A stretch of 64,000 nucleotides of DNA from Oculina patagonica (GCF_052425735.1 NC_135763.1:32302001-32366000); one strand, 5' to 3'; numbered from the stretch's first letter, positions 1 to 64,000 are shown. The notes: generated by a model not told the origin, from the sequence alone. Numbers and translations are program-made.

Positions 1-368
1 CGCAATTTTAGACAATTTCGGCACAAACCAACTGTTAATAAAACTAACTGAAATAGCCTAACCATTTTAAACAGTAGAAGAACTTAAAAGAAACACAGAA
101 AAGCCAAAAAGGGGTATGGATGGGCAAGATTCGAGGAGATTAAAACGGATTGCGTTCGGGTAAGCTTGAAAAACGTCGGCCCGACATTATTCAAGTTTAT
201 TTCAATTTGCATAAAGGCCATTTGCAATGCTCTAAAATCATCCTTGTTTGTTATGTGGCTGTGATTTTGCCAACAAAAGACTTTTGCTCTGCCAATTTAA
301 AGTTAAGAACTCTTAATTTAACGAAAATAAAAAGAATTATCTAAAATACCGTGACCCGTATTCCCTTT
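1..368. mobile_element. Right end of a non-autonomous DNA transposon (Kolobok-like), truncated by window start
   Basis: Ends in accgtgacccgtattcccttta. Homology to the paralogous GPCR intron (~12020-12090) starts right after it, so it looks like an insertion. The left end is not visible. Confidence 0.4.
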
Positions 369-673
369 ACGTTTTATTCACTGGTGTACACAAATTGCAC
401 AAATTGGTAACGTCCGAGATTGAAGTTCTCATGGAAACTATTCCCCTCACGTGTTTTGCGCCAAGCGTGTCTCAGTGTACGGCTCTAATAGGCTATGAAG
501 GCGATGTTTTTCCGTGGACATGAAAAATGTGATCCTAGATTTTCTTCATGGATAAATGTCTGTCTTCATTTAAAGGCTGGATCTTAGTACGTATACTCGT
601 TCGATCAAGTGGGTATATCCAAATACCTTAACTGACCAATCCTGAACTTACTCTTTGTTCCTTATATTTTCAG

Positions 674-1018
674 GGAGTTGTAAAAGTGCGGAAACGAGTC
701 ACATTGAGTGTTATCACTGTCAGTGCCATATTTGGAGTCTGTTGGATTGTTGGCTTATTAACCTACATCTTAAGCTACCATGACATCTACATGTTTGGGT
801 CCGCCTCGTACGCTATTTCCGACACCCTGTTTATGTTTAATTCCGCTGTAAATCCTTTTGTATATTGTCTGATGAACGAACGGTTCCGAGAGAAGATCAA
901 GAGAATGTTATGTAACTCGTGTGCATCCAGAGTTGATCCCTCATGCGAACCTTACAACATCGAGCTACCCAACAACACGTCTCACGTGACCCACACTGCA
1001 GGAGCTTCTATGGAGTAG
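674..1018 (+). CDS. Last exon (TM6-TM7, C-tail) of a multi-exon class A GPCR, paralogue of 9986-12519
   Basis: Acceptor ttttcag ends at 673; reads GVVKVRKRVT...FGVCW...NSAVNPFVY; near-identical to exon 12175-12519. Upstream exons lie outside the window. Confidence 0.9.
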   Translation, partial: GVVKVRKRVTLSVITVSAIFGVCWIVGLLTYILSYHDIYMFGSASYAISDTLFMFNSAVNPFVYCLMNERFREKIKRMLCNSCASRVDPSCEPYNIELPNNTSHVTHTAGASME

Positions 1019-1065
1019 TACCTTTTACACTGACACCGAAAACTTTTTGAAAATCGCGAAAATTA

Positions 1066-1234
1066 CAGCAAGGCGCCCAAAAGTGTGACCACTTTTAATT
1101 TATTCACATTCTTTCGTGCAGATTTAAGCCAATCAAAAGCCGTGGATAGCTTGCAGTTGACTTCTGATTGGATTAAATCTGCACGAAAGAATGTGAATAA
1201 ATTAAAAGTGGTCACACTTTTGGGCGCCTTGCTG
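1066..1234. mobile_element. Palindromic MITE in GPCR 3' region
   Basis: Near-perfect inverted arms cagcaaggcgcccaaaagtgtgacc.../...ggtcacacttttgggcgccttgctg, flanked tta/taa (TA duplication); absent from the paralogous 3' region after 12519. Confidence 0.85.
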
Positions 1235-1612
1235 TAAGACCCGCAAAAATAAGTAACAATGAGGTAGTAACGAACGATTCAGTCGAGGCGTAGGTTCCGT
1301 TTCGAGCAAATAATCGGAATATTTACTATCTAAACAAAAAATAATGCAAGCACTCGAAAGTCCTCATGGCACAAATAGTTGCTTACTCATTCAATAGCAA
1401 AATCGCCACGAACACTGTGGATTTAGTCGGATCCGAGACATCGGAACTGGGTCATCAACAGGTAGCTGGTTTCTCGATTGGATAAGAGAATTTTACACTG
1501 TCGTTCGAAACATTCAGGCCAGGGGTGTTGAAACCCTTAAGTACATGGCTGGATCGTTAATTTAGATGTGTTTGCGGGAAGCATGGGTGAGTTTGTTAGG
1601 AACGTTAACGTG

Positions 1613-1845
1613 TACTGCCTGTTGGTTTCGGTTGCCGCCAGGATTGTAACCAGAATGCCGATGGTCAAGTTACGAGGAGATGCAACTGCGTACATGTGGA
1701 TGAGGACCCTGGCTCTGTCAAACTCCTCCATGAACTTCCTTATCTATGGCTCAAGGATAAAGAACTTTCGTGAGGCGTTTGCTGTGCTGGCGGAGAGATT
1801 CTTGATGTTTTGACTCCGAAATGTTCGCGGACCTGTGTTTATAGG
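1613..1845 (+). pseudogene. 3' fragment (TM6-TM7) of an intronless GPCR of the 16811-30354 family
   Basis: Encodes YMWMRTLALSNSSMNFLIYGSRIKNFREAFAV and aligns to 17525-17760 with indels; no 5' part. Confidence 0.85.
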
Positions 1846-2859
1846 GACCCTGCGAAAAACACGTTGAACATTTCAAGGTTTTTAGCAAGCACCCTTTACA
1901 AATTTGAAAATATTAAAAGCAAAATGAAATAACAGTTATGGTAGCTAGAGGATAGAAATCTATACTCTTCCTTTCGGAAACAATTTCAACGTTTTAAAAA
2001 TGTAAATGTACTTCATGTTGAATTTTTTTTTTGTTTTTCAATTTTTTCGGGTGTAACCCTCTACTCGAATTTTTTTGACATTTTTTAGACAGATAGTCTT
2101 TATTGTTATTATAACACCCCCTATGTGCAGATTAAAACTACATGGCCCACCCTCTTTCTACTCCAGCCTACCCCCGCCCCGGCCTCCCTACTTATTGACC
2201 AGTCTCTTCAAGGCCATTTTTGATAAAATCAAATACCATGTACTGTTATTTTATACCATGTTTTACAGATTATTTTCTTTACCCTATACGCTTGTCAACA
2301 GTAATTTAGGCGTGTATCTTACAAATGTTGGTGTTAAAATTATTAATAGCCAGAAGGCAAGACTTGAAAGTAAATTTTCTATAGCCTTCGGCCGTATGAG
2401 GAGAAAAAGTTTTGCTTCAAAGGCTAGTCTGTAAGGCGGTCTCGTCGTATGCTCCTCCAGAAAATTTAGAAATTTCCCGGCTCGGAAATGCTAGTTTTAG
2501 CATTCTCCCTGATATATTTCGTTAGAAAAGCTGTTCTCAACAAGTGTAAAATGACAGGTGTTTATTGTGCTTAAATTTCTTCTGCATGATTTTTTTTTTG
2601 CCTTCCATTTTGCACGATTATTTTTTACTTGGCATTTTCCTTTGCACGATTTTTTCCCACCCTCCCCATCAATCTTCTAATGGGCCGTCCCTTACTAGAC
2701 AAAAAAGACTCAGCACATATCTAAACTATGATAAGTTTAAAATTTGAACACACAAAATATTAGCATTTTAGAAATTGCTCGTGAGAACATTGTTTTATTT
2801 GGGTTGAACAGGCTTGACAGTTATCGGTTTAGTATAATTTTAAAAAAAATACTTATAAC

Positions 2860-5160
2860 CATCTGACGTTTGCATTTAAATAAAGTTCTTACCTTATCTA
2901 TCTTTTCTTATTTATAACAATACAGCGAGGAAATAAAGAGAAGCGTCAGGTTCTTGCACAAGCTGTAAAACACCTGAAGTTTATTCACTGGTCCTTCAAC
3001 TGCATTTAAGGGCATAAACAACAGTTTTAACGGAGAGGATCTACATATACAACTCTACTAGTTAAAAAGGATCACTCTTGCAATTGTTTATGTCGGTGGT
3101 CTTTGTTTTTAGGTCAAGTTTTAACAAGGAAAATGGTGTCATTAATTATTGATCAGGTGGTTCGGTGTTATTATTCAAATCTTCGGTCTTCAGAAAAAAA
3201 GTCGCTTTTTTCGACTTCGCATTTTGAGACTGAAGTGTTCTATTCCAAGAAACTATAACATAACAGGTAAATTGGGCTAAAATTACTAAAGATTCAGCTT
3301 TTACCGTCAGAAGAGCACTGTGGATTTTCAAATATATAGTAAGTCTAAGCTATAGTCCTCCGTTTTGTAATGTTTTCCACAACGGGAGTCCTAGTTCGCG
3401 CATAAGAAACAAAAACTCTGGCACTTACCAAAAGGATCAATAGGTCAACTTTTAATATTTTCATAGTTTTTATTTGTTATCTTTTGTTTTGTTTTTTTAT
3501 ATTCATTATTATGTATTGAAATAATCACAATTAATTGACGTTTGCATAACAATATAATACAACGGGTAAATAAAGAGAAACGTCAGGTTCTTGCACCAAG
3601 GTGTAAAACACCTGAAGTGTATTCATTGGTCCTTCAACTGCATGTAAGCAAATAAACAACAGTTTTAAAACGGAGAATATACAACTCTATTTAGTTAAAC
3701 AAACACTTTTGCCGTTGTTAATGTTGGTGGTCTTTGTTTTTAGGTCAAGTTTTAAAAAGGAAAATGATGTCATTAATTATTTAATTGATCAGGCGGTAAG
3801 GTGTTGTTATTCAAATCTTTCACGGTCTTCCAAGAAATAAAGGGACGTTTTTTTTTTCGACAGTTCATTTTGAGACTGAAGTGTTCTATTCCAAGAATTC
3901 ATATCAAAACTGGTAAATTGACCTTAAATTACTGAAGATTTAGCTTTTTACTGTCAAAAGTACAACGTAGATTTATTTAAATATATAGTAAGTCTAAGCT
4001 ATAGTCCTTTGTTTTGTAATATTTTCCACAGAAGAAAGTCCCAGTTCACGCTTAAGAAAAAAAACTCTGGCTCTTACCAAAAAGATCAATAGGTCAACTT
4101 TTACTATTTTTCATTTTTTTTTTTTGCTATCTTTTCTGTCTTTTATTATTATTTTATATTTAAATACTTATAATTAACTGACGTTTGCATAACAATACAA
4201 TACAGCGAGAAAATAAAGAGAAACGTCAGGTTCTTGCACAAGCTGTAAAACACCTGAATTTTATTTACTAATCCTTTAAATGCATGTAAGCAAAGAAACA
4301 ACAGTTTTAAAACGGAAAGGAGCAACATAGACAACGATATTATTTAAACAAGTACTGTTGATGTTGTTAATGTCGATGGTCTTTGTTGTAGGGTAAGGTT
4401 TTAAAAAACGAAAACGATGTCATTAATTATTCACAAGAGAGGGTGAATTTGTTATAGATCATGCGGCTAGGTGTAATTATTCTAATCTTTGGTCTTCTGA
4501 GAAAGGGACGTGTTTTTTGCAGCGCGAGTTCTCATTTTGAGACTCAAGTGTTCTATTCCAAAAAAATGTAGCATAACAGGTAAATTGCCCTTAAATTACT
4601 GAAGATTCATCTTCTTATCATCAGAAGTACAAAGTGGATTTTCAAATATATAGTTAGCCCCTGTCCCCACTAACCCGGGTAAATATGAAACGCATCTTTT
4701 TTTGAAACGGCGTTTTTGCTCACCGAAAGCGGTACTTTTCAAAAACGCTTTCCAAGGTGGGGTACATTTAAAAACGCCGGCGAAAACGGGACTTTTTGTG
4801 GCACAGTTATTTGATCAGTTCTTTTTCACAAAAGGTTTAACTAAGCTTAACAAAAGCTTTGTGCATGCGTTGTGACTCTGCGAGCGATTAAGCGTATCAT
4901 TTTCAAAATTTACCCGGGTTAATGTGAACGGAAAACATCTTTAATGGCGTTTTAAATTTTCTTCGTTTTCAAATTTACTGGGTTATTGTGGACAGGGCCT
5001 AAGTCTTAGCTAGTCCTTCGTTTTGTAGTTTTTTTTTTTCCCACAAGAGGAAGTCCCAGTTCGCGCAGTACTGAGAAACAAAAACTCTGGCACTCACAAA
5101 AAGATCAATGGGTCACCTTTTACTTTTTCTTTTTTTTTTCAGGATTTCCTATCTCGTTTA
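2860..5160. repeat. Tandem repeat, three copies of a ~620-660 bp unit
   Basis: cgtcaggttcttgcac, ttttgagact(g/c)aagtgttctattccaa and aaaaactctggc each recur three times (units begin ~2860, ~3530, ~4175). Confidence 0.85.
4657..4999. mobile_element. PIF/Harbinger-like MITE inserted in the third repeat unit
   Basis: TIRs gcccctgtccccactaacccgggtaaat / atttactgggttattgtggacagggcc, flanks tta/taa; units 1 and 2 show the empty site tatagtaagtc. Confidence 0.85.
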
Positions 5161-7044
5161 TTTTTTATTATTTTCGATTCAGAGTTGACGTTCCAACTGT
5201 AGTGTTTGCAATTCTTGTTTAGTCTTTATATGATAAATTTTCTTCGTTAGAAGCACGGCTGCAAAAGGTTACTTTAAAGTTGTTCAATCTTAATTCAGTA
5301 TATGTAAAATCGTTTTTTATTCAGCTTTAGTTTATTGAATATACTGATGAACTTGTTTAAATAATCATCGAAGTTTCTTCTTCAGATAACAAATTTGCCA
5401 TATATAAGATAATTTTTCTTTAAGAAAGCTTAAAAGAGGGGCCGTAAGGGGGTTTCTCGTGAAACGTGATTGCGTGTTTTTATTCTCCGTGATCTGTGAT
5501 TACGAAATATTAAAATCCGTGAACTGTGAATAACATGCTTGTCGTGACACGTGAAAGCAAAAAATTATTTTTCGATAACCGTGAAACTTGACTAAAATTC
5601 TTCACTTTTTCCGTGAAAACCGACCTACCGTGCAAAGATGACCCCTTATGATGTTGCAAATTGAAACTCTGACCGACTCAGACGCGCGATTTGCGTGATG
5701 GCTAAATACTTGACCACTTGACAGATTGAGAAGATTGTAAAACAAACAGGCAGAAGCCGAATCAAGGACATCAAGGGGTCAGATAACCCCAGAAGACAAC
5801 GATGTCTTTCTTTTTCGATGTCGCGTACATGTTAAATCACGCAATCATTCTAACTCATTTTGGCCAAGCTCACGCTAAAATTCAGTGTCAAAAAGTCATG
5901 GAGGTCGTGGGCGTCAAACAAATTTCTGTTATAGAAGGCGCCGTTTTCTACGTGGATCCCAAATCTGCAGGATCACTGGGTTTCCTCGGAGGGAAAGAAC
6001 GAGTCAGGATACCACTGACCGAGGCGCATTTCTCTTTGGAAGCGCTTAAAAAACATATAGTCGACTATGCGGGCCTGAAGACCGAGGCCGAGAAACGTGG
6101 TGTCGGTTCTTCAATAGAAGTTAAACTTTTTCGGCTGGCAAAGACCCCTGAAGGAACCAAAGCCTTTTCTATAAACACGCAGGCACAGTGGGACGTAGAA
6201 AGACCGCTATTCGGAGAATCGTCAGTTTTACAAGGTGGGTATTGTTGCTAACATTTGTAACTATATCTGGCTGTCCCCACATGCTTGATTGATGCAGCTG
6301 GGTATATCCTATTACAACTGACCTTACTCACATGGTCTTTAATGTAATTTAGTTTAAAGAGAGTGATAAAACTTATTACATGTATCTTAACTTTCGTAGC
6401 GCATTAGTCTTCACACAACACCCCCCTTTAATGTGTATGTAATAAACAGGCTTTCGTACGGCTTTTACAAGAGATACAGACTTTTTTTTCTCGCAATGCC
6501 TCCGCAAAATGTTTTCGTTTAAATGTTCACGGCATTTAATGACATACAGAAACTGGGAATCTGGAAAAAGTTCAACTGATTTCCATAGTCAACCAAAACA
6601 AACAAATAAAACAAGACAAGACAAGGCAAAAGATTACAAGAGTTTATTTGTGAGTTTAGCTAGGTTTTTAAATAGCAGATAAGTGAAGTATATTATGAAG
6701 GACATCACACTTCATAGTATTTCCTTCCTTTTTCGTGCCATGCATGTGGCTAATGTTATGTTTTGTGACTTTCCTTTTAGTCAATGTTCTCAAAAGGGAA
6801 GTAGTTTTTGCGAAGGATTCCCCAGTAATTAAGATAACCCTCGCGGCCGACAGTGGTGCCAGTTCAAGTCAGACTTCAGAACAACAACAGAGAAAACGAC
6901 AACAGGGAGGTGGAAGAAAAAGATCAGCAACAAAATTAGAAGATGACAAGCTTGTGAAACGTTTGAAGTTGGGCGAAACTGTGGCTCGGAATGAAAGGCA
7001 GTTGAAAATGTTGGAAGACCTGAATTTAGGTATGTGCGTTTTAA

Positions 7045-7065
7045 GTAATAATAGTAATAATAATA

Positions 7066-7130
<65 letters not shown>

Positions 7131-7133
7131 TAA
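7045..7133. repeat. (AAT)n microsatellite in intron 2 of the transposase gene
   Basis: Direct run of aat units. Confidence 0.95.
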
Positions 7134-8025
7134 AAAAATATTGATTCCTTGCTTACTGGCGCAATTCAATGCATTTTTTTGTAGCACTTGAGAGTATGTC
7201 CAACAGCAAAGCAATCAACGAATTTACCATCAGATGTGGACGTTGTGACAAGTTAAAAATTGTCCCCACGGACAGGACGCCACAAGCAAAAGCACAGTAT
7301 TTCAAGAAAAGTGAGTGACTAATGTAGTACAACAGGTCATAACACCTGATACTAAAGTAAGAAAACATATTTAAAATACCTTGCTGACAGGAAATAAACT
7401 GACTTCACAACAGCAGCAAAAGCTTATACAACACGTTTAAATAATGTTAAATCTTCTATATTGAAGCATTAAATCAAACGTTCTTCTAATGAACAGACAA
7501 TGAACATTAAACGTGCTTATTTTTGGTTACTAAATTGTAAATTTATAATACGTTATGTCTTGTCGCCCAACAGAACACTATGACAGTGCATGCCAAAACC
7601 GCCAAATTCAGGACACAAATGCAAAGAAGAACAGTGCAACAACAGCTGGAATGCAAAAAAACATGGATGCTTTCCTTAAAAAGTGCAGCAAAAACCTGAT
7701 AAAGACGATAAAGTGGAGAAGCAATCTGAAGGAAGCACTGCATCGTCCGCCAATGTACCCAAAGAAATGTCTACGGAGACTAAGGATGGCAGCGATGACA
7801 GTGATAGAGACCAAGATATAGACGCGTAAGAATTATTTAAAGACCTTCCCAGGTTTTGAATGCTAGCTCACGCGGAGCAAATGACTATATTTACTTCTGA
7901 GGCGAGTTTTATTGAAACGTTTTTGTGCACAAGCATGTTTTCACTTCGTTAGCGAATAACATCGTGTCTTTTTTGGAGGAATGTATATTTTGTTATGTTT
8001 TGATAATTGTAATGTTTTTTAATAC

Positions 8026-8456
8026 ATGTATATGGTGTACAAGGCCCTTCATGCGAAAGCTCCTCCTTACATCTCTGGCCTTTTGAAGGCCAAGCCTGTT
8101 GGTCGGTACAACCTGCGTTCCGATGGCCATGATATGCTAGTTGTCCCTAAGACAATGCTGAAAACTTTTGGGGATAGAGCCTTTGCCAAGGCAGGCCCCT
8201 CCCTGTGGAATGAGCTTCCTGTTGACATTCGCAAAGCGTCATCAGTGGAGACTTTTAAAAGTCAATTGAAGACTTTCCTTTTTAAGAAAGCATTTCGCGT
8301 TTAAGCGTTTTAACTTTTCAATCACACTGTTTCTAGTTTGATTTGTATGTAGGTTCATTCTAATTTTTATATTTTTATATTATTTTTACATATAGTAAAC
8401 AGCGCTTTAGAATATTTATAGTTTTTAGCGCTATATAAATGTATAAATTATTATAT
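8026..8456 (+). mobile_element. 5'-truncated L2/CR1-group LINE (ORF2 C-terminus and 3' UTR) inside intron 4 of the transposase gene
   Basis: KALHAKAPPYIS...YNLRS...FGDRAF...GPSLWNELP...FKSQLKTFLF*, then an agcgct...agcgctatataaat stem and a tta tail typical of L2. Confidence 0.85.
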
Positions 8457-9985
8457 AACGTTATTTGTCTTATTTGTAATTACGTTTGGCTTAATTATGT
8501 AAAGAATACACAAAAGGCACATGATTACAACCATTAAAGATACATAGCCTTTCGAATTGCTATGATCGTGTAGTGATTTTAGCCGCATTGTAATCTACAG
8601 GTTTCAAGACAAAATAGCTGAAGCTTCTGAAATTGACTTTGGAGATGTGCAGTTTGATAGTGATAGGGAAATTGCATCAGAGAACGAGCCTGAAAGAGGA
8701 AGCGACTGCCCTACCGCTTCAGAGCAAAGCTACAGCACCGATTCCGACCATAATGAACAGCTCACGGATAGTGACATCGACCCAGAGTACGCTATATTCC
8801 CAATCTCGTTTGCGAAAGCGGACGAGGTATGCGTCAGACTGAACGATTTAATACAAAGTGGTAGAATACCTAAAGACAAAATACTTTACAAGTATCTGGA
8901 TTCAGTGACACACGCTATGATTGATCCAAACCATGAATTTGATGAAGAAGTAGTACAATTTTTTAATTCCATCAAATTTCTTGGAGGCGAAAGAACTGTT
9001 AACTTTGTCCGGGGACCAATGTGGTACGGATGTGGTAAAGGAGGTGAACTAAGTCCAGAATGCGCCAAACCAAATCTTGGTGGGCCATCAAGGACAACGA
9101 GAAGTAAGCGCTCTTCTGGCTATACAACCAAGTCTGGCGTAGTAAAACCTTGGCTTGAGTCATTTCTCCAGCTGTCAGAAGACGCACTTGATGTGAAGCC
9201 GTTGATTGCATCAACAATCCTAAAAGTGTATGGCGTTGCTATGGAGAATGATGGTACTGCTTTGAAACCGGCCATACAGTATGACGAGAAGCAGCAGATC
9301 AATGTTGGTCTAAAAGATAGAGCTGACATTCGATTTGTCAACTCAAATCCAATGCCCAAACCCGAGTTTCTGAAGGCAAACATTGTATCAGAAGCAAATA
9401 TTTCTTATCTTTCCACTACCGATAACAATGTGGCGATGCCCGTCAGTGTACGTTATAAGCCCAAGGCAGGAAAGAGTGGAGAAGAAGGTAAAGATCCCAA
9501 GTGAAGAGGTTACTGTTATTGCTGGAACAGGAAGCGAAGAAAATTCCAACGGTAAAGCCGAGAGTGCCTGCTTTTCTCAGCCTATGGGCATTTGTGTTGA
9601 GTGCGACAAAAACATTTTTGTAACTGACGCGCAAGCTGGCACTGTCAAATTAATCACAACAATAGAAGGAACTGTAGAGTTCTTAAGACATTTGGGACTT
9701 CTCTACAAAGCGTTTTCTATCCATTTAAAGCACCAAAAGGCACAAAAGCTCTCTTTAGATGAGGCTATTTCGAAACTCGAAACGTCAGACAAATTCTTAA
9801 AGGAAACAGTTGGAAATGTGATGGGGATCCTTGAGAAAACATGCAAAGAGGGGCGGTAAGAGAAACGGTGTAAAACTTATGTCCATTTGTGCTTCTAGCT
9901 TTTAAAAGTCATTTGTTTATTAACTATATATTATTTGTTTTGTTTATTAGTTGGGTCATGTGACTTACACTGACAGCCTTCAGTC

Positions 9986-12519
9986 ATGTCAGAGTCAGCT
10001 GACGTTGCCGTGACAACAATACTCACCACCCTCATAATTGCGGACATTATTGGTAACTGCCTCGTTATCATCGTCATAAGGAGAAATCGAGATATGAGGT
10101 ATGCTGAGTATGTTGTACTGTTAAGACAGCTTTTTAAATGGTGAAACGAACAACAAGATATTTTAAACGAGATCCAACCCTGTGATTACCACTATGACCA
10201 TCATAAAATTTCTCCCAAAGAAACTTAGTAAAAGAAAATCAAAAGTTAATTTCAATCAAAAAGTTTGTTAACATTGTTGTCAAAAAACACTCACATAGTC
10301 CTTTATTCCAAAAGCGGACGCAAGGCTTCACAGTATAGTCATTCCTCATATATAGTGGGGTTTTGAATGAAAATTCAACGTGTTCATGTGATCAGCTTTT
10401 GGCTCTCCCACAACTGGATCAAAGGTTGTTTCTGGAGACTCACTATATGCTGATGTATTTTCAATTGGCGCTTGTCCACCATCCATATTTCTTGGTGCTC
10501 GCGACTTGACTTGAACACAGGATTTCTTCTTTGTTCCACGCTCGTGTTACATTTCATATTTTCTCAGAGTAGTAACAGTTTTGACTCCTCTACAGCTGCT
10601 CTTATCAGCACTAATAAAAGCGTCAGTATATTGGTAGACTTGATCATATTACTATTGACATAATCTTAACATTAATTTCACAGGACTTCAATCGATTATC
10701 TACTTGTGAACCTAGCCATATCAGACATCACGTTTGCGGTGTTTGTAACACCGAATCACATTTTCAATAAAACCTTCACCCACCCAGAAGGTGCCACTGG
10801 TTCAGAATTAAGCACATTTGTGACAGCCGGAAACGTTGCATGGCTGGGGGCGGCTTCCTCGTCTGTCACTCTGGTTGCTATCGCCGTTGAACGATACTAC
10901 ACGGTCATGTGCCCTCTTGGTAGCAAAGGAAAACTTACCAAGCGAAAAGTCAAGGTTAGTGAGCGGGAAGGGAACAGCAATGAGGACGCTTTCAAGATCC
11001 TTTATTTAAAGTAATACATGACGCCATGTATTTTGTTTTATCGCACAAATAATTGGACCTTCTACTTCTCAACTGCCGCTACTACTCCTAATTCTATAGT
11101 GTCTGTCCATCTGCTCCGTGAATTGCTTTGATTACAGCTTTTATGCTACTGCTCCACGACTGCTGGTACTCGAGCTCCTTCTCCTACAACTGTTTCTCCT
11201 GCTCCATCTACTATACTACCACTACCACTACCACTACCACTACCACTACCACTACCACTACCACTACCACTACCACTACCACTACCACTACCACTGCCAC
11301 TGTCACTGTCACTGTCACTTCCACTTCCACTTCCACTACTCCTACCACTACCACTACCACTGCCACTGTCACTTCCGCTGCCACTGTCACTTCCCCTCCC
11401 TGCCGCTGCCGCTGCCGCTGCCGCTGCCGCTGCCGCGCCCGCCCCCTGCCGCTGCCGCTGCCGCTGCCGCTGCCGCTGCCGCTGCCGCTACTACTGCTGC
11501 GACTGCTGCTTTCACTTGACAAAAGAGAATCCGTTACGTTACATTGTCTACCCCAAAAACCATTTTTTAAAAACTTCTAGCGCAATATAAATTGACGTCA
11601 AACTTAATTCTGACACAAAATACACCCATTTCAGATAATTCTTCCTTGCTGTTGGATCTTTTCAGTGGCTTTAAACATGCCACTGTTCCTGGTTTCAACA
11701 TTCCACAAATCAATTGGCGATTGCAAATGGGACTGGCCTGAGAGTTGGATGGGCGGAGCATACGACACAGCTTGGCTTGTACTGTTGGCTATTATTCCTC
11801 TGATTGTGATGACTGGCTTATACTCCAGAGTGGTACACATGTTGTGGTTTAAGCGTAACGATGGCCATGAACTCGCCTTACGACAAAAGGTAGGACAAAT
11901 AAGAATGTTAAAGGTAATAACGTCTTGATAGTAGGATATTAGCGAGAGTGTGAGATCAGCATGTTTAGAGTTTTTATATAGTTAGTTTAAGTTTTCGTTG
12001 AGAAGACACTTACAACATTGTCTCTATTCACCAGTGTGCACAAATTGGTAACGTCCGTGATCCTATTTACTTAATGGGAACCATTCCCCCCTCTCCCCCG
12101 CCGGTGTTTTGAGCAAACTGTGTTGGGCGCTAATGGCAAATCCTGAACTTACTCTTTGTTCCTTGTATTTTCAGGGAGTTTTAAAAGTACGGAAACGGGT
12201 CACATTGAGTGTGATCACTGTCAGTGCCATATTTGGAGTCTGTTGGATTGGTGGCTTATTAACCTACATCTTAAGCTACTATGACATCGACATGTTTGGG
12301 TCCGCCTCATACGCCATTTCCGACACCCTGTTTATGTTTAATTCCGCTGTAAACCCTTTTGTTTATTGTATGATAAATGAACGGTACAGGGAGAAGATCA
12401 AAGGAATGTTATGCTGCTTCCGTGCATCCAGAGTGCATTCATCAGGCGAAATATGCAGCGTCGAGCTACCCTGCAACACCTCTCACGTGACCCGCACTGC
12501 AGGAGGGTGCATGGGATAG
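9986..12519 (+). CDS. Four-exon class A GPCR, neuropeptide-receptor-like, 327 aa
   Basis: Exons 9986-10098, 10684-10954, 11635-11889, 12175-12519; GT-AG, phases 2,0,0, total 984 nt. Motifs GN (TM1), NLAISD, ERY, NSAVNPFVY. Confidence 0.9.
11060..11515. repeat. Compound hexamer microsatellite (CTACCA)n to (CTGCCG)n in GPCR intron 2
   Basis: Visible tandem hexamers; explains the poly-HY, poly-T and poly-LP ORFs. Confidence 0.95.
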
Positions 12520-12819
12520 TGTCTTTTACCCTGATACCAAACACTTTCATAGAAATATTATGACGCATTAGTAGCTGTATGAAAAAAAAGCATTTTACAT
12601 AACTGTAGTACAAACACTTCCGGTTTTTTGTCTTTGTAATATAAAAAATAAAAAGGAATTAATGCATAATAGCTACGAAAGATCCAGTCGGGAAGCGCAG
12701 GTTCCGTATTAGTCAAATCGGATTTATTATCTAAACAAAAATTCTGAGTCTGACTCGATAAGCCACTCATTCATCCATTGTCGATGGGCAAAAAAAATTT
12801 TCTCTTAAGTATTTAGTAG

Positions 12820-12992
12820 TTTAATAAGGAAAATGACACCTCCTACTTACTTAACACAATTGAATTACTCTTTGGGAAATTATCAAATGAACCTGACTCC
12901 GTTTTATCCCAGATGATGTTAAAAAAGCTTAACTATGTCCTTCTATTTGCTAAATATTATATTTATAACAATAAGCTTAGTAATAAAGTATT
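12820..12992 (+). mobile_element. L1/Tx1-like ORF2 C-terminal fragment
   Basis: Open frame FNKENDTSYLLNTIELLFGK...KKLNYVLLFAKYYIYNNKL resembles the end of Tx1/L1 ORF2. Confidence 0.55.
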
Positions 12993-13019
12993 TCTTTTTT
13001 TCGTTTGTCTCACGACGTA

Positions 13020-13090
13020 GTCACGTGTGATGGAAATCGCGACGTTTCGACTGCACACTGCTAGTCTTCATCAGGCGATAAGGTCGACTG
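13020..13090 (-). mobile_element. Penelope-like terminal fragment
   Basis: acgtttcgac...gtcttcatcagg motif typical of Penelope termini; short. Confidence 0.35.
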
Positions 13091-13366
13091 GTTGTGCGTG
13101 AACTTATAAAGCACGCTGCCTCGCTGTGATTTGTTTAAAATAAAGTGTTTTACAAAAAAAATCTAAACAAAAAATAATGCAAGCCGGCTGAAAAGTACTA
13201 CTAAAAAAAGTTGTCAAGTCATCACGGCACGATTTGGTTAGCAAATTGAGACGAACACTGCGGGTTCAGTCAAATCCAAGACACCGGAATGCATCTTCGG
13301 CAGATACTTGCTTTCCCGACTGGCTAAGAAAAGACAGGATACGCTGTGTCGTGTGGGACATTCAGG

Positions 13367-13795
13367 CCCGGGGGGGGGGGGGGTACTCAAAAATATTTTA
13401 TACGGGGAGGCTCCGCCCCGAGTTCTAACCCCTTACCCTTTTATATACCATTTTGACAGAAATTGTACCCCTTTCGTATACCTTTAACTGAAAAAAGGTA
13501 TCCCTTTCATATACCTAAAAGACGTGGCGTGGACTTAAAACAGGACTTTAATTTTTCTTGTCATTTTCATGTAGCGCTTAATTATTTAAAATAATACAGG
13601 CATAAATTGCGTCTGTTCGAAATATTTTAATAAAAGGCCCTTTTAAAAACCTAAATGACAGATTTCCATACCCTTTCATATACCTAAACTCGTGAAATCC
13701 CTACCCTTTTGTATACCTGAAGCCTGAAAAAGGTACCCCTTTCGGGCGGAGCCTCCCCGTATAGGCCATTATAGGGAGTACCCCCCCCCCCCGGG
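13367..13795. mobile_element. MITE with CCCGGG(G)nTACT termini and 8-bp TSD
   Basis: TSD cattcagg at 13359-13366 and 13796-13803; empty paralogous site at ~1511 (cattcaggcc). Confidence 0.9.
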
Positions 13796-14370
13796 CATTC
13801 AGGTCACGATATGTTGAAACTCGTTAGTACACGGATGGATCATTCTTTAGATGTGTAAGCAAGAAGCGACGCAATAATATATCGGGAATTGTATATTGTA
13901 AAAGGGAAGAGAGCTTAGGCTTCTCGAGAACGTATATCAAAACTAAGCATGTCACCAGATTTGCGGTTTTGAGAAACAATATTTAGCAGACCCCTGATTT
14001 AATTATATAGAATATAGATTTTAAAAACAACTTTTTTATGAAGACAGCGCTCTGTGGGTCTTTGAACGTCAATTAAAGAAAAGAAAAAAAAACGGAAAAA
14101 GTAGCCAAACGACAAAAAAGGAAATTGAGAGCTCTGGAGATGAAAAGAATAGGCTGAGCACTCGTAACGTCAGCAGCATGAAGGTCAAAACACGGGATGT
14201 CCATTTGCAAAACGCAAATGCACATTACAAGATGAATACCATTTCTTGAAGTTTTGCCAGCGATACATTACTTTAACTCGGTAGATATTGATTGATTTTT
14301 TCCTTAAATTTACATGATCAGTTTATAGAATAATCTTTATTCGAAGCAGACATAAAAACATCATGTCCAC

Positions 14371-14618
14371 CAGGGACGTAACCAGACTTTTTCCACAGAC
14401 GAGGGGAGTTCTGCCGGCATGCTCTTCAGAAAATTTTGAAATCTAGAAGCCCTTTTTAAAATTGTCTTCTTAACATTTTATAAGAGATTTCTTGAGAAAA
14501 AATAAATATTGTTTAACTTTGGATTATTTTCCCAACAAAACATATTTTGATTTAAATTTTGGATTAAATTCTAGACGATGCAAGTGCCTCGTCTTGCCTC
14601 TTGCTAGTTACGGCCTTG
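14371..14618. mobile_element. Degenerate MITE (cagggacgtaaccag / ctagttacggccttg)
   Basis: Imperfect short TIRs; no TSD recognised. Confidence 0.45.
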
Positions 14619-15230
14619 ACCCTTTTTGTAATTTTTTTTTTTTAAATAGCATTTTGTAAATACGTATTCATTTGTAGTACCTTTTGTAATTAGTATTGTG
14701 TATTATAAAGTTGCATCAACGGAATAATAAGTGTAGAACATACACTTCCGGCTGTTTTTCTAAATAACAAAATAATAATTGATGCATAATATATACCTTT
14801 TGTTACATATTTTTGCGTTATCTTAACTCGAGAAAATGGGACGGGCATATTTCGCGAAAATATATTTGGTGAAAATAAAGTCATGCGAAAATAAGTAGCA
14901 ATCAGGTAGCTACGAAAAATTCAGTCGGGGGCGCAGGTTCCGCTTTAGGCAAATCAGAATATCAATTTTAACATCTTATCAAAAAATATTGCACGTCATG
15001 ATCATGGCACGATTATTTCTTTAACAAAATCGAGACGATCACTGGTATGGGGATTCAGTAGGATCCAGGACTCCGGAATGCGTCATCAAGACGTACTTGC
15101 TTTCCCAAATGAATAAGAAAATTTGACACGCTGTGTCGTACATGTGAGACATTAGGTCAGGAGCCGTTTGCAACCCATATGTGTCAGCGGGAAGCGACAA
15201 GATATATCGGATACCCTCTGTAATATATTT

Positions 15231-16332
15231 AACAATTAGATTATTCGCTCTCGATTTCTATCGTGTGATAGTTGATGAGCGCGAAGCCCGAATCAACTAT
15301 CACACATAGAAATCGAGAGCGAATAATCTAATTGTTTTAGTATAAATCTACTAGACGTTCAAAACTTAACAACAAGACAGGCTCTCGTTTTTATTGAATA
15401 ATGATGTAAATAAGTCACACAACACGCGGATAATTGACAACTGCACCACATTGCATTGGCTTCTGTGTGCGCGTTTGCATTTCATTCACGATTTATTGAA
15501 ACCGTTATATCCCCGAAACTGAAGGAAAAGCCAAGTTTTTTATTGTAAAATTACGATTGAAAGATGTACTGACGTACAAGGGCCCTTAGAAGTCAAGTTT
15601 TTTTAAAATTCGAAAACGTAAAAGATTAAAAAAAAGTTAAGCGAGTTTTTCGCAAAGAAGAAACCACATTGCACTGTTTAGCTTCTGTGTGCGCCTTTGC
15701 ATTTCATTCACGATTTATTTAATCCGTCGTTTGCTCGAAATTGAACTAAAAGCCGAATTTTATTGTAAAATGACAATTTAAAGATAGACTGACTTACAAA
15801 GACCCTTTGGAAGTCAATGAGTTTTAAATGTAGGAAACGTGAACGATAAGTTGAACGAGTCGCCCGCAACCTTGAATTCGCTTTCAATTTTGTTGTTTTA
15901 TTTAAGTCTTATTGATGCATAAAAAAACTTGCAGGTCGAATCTGTTTAGCCTTTCTTTTGCTGCTCCTCGATGGGACGATGAAACTGTGTTTCCACAAAA
16001 TGTCTCGGTGAAACGCATCTCTGGATGTTATAAAATTATAGATTCGCCTGCTTTTAAAAGCGTAAATGAATATTAATTGCTTTTCTTACCGTGTAAAATC
16101 TTCACTACATATTTCGGTACAGTCTTTATCTTCTCCAACATCGCCTGGAATAGTTAATAATCCAAGTCCTTCTTTACGGTCAATTTAAAAGCGAAAAAGC
16201 GGCGACCATTCTGTTGACTGATGACAACCGCACGCTGTTTCGCTACTCACCTTCTACAACAGAATAGAAAGTGAGTAGCGTAGCCAATCAGAGAACAGCA
16301 TTCGTGATAGAACGCTAGTAGATTTATACTAA
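15231..16332. mobile_element. Non-autonomous element with terminal 106-bp hairpin and offset inner inverted repeats (possibly Crypton-type)
   Basis: Hairpin 15231-15336; IR ttagtataaatctactag at 15337-15354 vs 16315-16332; internal ~215 bp duplication; empty paralogous site near 13890-13910. Confidence 0.7.
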
Positions 16333-16651
16333 AAAGGAAGAGCGCCCGACTTTTCAATATACACCGTATATTAATACCAAGCATGTCACCAGATATGCTA
16401 TCTCTGTAATGAATTATAGATTACAGATTTTGAAAATAGCTTTTTTATCATTTATATATACGGAAGGCAGCGCTCTATTGGTCTTTGAATACCAATAATA
16501 GAACAAACGCAAAAATAGCCAAGCAGACAATATAAAGAAATATAGGACAAAGAGTGTGCTGGAGCAATCGCAGCGTCATCAGTATAAAGATAAAAACAAG
16601 AAATATACCCACTCAAAGCAGACATTTAACTAGAATGTCTACAATCCTGAA

Positions 16652-16695
16652 GATATTAGTTGCGCATAATGATAAGAACAGATATTGGTTACAGT
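16652..16695 (+). promoter_or_regulatory. Conserved upstream element of GPCR array member 1
   Basis: GATATT..TTG...ATGA.....CAGATATT..TTA.AGT, shared by all four paralogues. Confidence 0.5.
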
Positions 16696-16810
16696 ATTAA
16701 GCTTAAATCTCGCTCACTAGGGGAGAGCTTAAAATAGCCGATTCCAATGCGACTGTTGTTACGTAACTGTGTAAAACTTCGTGCGCCTGCCTTGTTTATC
16801 TCCTCGTGCC

Positions 16811-17779
16811 ATGAATTACTCACTGGAAAACACGACCAGCAGCACAAGTAACTCGAACTCCTACCTTACAGCGGACTGTTCTCGTCCAGTAGCTCATGGC
16901 GTTGCTCAGATCATAACGAATGCTTTGGTGGCCGTGCTAGGAACTTTTGGCAACGTACTGATTTGCGTGGCAGTTGTTACAAATCTTCGTCTTCGCCGAC
17001 CATCGAACTACCTTCTGTTCAGCTTGGCTATCGCTGATTTGATTGTCACCGTAGTGTGTGAGCCACTCTTTTTAGTAATCCTCTGCAAAAGAACGTTTTT
17101 TAATGACTGTGCAACAGACTTGGTGCTCCCATACTTAATTTTAACCACGTATTCGTCTATTACCTCAGTAACACACTTGGTGGCCATCAGTGTTGATCGT
17201 TTTATCGCTGTTGTGTATCCTTTACACCACAAACGCCTTATGGAGAACCGTGTATTAAAGGCAATGCTGGTAACATCTTGGGCATTACCGACTGTAGTTC
17301 CCATTTTCAGATTTGTTATTTCATCGAGTTTATCCAAGGGTTTGTTTGCATTTTTCGTCGTCAGCTATTCTATTATTTTCCTCTCCTACTTACTTATTGT
17401 GATTTCTCTGCTTAAACATCGCAGACAAACAAAACATCTCAGAAGTCACTCTTCTGGTAATGATTGTCAGCTACACGTTGAACTTCGCGTTGCTCTCACA
17501 CTTGCGATTGTTATTGTTGTTTTCACTGCCTGTTGGGTTCCACTAGTTGCCACCATGTTTGTAACCGGGATGCCGATGGTAATGGTACGAGTAGATGCAA
17601 TCCCGTACATGTGGATGAGGACCCTGGCTCTGTCGAATTCCGCCATGAACTTTCTTATCTACGGCTCCAGGATGAAGAACTTTCGTGAGGCGTTCGCTGT
17701 GATTGGCCGAAAGATTCTTGTTGTTTTGTCTCCAAAATGTTCGCGGGCTCGTGTTTATAACTTGACCACGGAGAAGTAA
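16811..17779 (+). CDS. Intronless class A GPCR, array member 1 (322 aa)
   Basis: ATG MNYSLEN; GN, SLAIAD, DRF, CWVP, SNSAMNFLIY; seven hydrophobic segments. Confidence 0.92.
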   Translation: MNYSLENTTSSTSNSNSYLTADCSRPVAHGVAQIITNALVAVLGTFGNVLICVAVVTNLRLRRPSNYLLFSLAIADLIVTVVCEPLFLVILCKRTFFNDCATDLVLPYLILTTYSSITSVTHLVAISVDRFIAVVYPLHHKRLMENRVLKAMLVTSWALPTVVPIFRFVISSSLSKGLFAFFVVSYSIIFLSYLLIVISLLKHRRQTKHLRSHSSGNDCQLHVELRVALTLAIVIVVFTACWVPLVATMFVTGMPMVMVRVDAIPYMWMRTLALSNSAMNFLIYGSRMKNFREAFAVIGRKILVVLSPKCSRARVYNLTTEK

Positions 17780-18844
17780 TCAGTATCAAAAACGAGTGCT
17801 ATTGTTTTATCCGCAGCTCCAAACACCAAGAAACTAATAAGAACACCGCCCGCTTTGGACGAGTGCCGAATATCGATTAGCAATACGAAGCACGGCGTTT
17901 TTAAAGCTGACACAAGAAAATTAAAAACTGAAAACACTAAAAGACACTACTATAAGTAAGACGGCTTTCAATAGGCGGGTGCTGTAAAATATGCTACTTA
18001 GAGAACGACAAATAAAGAAATTACCGTTACCAAAACGGGAATATCACATCATAGTAGTTAGGCAATCATAGATGTGTCAGGTTTTTCCTTTTATTTTTGG
18101 CAGCATCTATACCGTATCTTTTGTTTCAAAGTGTCACGGTGAATAACGCTATGCGGATGATTCTAAACTTTAGATAGCTTTGAGTAAAGACTAGGCCGTG
18201 ATCATAAAAGGTAGTTCAAATTAACGCAAAGATAAGACTTTTCGGAACTACCTGCGAAGAGGGTTTTTGCGTTCGCCATGCTGTAGGAGGGCTGTTAATT
18301 TTATGGACAGAATTTCAATAAAATTATGTTAGTTGACTTAAAAGGGATACTGGATAAAATTCTGGGCATGAAGTCCCCACATAGGCGACTGTAGGTATGG
18401 AATTTATCATCAGCCTATCAGCCTATTAAATAAGCGCAAAGGGAGCAAAGTAGTATTGCAAATTCTCACAGTAAGTAGTATTGCAAATTCTCACAGGCCT
18501 TAAAAAATCCTTACCTTAAGGTACCGCAAGAACATTATGCTGTTTTGGTGGAAAATATATGATTTGTAAAATCACTACATGTCTCTGGAGTTAGATTTGT
18601 TAACTTTCCCCAAAAATGCATTGCGAAGACACAGAGCTGGAAAACCTAATAAGGACTTACAGATGAATAAATTAAGGAGACAATCAATTTTTTTCATGTT
18701 GAACATAAAAAAATTTTCCGTTGCTCATCAATACCATTTTTCAGTTTACAACTTTGCTCATACCAGCTATTGTAACCTATCTGCTTGAAAATGTATTAAA
18801 ACTGATGATAAGATAATGAAAATGAAAATGTTTAATATTTTTTT

Positions 18845-20950
18845 ACACACGTTTTAACCAGGAGGTCCAGGAATCCTCTATAATATTGTCATTGCTAAAG
18901 AAGCCCTGTCTTTCCTATTACAAACGTCTATTAATACCAACCGTGCAACCGATATGTCAATTTGAGGAACTAAAATAAATAAATAAATAAATAAAAACCA
19001 AACTTAATATTTACAGTATAGCAGATTATAAAAATAACTAATTGACGACTCGTTCAGGCAGTGAGACCTCGATAATAATATTGTACCTAGTCAAAAGACC
19101 CTCGTTATCTTATCACAATCGTCTATTTATACCAACAATGTAACTGATATGTCATTTCGAGGAGCAACACTTTTCTTAATTTTTGTATAGTGCACTATAA
19201 AAATAACTTGTTAGCGACTCGCTCAGGAAATGAGAACTCAATAAAGTAAAACAACAGCTCAATCCAAGCAAAAGCGTACTTATACCGTACTTTGTAATCG
19301 AGTTTTAAACTAAATTTCTTAATGCATTTTAACCAGGCGGTCTAGGAAACCTCTGAAATATTGTGCATCGTTAAAAGAGCCGAGTAATCTTAACGCAATC
19401 GTCCATTTTTACCAACCGTGTGACTTTATTTGAGGAACAGCACTTAATTTTAATTATGACAGATTATAAAAATAACTCGTTTACGACTTGGTCAGGCAGT
19501 GAGACCTTAATAAAGAAAACAACCGCAGCTCATGTCCAAGCTTACAAGGCTCGTTATTTCTGTACTTAGCTAGCTTCTTAATATTACATTTATCATTTAA
19601 CATTAACATTCTATAAACGAATTTTAAATTTAATTTCTCATCGCATTTTAACAACGCGGTTCAGGAAATCTCTGCAGCAATATTACACCTTGTTAAAAGA
19701 GTCTCGTTATCTTATCATAATCGTTTATTTATAACAACCGTGACTGATATGTCATTTTGAGGAGCAACACTTTTTTTTATTTTTGTATAGTAGATTATAA
19801 AAATAACTTGTTTACGACTCGCTCAGAAAATGAGACCTCAGAAACGAAAAACAGCAGCTTCTGTCAAAGCTTACAAGCGTCATTCAGTTTCTATAGTCAG
19901 CTAAATCCTCTATAATGCATTGACATTCTTTAAACGAGTTTTAATTTAAATTTCTCGATACATTTTAGTCATTTTAGACAGGCGATCCAGGAATTCTCTG
20001 TAATATTGAACCTCGTTAAAAGACCCTCGTTATCATATCACAAACGTCTATTAATACCAACCGTGTAACTGATATGTCAATTCACGGTGGGCACAAAGTG
20101 ACCCAAAAACGCTCACCTTCATTCATCTTTTTCGTTTTTGATACTGGTTACCTGAAATTTTGTATAAATATGGAACTCGTCATTCTGAAAAATCGTATGT
20201 TTTTTGTTTTTCGAATTTCGAATTTTTTGGCGGGAAAATGACGTCACAAAGTTGGCGCCAAATTTTTTTTTAATTAGTATGGAACATTTTTTGACAGTTT
20301 CTGAAAGAACTTGTCGCAAAGATCTTGAAACTGAAAAAAAATTCTGAGATATGTCAATCTAATCAAAAGTTATCGCTAATTGAAGTTTGAATTTCCCGCC
20401 ATTTTGTTACTAAAAATAGCTCAAAATAGCGGAAAACTCAAACTTCAATGCACCATAACTTTGGTTTGGATTGACGTATTTCAGAATTTTTTTCAATTTT
20501 AGGATCTTTGTGACAAGTTCGAATTCTTTCAGAAACTGTCATAAAATGTTCCACATGAATTAAAAAAAAAATTGGCGTCAACTTTGTGACGTCATTTTCC
20601 CGCCAAAAAATTCGAAATTCGAAAAACAAAAAACATACGATTTTTCAGAATGACGAGTTCTATATTTATGCAAAATTTCAGGTAGCCAGTATCAAAAACG
20701 AAAAAGATGAATGAAGGTGAGCGTTTTAGGGTCACTTTGTGCCCACCGTAATTTGAAAAAAATAACACTTAATTTTTAATTATAATAAATTATAAAAATA
20801 ACTTGTTTATGACCCGCTCAGGCAATAAGACCTTAATAAAGGAAAACAGCAGCTTCTGTCCAAGCTTAAAACCTCAAAAGTTATTTCCATCGTCTTCTAG
20901 CTCCTTATTAAACAATGCATTGACATTCTATAAACTACGAGTTTAAAATT
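18845..20950. repeat. Degenerate tandem repeat, ~230-330 bp unit, about five copies
   Basis: Recurrent gatatgtca.tttgagga, attataaaaataact and gactcg.tcagg...tgagacct. Confidence 0.8.
20083..20750. mobile_element. Long palindromic MITE with CACGGTG termini (Chapaev/Transib-like)
   Basis: ~300 bp near-perfect inverted arms; flanks aatt; neighbouring repeat units show the empty site gatatgtcaatttgagg. Confidence 0.85.
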
Positions 20951-21419
20951 GTTAAAAACAACTTTAATCTGTGCATGATGTTTGGTTTTGCACGCGGATT
21001 GCTTGATCACTTATTGAGATGTGCGGCGACACGATATCGAAACGTCTGTAAAATTTTCAAAGCAAGGGAGCTACGGCTTTACAATCCTGTCACAAACGTA
21101 CTATTATCAATACTTAATCTCTTATACAAGCCTGAACATGTAAGTAGAATTATTTTACGCTTATAACATAAGATTGGTATTGACTGTCAATGCTGTTTTC
21201 CGGGGGTGACTCTTAAGCCCTTGGGGAGGGGGAGCCTTCGTCGGGAATTTTGAAATAAAAACCTAATAGGCTCTAGAACCTCGCGTTGTGGGCGTGGCTC
21301 AATTCATTTTCACCCCTAGGAGTTACTAATTGTAAAAGGGGAAATTTACTGACACTGACATTTATTTTATGGCTTAAAAGGGTCGGGTAGCAGCTCTTGC
21401 AAGGTATGACACGAAGAGT

Positions 21420-22732
21420 CACGTCCAGAAATGCATGCAACGCGGAAAATGGCAACCTCGTTCCCAGGGATTTTTCGAAATTTCTCCAAAGACCGACATG
21501 AATTTGATTTTGAGGAAAAAATCATATTCTCCAAATTCGAGGCATCAGATCACATTCGCCAATTTCGAGGCCGACATGTATGTACTTTAGCTTACCTTCT
21601 CTAATTTGTTTTTATTCTGACTCATGTCTAAAGAACGAGCAAAAAATGAATTATCCTTCTTTATGTTGGAGAGGAAAATCAATCAACTGATTTGAATTTC
21701 AGCAAAAATTAAAATTAAACATTGCACGGAGATTGAGTCTCTGCTTTCATATAATTTATGGAAGTCATTGTTTTAAATTTTCAAGATATGTATGGTAGAA
21801 TGCAAACCGCGGTCTAATGATGAGAAATATGCGAGTGAATGGAGTATGATGTAAGTTCTGTTACAAACATATCTGTATTAGTTTTCCATTCAGGCCACAG
21901 AAAGCTTCCTTCACACACAGCTGAAAATAACAGTCAGCCAAGTCAAACCCTTACAGAGAATATTCGGGACATACGCTTTCAGTCTGGTAAATTTTATAAA
22001 ATATTGCCAAATTCATCATATTAGTTAAATTCGTCAAATCTGTCAACATGGCAGGCCTGTATGAGCTGATGTAATTTACATAATTTTGGCGGTTTGACAA
22101 ATTTGACGAAATTTTGCCACATTTGTCCCATCCCTCAAAATTGTCAAATCTGTCAACTTAGCTGGCATCTAAATTAATCGAGCTAATTTTCATAGGAGTG
22201 GCAGTTCAAAGTTGACGAAATTTCGCCATACTCGTCACATTTGTCAAATCCGTCTACGTGGCAAGCCCGCATAAATTGAGGTAATTGACATCAACATTTT
22301 GGATGCAGGGGACCACGCAATAAATTTTGCTCTAATGCCATTGTACGAGCCTTGCAATCAATCTGACGCCACATTCGTCAATTTGTCAACGAAGCAGGTT
22401 ATGCACTGGGTGAGCTTATTTCATAAGTGTGGCAGTTAGACAAATTTGATGAAATTTGGCCAAATTCGTCAAATCCGTCAAATCCGTCAGCATGGCAGGC
22501 ATGTATAAGAGATGAGCTTATTTTTATAAGTTAAACGAATTTTTAAAACGAAATTCAGTAGCCAAATTTGTCAAAACTGTCAAATGTGCGAATTTGACGA
22601 TATTTTGCCAACATTGTCAAAACTGTCAAATATGTCCACATGGTGGGCTTACATGAGCTCTCGCCAAAACCCAAGGCAAAATTTTGTCAAATCCGCAATT
22701 TTCGATGTTTTGTGCATTTCTGGACATAAGTG
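21420..22732. mobile_element. TIR element with internal tgtcaaat satellite
   Basis: Left cacgtccagaaatgca vs right tgcatttctggacataagtg (13-bp exact core); 22020-22700 is built from (t/c)gtcaaat / ttgacgaaat repeats. Confidence 0.6.
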
Positions 22733-23567
22733 CACATGAACGGCTTGCTATCCTTCGAGAGAACAACAACAACAACAAAAAAAACAAACAGCAGGAACGT
22801 TACCATGCCCCGAGTCCCGTGCAACAACAAAAGCGACTGCTACACCAAAGGGCCAGTTGAATTACAAACTTTACCAAAGCTGCTACACTACTGCCTAGAA
22901 GGTACCACAATAATTGTAACGGTGGTCATAAAAGGTTTTAGCACGCTAAACGGAACAAAACCGATAAATTGCAACACCGTAATTTTCATAGGAATGCTCC
23001 CCCCTTGCTGTTTTAAGTTGCCCTTTCCATTCATAGCCTGCTTTTTTTACTTAGTTGGTTCTCTTCATTTTCTCGTATTACATACAGGGAGTAATTTTTC
23101 ATGTAGTGTGTTAAGTTCAAATTCGTTAACTAGTAAAAATGAGTATATGAATCGAAGAGAAATTAAATTGTACAGTCTAAACTTTTGATGGCGAATAGGA
23201 AAATGTTCAGCCTCATACAATGACACAGAAGAGAAAAAAACAAAGCGTTAATTTATTTGCAAGCATCACAGTACAAGCAAAATATCACTTTCTGATCTTC
23301 CGCCAAGATTTTTATGACATGAAGGGCCACTTCCTACTGCTAATGTCAGTTTAAATATTGTTTCATCCCTATAATGGCTTTACGAATTTAAACGATCGGT
23401 TGGAAAGAAACGTATTCCAAGCTTAGAGAAGGCAAGACTACAACTTGTACACTGCAATTTATTAATTGTTCTTTTTTCCAGTTCATTTTATAGTTAATCA
23501 TGATAATAGATTTTATAATTACATGCCGATGTTCAAAAAAATTGTTATCAGCACTGTCTTTTGTCAA

Positions 23568-23616
23568 GATATTAGTTGGACTGCAAAATGATGGGAGCAG
23601 ATATTAGTTAAAAGTT
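23568..23616 (+). promoter_or_regulatory. Conserved upstream element of GPCR array member 2
   Basis: gatattagttggactgcaaaatgatgggagcagatattagttaaaagtt. Confidence 0.5.
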
Positions 23617-23807
23617 GTAAACTTTTATCGTTAACAGTTTCACTGTGTAGGGGGTTAGCACGCAATGATGCACTCCTGCTTCGGTGAAATTATTTACGGT
23701 ACTTTGACCAGCTTCGTGTTTTGCTTCTTGATACCCGTACAGACATTGTAACTGAGCACAATTTACTGGATTTTTTGCAGTACCTTGTTGCTTATCCGTC
23801 CTTTATC

Positions 23808-24851
23808 ATGAATTACTCACTGGGAAACACGAGTAATGAAACATCTAACATCTCAGGAAAAGATTGTTCGCTTCCCGTAGCTCACGGCGTTGTTCTGATC
23901 ACGGCAAATGCTCTCGTGGGTGTGTTAGGAACACTTGGCAACTTACTGGTTTGTGTGGCAGTTGTAACAAATCCTCGTCTTCGCCGATCATCAAACTACC
24001 TTTTGTTCAGCTTGGCTATCGCTGATTTGATCGTCACCATGGCGTGTGAGCCCCTTGTTGTAGCAATCTTGGGCATGAGAACTTTCTTCAGCGATTGTGC
24101 AATTAACTTGGAACTCGCATACATAATTTTATCAATGCTTTCGTGTTCTGCCTCAGTCACGCACATGGCGGCCATCAGTGTTGATCGTTTCATCGCAGTT
24201 GTCTTTCCACTACACCACAGATACATCATGGAGAACCGTGGATTAAAGGCCTTGCTTATAACGTCTTGGGGATATCCGATTGCGGTTCCCATTTTGAGTG
24301 CCGTTGTTCCAGCGAGCTTCCCAAAATATTATTTTGCAATGGCGATGTTTGCCCTCAGCTTTGGTACTGTGTTCCTGTCTTACTCATTGATAGTGATATC
24401 TCTGGTCAGACATCGAAAGCAAAGAAACCAGCTCAGAGCTCGCTCTTCTAGCGATGCCAGTCAATCCGGCATTGAAATCCGTGTTACCTTCACACTGGCG
24501 ATTGTGATTATTGTTTTCATTGCTTGTTGGCTTCCACTAGTGCTCATGCTTTATGGACCCGGAAAAACACTAATCAAGAAACATGGAGTTGCCTACATGT
24601 GGATGAGGACCCTGGCTCTGTCCAACTCCGCCATGAACTTCCTCATCTATGGTTCAAGGATGAAGAACTTCCGCGAGGCATTTGTTGGTGTTGGCCGCAA
24701 ATGTCTGCCTATATCGACTCCGAAGTGTTCACGGACCCGTGTTTATGACTTGACGACGCAGAAAACGAGTACGAGTGTTTTATCCGCTTTTCCAAACAAT
24801 GAAATGAAGCACGAAAATAGATTAATCGGATTAACAAGATTTAATGAATGA
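23808..24851 (+). CDS. Intronless class A GPCR, array member 2 (347 aa)
   Basis: ATG MNYSLGN matches paralogues; DRF, CWLP, SNSAMNFLIY. Confidence 0.92.
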   Translation: MNYSLGNTSNETSNISGKDCSLPVAHGVVLITANALVGVLGTLGNLLVCVAVVTNPRLRRSSNYLLFSLAIADLIVTMACEPLVVAILGMRTFFSDCAINLELAYIILSMLSCSASVTHMAAISVDRFIAVVFPLHHRYIMENRGLKALLITSWGYPIAVPILSAVVPASFPKYYFAMAMFALSFGTVFLSYSLIVISLVRHRKQRNQLRARSSSDASQSGIEIRVTFTLAIVIIVFIACWLPLVLMLYGPGKTLIKKHGVAYMWMRTLALSNSAMNFLIYGSRMKNFREAFVGVGRKCLPISTPKCSRTRVYDLTTQKTSTSVLSAFPNNEMKHENRLIGLTRFNE

Positions 24852-26868
24852 AAACAATTAGCGGAATTTGTTTATAGCTAGTTTTTTTTTTCTTCTGGTT
24901 TATGTGTTTCAGTGGTTTATGTAGAACTTCCACCTTGCGTTTCAGATCAATTTGCATGCCCAAGCCTTGTTGGGTGTGTTTATCAAATACATTAAAAAAG
25001 AAACGTCAATGTGAGAGAGCTTAGTTGTTGACGCTATACGTTCCTAGTGCCAATTATTATTAACATATCAAGTACTGAATAGCAATTTGGAAAGTTTATT
25101 TATTTAATTATTTATTTATTTTTGTATGTTAACTGGATGCTGGTGTCTCACAGCTATCTAAACAAATTTTGCCCAAATCCCATTTCCCAGCCTTATTGTT
25201 TTCCCTTAATTTCCACCAAACTCAGTCGCAGTTCTAATGATTTTTGTTTGTGATTCCCAGTCCCAGTGATCCAAATCTCATTTTCTCAATGAAAATTTGC
25301 CCAAATCCTAATTCTCATTTTACCCCATTTTACTCCCTTCAGGCCCCTCTAAACAGGGAACAACTTTCACTGACCTATTGAGGTATGACCAGAGATGACT
25401 AATTCAACCAAGTAGTAGTAATTGACCGATCATTGACAGTTATCAAACAGCTCTAAAGCAAAATCGACAATGCCAAAGTGTAAAGAAGAAAGAAAGTGTA
25501 GTGAAAGATTCAACATTGTCACTCCCTTGGGACAGAATTCTCGCAAACGACAGTGGAGGAAATTGCTTCATCTGGCAGCATCGAGAAGGAATCGTGGGTG
25601 CATGACACATATGCATGATACCGACTGAAATTCTTTGGCGGTTCGCATTGGTGACTGCAACTGCGTCTGTGGTCTCTGTGAGTAAGACGGAATTTATGCC
25701 TCCTTGGAGTCTTAGAGGAGTTGTCAGAGGAACTGATGGCTGTCTGAGATCGAGAAAATGTTACAGTCAGCGGTCATATATGCTTCATGGAAAAAAAAAA
25801 AATAGGAGTTTCAGTGGTGTGCAGGAATACCGGACTGCACCAATTCATTTACAACTACCATGCATGATCCCCTGTAGGCGCGTCTTACAGGAGAACTGGC
25901 CATTGTTTATACTCCCAGCTTATCAAAAAGCCTTCGTCTTCTAGAATTTAGCTTCCACTGACATTTACAATAATTAATTCCAATACTGTATTGTTAAACG
26001 AGCTATCGTTTAGGGGAGGGAAGTAAGGCATTTAATTTACTTCAGTCTTTTTTACTTATCAATTTTGAGGTGAGCCAACAGAAAACATACACCTCCGGCA
26101 CATTTTCCTCACGGAGTAAAGGCTAAAAGGAAGTGAAAGTGAATAGAAAACACCAGAACTTTTATGAAGGCTTAAATATATTACACAACTAAAAATGAAC
26201 TTTTGTACCACTAATTATAATGTCATGTTTGATGGACAGTTATGGAAAGAGCATCTTGAATGAAAACTGCAGGTTGTAACGGACATAAAACGGTATTGCT
26301 CCTGAGAAGTCACGCGAAGTATCGCCGGCAAGCTTGGGAAAATGTTTATACAAACCTGATTAACAAGTAAAGGATCTTTATGTTTTCCATTTGTAATGTG
26401 AAATACGTTACTGTTTCATTCTTAACTTGCCTTAAACTCGAGATGCCAGTTAGCTGCCTTAAATTTACGATTTGAATCTTCTTGTTTTTCGCCCACTGAG
26501 TATTATCTTTTTACTACAAATGGAATGGTTGAATTCTTAACAGAAGCCGGACTGCGATGAACAAATAAAATAGATGCTCGCAAGATGAATATCATGTTAA
26601 GATATTTTGCCACGGGTTTAATGACATTAGAAGCCACTTCCTTTCCGTGCAGTGCTTCATGTTAATACATATTGAGTCATTCTTTATGAATTTACAGGAT
26701 CAGGTGAAATAAATTACTGCAAACTAGGAGAAAGACAAAAAAAATCAGAAACTCGTTTCTTTAAATCGTGTCAGTTGTCGTTCCAAAGGCAAAAAAAAGA
26801 CCATTTAAACCCCCTTTCTTAGTTTGTGTTTAAAGAGTTGAACATTATCAGAAATTTCCTCATTGTAT

Positions 26869-26916
26869 GATATTTGTTGCACTGCATAGTGATTACAACA
26901 GATATTTGTTACAGTT
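26869..26916 (+). promoter_or_regulatory. Conserved upstream element of GPCR array member 3
   Basis: gatatttgttgcactgcatagtgattacaacagatatttgttacagtt. Confidence 0.5.
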
Positions 26917-27092
26917 TTAAAACTTAGCTGTTTAAAACAATATCTCACTGTTTAGAGTAATACGCAACGACGACCTTTTACCTTTAACAGCTTTGGTAAA
27001 GTTAATAGTATTGACTGGTTTCGTGCTTTCCTCGTTCGCTTGGTTTTCGTCAACACGAGCAAAGTGTACCTGAAGGGCTGTTTCACAGTGCC

Positions 27093-28052
27093 ATGAATAG
27101 CTCACTAGAGGACACAAGTAATTTGACACGTAACCTCTCAGTAGCAGATTGTTCTCTTCCATCAGCTAACGGCGTTGCTCTGATCACAACAAATGCTATT
27201 GTGGGTGTTTTAGGAACAATTGGCAACTCAATGGTTTGTGTGGCTGTTGTTACAAATCCTCGTCTTCGCCGATCATCAAATTACCTTCTGTTCAGCTTAG
27301 CAATTGCTGATTTACTCGTCACCATGGTGTGTGAGCCTCTTGTTGTAGCAATCCTCAGCATGAGAACTTTCTTTAGCGATTGTGCAACAGATTTGGAACT
27401 TGCGTTCAGGATTGTATCAATGCTTTCGTGTTCTGCTTCTGTGGTACACATGGCGGCCATCAGCGTTGATCGTTTTATCGCTGTTGTGTACCCTCTTCAC
27501 CACAGAAGTATCATGGGGAACTGTGGATTAAAGGCAATGCTAATAACTTCTTGGGCCTATCCGATCGGGGTTCCCATTTTAAGCGCGGTTCTTCCAGCAA
27601 GCTTTCCACAAGGTTATATCGCATTAGGGATGTTTGCTGTTAGCTACGCTACTATTTTCTTTTGTTACTTTTTTATAGTTGCGTCTCTGGTCAAACACCG
27701 GAAACGAAGAAACCAACTCAGAGCTCGCTCTTCTAGCGATGTCAGTCAATCTCGTGTTGAAATCCGCGTTGCCTTCACGCTTGCGATTGTGATCATTGTT
27801 TTCATTGCTTGTTGGTTTCCTTTAATTTCCATCATTTTTGTAACTAGTAAACCGCTGGTGAAGAGACACGGAGTTGCCTACATGTGGATGAGAACGTTAG
27901 CCCTTTCAAACTCCGCCATGAACTTTGTTATATATGGTTCAAGACTGCAGAACTTCCGTGAGGCGTTCGCTGGGATCAGTCGAAAGATTCTTGGTGTTGT
28001 GACACCGAAGTGTTCGCGGACTCGTCTTTATAACTTTACCACGCAGAATTAA
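27093..28052 (+). CDS. Intronless class A GPCR, array member 3 (319 aa)
   Basis: DRF, CWFP, SNSAMNFVIY; high similarity to neighbours. Confidence 0.92.
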   Translation: MNSSLEDTSNLTRNLSVADCSLPSANGVALITTNAIVGVLGTIGNSMVCVAVVTNPRLRRSSNYLLFSLAIADLLVTMVCEPLVVAILSMRTFFSDCATDLELAFRIVSMLSCSASVVHMAAISVDRFIAVVYPLHHRSIMGNCGLKAMLITSWAYPIGVPILSAVLPASFPQGYIALGMFAVSYATIFFCYFFIVASLVKHRKRRNQLRARSSSDVSQSRVEIRVAFTLAIVIIVFIACWFPLISIIFVTSKPLVKRHGVAYMWMRTLALSNSAMNFVIYGSRLQNFREAFAGISRKILGVVTPKCSRTRLYNFTTQN

Positions 28053-29165
28053 TCAGTTTAATCAAATTAATAAGGAAACGCGTACGAGGCTGCCTTCGAA
28101 CGAGCGCCGAATATCAGTAACACTGAGCACGGGCGTTATTGATAACGCCGACGCAAGGAAATTAACAACCGAAAACAGTATAAAAGACACCTCTATATAT
28201 GACTAAGACAATTTGGACTGACTTCTCCAATTGTACTTTCTACTCTAAAGTCAATAGGGCGTCAACAACCAACCAATACAACCAAAAACGGATTACCCAT
28301 TGTCTGTTTGCCGGTCGTGAATAATGAATACGTTTGGAAAACATGATTATAATAATAAAAAGTTTAACTTTTGCTCCCAAATTTAATCGAAAGGGATATT
28401 GATAGTGATGGCATCGTTAAAAAATACTTTTCCCTGTCTCTATTTCCATTCAGTTCTAATGTTTATGGGCAACATTTTCAACATGTTGTTCGGCTATCGC
28501 ACATCGACAGGAACTGAAAATCATTTTTTTAACTAAACTGATAAAATTTACCTGAAATTTTAAGTGAGGCTAATATTTTTTACATAAATAAGCATTGTGT
28601 GAGTGTTGACATCTTATTGGACAATCGTGTGGATGACCACTTGATAGCTTGTAGACTGACAGGCTTCGAGTCGAGAGATGAAATGGTCACGAGAAGTATG
28701 ACCGAGGATTGTGATGTTGGTTTAAAGCTTCTAAGAATCCACTTACACCCTTTTACTTTGTTCGTATACTGACTATACAAACTTTCCATTTACTTTATAG
28801 ATGGAAAGCTAAAATACTAAACAAGAATTTATTAAATGAGCAATTAAAACTGTTACATGATGAATATCATTTCACAGGGATATTTTAACAAGAGGTTAAT
28901 GACATTAGAAGCCATTTCCTCTGCTATATTTATCTTCAGTTGATATATCACGCTCGGAATGTGTTAAGTTATCCCTTACGACAATTTACATGATCGGGTA
29001 AAACAAAATAGTTTTAGGCAAGGGCACAGACAAGACAACAAACACGTCATTGGTGTCGTAGATTCACTTATTTATTTCTGTCGAAAAGACGATAAAAACT
29101 TTTAGTTAATGTTCATATAATTGTTTTTTTTTTTTTTTTTTTTTTTTTTGCAATTTCCTTCTGAA

Positions 29166-29213
29166 GATATTAATTGCACTATATAATGACCAATACAGAT
29201 ATTACTTACAGTT
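29166..29213 (+). promoter_or_regulatory. Conserved upstream element of GPCR array member 4
   Basis: gatattaattgcactatataatgaccaatacagatattacttacagtt. Confidence 0.5.
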
Positions 29214-29394
29214 TAGAAACTTCATGTTTGAAACAATATCGCACGGAACGCAATGACGAGCTTACTCACGACTTATCTGGTGAAGTCTGTATTTACTTAG
29301 CGTCGCGTTTCGCTTCGGACGACTATCTTTAACTGAGAAAACATTACTGCGGTTTTCCAGCGTTTTGACTGTTGCTCATCTCAGCGCTTGTGCC

Positions 29395-30354
29395 ATGAAT
29401 TACTCACTGGAGAATACAAGTAATCCCGAGCCTATCGTACCAGTAGAGCCAGATTGTTCTCTTCCAGTAGCTCACGGCGTTGCTCTGATCTCAACGAATG
29501 CAATCGTGGGCGTTTTAGGAACAATTGGCAACTTTCTAGTTTGTGTGGCAGTTGTTACAAGTCCTCGTCTTCGCCGATCATCAAACTACCTTCTATTCAG
29601 CTTGGCGATCGCTGATTTGATCGTCACCATGGTGTGTGAGCCTCTCGTTGTAGCAGTCCTCGTAAAAATGACATTTTTCAATGACTGTGCTGCAAACCTG
29701 GAACGACCCTATCAAATACTATCTAGGCTTTCGTGTTCTTCTTCAGTCGTGCATATGGCGGCCATCAGTGTTGATCGTTTCATCGCTGTTGTGTACCCTC
29801 TTCACTACAAAAGCATCGTAGAGACTTATGGATTAAAAGCAATGTTGATAACGTCTTGGGCATTGCCAATTGCAGTTCCAATTTTGGCTGCCATTATTCC
29901 AGCGGACTTCCCCAAAGGTTTCCTTGGCGTATCGATGTTCGCCTTAGGCTATGCTACGGTGTTGTTGTCTTACTTGCTGATAGTGATATCTTTAGCCAAA
30001 CATCGGAAGGAAAGAAACCAACTCAGAGCTCACTCGTCTAGTGATATCACTCAGTCGAGTGTTGAAATCCGCGTTGCCTTCACGCTGGCCATTGTGATCA
30101 TCGTTTTCACAGCTTCTTGGTTTCCGTTAGTTACCGTCTTTTTTGCGACCGGGAAACTTCTGGTCAAGAGGCATGGAATTGCGTTCATGTGGATCAGGAC
30201 TTTGGCACTGTCGAACTCTGCCATGAACTTTGTTATCTATGGTTCAAGAATGAGGAACTTTCGTGAGGCGTATGCTGTGTTTGGCCGAAAGGTTCTTGGT
30301 ACTGTGAGACCGACATGTTCGAGGACTCGTGTCTACAACGTATCAGATAGCTAG
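29395..30354 (+). CDS. Intronless class A GPCR, array member 4 (319 aa)
   Basis: ATG MNYSLEN; DRF, SWFP, SNSAMNFVIY. Confidence 0.92.
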   Translation: MNYSLENTSNPEPIVPVEPDCSLPVAHGVALISTNAIVGVLGTIGNFLVCVAVVTSPRLRRSSNYLLFSLAIADLIVTMVCEPLVVAVLVKMTFFNDCAANLERPYQILSRLSCSSSVVHMAAISVDRFIAVVYPLHYKSIVETYGLKAMLITSWALPIAVPILAAIIPADFPKGFLGVSMFALGYATVLLSYLLIVISLAKHRKERNQLRAHSSSDITQSSVEIRVAFTLAIVIIVFTASWFPLVTVFFATGKLLVKRHGIAFMWIRTLALSNSAMNFVIYGSRMRNFREAYAVFGRKVLGTVRPTCSRTRVYNVSDS

Positions 30355-32179
30355 ATTAGCTACGCGACTTTCTCATTTGATCGGTTGCTTGCTCATATTA
30401 TACTCCTCGAACTCTTTTCATCTCACTTTCAGTAATACAATAACAACGAGCTCCACCACATTTTTAAAATCTCCTATTATTTGGTCATTGTATCATTGAT
30501 AGGGTTTATTGTTACGTTATTGTAGAGAAGTATTTTTGAAAGCTTAATAAACAATTTAATATCCTATACTTATAATCGCCATGTACTAATTTTAAGCCAA
30601 CCCCCCCCCCCCCCCCAACCCCGTGAGCTAAGATAAAATTCCTTTAAAACCGATAAGTCTGAACAACCTCCCAGCGGAGGCTTTAATAAAACATTTTCTG
30701 TACTTGCACAAAGAACACAGATTTTTACGTGGTAATAAATCTCCTCTTGCGTGATTCAACATAAAATTACGCATAATGCTTTGATCGACTTTGAATAGAA
30801 ACCAAACCAAACAAATTAATACACAAACAGTATTAAATGTCGTAAAGAAAATATAATAACAAGGGGCTATAAGCTGCATGCACAGTTTCCCTGGCACCCA
30901 TATTGCTTATTAGTGAATGCAGTCTGTATTCATCATTCCCTTCTATGATTGCATTGTAACTAATTTAGGGGGATTGCCATTTTCGTCAGTTTATGTTACC
31001 TCAATTTGTCGTTGTTCATAAGTGATATTCCTTTTAACTCCGCGAATAGATCACCAGTGGCCTTTTCCTTGCAATATCTATGAAACACTACACAGTATAC
31101 ATTGTCAAGGAGATCGATACATAACAAAAAATAAAGAAATTCGTCAACAAGGGAAGATTTTAGTGACGTCACCACCTAACTAGCAGAGCGCTAGGGGACA
31201 TTAAAATATACCTAAATATGGAAATAAGGACAGAACCTCAAAGTTAAACTCAGGTCTGTGGTTAAAAGACGTTTTATTACAGAGAGTAACGAAGGGTGAA
31301 AAAAAAAAACCAGGCAAAAAAACAAACCATTGACGACAACGATTAATAAAACGGTATATTTGATACGTGACGAGAATACAGAATCTTTAATTCTGTGAGT
31401 TGTTTATTGAGTTAATCATATTAGCACTAAACTAGTTAAGCCTGTTCAAGGTTCTTTCTCACTTTCCACCACAATGTAATAATAATAAGAATCAGGTGAT
31501 ACAAAGATGTGTAGCATCATTTTGCTACAAATGATGATTTCTGCTAAGGTCTATGAAACGCAGACTTAAATGTCACGAACCAAACAGTTTTCACAAGAAT
31601 CCTCACCTTACCTCAATACAGTTGTCATGGTAACTATATAGTATTTGGTATCTTCTATTAAGTCTGTGTTTTCAAACAATTCAAATAAAAACCATGGAAC
31701 GGTGTTTATAAGTTTGTGGTGTTTGTTTTCAAAAATATGTATACATAGATTAAGGGTTCATGTCCAGCCAGATTCTGTTTTGTTGTCATTTCCTTTATTA
31801 TTTTTGCCTGTGTGCTCTTGACTACATCGGATATTCTAGGAAAAAATAAATTGCTGATCATTCAACGACTAGACTTGAGTTTACCAACTAGGTGCCGATT
31901 AGAAGCGAGTTTCAGAGTCCATTCTGACGTCGCCATCATATGCATTGATGCAGTTAATCGACATTTTAGATTTGTTATTTTAAAAGTTCCTTCCTGCTCA
32001 GTCAAGGAGGCTATGAAAGGCTGAAATTCCTCACCGGTAGTCGAACTAGGTCGAACAAGTGAGAAATTCAGTTGTCGATCATCTAACTCTAACGCATCAA
32101 CTTTGTTGTCCTAGTGGCTGATGAGGGATTATACGGGACTGACATGTTACACGTTCTGGCGGGCAGTTTCCTCCATTGC

Positions 32180-32881
32180 CTACGCTGTTAATGGTTTTAA
32201 TTTTAAACTATCATTCTTTTTGGGTCGCTTCTTTGTTTTTTTTGCTTTGGAGCAAGTTCGACCTTTGCAACCCTGGCAACAGTCTGTGTTCCTAGATGTT
32301 GAAGTGGAAGGCTTTGGTGCACTATTTGAACCCTCCTTCCTTGATTCTTCCTCCAAATCCGGTTTCTCATAGGGTGGTTTTCCTTTCGTGCATCCCTTCT
32401 TCGGACAGTCTACAGTCGGTTGCTTCCTGGTCCGAACCGGGATAACAGGAAGAAATGTCAATTCTTTGTTAGTGGCTCCGAGACCTGAGTGTATCGCCAG
32501 CGAACACCGCAATTTGGAGATCCTAGCGCGCATACCAGTCAAGTCGGGAATGATCGGTGAGCTAGCCCCGGAATAGCCGGAAAGAGACGGAGTCCATCGC
32601 GTCGAAGCGCGTGTTCTTGGCGTCGAAACACTGCCACTCTCTGAGTAATAATCAAAACAAATGTTATTGACTCTGCATGGCGAATAAGTTGTTCTAGATG
32701 AGGAAGAAAGCCTCTCAGCCTTTTGATAATGTTTGTCAATAACACCTTGATACTCTTGGTATATTGGATGTCGAGAGTTGCCTGTATAAGCTTTGATCAC
32801 TGGTCTTCCTTTACGATCTACGCCATGTACTAATGTAAGAAGCTGTCGATTGTCTTCTGCCAATTGCCCGTGTCGCCACAT
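32180..32881 (-). CDS. Uncharacterised basic protein, 233 aa from first ATG (MWRHGQL...)
   Basis: Long stop-free frame in AT-rich surroundings with raised GC; no domain recognised. Confidence 0.6.
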   Translation of the reverse strand: MWRHGQLAEDNRQLLTLVHGVDRKGRPVIKAYTGNSRHPIYQEYQGVIDKHYQKAERLSSSSRTTYSPCRVNNICFDYYSESGSVSTPRTRASTRWTPSLSGYSGASSPIIPDLTGMRARISKLRCSLAIHSGLGATNKELTFLPVIPVRTRKQPTVDCPKKGCTKGKPPYEKPDLEEESRKEGSNSAPKPSTSTSRNTDCCQGCKGRTCSKAKKTKKRPKKNDSLKLKPLTA

Positions 32882-34777
32882 CTCGAAAACAAAGCAAATG
32901 GCACCACAATACGCGGCTGAAGATTTGATAAACCGAGTCCCGTTGAAATACAAGAAGATTTTACGATCGTTATCTTAATATTTCGGCGCGAGATCGTGAG
33001 GCTCACTTTAGTTTGATGCTGTCACTAACACACGCTCATCCTCCATTTTAACGGTAAACTATGCAGACTTACAGCTGCATTTAAACGTTCATGACAGGCT
33101 TCTGAAAGCTTACTTCTTAACCGTTGAAAGCTAAGACAACTTCTAATCCCTTCAAAAAATACAATGCCTCTTAAGCTGCCTTGTTTTGACGCTACGTCCT
33201 GCCTAATCTGCTTGAAACGCGAATTCCTTTGCGCTTAAAGTTCCTTAAATTTAAAGAAGCCGATACAAACAACAGTCACATAACACGTCCTCAGGAAGAC
33301 AAAACAAAAGAAACGAGGCAATCATGAGTGAAAAGAGTTATTACTCAACGATGAATGTAATTACGCTCGTCATGCATTATTTCTAAGGGCGGGCGGAACT
33401 TTTCATCTTGAAAAGCTCTCTTTTGTCCTCTTAGCCCAAGTAATTATTTGCCCTTTGTAGCAGATAATTAAGAGCTGGAACTTCAATAAAACGGAATGGT
33501 AAAGCCTGACATTATTGGTTTTGTTGGACTTTATAAGCTTTAATTATTTAACATGAATTAAGGTGCAAGACAAAACATCGTATAAATAGGCAGACTAAAA
33601 ACAAAGAAGCGTAAAGCCTATTAAAAGTTCGGATTTGGAACGTGACATCGTTTTAGATTGATTGCACGGTACAACTTGGAAGAAATAATGCATGGTATCG
33701 GGTAAACAGCGGATTTTATAGTCCAGATGAAAAACCCTATAATAATTTTAAAAAAGTTTTGTTAAAATACGCGTTCATAGTGGAACCGATCAACGTACTA
33801 TAAATGACATATCAAGGAAAATTGTTTTGTTTTTGTTCCTAGAATGTTCCAGAATTTAATTTAATGATCACCTTATCGAAATAAGCTGGGAGCTACTCAC
33901 TTATAAAAAAAAATAAAAATAGCTTTCTTCTAGAACTTTCTATTTATAAATAGCATCAGAGGATTGTGTACTATTTTAAGGATAAATCAAATGCAAGGCT
34001 GATCGGACAGCTAAAAAAGCGAAATAAATATCATTGTCCCAATATTTCGGCTAGACAAAACCTTCTCCAGGGGCTGAAAAAGCTAAGCTTTTTCATATTG
34101 CTGATCCTACACTCCGCTGCTATTTGTATGTACAAGTCCTTGCATTATTTCGGTGCCTTATCTATTTTAAGACTGACTGTACACGTGGCCATGTGCCAAA
34201 TTTAGTAAAGTGGCTGTACGTGTTCTGTGTGCGGTAGCTGGTCATGTATGTGACACGAGATACTGTATATTGTAAATTCTAGTTCGATTGGAGAATATAT
34301 CTGCTTTTTGCTGCTACCACTGGACGATCCCAAGTTCTGTCTTAAAACTACCTGCTCCTCCACTGACCACGTTACATATGCATTCGACTGCAGGGGCTGA
34401 AAGTTGATTGGTTTGCCAAATTTACATTTGGCACGAAGTTATGTAAACAATAATCCCGTCTGGAAATTGACATATATCGGCCTGCGGCAGCGATCATCTA
34501 AAAAAAATATCTTCGCGTATTCACAGGCGGCCCAAGTTCACTACGTGACTTAATTATTCGTAAAGTGAAAGCGAACGTGACTCTTGGCTTCGAGCGCTGT
34601 TGTGTTACAAAGATGCGATTTATAAGGGTTGGTATAGGAACTCAACGATAAGGTTCGACAAGTATAAAATTAAATACTCTGAATAAAATCGACTTACCTT
34701 CTTGCCATATTGTATTCTTTGTTGTTTGCTTGCGCTTGCAATGCAGGCGTATTTTAGCGAACGCATTCGAACGCTTA

Positions 34778-36480
34778 CAGTGAAACGAACTCAACCGGGG
34801 CCACCCAACGTTTTTTAGCCAATCACAAGACGTGTTCAAAACAAAAGAATTGGAGTTCCTTGGTCAGGGGACCAATCACAGTGAAGGGCAATTTTAACTC
34901 TTCGCTTGACTGAATACGATGCGAAGGCACGCTAAAGTGTTGTTTTTACGGCAAAAATATAATTTTGTTCATTTCGTTTAAGGTTAAGGCGAAAGTCTGC
35001 CAGTAATTTGGAACACTGGACGGAATCAGCGTAAATACGTTTACCGAATTACGGCCGCGAATATTTTTGAAGACTGAAAGGATTCAGCGTATCACCGAAT
35101 TACGGCGAGCAATTTTGAAGACTTCGAAACACTGAACGAAGTGATGAACGTAGCGAAATAAGGCCATCCCCTTTTTTTTTTTCGTTTATCGTCGTATGTG
35201 TTTTCTGATTTTGGGTCGGTCGGTCGGAATTAAAAAAAAAAAATCAAAAAAAAAAGTTGATAAGGAGTCTGGAACTAGGAGGCCCGGTACCTCAGCATAA
35301 TGTCCGTGGAGCCTGGAAACAAGAAGACATGGTTACAATGTCAACATGGCGGCAATGGAGGAAGGAAAAATCGACGTCGTGGTTAAACTCAAACAAGAAC
35401 AGCGTAAAAAGGATGAAACATTATTTAAAATAATGTGTCATTGCCTTCTATACCTTCTGTATAAATTTTTTTTTTTTTTTTTGAAAACGCGAAAATCTGG
35501 GTCGGTCGGACGACGCTAAACAGAGAAAAAAAAGGGGACGGCCTAAATTTACCGGCCGATTCACGGCCAGCTCAATATTTTCCGAAAGACGGCTTGGAAT
35601 GTCGAAGACGAAAGCTTGGATAATTTATCGAATATTACGGCCGGGAGTTTTGAAGACTGAACGGACGCAACGTAAAGATAAAATTTACCGAAGCATGATC
35701 GGCTATAAAACTAACAATATGCCACACATTTTCCAAAACACGGCCGGGAATGTCGAAGACGAAAGCTTATGTCAGTTTTCCTCGAATTTGCGGCCGACAT
35801 TTTTGAACACGAAACGGGCTCAACATAAAAATAAATTTACCAAATTACAGCCGCTAACAAGTATGCGTGAACCTGTCACGTTTCTGCACGTTTTGTTGAA
35901 TTTTATCCGGCGATGAATATATTTATGGTTTGAAATGTTCGCCGTTGTAATTTGTTCATTAGGTACAATGTTCTTTTTATCACTGTATCACTGTATAGAT
36001 ATCACTGATGTAATACACTGAGTTTATCTCTTAGTGGACCGGTGTTGATTCGCTTCGGCAAATATGAGGAAAAGCCGTTTCGTCTTCACAGTTTCAGCCG
36101 GTGTCAATTCGGTAAATAAATTTGTGTCGAGTCCGTTTTGTCTTCATTCCAGGCGCAGGCCGTGCTATTTTCGTTGAGTCCGTTCAGTCTTCAAAATTCC
36201 GGACCGTCATTCGGTAAACTTATTTACGTTGATTCCGTCCAGTGTTCTAACTTACCGGCAGACTTTCGCCTTAACCGTAAACGAAATGAACAAAATTATA
36301 TTTTTGCCGTAAAAACAACACTTTAGCGTGCCTTCGCATCGTATTCAGTCAAGCGAAGAGTTAAAATTGCCCTTCACTGTGATTGGTCCCCTGACCAAGG
36401 AACTCCAATTTTTTTGTTTTGAACACGTCCTGTGATTGGCTAAAAAACGTTGGGTGGCCCCGGTTGAGTTCGTTTCACTG
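34778..36480. mobile_element. Non-autonomous DNA transposon with ~300 bp TIRs, TA TSD
   Basis: cagtgaaacgaactcaaccggggcc... at 34778 is the exact reverse complement of the end at 36480; flanks ta/ta; internal accgaattacggcc and gaagac repeats. Confidence 0.9.
35162..35543. mobile_element. Nested PIF/Harbinger-like MITE, TAA TSD
   Basis: taa|ggccatccccttttttt ... aaaaggggacggcc|taa. Confidence 0.85.
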
Positions 36481-37030
36481 TAATATCATCGGAAGAGCGC
36501 CATCTTGGATTCGTACTTGGGAGAGGATTGGGGATAGGAGAAAAGTAAGACTAAAATTGCAAGGGACCGCAAACGATAATGCTGCTATTCGTAGGATCTA
36601 CTGAGAGATCTGATCAGCAATTGCTTGCAGTTGATAGGAGAAAACGCGTCCTGGGGAGTAGCAGTGAGGCTGAAAAGACAGTGAGGAGGGAGGGGCCTAG
36701 ATTTCTCGTCAAACCAGACACTAATGTAATGATAATTTTTTTTCTTTAAATGATAGTGCGGACCAGTTAAGAGAATTTGTATGTTAAAAGGTTTAACTAC
36801 TCTTTAGCTGATGCAATTATCGACGATCCTTAGTTCAACAGCCAAATTCTTCTTACTAACCTTCAAATAAATATTCCTAAGTTATGAACTAGCCTACCGT
36901 TAAATTGATTTTTTTTGGCGCTATGATGCTAAATTTCTCTAACCTTTGCCAGGAATGCACTTTCTAACATTGCAGGGAGATTTTGATGAAGTTGTTGAAA
37001 TGTACAATATTTTTCGATTTTCTAACCGTT

Positions 37031-37078
<48 letters not shown>

Positions 37079-38171
37079 GTCCTTTTTTCTGGCCCGCAAA
37101 AAGTTTTGATCTTTATCAATGGAAAAGCCTGGAAAGGAGATCGTGATCAAGTACGGGTATAATGGCCTGTTTTACCACCAATTTAACGCCAAAAACTGAT
37201 CCCGTTTTTTTCTATTAGCTGTGTCAGAATGCAATCAATATTCAAAATAGATAATCCTGTGGAAAGATCTATCCAACCTCTATTAGTTGCATATCACAAG
37301 AATCTGCTGATGTGTAAATTGGTGACTTCACAGGTCGTTGAATGACCATTCCTTCAAATCCCGGAAAAATCTAGGCTTAGCATAACAAGAGCGACCAAAA
37401 TCAAACTTCTCTTTACAATTAAAATACCAAAATTGCTTCGACTTTTAACAAGTTCTCCGAACAAAGCTGTAAGAAAATGCATGAGGATCAGTCGGGAGAA
37501 TTTGTATGTAGATATTGGGGCTTAAAGGGTTAAACAAGAGGAAGGTGATTTGATGTAACACCAATTTCTTATGCATAACACGGCTGAATAGTCGCGCGTG
37601 GTAATTAGCAAATGAAACACTAGGAGGTTAAAGGGTTAAAACCTCTGGGGACTAAGTCAAAGCGTCAAGATCCATTAAATTGATGTTGTTAACAACTTAT
37701 TTTGTTCAAGAAATTTAAAATTCACTTAGCACCAGGATGTATTACATATAAGTAATTTACTTTCTTCGGATATTTTGACCTGCTAGTAAATTTAATTTGA
37801 AACTCTGCGGGAAATGAGGTATACATAAGCAGGGCGCCTTCAAAAACAATCGATAAAACCTTCACCTGCACGAACAAAAGGACAAGTTACTTTAGGAAAT
37901 GCGATTAAAATCTATTTACAAAAAAGGCATAAAGAATTCAAAGAAAATTCCATTAACAATTGAATGATATAATAATGTATTATTCTATTGAATCCTGCAG
38001 TAAAATGGCTCGCAAAATTTGCTAATTAATATCAAATGATAAAGCCAAGCCGTTTTATTTCAAGTTACTTTTTTAATTTTAAATCGAACATTTTAATGTA
38101 AGTGCACACATTTTCTAAAACAGTTCACATAATTGCTTTTTAAAGATAGTTTCATGTCTCATCAAGAACTT

Positions 38172-40238
38172 TCAAAAGAAGCCTCGTTTGCACTGTAAAA
38201 TCTGCTTAAATCTTTTCCTAAACTGTCTACTCATCACTCCATAAATAACAGGATTGCAGGCAGAGTTCAACATGGCAAGCCACGTGGTAATAGCAAAGAA
38301 TTCATCAGGCCATGAGCATTGCTTAAAAAGAAAACAAAATATTCCTATAAAATGAGGTGTCCAACACAAAACGAACGTTCCCACAACTATCAGTAAAGTT
38401 TTCGCAGCTTTGGTTTCCCGACGCATTTTCGCTCGGTTTTGAACATCCTTCTTTTTCCGAAGTCTCATAAGCGCAAGTGACGATTTACTAAACGCTCTAA
38501 ACGAGTTAGGACCCGAAAAATTGGCAAGGCTTGCAAAGGAAGCGGTCGAAAACTTTTTTCTACGTGTTGCGGAAGCTGTTCTCTCGCGTGTTTGTGATTG
38601 AGATACACCGCTTGGCGGAACTTCTTTCGTTGAATAAGCAAACGAAGATTGAGAGGAATATTGAGAAACAACCACCGGGATATGTATCGATTTATTATCA
38701 CCAGATTCATTCACTGCATGCTCTCCTCGTACTTGTGCAATCCCTTCAGTTCGAAGGTAATTTGATTGGTTAAGCCTGCTATCATCCAAGGTATCTTCAT
38801 TTTCGGCGGCAGTTTCAATAGCAAAAGAAGGATGTTCGTCAACATTCTTTGCGTCATCCTGCTTTGTCGATTCGTTTACATTTAGGTTGTTATTGTTTAA
38901 AGTTCTTAATGCCGCACGAGGTTGATTTAAATCAAAACGTTGCATAATAGAATCTATTTCCTCTTTTCCTTTCACAGTTTGAAGAGGCGGTAAATAAACG
39001 GCTCCTGTCTTCCTGATCGGTGCGATGTTATTTGATTTAGCAAACGGCGTGTTCACGTACGATATGTCCAGTTGAGTGGATGTGTATTTGTTGTCAAGCG
39101 GTTCTTTTGGATCGAATACTGAGTCTTGTAAGCTTCCACAACTGCTATTAAAAACACTCTCTCCATCTACGCTTTCGTAAGCGCTTGATGTTCTTCTTGA
39201 TTCCTTACTAGTTGGTAATTCATTTGGTTTTAAATAACGTGACGAGCCCCTAACATTTATATCCTCGCAACCAGAGTCTTTAGAAGGTTGGTCACTAGTG
39301 TTTACATTTTTAGTTGATAATGCTCTTATTTCGTTTCGTTCATCAAAAACTGTGAACGATGTTTGGCGACCACGAAACGTTCTATCGCCAAACACGTCGC
39401 TATTTAGAGAAACTTCACTTTTGCTCATGTCAAGTTCTTTAGTCGATAAAACCGATCGTGCGAGTAATGCATCAGAGTTCAAGCGAGCTTGGCTGTCGTC
39501 ACGGTAGCACGAAATCTCGCTTGTACTCGGTTCTTCCTTTCCTGCAATTTCACCAGTGACTGGCACAATTTTTCTAGACTGTTGTCTCGCTGTACGAAAA
39601 ATTCTTAAATAAGTCACCATCATCACACCGAGCGGTAAGAAAAAACAAACGGAAAAAAGAAATATGGTGAAAGAAATGCCGAATTCCCATTGCACTGTGC
39701 AGATGGATTCAGAACGTATAAAGGTGTATCGCGACCAACTCGTCAGGGGTAGGCAAGCCATGAGTAGGGCATGACACCAGATGTAAAAGATCATGCCAGC
39801 AGCAACTCTGTTCGTTATCCAGGTCGCGTACTTGAAAGGGTGGATGATAGCACAGTAGCGATCGATTGACACAGCGGCGAGAGTTAGTATCGAAGCAATA
39901 CAAAACAAAGAGTTTGCCATGCCATTCACCTTACACCATGTGTCTCCAAAAATCCAGTCATACGTGATAGAGGAGGCTAAGGTGAACGGCATTCCGATGA
40001 TCGACAAAAGTAGGTCCGCGCAGGCAAGATTGATTATGAACGCGTTCGTAATTGTTTGCAGAGTCTTGTCAATGTAAATGGCGGCCAGAATTAGTAGATT
40101 GCCTCCCAACGCAACAAGCATTATCACGACCATCGAAGCAGCTTGTAGTATAACTGCAGCATTTGAACGAGGGTCCAATGTCGTGGAAACATCAGTGACA
40201 GTGTCTGGAAGTGTCCCATTTAACGAATCGGCCACCAT
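38172..40238 (-). CDS. Intronless class A GPCR, GPR161/GPR101-like, 688 aa
   Basis: ATG MVADSLNG; GN, NLACAD, WIFG...C, DRY, CWTP, NSACNPVIY; ~390 aa low-complexity ICL3. Confidence 0.9.
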   Translation of the reverse strand: MVADSLNGTLPDTVTDVSTTLDPRSNAAVILQAASMVVIMLVALGGNLLILAAIYIDKTLQTITNAFIINLACADLLLSIIGMPFTLASSITYDWIFGDTWCKVNGMANSLFCIASILTLAAVSIDRYCAIIHPFKYATWITNRVAAGMIFYIWCHALLMACLPLTSWSRYTFIRSESICTVQWEFGISFTIFLFSVCFFLPLGVMMVTYLRIFRTARQQSRKIVPVTGEIAGKEEPSTSEISCYRDDSQARLNSDALLARSVLSTKELDMSKSEVSLNSDVFGDRTFRGRQTSFTVFDERNEIRALSTKNVNTSDQPSKDSGCEDINVRGSSRYLKPNELPTSKESRRTSSAYESVDGESVFNSSCGSLQDSVFDPKEPLDNKYTSTQLDISYVNTPFAKSNNIAPIRKTGAVYLPPLQTVKGKEEIDSIMQRFDLNQPRAALRTLNNNNLNVNESTKQDDAKNVDEHPSFAIETAAENEDTLDDSRLNQSNYLRTEGIAQVRGEHAVNESGDNKSIHIPVVVSQYSSQSSFAYSTKEVPPSGVSQSQTRERTASATRRKKFSTASFASLANFSGPNSFRAFSKSSLALMRLRKKKDVQNRAKMRRETKAAKTLLIVVGTFVLCWTPHFIGIFCFLFKQCSWPDEFFAITTWLAMLNSACNPVIYGVMSRQFRKRFKQILQCKRGFF

Positions 40239-42595
40239 GTTGTACCCTTCTTGGGTATAAACATACTTCAATGTGTTTCAAACTAAGTACTTACTTGCAC
40301 TGATCGTTCACGCTTGAACGGAAATCACATCTAGCACAAAGAATGCAGCTAAGTACAATACATAAACATGAGCAAGCAGCTAGCTTTTGTGGCGTTAATT
40401 AAACTTGGCCAAGTATGATGTGAGCGAAATAGCGTCAACTTTGTTAGCATAGAAGACACGCTTGTTGATTTCCGATCACGTAACTTCAAATGGTAGAATC
40501 TAGCAAATGCCTTTTGTAAAGACATGGGCATAGTTTAAATATGGAAAACATTAAGGTCACTGCATGCCCCCCATGTCAGTTACGGGACAAAAGGCCCTAC
40601 TTAATTATGGATTCAGAAAATGTTTTCAATAGAATTCAGAGAAAATGTTTTTGTCTCATTAAGGTAAACAGAACTTTACGAAACGAACGCGCCACGGGTC
40701 TCAGGTCTACAGCTGGTGGTTATCTGTGTTGTGACGAAATTGACACTTTTACCGGCTTTTGGGTAAGCAAGCTAAACTCCCGTAAGCTAAATAGGCATAA
40801 ATTAGATTCGTGCAGTCGTAAAATACGTGTTAATTAACGGTTTTAGTTCCAATCTCGAAATATAAATCTTCGCACTGATTGACATAGGTTCTTGTGTTTA
40901 CCGTCAGGATTTAGTTGAACATCAATAAAAAAATCACTTCTTTAAATGACGATAGTGTCTATGTCATAGATTGATCACTCAAATGGACTAAAATCGAGTA
41001 AAACAGTTTTTATTAGCTTCATACTCTATTATATGATAATTTTTAACGTAAGTGAGTGAAAATAAATGATATATTGGATTTATAGCCTTGTCTTAAACGT
41101 AAGGTGGCAGATCATAACTGCTGTCCATGGGTTTTTGTAATCAATTATTTCGTGTTTTGTGTTAATTCCGTAATCCGCCAAACTGCGTCAATTTGTTTAG
41201 AGATTTAAATAAATTGTTTGCTGTCAAATTTGACAGCCGCGGAAAGTGGCAGTCGGAGACTATTGTAATTCAGTGTTCTTACTAGAACGTTCTTTGAAGA
41301 AAATAAACTTGAAAATTGCAACACGTTTGGTCATAAATTTGATTCATAAAAAAATAGTTCTTAGAGTGAACGTGGTTTAGACTTAACTAACACACAATTG
41401 GAAAACGGATTTATCGCTGAGAAATAAAGTCGGAGAATATAAGAATGGAAATATATTCTATGGGAAAAATTAAAGACCTTCCGTAACACTGTATTTAGTT
41501 ACCAATATAACAAAAAAGAATATTTCAAAAGACCACCGCTTACCCCGTAGAGTTTTGTTTTGCTTTTTAAAGTTTTAAACAATCTAGATATACTATTTAT
41601 AACCCAAACAAACGTTCTTGTTTTCATGCTGTTGGACCGATAAAACTGACTCCCGTTAGGGTGCAAACTGCAAAAGTGCATTAGTTATCTAAAATCGCAC
41701 TGGGGTCCCTCAATTTTATAACATTAATATTCTTCTTTATTTATAACCCTGATCATTGATGAGTTCCCTCGTCATTGTCAAGCATGACTGACAAGACTGA
41801 ATAAGTTCAAACTTCACCTGGGGTTGTCTTGATCAGTTTCATTAAATTCTCAGAACTAACATTTAAAGAATCGATGGGGGAATTGATATTTTAACTGAAC
41901 TTAAGAATGACGTAATTAAACCCAGCAATACCACATGAAACTCTTGGCTACGTCAGTCAATTTGACAAAAAAAAAAAACTGAAACACAAATAGTCCATTC
42001 ATTGTTCGGATAATTTTATAAAAATTTACTTTTAAAATTATTTTTTCAGCTAGGCCGGTATGAAAAAAAGTAACTTTTTACTGAAACCTACATTTAAAGA
42101 CTTCAAACAAAGAAGCCAAAATAAAGAAAACTTGTTTTTAGTTTCGTGTTATGATCTTAAAAAGGTCAGTAACCTCAGATACTTTATGATGCCTAAAGTA
42201 ACGTCCTAAACCAGTCAGCATGTGGAGAGAATGTTACAAACAGCTCTTTATTGACAACTACAGCCGGATCTTAGGAACTACAAGTTAAATTTTCCATATT
42301 AAAAAGAAGCGGTTATGCCAAAGCGAAACATCTTTGAAGTAAAAGAGGAAAATAAGTTGACTAATATTTGTACACTACGTTTGTCACCAGCCTATTTAAT
42401 TTTATTTAGGTCTATTTACTATCACAAATAAATAAATAAATAAAAACAATCATAGTAATATTGCCAGTTTCGTACATTTATAAGCGACATGATGTAACAG
42501 CCATAGTAATGAAATTCTTGGAAACAATTGCGTCAGTAAATGATGACGAACCTAGACAGAAATGCTGACCTTTGAGAGGAATAAAATTTGAGACA

Positions 42596-42663
42596 AGGGC
42601 GTAGCTAGCCTACAGAGCCGTAGGCCAGGCCTACAACTCTTTAAAAAGCTGGCTACGCCCCTG
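42596..42663. mobile_element. Very short MITE remnant
   Basis: IR agggcgtagc / gctacgcccct. Confidence 0.45.
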
Positions 42664-44172
42664 TGAGCCCAGCAAATGGTAAAACCGAACAAGAAGAAAT
42701 ACTTAACTGACGTATGTTTGGGCCTAAAATAACTGGTGTTTCAATCCAAATAGTAATATGAAACTAAAACAACCAACAACCAACCAAAACCGGTTTAGGT
42801 TAAACTTAAACGGGTTAATCACAATAACTGGAACACGAGTTTTTTTATTTCAGGGGAAAAGCGTTTCATTTTCTGGGTACCGTAGTGCAACAATTCGCCA
42901 TTATGTAGAATGTTTAAGACGAAATCTAGGCCGTGTTCCATCTCGCCGCCGTTAATGGGACCGTTACAATATGAGCCCAGTGCCTGTTTTGCGAGCTACT
43001 AAGCCATAGGCAACCCAAGATGACGACACGTGACGACATTTTGCCATTCCCGTCGTAGCCCAACCCTTGATAGTACGGAAGCTCAAGTAAAGAATAGAAA
43101 ACTCCCGCCCCCCCCCCCCCAAAAAAAAAAAAATGAAATAAAAAAAGTGATAATCAAGAGAGGATATCCTCTCTTGTGATAATAGAATACAGACAGGGTG
43201 AGTATATTTTTTTTTTTCTTTATTCTATCGCTGGAGAGAAAAACAATATCAATTGAGCGTTTAATTCATCTGCTTTGTTAAAACAATGGCTTAAGCCCTC
43301 GATTTCTCAGCAGGCGGAAAAACAACTTACCGGTACTGACTGCATATATTTTTTAGAGAGAGCTACGTCCAACTTGCAACTAGAACTTGGGTGTCCTAAT
43401 GAATGAGGTCGAGTAAAACAAGTCCCTTTTCTGAAATATCAGTAATTAAAGCATTTAAACCCTTGCTTTTGGTTTGTGGTAAAACAACGTAACCTCACTG
43501 TTTCTTGCTTCCATTTGTGTTAGAAAATCCAGACGTTTTCGTAGCAACGCCTTTATCAACGTTTGTTGACACTAAAGTCAATGGTATATGTAAATTGCAA
43601 AATTTGTTTATAAATTTGTTAATTACAGTTATATTTTCTGGCAGTCGAGCCACCCCTTAACCACCTCTTAGTACATATTGAGACTTTTTCAGAAAACGAA
43701 TTCGTCCGTCACACTCCTCGGAGATGAACTGGTTTAAACAAGTTACTTAGAGTGTTTAGTAAAAAGAAGTCAACCCAGTTTGCGAAATAACAAACAGAAA
43801 GTAATTACATTTCTCAATATTTGCACGTCATCACCTTAAACGAAGAAAAGTACGCTAATGAGAAAAAAATTAATAAGGGCTCATTACAAAAGATCAGTTG
43901 CCCACATAGATGCTATTGTTCGCCCATTCCCAATAAAGCCATTAATAAACAAAATAATTAACTTGAGCGGCATAAATCAATTAGACTAAACTCCCTGTGG
44001 ATTTTTCCCAAGTATACTATTGGCTTGTGTTTTATATCAACAGAGTCTTATTGAAATTTTCTCATATTAGTGGCTTTCCCACTGATATTGTAGTTTTGAT
44101 CTCGACCGTCCTGATGAAAGCTTTCAGATCAAATTTACCGACTGAAAAACCTAAACTTCGCTTAGTACAAAT

Positions 44173-44916
44173 ATGACACAGGTAGTGTCAGGATTCGAAC
44201 AAAATCCGTTTAGCACCTTAAAGACAAAAGGTCTTCCAAGAGTTTTACCAATCCCTTGTTACTCTAAAGGTTCTGAGTTACAGCCAGCATTAGCCTCACA
44301 GGATCACAGCAAAGCCGAAGTTGTATTACTTCAAGAAAAGAAACACGATGTTCACTTGTTGAGTAAACTGTCGCCTCATTTCAGAAGCTGTGTTTCGCAA
44401 GAGCTCCTGAAGGCAAATTGGTCTAGGAACGAAAAACTGCCGTCTCTTTGCTACTCCTGCAATCGAACGCTGGATCGCCGTCATGAACAGACGATTTCTT
44501 TTAATAGAATAAAGCTTAAAAGAAGAACTATTCCTGACATCAAAGACGAGTACAAAGTCGACGACATGCATGAGCACTTCATAACAAGCAGCCCGTGGAA
44601 ACATAACTACAGAGAGCAGCAATTTACGTCCCAAAATGCTACGAGTTGTACACCATTTCAACGCTTCGAGAAAGCGCAATCTTGTGCGGAATTCAACAAA
44701 CAATGTTTTACCCGTTCGCCGCCACTTATTCTCCCGGAAGTGATAAAAATTACTCCGCAGAGAAAGACAACTACTCGGCAGAAAACCGACAGAGTCTATG
44801 ACGTTGGGCTAGTTCCACCTCCGACACCAACTATTAGGTATTTACGGGATTTATCGCCCGAGCTGAGAAGTCTTTTTGTGATAAGAATGGCCTCAGGTCC
44901 GCCGCCACTATTCTAA
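44173..44916 (+). CDS. Uncharacterised protein, 247 aa
   Basis: ATG-initiated single ORF, proline-rich C-terminus; no domain recognised. Confidence 0.65.
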   Translation: MTQVVSGFEQNPFSTLKTKGLPRVLPIPCYSKGSELQPALASQDHSKAEVVLLQEKKHDVHLLSKLSPHFRSCVSQELLKANWSRNEKLPSLCYSCNRTLDRRHEQTISFNRIKLKRRTIPDIKDEYKVDDMHEHFITSSPWKHNYREQQFTSQNATSCTPFQRFEKAQSCAEFNKQCFTRSPPLILPEVIKITPQRKTTTRQKTDRVYDVGLVPPPTPTIRYLRDLSPELRSLFVIRMASGPPPLF

Positions 44917-45994
44917 ATAAATATCGGTGCTGGAGCCTAACGCATACCCAGAATGAACGTTTTGTGATTTGTCCACAAACACTGCAACAAACACTGTTGG
45001 TCACATATTTGCAGCATATGTCAAGGAAAATACAAGAATAAGACATACGTATACACTCTTTACGTCAAAGGAGCTTACAGACGGAACATGGTCCGCATCA
45101 GTGAATAATTTGGCCATAGTTTTCGTAATCCGTCTAAATCCTCCTTAGTTCTATTCCTCCTTCAGTTTTGTTTGGTATCATGTCAGTCTTAGGTGTTTTT
45201 CTGCACAAGAAAACTATTGATTTGAGGTTTCTTTCAGTTTCAAAGTAATTTCGGTCATAAGAAATTAAAAAGATTTGTAATCATCCTTGTTTATTTCATT
45301 TTAGTATTACTTTAGTATTTGGTGTTTATCTATCCAAGAAAAGATTTGAGGTTTCCTTCAGTTAACGTTTGAAAATAATTTTCATCAGAAATTAAAATGG
45401 TTTGAATATCGCGGTATAGCTCCTTTAACAAACCGACTGTAAAAGCGGTGATCAAAAATATTTTAAAGTATAGTCATTAAACCGTGCACGATCTTAGAAA
45501 GGAAGCTAAAGGAACTTATTGTCTGATCATTTCTTTAAGGCCCAGCCAAGCTGAACGCAAAATGTAATCCCGATCACAAATATTCAAGGCTGATTGAGTT
45601 AAGTTTCTATATTTTAATATTCTTACTACTGAAGATAGAACTTGACTAAGATCAAAACGAACTTGCAATTGACTGCCAATTATTGCGATCATTAGAAACC
45701 AGTCTCTCGCCAACATGTTACAACAGCGAATGAGAAAATGGTGTCAGCTGTCTCTGCAGTTGATCAACTTTTTAACTATTTGTTTCTCTACGGTGATCAA
45801 CAACTCCTGGAAATATTTCGAAAAATTGCACCGAACGTCCATATCGTCATTGAAAACACTAACAAACAAAAATAAAAAAAAAACCATTCATTTCACTTCA
45901 AACATTTAATTGTACAGAAATTTACAAGGTATGCTCATTTTAGAACTGAAGCGTCAACTGAAACCACTGACCCTATCCGGCAGCGTCGGGGAAA

Positions 45995-46608
45995 GGGAGG
46001 GGGGGGGGGGTTGCTCACGAAATTTTATTACGAGGAGGTCCCGCCCCGAAGTTCAATTCCTTACCCTTTATGTATAACTTTTGATAGAAAATGTACCCTT
46101 TTACATACATAGAAATTGGTAACCCAAGTATTTGTTACAATAGTGCGTCCTATTTTAGAATAAGCCGCCCCTGTCTGGCAGAACATTCCTGACTTTTTAG
46201 ATAATAATATTGAGAGAGTCCAGAAGAGAGCCATGTTTATTATTTGTCCTTCCCTCGACTATAAGGAGGCATTACGGCTGCTCGGCCTCACTTCATTGAG
46301 AGAACGGCGCCAACATCTTTGCCGGCAGTATGTCTGTAAACTTCAGGATGTAAATAGCCCTCTTCATTTTCTTTTGCCTCAACGTGAGGAGATTGTACAT
46401 AACTACGATTTAAGATCCGGCACAAGTCGTAGCACCATCAAGTCTTGCAGAACGAAGCGTTCTCAGGACTTAGTCACTTCTCGCTATTAATCTTGAACTA
46501 GCTTGTTTATGAACCCTTATATTGTGTATATATTGTAATTAATAGTTTATATTTTTACCTTGTATTTTACTTTGTAATTCAGTTATTACTGCAATGAGTT
46601 TCATTAAA

Positions 46609-46655
<47 letters not shown>

Positions 46656-46925
46656 TTATTATACATACGTGCCAGTAGAAATACTGTATCCTTATTCTAA
46701 GCTTTTTACTTGTCTAAGTAAACCTTTTAAAAATACTCAGATGAATCAACCATTTGGTGCGTCTTTTCGAGATTGTTTCAGTGAAAGCACTTCTAATACC
46801 TACAAAACGATCCCCGTACTTCAACTTGTGAAATCCCTACCCTTTTAGATCTTTTACATACCTTCAGACTGAAAAAAGTACCCCTTTCGGACGGAGCCTC
46901 CTCGCATAGTCCACTATAAGCATTA
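45995..46925. mobile_element. Degenerate member of the 13367 MITE family, interrupted by a LINE
   Basis: Shares gaggtcccgccccgaagttc...cttacccttt and tgaaaaaagtacccctttcggacggagcctcc with 13367-13795. Confidence 0.7.
46124..46641 (+). mobile_element. 5'-truncated CR1-group LINE with (TAT)n tail
   Basis: VRPILE*AAPVW...IERVQKRA...L..LRERR...YDLRS reverse-transcriptase C-terminal motifs, one in-frame stop, microsatellite tail. Confidence 0.85.
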
Positions 46926-48097
46926 CCAGACTAGAGCCTTTCGACTCCCAAAGTCTATCACGAGACGCAAAAAATAACGTTAAAAATTGTCTGGTGAGCA
47001 CATCTTAAGTATTGAGAAGGAACATAAGTAAGTAAGTAAAAAAAAAAAAAATAAGTAAAATCTTTTTTAACGTGTCAGTGGGTTCAGTCTTTAACAGACA
47101 TCTTGATGAAAAGACTCAATATTTTTATTATGTTTCTATATACTCATCCAAACGCTCCGGGATTATTGTTTTCAAGGAACGAAAGATAAAAGTGCAGTTT
47201 TAGCGTTTTGCGATAAATCAAATAGGGCAATTATTTGAAAATAAAAAAAATTCGAAACAGGACATCAGGACGATTAATTAAATATCTCAACAACTCAACA
47301 CCCCACGGTGGGCTAAACTTAATTTGCCAACATGAATAGTCTTTGTTGGAAAAGCTGAAGGAAAGTGAGAAGACACTTTTTTAATTCTTTTTTATTTTTA
47401 ATTAAGACTCGCTTGAACCTGAAAACAATAAAAAAGTATTAAAAAAAAGGCCAACAATTTGGCTTTCTGTCGGATAAGGGTCGACTATTCTCTCTTTTTG
47501 CGGAAAATCTCAGTGATTGAAATTTACTAACCAGATTCTAGTAAACCACACGTTCTATTTTACACATTAGAATTCGCGATTTTCGCGAAAAGAAAGTTTT
47601 AACGTGAGAAAAGTGTTGAATTCAACAATAGACCATCTACGTAATTTCTTTTGTTTTTGCCAGTCGTCTAGCCGACAGGCAACTTTTACGAAATATTTCT
47701 TTTTATATACAGAGCGTTACTTCATCATGTGATCTAGAGTTTAATTACACAGACGCATCTTCATGGCCGAGAGTGTGTTTCGTTTTCGTGTTCGGGTAAG
47801 TCAGGTGAGATGATTGCAAAAGCACAATCAACTAAATCGAAGCAATTTGTAAAAAGAAACAAAGAAGGCCGTCCGCCATTCTTATGTTAAACGGCAGGTG
47901 ACGCGCTTTGCCGGTTAACAAAAGCCGGCGTTTTGAGGAACGGTCAACTAATTGTTGTGCCATGTTATGAGTTTTATTCAACAGTAGAACTACGTGAGTC
48001 CGGTACTTAAAACCTTTATGCGCGGGATTACATAAAATTCGGCAAGGATCTCAAGACGTTTGGTTGCTTCTGATAAGGAGCACTGACTATAGCAAGC

Positions 48098-49090
48098 ATG
48101 GAAGGACCTGCTGGAGCTACAGAAACAAGCTGCGAAAGCGACAAACATGTTAAATGTCCGATGTGCTGCAATACTGGAGGAAAACATCTTCCACAACCGA
48201 CTATCAACGAAAAACACAAGCAAAAGAATCAGGAGATACTGGAAAGGAAGCAAAAACTCTCTAACGCAGGGAGAAGAATGTCTCGGAAAATAAGCGAACC
48301 GGAGTCACACCATCTCGCTGCGAAATTTGCTTTGGAACGGCAACAACAGAAGAAAGTTGAAGTGTTTGATTCGCACGCTATTGACTTCACCGCGCAGTAC
48401 AGAGAATACGATGACCAGTCTGATATTTTTCTTCCGCGGCATCTAAAAAAGAGACAAAGTAGCCAGTCGCTAAATTTAAGCAAAGGCAAAGTGGAAGGCC
48501 ACGCCGACAAAAGACAAACGTCATATACCGCGGCAGACATTGGCGAGAAAGAGTCAGAAAGTGACGAAGACGGCGAAGATGTGTTGGATGCACTTCGCGA
48601 TGTGGAAGATTTGAGAAAGGCTTCACTCGCTTACGGAATTTTAGAACCGCAACGAAATTCACCACAACACGACACACTTAGAGCGTATTTCAAGTATCGA
48701 AAAGACAACATGGCTAAAGAGAACCGCCTGAAAAAAGTGCAGTCGAAGGCCCGGTTAAAAGAAGAGCAAGAAGCGGAAAATTCGCCCAGTATACTCCGGA
48801 AACCAATTGGTACCCGCACCGTCCTTCCTCCACTTCGAAAACTTAAGAGCGAATCCAAGTTAGGAACTAGGACAAATGTCATGGAATTAAACGATGTTCA
48901 CAACAAGGAAAGAACGAATAGAGAACGCCACGGAAAATTACCGAAAATTTCGCGCAGGAAAAGTAAAGGACGAGAAGAAAACAAAGGAAGAGATCCGAGA
49001 TTCCAGAAACTCATTTCTTGTTTGGTTCCTTTATCGGACAAATCCGGAATGTCGCCTCCTTTTACCAGGAAACGACATTATACAATGTAA
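48098..49090 (+). CDS. Uncharacterised charged protein, 330 aa
   Basis: Long ATG ORF followed by aataaa at ~49191; C-terminal DPRFQKLISCL; no domain recognised. Confidence 0.75.
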   Translation: MEGPAGATETSCESDKHVKCPMCCNTGGKHLPQPTINEKHKQKNQEILERKQKLSNAGRRMSRKISEPESHHLAAKFALERQQQKKVEVFDSHAIDFTAQYREYDDQSDIFLPRHLKKRQSSQSLNLSKGKVEGHADKRQTSYTAADIGEKESESDEDGEDVLDALRDVEDLRKASLAYGILEPQRNSPQHDTLRAYFKYRKDNMAKENRLKKVQSKARLKEEQEAENSPSILRKPIGTRTVLPPLRKLKSESKLGTRTNVMELNDVHNKERTNRERHGKLPKISRRKSKGREENKGRDPRFQKLISCLVPLSDKSGMSPPFTRKRHYTM

Positions 49091-50499
49091 TATTGACTGT
49101 CTGTAGAATCGAATCTTCGGGAAAGAAATGTTATTTCTTTGTATTTATAAAATAAGTTGCGTTAAATCAGATGTTCGTTACGCTGAACTAAATAAAGGAA
49201 TTCGAATATGGTCACTTAAATGCAAGCATTATTAAACAACATACTTTCGCAATGTTAATGATTTACAAGAGAGCGGGTTGAACAACGTCCAATTAAGGTA
49301 ATTGTAACTGCGAAGAAGTCCAAACAATTACCCAAAAGATTGTTTAGTTTAGGAAAAATAAACAAAATAATTTAGAATACCCATATCTGCCGTATACACG
49401 GATATTACATTGAAGTGTTTGAGTGTGTTCACGCGTAGTGTTTTTAAGCAAACGCTGATGAAAAAATAACTAACATTAAAGAGTTACGAAAACAATAGAT
49501 TGTGATTACATTCAGTACGCGGCGTTGTAATACAAAATCCTATTGAACGGTTATTGTGTTGTGATAATTGACTATGAATGGGAACTTGCAAATAATCTTC
49601 TTAACCTGTAATTTTTGTTAGCACTTAACCCGCAGCTGTATACGAGTTATTTCCGTCTTTCCAAACTGTTTACATCTTTGCGGTGAGTAAATATGTGCCA
49701 CTTTTTAAAATTTGAATGGTTTAGGCCCGAAATGAAGCCCTCTGCATGGACTTACGAAGAAACAGAACCATTTTAAAAGCAATAATAGATCGCACCATAC
49801 TAAACAAAGACAATTTGTCTTTTCAAACGGCCTCTTAATGATGGTTGGAAATAACACATGCATTCAGCTGATAGTTAACCAACTGGAAGGTGTAACGTCT
49901 TATTTTTATACAACAAAAGTAGCCAGTTTTAAGGGTTCACGGTCGAAATACAATATTTCTAACAACCTTTGTTAGGTGCCACAAAGTCTGTCAGAGTAGG
50001 TTGGTCTTTTGATTTCATTGTGAACTTTCAATACCGTCATGGACATAATCTCTTTAAACCTGTAATTTTGTTTAACACCCGATCAAGGATTTTAGAAGTT
50101 GTTTATTTGCTCGTCTCTGGTCAAACCTGTATTCTCTTTCTAACGGTAAATGGTTGAACAGACTGGAAACGAAACACGGTTCCATGAAAACTCGGTACGT
50201 GTGTTTTGGTCATATAACGTAAGAGAATGGGTCTTGTTGAAACTTCAATAGATCACAAAGCATTAAACAAAAGGCACAAGAATTCAAATGGCTCAAAGTG
50301 CGTTGGTTGTGACGCATACTTAGAGATATATGTCATTATGAAATGTAAGTTTTGAAGACGCCTTCTCAAACTCATTAATAATTCCTCAAGTTAAAACAAA
50401 GAAAATTATAACCGTGACGGTGGTTTGGAAACCCGATCTTAATTGGCATAGATTTTTACGATTTTATTTCTCCGTTTACTCCGTAGTTTTTGTTTCGAT

Positions 50500-50653
50500 T
50501 GAGAAGATATATCAAACACTCGAGACTGTGTTTCATCGGCTATCCAAACACCTCGAATTTCGTCAAAAATACTCCGCTGCGCGTCGTATTTTCAACTCTC
50601 TTCTCGGTGTTTGGATATCCCGATGAAACACTGCCTCTCGTGTTTGATATATT
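50500..50653. repeat. Hairpin-forming interspersed repeat end
   Basis: atatatcaaacac.cgaga..gtgtttcatcgg.tatccaaacacc pairs with ggtgtttggatatcccgatgaaacac...tcgtgtttgatatat. Confidence 0.7.
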
Positions 50654-50702
50654 ACACGAAGTCTGGTTGACCTGGTTTACTCATAGTCGAATTGCTTTTT
50701 AA

Positions 50703-51349
50703 GGACGTTCGCGCAAAAATTTTCTACTCGATAGATTTTTTAAAATTTTTACTGCGGCCTGATAATAAGTAACTTGTTTCAAGAATGTAAAAAAAAGTTG
50801 AGGTCACCGAATTTGTTTCAGAGATAAAACGTGTGGAAAACTACCCTGATTTTGAAAAAATGGCGCGCGAAATTCAGCAGTGTTTACAAGGCTTGTAGTT
50901 AATAATATCGAAAATAAGTGAACGGAGGCAAACGATTTTAGTCACATTTTGTAGAAGGGCGTCCGTTATGTAAATAATTTCGTGTTGACATCCTTTTGTA
51001 AGACTTAACCCTGAAAAAAGGCATTAAAAACTGTCGTTCGACAAAACGAAAAGCTCAAAAATCGTAATTCAAACGTCAGTCGGACAATAAAAACAAACGG
51101 CTTCCACTCGATAGATTTTTTTCATTTTCTCGCAAAACGTAGATATTAATCTACAAAAGCAATCCGTTAAGAAAAAAGTAGGGGTCACCGACCATTTAAG
51201 AGAGCAAACTCCAAGCGAAGTGAGAAGAACGGCCACCTTCCCTATATGTGCTTAGAAAGTTTTCTCAGCGCGCGCGCTCAATGTATGACGTGGCATGGCG
51301 TTGCGACATGAATTGCGTGCACAGTAAGGATGCGCATAAGCGAACGTCC
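50703..51349. mobile_element. Kolobok-like MITE, TTAA TSD
   Basis: ttaa|ggacgttcgc ... gcgaacgtcc|ttaa. Confidence 0.85.
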
Positions 51350-51526
51350 TTAATTCGTACGACCGCATTGCTACATAACATTTGGAAAATTATTTTATGA
51401 TTCGGCGAAGCAAGATGAAAACGACACCAGCTGTTTGTGCTCTATGTTGATACTCATTCGGTGGTATATGGTAAGTAGCAAGATTAAGACAATAAGACCG
51501 GAAAGTTTCATTTAGTTCAGACGCTA

Positions 51527-52013
51527 AGGCACGGGCCAAACGTCGAATTTCCCATAAAACGAACTAAACGGAGCAAATTAAGTTCATGATAAGTTCGCCG
51601 TTTGACTCAGTTGAGTTCGTCCGACTGAATTTAGATCGACCAACACGTAGCAGATGGTTAGAACGTGTGAAGATCAACTTGTTTCGACTTGGGACGTCGA
51701 TTTGTTTCCTCTGTTTCAGTGGCATGCCTGCAAACAAGCTATCTCGAAGCTAAGTGCATGACCACTATAAAAAAATATTTACATTTACATTACACATTTA
51801 CATTTTTTACATCTTTCCATGAAACGAAATAAATTTAAAAAAAAAAATTGGTATGTATATGTATTTTAAGCCTCGAAATAATCATTTTGCTGCTCTGAAT
51901 TTCAGGGTTCGACGAATTATGTTTGACGTTTGACGTCGAGCTTTTCCAGTTAGGGTCGACCAAAACTGCAATTTGGTTCGTCTCATGTGAAGTTCGACGT
52001 TTGGCCTGGGCCT
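51527..52013. mobile_element. Harbinger-like MITE
   Basis: TIRs aggcacgggccaaacgtcgaatttc / gaagttcgacgtttggcctgggcct. Confidence 0.7.
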
Positions 52014-52015
52014 TG

Positions 52016-52074
52016 CACTCTTTTTATTTTATAAGAATCTTGAAATTTGCGAATTTTTAAGAATATTTTAAGAA

Positions 52075-52107
<33 letters not shown>

Positions 52108-53133
52108 GTTTTTAGTTGAAACAAAATCAGGTATTTTCATTTCCGTCACTTAATCTCTGCGAGGAATGCTTTGTTTTAAAGCCAAAACGGCCAGGTTGCA
52201 ACGAAAAGCAATGGTACATGTGCACAACGTAACATGAAACATGATAATGACTGATAATGTTTCAGATTGAAATATTTCATTCCGCTGAAAGAGCTGTCAA
52301 CAAGACCATCTCAGGGGAGTTCCACAGCAGGACGCAAGGAACATTCAGGGCACGACTTTGGCTGGCGGGATTCGCGACCAAGTGCAAGTGCTTTGTTTAT
52401 AGACAACCATAAACGAACGCCAGAGAGACGGAACCACGCAGGCTAGACTTTTTTTAGACACATTTTGCTTATATATAGATTTTTTTCGCTCTATATTTGT
52501 AGATTCTAGTTTTTCTAAGTGTGTAAAGTATTTTTGTAACGTATTTTGGTGTATTTTATTGTAATTCTCGAATATATTAGCTGCTAAGATAATATTAATA
52601 ATATTATAACCTACTCTAAAATTTGAGAGAAACTGAAGTCTATGTAGGTATGTAACTGCTTGTTTTAAAAAGCAGTTGAGGCAGTTAAAAATCTAGAGCG
52701 TGAAAATATCCGTCTCTTAAAGGTTTTTGGTTCTCCTGACCAGGCATTTTGCATGCACCAAGAAACTTCATATTCTCTTGCACTTATCTTTAAGAATTGT
52801 ATAAGTTGAGCTTTCTTCCAGCTTGCAGACCAGTAGAGGAGGCATCCGTTGCTAGTTAAGTCAGTAGCCATTTCCTGTCTTTGGAAATGATATTTTTTCC
52901 AAGCATTTTTTGTTAAGCGCCCGAAAGTCATACATTAATAGTAGTTCTTGCATGGGTATGTTATAAAGATAAACAAAACAAGTGAGTAAGAACAAACCTG
53001 CATTTTCCAGAGTTAGCCTAAACAGGTCTTACTTCTTATTTCCCTGGCTTTTTAAGAAAATAAGAACCTGTTTCCAAATTTTAGGCTAACAGTTTCTTAA
53101 AAATTATGCTCTTACTCGCAGTTTTTACAGTGT
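52016..53133 (-). mobile_element. Decayed pogo/Tc1-mariner-like element
   Basis: Weak TIRs (cactc...ataagaa / ttctta...cagtg). Minus-strand 52660-52970 gives frameshifted peptides (PCKNYY, FPKTGN, YWSASWKK) reminiscent of a pogo DDE_1 C-terminus. Confidence 0.4.
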
Positions 53134-53391
53134 GCCTGCATACTTCTAAAATAGTGCCAAAAGTTATGAGACTATCTTAGTGTTTCGTGTTCATGAGAGA
53201 GTTCTTACTCGCCATTAAGACCCTTTTCGCCTACTTGAAAGCGTATTTTAAAAGTGCGCAACTGTACACTGTGTTTTTATATATTTATAAAATTTATTAG
53301 TACAGTATTTGTATTTATATTTACTGTGGAATTTACAACCTCTCTGCCGCTTCGCCACAAAGGGTAAGATGTTCTGCTTCAAGAAAGAAGT

Positions 53392-56300
53392 TTAAACAGA
53401 ACTCACGCACACGATAGTTTTCACACGTGAACCAGGATCGGTTCCAGTCTCTTCTCCTATGTCGTCTTGGTTCACAGTGACAGAGATTTCATCTATCGCA
53501 TCATTAAGCACCCAAGATTCGGACACTTCCTCCCTTGTTTCCTTCGTTTTAGTAAAGAGCAACAGAAAAGGAATACACGCGCCTGCGATTACCACAGCAC
53601 CAGACATGTAAAAAGCATGCGTGTAAGAGCCCAAGGTGTCAGCCATAAGGCCTGTAAAGAAAGATTCACCTATTACTCCATCCGGAATGCATATCCTACA
53701 TCCCTTTCATTTTCCCTCATTTCATTTATTTATTCCTATCCAAAATTACAAAGATAAATATAAAGCAAAACAAGTAGAAGAAGAGAAATGGAAAAGGGCA
53801 AAATATAGCAAGCTAATTTGATACCCTCGATTTAATAACAACAATGATTTAGGATAAAAAAGTTAAGTCAGGTTAACACAGAAGAGGAAGAGGTATGAAT
53901 TAATTAATACTGAGCAAAATAATACTGGTAAGGTGCGTTTTTAAAACGTTTTCTAGTTATTCAGAAAGTTTTCTAGTTATTCAGTTTGCTATAGTTGGCT
54001 TTGTCTATCTTGTTCGACAGTTACTTTAATCTTTGGTGTGCACAGTGATTGCCTTTTTGTAGATATGACAAAACCTTCAAAACTGTTAAAAAAAAAAACA
54101 TTATCTAAACCAACCTACCTGCTACTGGCGGACCGCTGGCCGCAAAGAACGAGCTGATTTGCATCTCCCAGCCAATAGCAACGGCGACTTTTGGCGGGCT
54201 AACACACGTGATAAGGAGGACATTAAGTGTTGTAATAAACACACCGTCACAGAACCCGTATATCACAATGAACACGACCATGCTGCCATAAGATGTAGCC
54301 ATGGTAACAACTAAAATTGACGTTCCCAGGACTAGCTCGGCCACTTGATAGACATATAACGTGTTCACTTTTTGGAAGTCACACAGCCGACCAGACACCA
54401 GTCTCCCGACACAAGAAGCGAGTCCATAATAGATGAAGAGTCGGGATGCTGCGTCAGCAAGAATTCCGATGTCTTCACAATATCGCACCTGAGAATCAAC
54501 GTACTAACATTAAAGTTCTCATTGACCAAAAGAAAGAAAAACATGCTAAGTTAAACTGCTATAGTTTTATCCACAGTCATGGTAGACAAAAAGTCCCCAC
54601 ACTGAAAATTTAATTCTGAAAACGCTTGGATAAGATGTACATCTTTCCGAAAGCTAAGCAGAACCAGATTAGACTAGACAAGAATGGACTGACTGCATTA
54701 GACTAGATGTGTCTAGACCAGGCAGACTAATCTGTCCTACAAAATACTACACTAGACTGGACTGGACAACGCTATACTATACTGGGTAGCCAAGAATTGA
54801 CTGGGTTATACTGAACTCACCCGGGACTAGACTACATGTACAAGTGTAGCTAAAGTCGTCTAGATTAGAATCAGAGACGCGACTCGACTAGAGTTAATTT
54901 GACTAAATTACACTAGGTAGAAGACTAGACAACACTACACTAGACTTGATTGGACAAGACTAGATTTGACTGGACAAGACTAAAATAGAGCAGATTTGAC
55001 TAGATTTAAAATAATAAGATTAGATAAGATTAGATTAGGCTGGACTAGCCTAGACTAAACTGGATTACTTAAGCAGTAAAGACTAGAACACACAAAACTG
55101 GACTAGTCTAACTTTAATTGACAAGTATAGGCTAAACTAGACTAGCTTTGAGAAGATAAGTCTAGACTAGATTATCTAGACTAGGCAAGACTAGGCTAGA
55201 TAAGACTAGACTATGAATAGACTAGAGCTGAGTAGGCTAAACTGGACCATACTAGACTAGAGTAGACTACACTACATTACAGTACACAAATCTATAATTC
55301 ATAACTCAAGCCTAAACCAGGCTGGACTAGAACGAACGAGATTAATCTAACCAGTTCTACCTGTATCTTTTTTGAAGTAGACTAGACGATAAACGAAGGC
55401 TAAATGCTAAACTAGTTTATACCGCACCATATTGGATAAGACAAGATTGACGAATACTAGACAAGACAACGAAACATGCCAACAGTTCTCTTTAGCTCAA
55501 TCCTCGCCTTACTTTCCTACCCTTAACCCCACTTGAAAATATATTTACCAAATGAATCTGCGGCACAAAATGACCAAACATCATGACAGATGCAGATATG
55601 GCTGTGGCTACAAATTTGGGTTCCTTCCACACTGTAATATAGACATGGCATCCTTTCTTCTCCTTTTCAGCCACTGAGGTCTCCCTCTCCACCCCTCCCT
55701 CATGTCCTTCCTGTTCTCTTCGGACGTCCTCTGCACTGCTGGTCTTTGCGTCTTCTTCAGAAACAGGGTTTTCAAGTTCTTCATTTTGTACGTTAGGACT
55801 GTAGGTGAGTCCAGACAGACACAACACTGGAACCACGCCGGCCATTATTCGGTAGGTGTTCTGCCAGCCAAAGGCGTCAATCATTGTCTGCAAAAGAGGG
55901 GCTAAAATAAGGACTCCTCCTCCTTGTCCGCATGCTATAATGCCAGTCGCCATTGATCGCCTTTTTCTGAAGTACTTACTAATAACATTGAGGCTCGCAG
56001 AGAATACACAACTAGTGCCAAAGCCGTAAAGAACACTATAGGTCAGATAAAGCATGCCAATGTTCTTCACCAGGGAGGAGAGGCCAAGGCTTAACGTGCA
56101 TAAGAATCCCCCGAGCAGGGTAGTGACGCGGCAGCCGAAACTTCTAACTAGTACCCCAGATAAGTGTCCACTGAAAAAGGTGAGCGCGATGCCAAGCGAA
56201 CCTACCCAGGCTGAAAAACAAAGTCACAAGTCAGCAGCAGAATTATCTTGCATTTAAAGTAGTGTACTGCCAATAAACATTTATATACTTTTTATATGCT

Positions 56301-58404
56301 AGATTAGAAAATATACAGTAGAACCCCGGTAACTCGAACTCGGATAACTCGAACAACCATGCTAACTCGAACAAACTTGCATTTCCCTTGAATTTGATCC
56401 CACTTTTCAGTCATTTTTACTCCGTTAACTCGAACTCGGATAACCGTCGAAAACCCCGCTGACTCGAACTAAATTTCGTTTCCCTTGATCAAAATTTGGG
56501 TCACATTAACGGGGGCGCTTTCCATTCGACCAAAAATTCCGGAAATTTCGGAACAAGGACGAATAGTACAGAAATTTCCTGGGAAAGTTTCCAGAAAATC
56601 CGGAAAGTGTTGTCTTTCCGAAATGCGAACCATTCAACCGGAAACCCCGGAAATTCCAGAAGCAAAATCAAATGGAACTGAAAGTTCCCGGAAATTGTTT
56701 TCGAAAATTTGGGTCTACCTTGCGAGGTTGTCCTCTTTTCCGGAAATTTTGGAAAAAGCTACCATTTTACACTCAGCCTAAGTTCCTTCGGCAGAAAATT
56801 TAGCGATTTGTGCAGCTGAAAGCAGTTACATGTGTTAAGGAAGCATTCTTGAAACTCCAAACAAAAAATTCAGGTGAACTCGGTTGTTTTTCGTTGATGT
56901 TTTGCAGGCGGCAGCAAAGAAATGTACAAATATTTATAACGCGCGTGTAGGCTACGCCATTGTTTTGCTCATTAAACTTTTTGGGTTGGCGACGTTTTCG
57001 TTGCTTGTAGTGTGCCTTTTTAAAGGTCCCTGTATTTGTGGCCACGATGTCATTCATGGCGTTTATTTTCAGTGCTCGGAATGCTTTTTATTTGCAAAAA
57101 TATCGAACTATATGTGCAGGAAACCGGCCACAAAGCATTAATTTAATTCACCGTAGAAATTTCCATATTAGACGCAATCTACTTCTGTCTTCTTTTATGT
57201 ACAACCTTGTCAAAGCAATTAAATTTTTTTTTAACTACTCAGCTCGTTTAGTTTATTTCTACTCTGAGTAGTTTTTTTGCCTATTTTAGTTAATTTATTT
57301 TATGCTGTAATTTATCTTCTATTTAATTTGGCAAAATAAAATGGTTGTTGTTGTTGTTAATCTGATCATATGCAAATTTTGTTTTGCCTTCCGTGCAGTC
57401 AACCGGAAAAGTAGGAAAATGCTGTTCTATTTGCCACTGGAATTTTCCGGAAACTCAAACCAGAATTTTTGGTCGAATGGAAAGCGCCCCCTGATAACTC
57501 GAATTCCGGTTCTTGCAACTCGCCACGGTTGCCTTTTGATTAGAGCAACGAACAGATCACGCATTTGAAAGCAAGTTTTAAATATTCAATCGACAGCGAT
57601 AACACGAAACCTCCCGATAACTCGAATTGTTTTTCGTTTCCCTTCAGAGTTCAAATTATCGACGTTCTACTGTAATTTGTATATTAAACACAGATCATCG
57701 TGGCATTAATATTGATATTTTTGCTCCCAGACGGTTTGTGAGTACAGTTAAACCAAATCACCTCAAATGACCTGATCTGTCGAAAACTGGTCGTCACTTC
57801 TCTGGGTGTCAGAGGTTTTTTGCGCGGTTTCCGGTGTCGGTCTAACCTGCGCACGCGATCAGGCGTTATTTTTTTCGCGGCGGAGGGGTCAAAGCCTGAT
57901 GGCAGGTTAGTGTCGGTCAAGTCTCGTAACTCAGCTCATTTCAGTATTACGGCTAACGACGGCTTTTTTGTTATTCCCGAGGTGGTGACTTGTGAGAGCT
58001 TTGACTGTACAGGCTACTGATTGTACGCTATTCATGGTCTAAGGATTGAGTTCGATTACCGAACGTTCGATTCACTACGCCAGAATTTTAAAACAGAGTA
58101 CCTCATATGAAATCAGATTATATTTAGCGGTTGTCAGCTTTGAGTAAAAAAAAGTTAGTAGCAAGCTTCAATTTCATTAGAGACGCAATGATAATGAATA
58201 GAGAGGAACCGAAATGCGACACGGACCGGATCGGTACTGTCTGAGCTTACCCGTTTTCTCTCTTGTTTCTTGAAAATAATCCATGAACACTGGAAAGAAG
58301 ATCCCAAAGCTGAATACAAAACCCATGGTTGCCAGCCAAGATAAAGTCGCCGAAAAACAGACAATCCAGGCCCACTTTCCATCCTGCACATGAGTTTGAG
58401 CCAT
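53392..58404 (-). CDS. Monocarboxylate transporter family (SLC16, MCT8/MCT10-like) MFS protein, 481 aa
   Basis: Exons 58404-58251, 56210-55549, 54488-54119, 53651-53392; GT-AG, phases 1,0,1, total 1446 nt. Motifs DGKWAWIVC, AWVGS, YFRKRRSMATG, GPPVAGLMAD. Confidence 0.92.
54650..55470. repeat. Degenerate (CTAGA)n pentamer satellite in SLC16 intron 2
   Basis: Dense actag/ctaga/ctgga units. Confidence 0.9.
56316..57672. mobile_element. Tc1/mariner-pogo type MITE, TA TSD, with nested insertions
   Basis: ta|cagtagaac...gttctactg|ta with repeated aactcgaa motifs. Confidence 0.8.
56511..57491. mobile_element. Nested Harbinger-like MITE
   Basis: TIRs gggggcgctttccattcgaccaaaaatt / aatttttggtcgaatggaaagcgccccc. 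Confidence 0.85.
57745..58007. mobile_element. Small TA-flanked MITE (second copy 60667-60929)
   Basis: ta|cagttaaa ... tttgactg|ta. Confidence 0.55.
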
Positions 58405-58590
58405 AATACACATACAAACTTGAAAATGTGTAATCCAATACACCTGGATACACTACAGGGGGCCCATACAAGCGGCGTGACTATTTGTATGTTCGAAATA
58501 TAAAGAAATGTATAAGGATTTTGAAAGCGTCTTATTATCGTTAACTTATTTCGAGTAATGTCTATGTTTAAGTTCAAAATAAACGTAAAC

Positions 58591-58765
58591 CTACCTCAAC
58601 TGTTGTATTTTGTCGTTTCTGCGGCTTAAAATGGCGAATTTGGGCGATTTGGAGGGTTTTGCGTTGACTGTTGCTTCACGTGCAACAGTCAACGCAAAAC
58701 CCTCCAAATCGCTCAAATTCGCCATTTTGAGCCGCAGAAACGACAAAATACAACAGTTGAGGTAG
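58591..58765. mobile_element. Near-perfect 175-bp palindrome upstream of SLC16 exon 1
   Basis: 84-bp arms with two mismatches around a 7-nt loop. Confidence 0.85.
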
Positions 58766-61172
58766 TTGTGAGTATCGATTGTCATCGATTTTTATCTAAT
58801 GTCATCGATTTTTATCGATTATATCGATTGTCAATTGCAATCGTTTAATAATGATTTCAGATACGTTTGCGCTAGGCATTGGCAATTGAGTCTAATCTAT
58901 TGTATTTTTTCCTCTTCACAAAAAGTGATCTGTTGTGCAATTGCTGCTTTTCCTGTAAATGTGTAAATATTACGAAACACTTGATTGAAAGTGTGTTCAA
59001 AACTCTCTTCGAAATGTTTAATCAGTTGAAACCCGTGATTTGTGGACAATACCCTCTAAATATATCTCTCATGTGAACAGGCACGGATTCGTTAAACAAC
59101 GTTTTCTGAAATTACCGACTTCTTCAATTAAGAGACCCGGCCATTTCCCCCTTTTCCACGTATAGACTGACTTCACTCCGGGCTTAACTATCAAAGGTTC
59201 GCAGGAGCTTTCACTGGTATCCAACTCTACCGGGAACTCTATCAAAATAACAACACTCTTGGACGTTGCTATCTCTTTTTGTTTTGTTTAATCATGAAAA
59301 GGCAATTTAAATCCCATCAGAATGGGCACTCGTGGTCGCCCTTTACATTAGCCTCTATTATTAGTACGTTCATTTCATGCTTTGTTTGATTCGAAGAACT
59401 TTGATTTGACTTACTTACTTACTTTGACTTGCTTAGTGAAAGGATGCGTAACTTTCGTAACGTATCGCCTTACAAATGTTGCAAGAATTGATAAATGGTT
59501 CATTGATTTATTATAACCGATAATAATCGATAAAATCGATAAGAATCGATACAATTAAGAGGACGTGAATTATGAGTATCGATTTTCATCGATCAATGGA
59601 ACCAATCGATATTAATCGATTGATTTTTATCGATTATATTGATTATATCGATTGGTTTCCAATGATCGATTTTGGAAAAAGCTACCATTTTACACTCAGC
59701 CTAAGTTCCTTCGGCAGAAAATTTAGCGATTTGTGCAGCTGAAAGCAGTTACATGTGTTAAGGAAGCATTCTTGAAACTCCAAACAAAAAATTCAGGTGA
59801 ACTCGGTTGTTTTTCGTTGATGTTTTGCAGGCGGCAGCAAAGAAATGTACAAATATTTATAACGCGCGTGTAGGCTACGCCATTGTTTTGCTCATTAAAC
59901 TTTTTGGGTTGGCGACGTTTTCGTTGCTTGTAGTGTGCCTTTTTAAAGGTCCCTGTATTTGTGGCCACGATGTCATTCATGGCGTTTATTTTCAGTGCTC
60001 GGAATGCTTTTTATTTGCAAAAATATCGAACTATATGTGCAGGAAACCGGCCACAAAGCATTAATTTAATTCACCGTAGAAATTTCCATATTAGACGCAA
60101 TCTACTTCTGTCTTCTTTTATGTACAACCTTGTCAAAGCAATTAAATTTTTTTTAACTACTCAGCTCGTTTAGTTTATTTCTACTCTGAGTAGTTTTTTT
60201 GCCTATTTTAGTTAATTTATTTTATGCTGTAATTTATCTTCTATTTAATTTGGCAAAATAAAATGGTTGTTGTTGTTGTTAATCTGATCATATGCAAATT
60301 TTGTTTTGCCTTCCGTGCAGTCAACCGGAAAAGTAGGAAAATGCTGTTCTATTTGCCACTGGAATTTTCCGGAAACTCAAACCAGAATTTTTGGTCGAAT
60401 GGAAAGCGCCCCCTGATAACTCGAATTCCGGTTCTTGCAACTCGCCACGGTTGCCTTTTGATTAGAGCAACGAACAGATCACGCATTTGAAAGCAAGTTT
60501 TAAATATTCAATCGACAGCGATAACACGAAACCTCCCGATAACTCGAATTGTTTTTCGTTTCCCTTCAGAGTTCAAATTATCGACGTTCTACTGTAATTT
60601 GTATATTAAACACAGATCATCGTGGCATTAATATTGATATTTTTGCTCCCAGACGGTTTGTGAGTACAGTTAAACCAAATCACCTCAAATGACCTGATCT
60701 GTCGAAAACTGGTCGTCACTTCTCTGGGTGTCAGAGGTTTTTTGCGCGGTTTCCGGTGTCGGTCTAACCTGCGCACGCAATCAGGCGTTATTTTTTTCGC
60801 GGCGGAGGGGTCAAAGCCTGATGGCAGGTTAGTGTCGGTCAAGTCTCGTAACTCAGCTCATTTCAGTATTACGGCTAACGACGGCTTTTTTGTTATTCCC
60901 GAGGTGGTGACTTGTGAGAGCTTTGACTGTACAGGCTACTGATTGTACGCTATTCATGGTCTAAGGATTGAGTTCGATTACCGAACGTTCGATTCACTAC
61001 GCCAGAATTTTAAAACAGAGTACCTCATATGAAATCAGATTATATTTAGCGGTTGTCAGCTTTGAGTAAAAAAAAGTTAGTAGCAAGCTTCAATTTCATT
61101 AGAGACGCAATGATAATGAATAGAGAGGAACCGAAATGCGACACGGACCGGATCGGTACTGTCTGAGCTTAC

Positions 61173-61326
61173 CCGTTTTCTCTCTTGTTTCTTGAAAATA
61201 ATCCATGAACACTGGAAAGAAGATCCCAAAGCTGAATACAAAACCCATGGTTGCCAGCCAAGATAAAGTCGCCGAAAAACAGACAATCCAGGCCCACTTT
61301 CCATCCTGCACATGAGTTTGAGCCAT
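61173..61326 (-). CDS. Duplicate of SLC16 coding exon 1 with intact ATG and GT donor
   Basis: Same sequence as 58251-58404, offset 2922. Confidence 0.75.
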
Positions 61327-61512
61327 AATACACATACAAACTTGAAAATGTGTAATCCAATACACCTGGATACACCACAGGGGGCCCATACAAGCGGCGT
61401 GACTATTTGTATGTTTGAAATATAAAGAAATGTATAAGGATTTTGAAAGCGTCTTATTATCGTTAACTTATTTCGAGTAATGTCTATGTTTAAATTCAAA
61501 ATAAACGTAAAC

Positions 61513-61687
61513 CTACCTCAACTGTTGTATTTTGTCGTTTCTGCGGCTTAAAATGGCGAATTTGGGCGATTTGGAGGGTTTTGCGTTGACTGTTGCTTCA
61601 CGTGCAACAGTCAACGCAAAACCCTCCAAATCGCTCAAATTCGCCATTTTGAGCCGCAGAAACGACAAAATACAACAGTTGAGGTAG
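61513..61687. mobile_element. Second copy of the 175-bp palindrome
   Basis: Lies within the tandem duplication. Confidence 0.85.
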
Positions 61688-62878
61688 TTGTGAGTATCGA
61701 TTGTCATCGATTTTTATCTAATGTCATCGATTTTTAACGATTATATCGATTGTCAATTGCAATCGTTTAATAATGATTTCAGATACGTTTGCGCTAGGCA
61801 TTGGCAATTGAGTCTAATCTATTGTATTTTTTCCTCTTCACAAAAAGTGATCTGTTGTGCAATTGCTGCTTTTCCTGTAAATGTGTAAATATTACGAAAC
61901 ACTTGATTGAAAGTGTGTTCAAAACTCTCTTCGAAATGTTTAATCAGTTGAAACCCGTGATTTGTGGACAATACCCTCTAAATATATCTCTCATGTGAAC
62001 AGGCACGGATTCGTTAAACAACGTTTTCTGAAATTACCGACTTCTTCAATTAAGAGACCCGGCCATTTCCCCCTTTTCCACGTATAGACTGACTTCACTC
62101 CGGGCTTAACTATCAAAGGTTCGCAGGAGCTTTCACTGGTATCCAACTCTACCGGGAACTCTATCAAAATAACAACACTCTTGGACGTTGCTATCTCTTT
62201 TTATTTTGTTTAATCATGAAAAGGCAATTTAAATCCCATCAGAATGGGCACTCGTGGTCGCCCTTTACATTAGCCTCTATTATTAGTACGTTCATTTCAT
62301 GCTTTGTTTGATTCGAAGAACTTTGATTTGACTTACTTACTTACTTTGACTTGCTTAGTGAAAGGATGCGTAACTTTCGTAACGTATCGCCTTACAAATG
62401 TTGCAAGAATTGATAAATGGTTCATTGATTTATTATAACCGATAATAATCGATAAAATCGATAAGAATCGATACAATTAAGAGGACGTGAATTATGAGTA
62501 TCGATTTTCATCGATCAATGGAACCAATCGATATTAATCGATTGATTTTTATCGATTATATTGATTATATCGATTGGTTTCCAATGATCGATTTTCCTCT
62601 CTACAACCCAATCACGAAAGGGTCACGCGCGAGCAAAGAACCTGGTTGCCGGTTGTGCGCCAATGAGTTCTTAAGGAACTTTCAGCTGTCTTGTTTGAAA
62701 CGAGGAAACAGTTGGTAGCTGTGGATCAATTCTGCCTGTTTTGGGGTTATCCCGTGAAGTTAGCTAAAATTGTGTTTTTGCGGCATAGTTTAGTTGGGTA
62801 CGGGGTGGTTATCTTTGTAACGCCTGTAAGTTGGTCGATTTTTTTTCTGTGCAATCTCGTCCGGTAATGGCATTGGAG

Positions 62879-63331
62879 CCCGGGGGAAGGGGGGTACTCC
62901 CATATATTTCGGAAAGGTGGGTGCCGCGATCGAAGGTTCTTAAACCCTGAGCCTATTTTAGGATAAAGAAAGCGAAACTTGATACCCTTCTTAAGGGTAA
63001 ATGACAACCTATTCAAGGGGAGGAGAAGCGTTCCGTGACGACCCAAATAACGGCTAACTGCGCACGACAAGACACAAATCTTTATAAAATCGCTTTGCTA
63101 ATACCTGAACAGAAAATTCAGTTTTAAGATACCTTTTTTTTTCTCGTTTAGATGGGCGTTTATTTTAGCTAATAGAATTTAGGTACCCTATCTAAGGATC
63201 ACACCGGGAACACATTGCCAAAAGGAGCAAAAATGATACCCTATTTAAGGACCGAGAACCTCAAAAACCATACCCTATCAGGCGGCACATACCTATATAG
63301 GCCACATATGGGAGTACCCCCCCCCCCCGGG
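62879..63331. mobile_element. MITE with CCCGGG(G)nTACT termini and 8-bp TSD
   Basis: TSD cattggag at 62871-62878 and 63332-63339. Confidence 0.9.
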
Positions 63332-64000
63332 CATTGGAGTCGGGACTGGAATATTGGCGCATTTCGCCTGACTTGTTCCATCCTCGGAGACCCAGGGGCA
63401 GTTAGTGAGGGCGACGTGCAGCTTATCGGGACAACGGGATTTTCGGGCGAAAGTTTACAACATAGAGCGGAACAGCCCCTGGGCACTTTGTCTTACCGAA
63501 CCAGTTCCAGAAGCGTTTGAACTCCTTCCTCCTGATTGGCCACAAAAATATTTTTGTGGCCAATCAGCGACGAGGACCGGCCAGGAGACTCTGATGTCTT
63601 CTTACACGAAGTTGTTTTCCTCATAGACTCGTCGTGGATGCTCTGCCCATCAATCGGATGCTATTACATGGAGAGTCTCAGAAAAAAAAAAATAAGCCTT
63701 AGACGACTGCCAGTTCTACACTGTTAGTTCCGCGCTTTTTAATAGTAATTCGAGTAAACAACAATTCTTATTATTTTTCTCGGTCGTGCGACTTCTGGAA
63801 CTTGCCACGATCTGGGTACTTCACTGCACGGGCCACGCGTTAGCGAAGATATCGCTGTCATCACCTATTGTTATTTTGTTGCCAGCTTGACAGTTAAAAC
63901 AAAGGGTTTTTGTTTAATTTGTTGGATATTTAAATAACAAAAACAAAACTTATAAACAAGAGGTGCTCGCGTATAGCTTTAAAAACTTTTGGTTTCCTTG

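Follow-up and report, generated by a model that had tools for sequence, protein, structure and literature searches.

Among eukaryotic transposases, to our knowledge, only that of the P element is known to require GTP, which it uses via an insertion domain. The Drosophila enzyme and human THAP9 (PDB 6p5a; Pfam PF12017 and PF21787-PF21789) are the reference against which we compare a transposon-derived gene from the coral Oculina patagonica, and with them this gene's full-length relatives share an RNase H-like DDE domain that comes after a helical region and has the first Asp on beta1, the second after beta4, a D-x2-H motif directly after beta5 and the Glu on a later helix, as well as a large insertion between D-x2-H and Glu, a multi-exon gene, short terminal inverted repeats (TIRs) and subterminal repeats. 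Two other groups of transposons are also comparable. Kolobok elements share the C/DxxH type of DDE site, 5'-RR...YY-3' termini (with AGG/AGA-type starts in Xenopus) and cnidarian and mollusc hosts, and usually encode a THAP domain together with an H2CH or other finger after C/DxxH (PMC9587614, PMC6004289). Dada elements are alike in their 6-7-bp target-site duplications (TSDs), introns, long DxxH transposases and marine invertebrate hosts (PMC3706591).

The DNA analysed here, called the window throughout, is a stretch of 64,000 nucleotides (NC_135763.1:32302001-32366000), in which an initial annotation had joined five exons into a transposase-like gene combining a zinc finger, a P-element-like core and an NHL repeat. 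The interval from 5436 to about 9850 is, with high confidence, a dead, non-autonomous remnant of a cut-and-paste TIR DNA transposon, whose transposase is P-related and carries a SAP-NHL propeller.

The remnant in the window

The remnant retains the 5' two-thirds of a TIR element (positions 5436 to about 9850), and its features, in order, are as follows.

5430-5435 (unstranded): putative 5' TSD copy, TTAAAA, 6 bp, by analogy with complete copies elsewhere
5436-5452 (+): 5' TIR, GAGGGGCCGTAAGGGGG, identical to that of L005, a Porites lobata copy
5453-5640 (+): subterminal region with 8 CGTGA repeats, all on the + strand; candidate transposase-binding sites
5898-6234 (+): exon 1, an N-terminal domain of ~112 aa, fold without known match; aa identity 65-68% to L005/L006 and 45% to L128; GT donor, phase 1
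6781-7029 (+): exon 2, continuing the frame of exon 1, with a conserved RNERQ motif and a basic, NLS-like stretch (QQRKRQQGGGRKR, KLVKRLKL)
7185-7310 (+): exon 3, first zinc-finger half (C-x2-C); aa identity 88-90% to L005/L006 and 55% to L128
7574-7825 (+): exon 4, second finger half (H-x4-C), then acidic linker; frame broken here; acceptor and GTAAGA donor conserved in L005/L006
7830-8560 (unstranded): intron 4, enlarged by ~500 bp of foreign sequence including a 92-aa ORF (8026-8304); ~380 bp in L005/L006
8601-9486 (+): start of the large exon, with acidic linker, helical (HTH-like) region and RNase H strands beta1-beta3
9485-9486 (unstranded): internal-deletion junction, 1.41 kb missing (L005 12771-14180); 2-3 nt of microhomology where the homologies of the two sides meet
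9487-9847 (+): residual final NHL blade(s) plus the helix that follows, read in a different frame; P0008 residues 774-879, 54% identity
9848-9880 (unstranded): 3' truncation point, where L005/L006 homology fades

The element starts at 5436, farther upstream than the initially proposed 5898, and it is at the TIR of 5436-5452 that DNA homology to both L005 and L006 begins. The adjoining 5453-5640 holds 8 copies of CGTGA against 0.17 expected (Poisson P about 2e-11). Since the 3' end has been lost, an inverted-repeat scan of the window did not return a TIR pair; that end was searched for throughout the window and not found, and TTAAAA has no 3' partner because the truncated end took it away. A TIR-like site at 25333-25350 was considered as the 3' end and discarded, having neither adjoining homology nor a matching TSD.

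The five-exon structure (5898-6234, 6781-7029, 7185-7310, 7574-7825 and 8601-9501), previously proposed with four GT-AG introns in phases 1, 1, 1 and 2, held up: the GT donors and AG acceptors are present, and two Porites-type copies share these exons, as does a 47%-identical family of another assembly, with protein-level identity of 65-90% in L005/L006 and 39-55% in L128, while the Porites lobata gene model P0155 links exon 1, exon 2 and the core. Exons 1-4 form a single open frame through three phase-1 introns at the predicted joins, and one frame change within exon 4 is needed to reach the phase-2 donor GACGC/gtaaga and exon 5. Searches of Pfam and the Atlas with the exon-1 domain gave no match. 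Exon 2 is conserved in L005, L006, L128 and the N-terminus of Priapulus P0027, to whose residues 27-68 exon 3 is 39-40% identical. The finger described earlier, C-x2-C-x22-H-x4-C split by intron 3, is exact, with CGRC in the exon 3 half and HYDSAC opening exon 4; the finger region has no match in Pfam. The interval 7830-8560 shows no homology to L005 or L006. In the large exon, 8601-9486 maps to residues 23-300 of P0008 (49% identity) and is 81% identical in DNA to L005 11842-12771; it includes the motif ENDGTALKPAIQYDEKQQINVGL at about 9244-9312 and a predicted first catalytic Asp codon at 9250-9252 (ENDGTALKP). Separate pieces of the window gave nothing significant in Pfam, because they are too short and too diverged.

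The frame lesion in exon 4 had been attributed to one nucleotide in an A-run at 7655-7682, a correction that we do not uphold, since the lesion cannot be assigned to any one base of that run: the acidic half differs from L005 by several indels with a net +20 nt, and by manual reading of the aligned sequence exon 4 of L005 is open. The description of the copy as internally deleted and 3'-truncated is borne out by comparison with L005/L006. The 1.41-kb deletion removed about 470 aa, comprising the Cys cluster, the second Asp, D-x2-H, SAP and most propeller blades, and at the junction of 9485/9486 the frame shifts, as had been noted, continuing as VIAGTG...FSQPMGICVECDKNIFVTD in the ORF 9383-9859. 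Beyond it, 9487-9847 is 90% identical in DNA to L005 14180-14542, and the remnant scores E 0.23 with Pfam NHL, the last blade region alone surviving there. A further ~1.14 kb is gone at the 3' truncation, and with it the helix of the catalytic Glu, the 3' TIR and the C-terminal tail. Reduced to its 5' TIR, its upstream exons and the first Asp, this copy is unable to make transposase or to be mobilised, and it is functionally unimportant. Internal deletion with microhomology, as seen here, is a typical outcome when gap repair aborts following excision. The dead fragment lies about 130 bp upstream of a GPCR gene.

Protein family, catalytic residues and fold

Used as query, the 300-aa core recovered 481 proteins, 67 of them at E <= 1e-30. 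Full-length relatives of 1100-1370 aa come from corals, mussels, a priapulid and marine metagenomes, and are named only "hypothetical" or "uncharacterized"; gene models in annotated genomes include CAH3117184 of Porites lobata and XP_014674326 of Priapulus. As had been proposed from the window, the NHL segment and the DGTALKP region belong to one ORF: in P0008 (1156 aa) they occupy residues 774-879 and 23-300, respectively, and at least 13 long members combine both. Clustering at 90% identity gives several groups with tens to hundreds of sequences each, and many copies are fragmentary. The only recurrent Pfam hits among members are TNP-like_RNaseH_N, NHL and SAP, and a search of published papers on NHL-containing transposases found no description of the family there.

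The catalytic signature of the family is D, D, D-x2-H, E. In a 32-member alignment the residues are conserved as D219 (31/32), D386 (28/29), D418 (25/27), H421 (26/26) and E938 (13/14), and ten Cys between the first two Asp are each present in at least 29 of the 32 rows, the cluster lying at residues 312-375, ahead of the second Asp. The part lost from the window copy proved to contain the second Asp, as SxDCExxN, and PD-x2-H-x2-K...NW, and the tail the Glu, within ENL[H/F]...[H/R]. In P-D418-x2-H421-x2-K424...N432-W433, which is preceded by a strand at 414-417, H and K occur in 26 of 26 rows. An AF2 model of a full-length relative (pLDDT 81) would place D386 after beta4, D418 after beta5 and E938 in a helix, which matches the description of P and THAP9 (PMC8230255). 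By alignment and AF2 model, full-length relatives thus have the RNase H-like D, D, E of the P superfamily, together with its [C/D]-x2-H, which follows beta5 and opens the insertion domain. From the second Asp to DxxH the spacing is 32 in the family and 36 in P (PMC8230255).

Because whole-protein fold searches were swamped by beta-propellers, the N-terminal half was folded alone, and here the fold came out as most like that of P element transposase and THAP9, the top hits. One search returned P transposase (6p5a/6pe2) at E 1e-6 with the next hit at 1e-2, and a second returned human THAP9 at 7e-8 and P transposase at 9e-7, so that P/THAP9 led other fold hits by four to five orders of magnitude, in a comparison where the rest of the C/DxxH group (hAT, MuDR, Kolobok and Dada) lacks a close structure or Pfam model and where Kolobok and Dada did not compete. 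For this half VIA gave Z 8.5 over 260 residues; the insertions kept TM-scores in the fold searches modest (0.3-0.5). Every shape hit in the Atlas that bears a name was TNP-like. TNP-like_RNaseH_N (PF21787) was detected in 7 of 32 members (best E 4e-6) and was also precomputed for Mytilus P0200; in P0029, the sole member with bits displayed, it scored 22.2 bits against a gathering cutoff of 24.6. A family-profile search of PDB sequences matched neither P transposase nor another transposase, and no member had a hit to THAP (PF05485) or TNP-like_GBD (PF21788).

The propeller lies in the insertion-domain position, between D-x2-H (418-421) and the Glu (938). The AF2 model predicts six blades at residues 492-828, with Z 26-28 to the NHL domains of TRIM71, Lin41 and NHLRC2, and among PDB sequences the family profile matched the NHL domains of SOQ1 (E 8e-17) and NHLRC2 (E 5e-15). 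Between blades, residues ~594-637 loop out as a SAP motif of helix-extended-helix form. The fold is thus the same six-bladed one as in TRIM-NHL proteins (TRIM71/LIN-41, Brat, TRIM2/3), NHLRC2 and SOQ1 (rmsd 2.5-3 A over ~250 residues, profile E ~1e-16 to 1e-14), but the propeller of this family is embedded in a transposase catalytic domain, and the RING, B-box and thioredoxin partners of known NHL proteins are absent.

Element ends, target sites and mobility

Full-length multi-copy elements with TIRs and TSDs, which the initial annotation had made a test of its reading, were found. An intact element measures about 6.0-6.4 kb and is bounded by TIRs of 15-17 bp (GAGGGG...CCCCTC), at which the mutual homology of L005 and L006 begins and stops, and both ends of L005 and of L128 carry clusters of CGTGA, at offsets that are conserved. 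In one assembly, eight loci (L128-L135) in eight different contexts carry an identical 1159-aa ORF in an element of 6351 bp, with DNA identity of at least 99.76%; given these eight identical ORFs, the family moved recently. TSDs of 6 bp stand directly outside the TIRs in nine of ten complete copies from two families (seven of the eight identical-ORF loci, L005 and L006), and they vary: TTGTCA, TGAGAA, GGTAAA, AAAACA, TACAAA, ACCTTC, TTGTGA, AGGGTA and AAGGCT. Another reading of the ends, with a 4-bp TSD (TGTC, GAGA) and an 18-bp TIR starting AGAG, had been open because both Porites TSDs start with T and end with A, and was ruled out by the eight further copies. Inverted repeats flanking the ORF at another locus (L001) turned out to be copies of an unrelated palindromic repeat, two loci (L007 and L008) were too short to contain both ends, and scanning metagenome contigs for the TIR turned up only two one-ended copies, most hits being chance 15-mers.

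Placement of the family and its meaning

The lineage is P-related. To that extent the earlier reading of a P-superfamily lineage is supported, by fold resemblance, DDE site and D-x2-H, and so is its description of a non-THAP finger, which is C2HC, with NHL inside the transposase, in the insertion position; strict membership is not established, since the TSD is 6 bp and neither THAP nor a GTP-binding domain was detected. The differences are substantial: the finger is C-x2-C-x22-H-x3/4-C (C2HC) where P/THAP9 have the C2CH THAP; the first two Asp are 167 residues apart, with a ten-Cys module of ~65-90 aa, against 73 in P; from D-x2-H to Glu there are 520 residues (SAP and a six-blade NHL propeller) against 192 (GTP-binding domain); and TSDs of 6 bp, beside TIRs of 15-17 bp starting GAGGGG, compare with 7-8 bp in P. 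We tentatively propose, as a possible rather than a probable reading, an undescribed, superfamily-level sister lineage of P/THAP9 in Cnidaria, Mollusca and Priapulida, in which SAP-NHL would have replaced the GTP-binding domain, a multi-zinc module entered the RNase H core and the stagger become 6 bp, with at least one member (the 6351-bp element of L128-L135) still active.

A real TIR transposon of another C/DxxH superfamily (Kolobok or Dada), or of a separate one, its likeness to P/THAP9 reflecting shared group ancestry only, is a reading that we consider unlikely, yet with several points in its favour. The 6-bp TSD falls within the 6-7 bp of Dada, unlike the ~8 bp of P, and Dada elements have introns and proteins of ~1400 aa (PMC3706591); the 5'-GA...TC-3' termini fit the 5'-RR...YY-3' rule of Kolobok, some lineages of which have a zinc finger just past the first Asp (PMC9587614); and Kolobok and Dada have no solved structure or Pfam model, so they were no competitors in our searches. 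Kolobok, however, has TTAA-specific 4-bp TSDs where those of this family are 6 bp and varied, and nearly all its lineages (all but Kolobok1) have a zinc finger after C/DxxH, where no conserved Cys/His cluster was noted past residue 433 in the family alignment. Dada as described lacks TIRs, targets small-RNA genes (snRNA or tRNA), has a D-D spacing of 68 and carries CCCC and CCHC fingers elsewhere, unlike this family with its TIRs of 15-17 bp and varied, non-genic-looking targets. A motif comparison did not find the family motifs in published Kolobok and Dada alignments, the spacing of 32 from the second Asp to DxxH is near the 36 of P, and the sole recurrent transposase profile hit is P/THAP9.

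Two readings without a transposon family are far less credible. Multi-exon structure with conserved splice sites and gene models in annotated genomes (CAH3117184, XP_014674326) could indicate an immobile host gene for a domesticated NHL protein of transposase origin, or a pseudogene of one; this is highly improbable given complete copies bounded by TIRs, 6-bp TSDs in nine of ten, homology that ends exactly at the TIRs, eight identical ORFs in unrelated contexts of one assembly, and 90%-identity clusters of tens to hundreds of members with many fragmentary copies. That the five exons are a chance assembly of unrelated ORFs, the NHL-like piece coming from a neighbouring gene, would accord with the lack of a significant Pfam hit for any single window piece, but it has practically no probability left: L005, L006 and L128 contain all the pieces, conserved and in the same order, the core is no chance product because it has 481 homologues, the same exons in those copies and the P0155 join, and the co-occurrence of core and NHL in one ORF of full-length proteins, with the L005 collinearity, refutes it.

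For the P-related lineage, one five-exon gene would encode a transposase of about 1150-1370 aa consisting, in order, of a ~110-aa domain, a basic stretch, a non-THAP C2HC finger with BED-like spacing, an acidic linker, and a helical, putatively DNA-binding region with an RNase H-like catalytic domain, the last two closest to their counterparts in P element transposase and THAP9. The RNase H fold is interrupted twice, by a ten-Cys, probably zinc-binding module between the first and second Asp and by the SAP-NHL propeller between D-x2-H and Glu. As for the roles of the finger, SAP and NHL modules, we infer that the finger and/or helical region may read the subterminal CGTGA repeats and that the SAP-NHL module may act in DNA holding or assembly in place of the GTP-binding domain of P, while the DDE site would cut and rejoin the ends with a 6-bp stagger.

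The family is widespread, recently active in corals and mussels and annotated as "hypothetical protein", and its members are probably misannotated as host NHL genes; with TIRs, TSD and gene model now defined, it can be properly masked and annotated. If still active, the L128-L135 element could serve the study of transpososome assembly or become a new gene-transfer vector. A P-related lineage with SAP-NHL at the insertion position would amount to a natural swap, a nucleic-acid- or protein-binding propeller standing in place of the GTP-binding part, through which the contribution of the insertion domain to DNA holding, assembly or regulation could be tested.

The NHL-bearing transposase and its P-like core

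The family to which we assign the damaged copy in the window encodes a transposase of the DDE/RNase H type with a P/THAP9-like fold, carries terminal inverted repeats (TIRs) and 6-bp target-site duplications (TSDs), and has multiplied recently. The 300-aa core from the large exon, which holds the DGTALKP region, was searched exhaustively with HMMER and returned 481 proteins; 263 of them scored E <= 1e-10, 67 scored E <= 1e-30, and full-length proteins of 1100-1370 aa were included. The initial annotation had placed this core and an NHL segment in one product, and BLASTP found them together in single proteins: in the 1156-aa relative P0008 the core aligns to residues 23-300 and the NHL piece to 774-879, and likewise in P0005, P0006, P0027, P0029 and others. 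Clusters formed at 90% identity hold from tens up to hundreds of sequences and many HMMER matches are fragmentary, which fits a repeat family. Members are named "hypothetical" or "uncharacterized" throughout the databases; a full-text literature search found no NHL-bearing transposase, and an earlier description in Repbase or Dfam is possible. P0192, a full-length protein of the family, is filed at NCBI as "MAG: hypothetical protein, Sedimenticola sp."; the transposon being an animal one, its contig probably entered the bacterial bin as host contamination.

We aligned 32 members and predicted the structure of P0008 (pLDDT 81, pTM 0.78). Residues 492-828 of the model fold as an NHL propeller with six blades (VIA Z 26-28 against the NHL domains of TRIM71, Lin41 and NHLRC2), and the family profile matched the PDB sequences of SOQ1 (E 8e-17) and NHLRC2 (E 5e-15). 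A pair of SAP-like helices (about 594-637) projects as a loop from the modelled propeller; SAP was matched in 7/32 members, together with weak PDB SAP matches. Since whole-protein fold searches returned propellers only, residues 66-495 were folded alone (pLDDT 81.5). With this N-terminal half, the best fold matches were to P/THAP9 transposases, the group named by the initial annotation: Foldseek placed Drosophila P element transposase first in the PDB (6p5a, E 1e-6; 6pe2, E 2e-6), followed by TnsB (1.4e-2) and then other DDE transposases, integrases and RNase H, and among Swiss-Prot models it placed human THAP9 (7e-8) and P transposase (9e-7) before IS1081 (4.5e-3). VIA-align against the PDB likewise gave 6p5a (260 residues, P 134-426, Z 8.5) ahead of retroviral integrase cores (Z 6-8), and in the ESM Atlas, searched by shape, all named neighbours were TNP-like (P/THAP9) clusters with about 190-280 residues aligned. 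TNP-like clusters were also returned by a protein-language search with the window core. The only Pfam families recurring across the 32 members were TNP-like_RNaseH_N (7/32, best E 4e-6), NHL and SAP, and a Mytilus member carries a precomputed PF21787 annotation.

Conserved acidic and associated residues (P0008 numbering; rows of the 32-member alignment, positions on the predicted model)
D219, in ENDGTALKP, on beta1: 31/32 rows
D386, in SxDCExxNK, just past beta4: 28/29 rows
D418 and H421, in P-D418-x2-H421-x2-K424...N432-W433, directly after beta5: H and K in 26/26 rows
E938, in VENL[H/F]..[H/R], inside a helix: 13/14 rows

The initial annotation had asked whether the middle missing from the window copy carries DxxH and the remaining acidic residues; full-length relatives have D386 and D418-x2-H421 there, and E938 in the part that corresponds to the missing tail. 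Ten nearly invariant cysteines at 312-375 form a module before the second Asp, and the model places the SAP-NHL propeller between D-x2-H and Glu, in agreement with the suggestion that NHL repeats sit within the insertion domain.

Placement of the family is best judged against P, Kolobok and Dada. P element transposase has D230, D303, D339-x2-H and E531, with its insertion domain between D-x2-H and Glu, and THAP9 is alike (PMC8230255); the NHL-bearing family resembles them in predicted fold, in the order of catalytic residues and in the position of the insertion.

Spacing of catalytic residues (NHL-bearing family; P element)
First Asp to second Asp: 167; 73
Second Asp to D-x2-H: 32; 36
D-x2-H to Glu: 520; 192

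The surplus before the second Asp corresponds to the ten-cysteine module, and that before Glu to the SAP-NHL propeller with flanking helices. Unlike P/THAP9, the family has neither THAP nor a detectable GTP-binding domain, and its TSD is 6 bp whereas that of P is 8 bp. Kolobok shares RR/YY termini, and some of its lineages have a finger after the first Asp, but it makes TTAA duplications and has a finger after C/DxxH (PMC9587614, PMC6004289). Dada resembles the family in its 6-7-bp TSD, introns and long proteins, but it lacks TIRs, targets small-RNA genes and differs in spacing and fingers (PMC3706591). Given this mixed fit, and since the family's motifs were not found in published Kolobok or Dada alignments, we treat it as a lineage related to P whose rank is unsettled.

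Gene model of the window copy

The window is AT-rich eukaryotic DNA (GC 36-43% across it), and the closest relatives of its copy are in Porites lobata and similar coral assemblies. A five-exon gene with GT-AG introns had been proposed, and verification base by base gave the same coordinates and frames, with AG acceptors and GT donors flanking the exons.

Predicted exons of the window copy
5898-6234: exon 1, 337 nt
6781-7029: exon 2, 249 nt
7185-7310: exon 3, 126 nt
7574-7825: exon 4, 252 nt
8601-9501: exon 5, 901 nt

Exons 1-4 follow a single frame through three phase-1 introns, and the predicted C-x2-C-x22-H-x4-C zinc finger (CGRC-x22-HYDSAC) is indeed divided by intron 3. Exon 4 requires one frame change before its phase-2 donor (GACGC|gtaaga), and its join to exon 5 reads ...DIDA|FQDKIAE. 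The large exon has 300 open codons, with ENDGTALKPAIQYDEKQQINVGL within; the frame shifts at 9485/9486, and ORF 9383-9859 carries on with VIAGTG...FSQPMGICVECDKNIFVTD. No single window piece had a significant Pfam match.

The zinc-finger exon aligns with residues 27-68 of P0027 from Priapulus, a protein whose N-terminus reads ...RNERQ...FRCGIC-x22-HFDNC...MFLK, and the P. lobata gene model P0155 (CAH3117184) unites the core with exons 1 and 2. At the peptide level, exons 1-3 and the part of exon 4 that bears the finger show 59-90% identity to the Porites-type copies L005 (P. lobata) and L006, while exons 1-3 and the acidic end of exon 4 show 39-55% identity to L128 from another assembly; introns are far less conserved than exons. 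In L005, read manually from the aligned sequence, exon 4 is open, and its acceptor and donor are those of the window copy; relative to it the window exon has several indels in its acidic half (net +20 nt), so the frame break is real, but it is not assignable to a single base of the A-run, as the initial annotation had it.

Element ends, duplications and state of the window copy

When L005 and L006 are compared, their DNA homology starts and stops abruptly at L005 9634 and 15681, and these ends form an inverted repeat. The 5' end of the window copy is identical (GAGGGGCCGTAAGGGGG at 5436-5452), and homology to both copies begins there. A second family, encoding P0190 (47% identical to P0008), occupies eight loci (L128-L135) of one assembly (ENA ERZ26692694), with an identical 1159-aa protein in a different genomic context each time; the element is 6351 bp, the copies are at least 99.76% identical over ~6.35 kb, and their homology limits are GAGGGGGGGCAAGGG...CCCTTGCCCCCCCTC. 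From these near-identical copies, the second family looks currently or very recently active.

With the element ends taken as GAGGGG...CCCCTC, 6-bp direct duplications of varied sequence lie beside seven of the eight L128-L135 copies and beside both Porites-type copies (TTGTCA, TGAGAA); the exception, L132, may have a rearranged flank. A 4-bp TSD was rejected as an artefact, both Porites TSDs beginning with T and ending with A. Within its first 205 nt the window copy has eight CGTGA pentamers against an expectation of 0.17 (P about 2e-11); the motif also clusters near either terminus of L005 and of L128, with almost equal offsets, and always lies on the coding strand. On this sequence evidence, the window copy belongs to a transposon with definable ends.

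Two other repeats were rejected as TIRs. A ~60-bp palindrome (AAAACAAAGGCGC.GATCAGC...) at L001 5507-5571, 9955-10013 and 14245-14303, around the P0089 ORF, is an unrelated MITE-like repeat, and AGAGGGGCCTGAAGGGAG at window 25333-25350 (-) matches the TIR with 3 mismatches but lacks adjoining CGTGA repeats, other homology or a matching TSD; matches of its grade are expected at 0.01 per window, and it may be a related MITE end or chance. Separately, an LTR retrotransposon (RVT_1, RNase H, rve) lies within intron 2 of the L006 element (L006 3856-8910), and a THAP + DDE_Tnp_4 (Harbinger-type) gene lies near the L005 element (L005 20266-22221).

Parts kept in the window copy, relative to L005
5435-5617: 5' TIR and subterminal repeats
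5923-6246: exon 1 homology block
6770-7316: exons 2-3 homology block
7570-7676: exon 4 homology block
8564-9486: large exon, first 0.9 kb
9485-9847: equivalent of L005 14180-14542, joined directly

The comparison agrees with the earlier description of an internally deleted, 3'-truncated copy. The 1.41-kb internal deletion, with 2-3 nt of microhomology at its junction, takes the Cys module, second Asp, D-x2-H, SAP and most blades; homology stops at about 9847-9880, and the element's last 1.1 kb (Glu, 3' TIR) was found nowhere in the 64-kb window. With one TIR only and no catalytic domain, the copy is, by its sequence, neither autonomous nor mobilisable. Intron 4 holds an additional ~500 bp of foreign sequence (7830-8560) without counterpart in L005 or L006, which looks like a retroposon or SINE tail landed in a dead element; a 92-aa ORF there (8026-8304, +), ending ...LWNELPVDIRKASSVETFKSQLKTFLFKKAFRV, had no Pfam match. 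A rhodopsin-type GPCR gene (9986-11014, +) starts ~130 bp past the truncated element, its first exon beginning MSESADVAV... and a later exon matching 7tm_1 (E 4e-9).

Proposed mechanism

We propose that the family moves by cut-and-paste transposition, the target being cut with a 6-bp stagger. The C2HC finger, the helical region or both would recognise the CGTGA subterminal repeats; as these point the same way at each terminus, the two ends would not be equivalent. Internal deletions through interrupted gap repair are well known in P elements, and the deletion in the window copy may have arisen in this way after excision. SAP motifs bind DNA, and in Brat and LIN-41 the NHL propeller binds RNA; for this reason we suggest that the SAP-NHL module may stand in for the GTP-binding insertion domain of P, in DNA holding or complex assembly.
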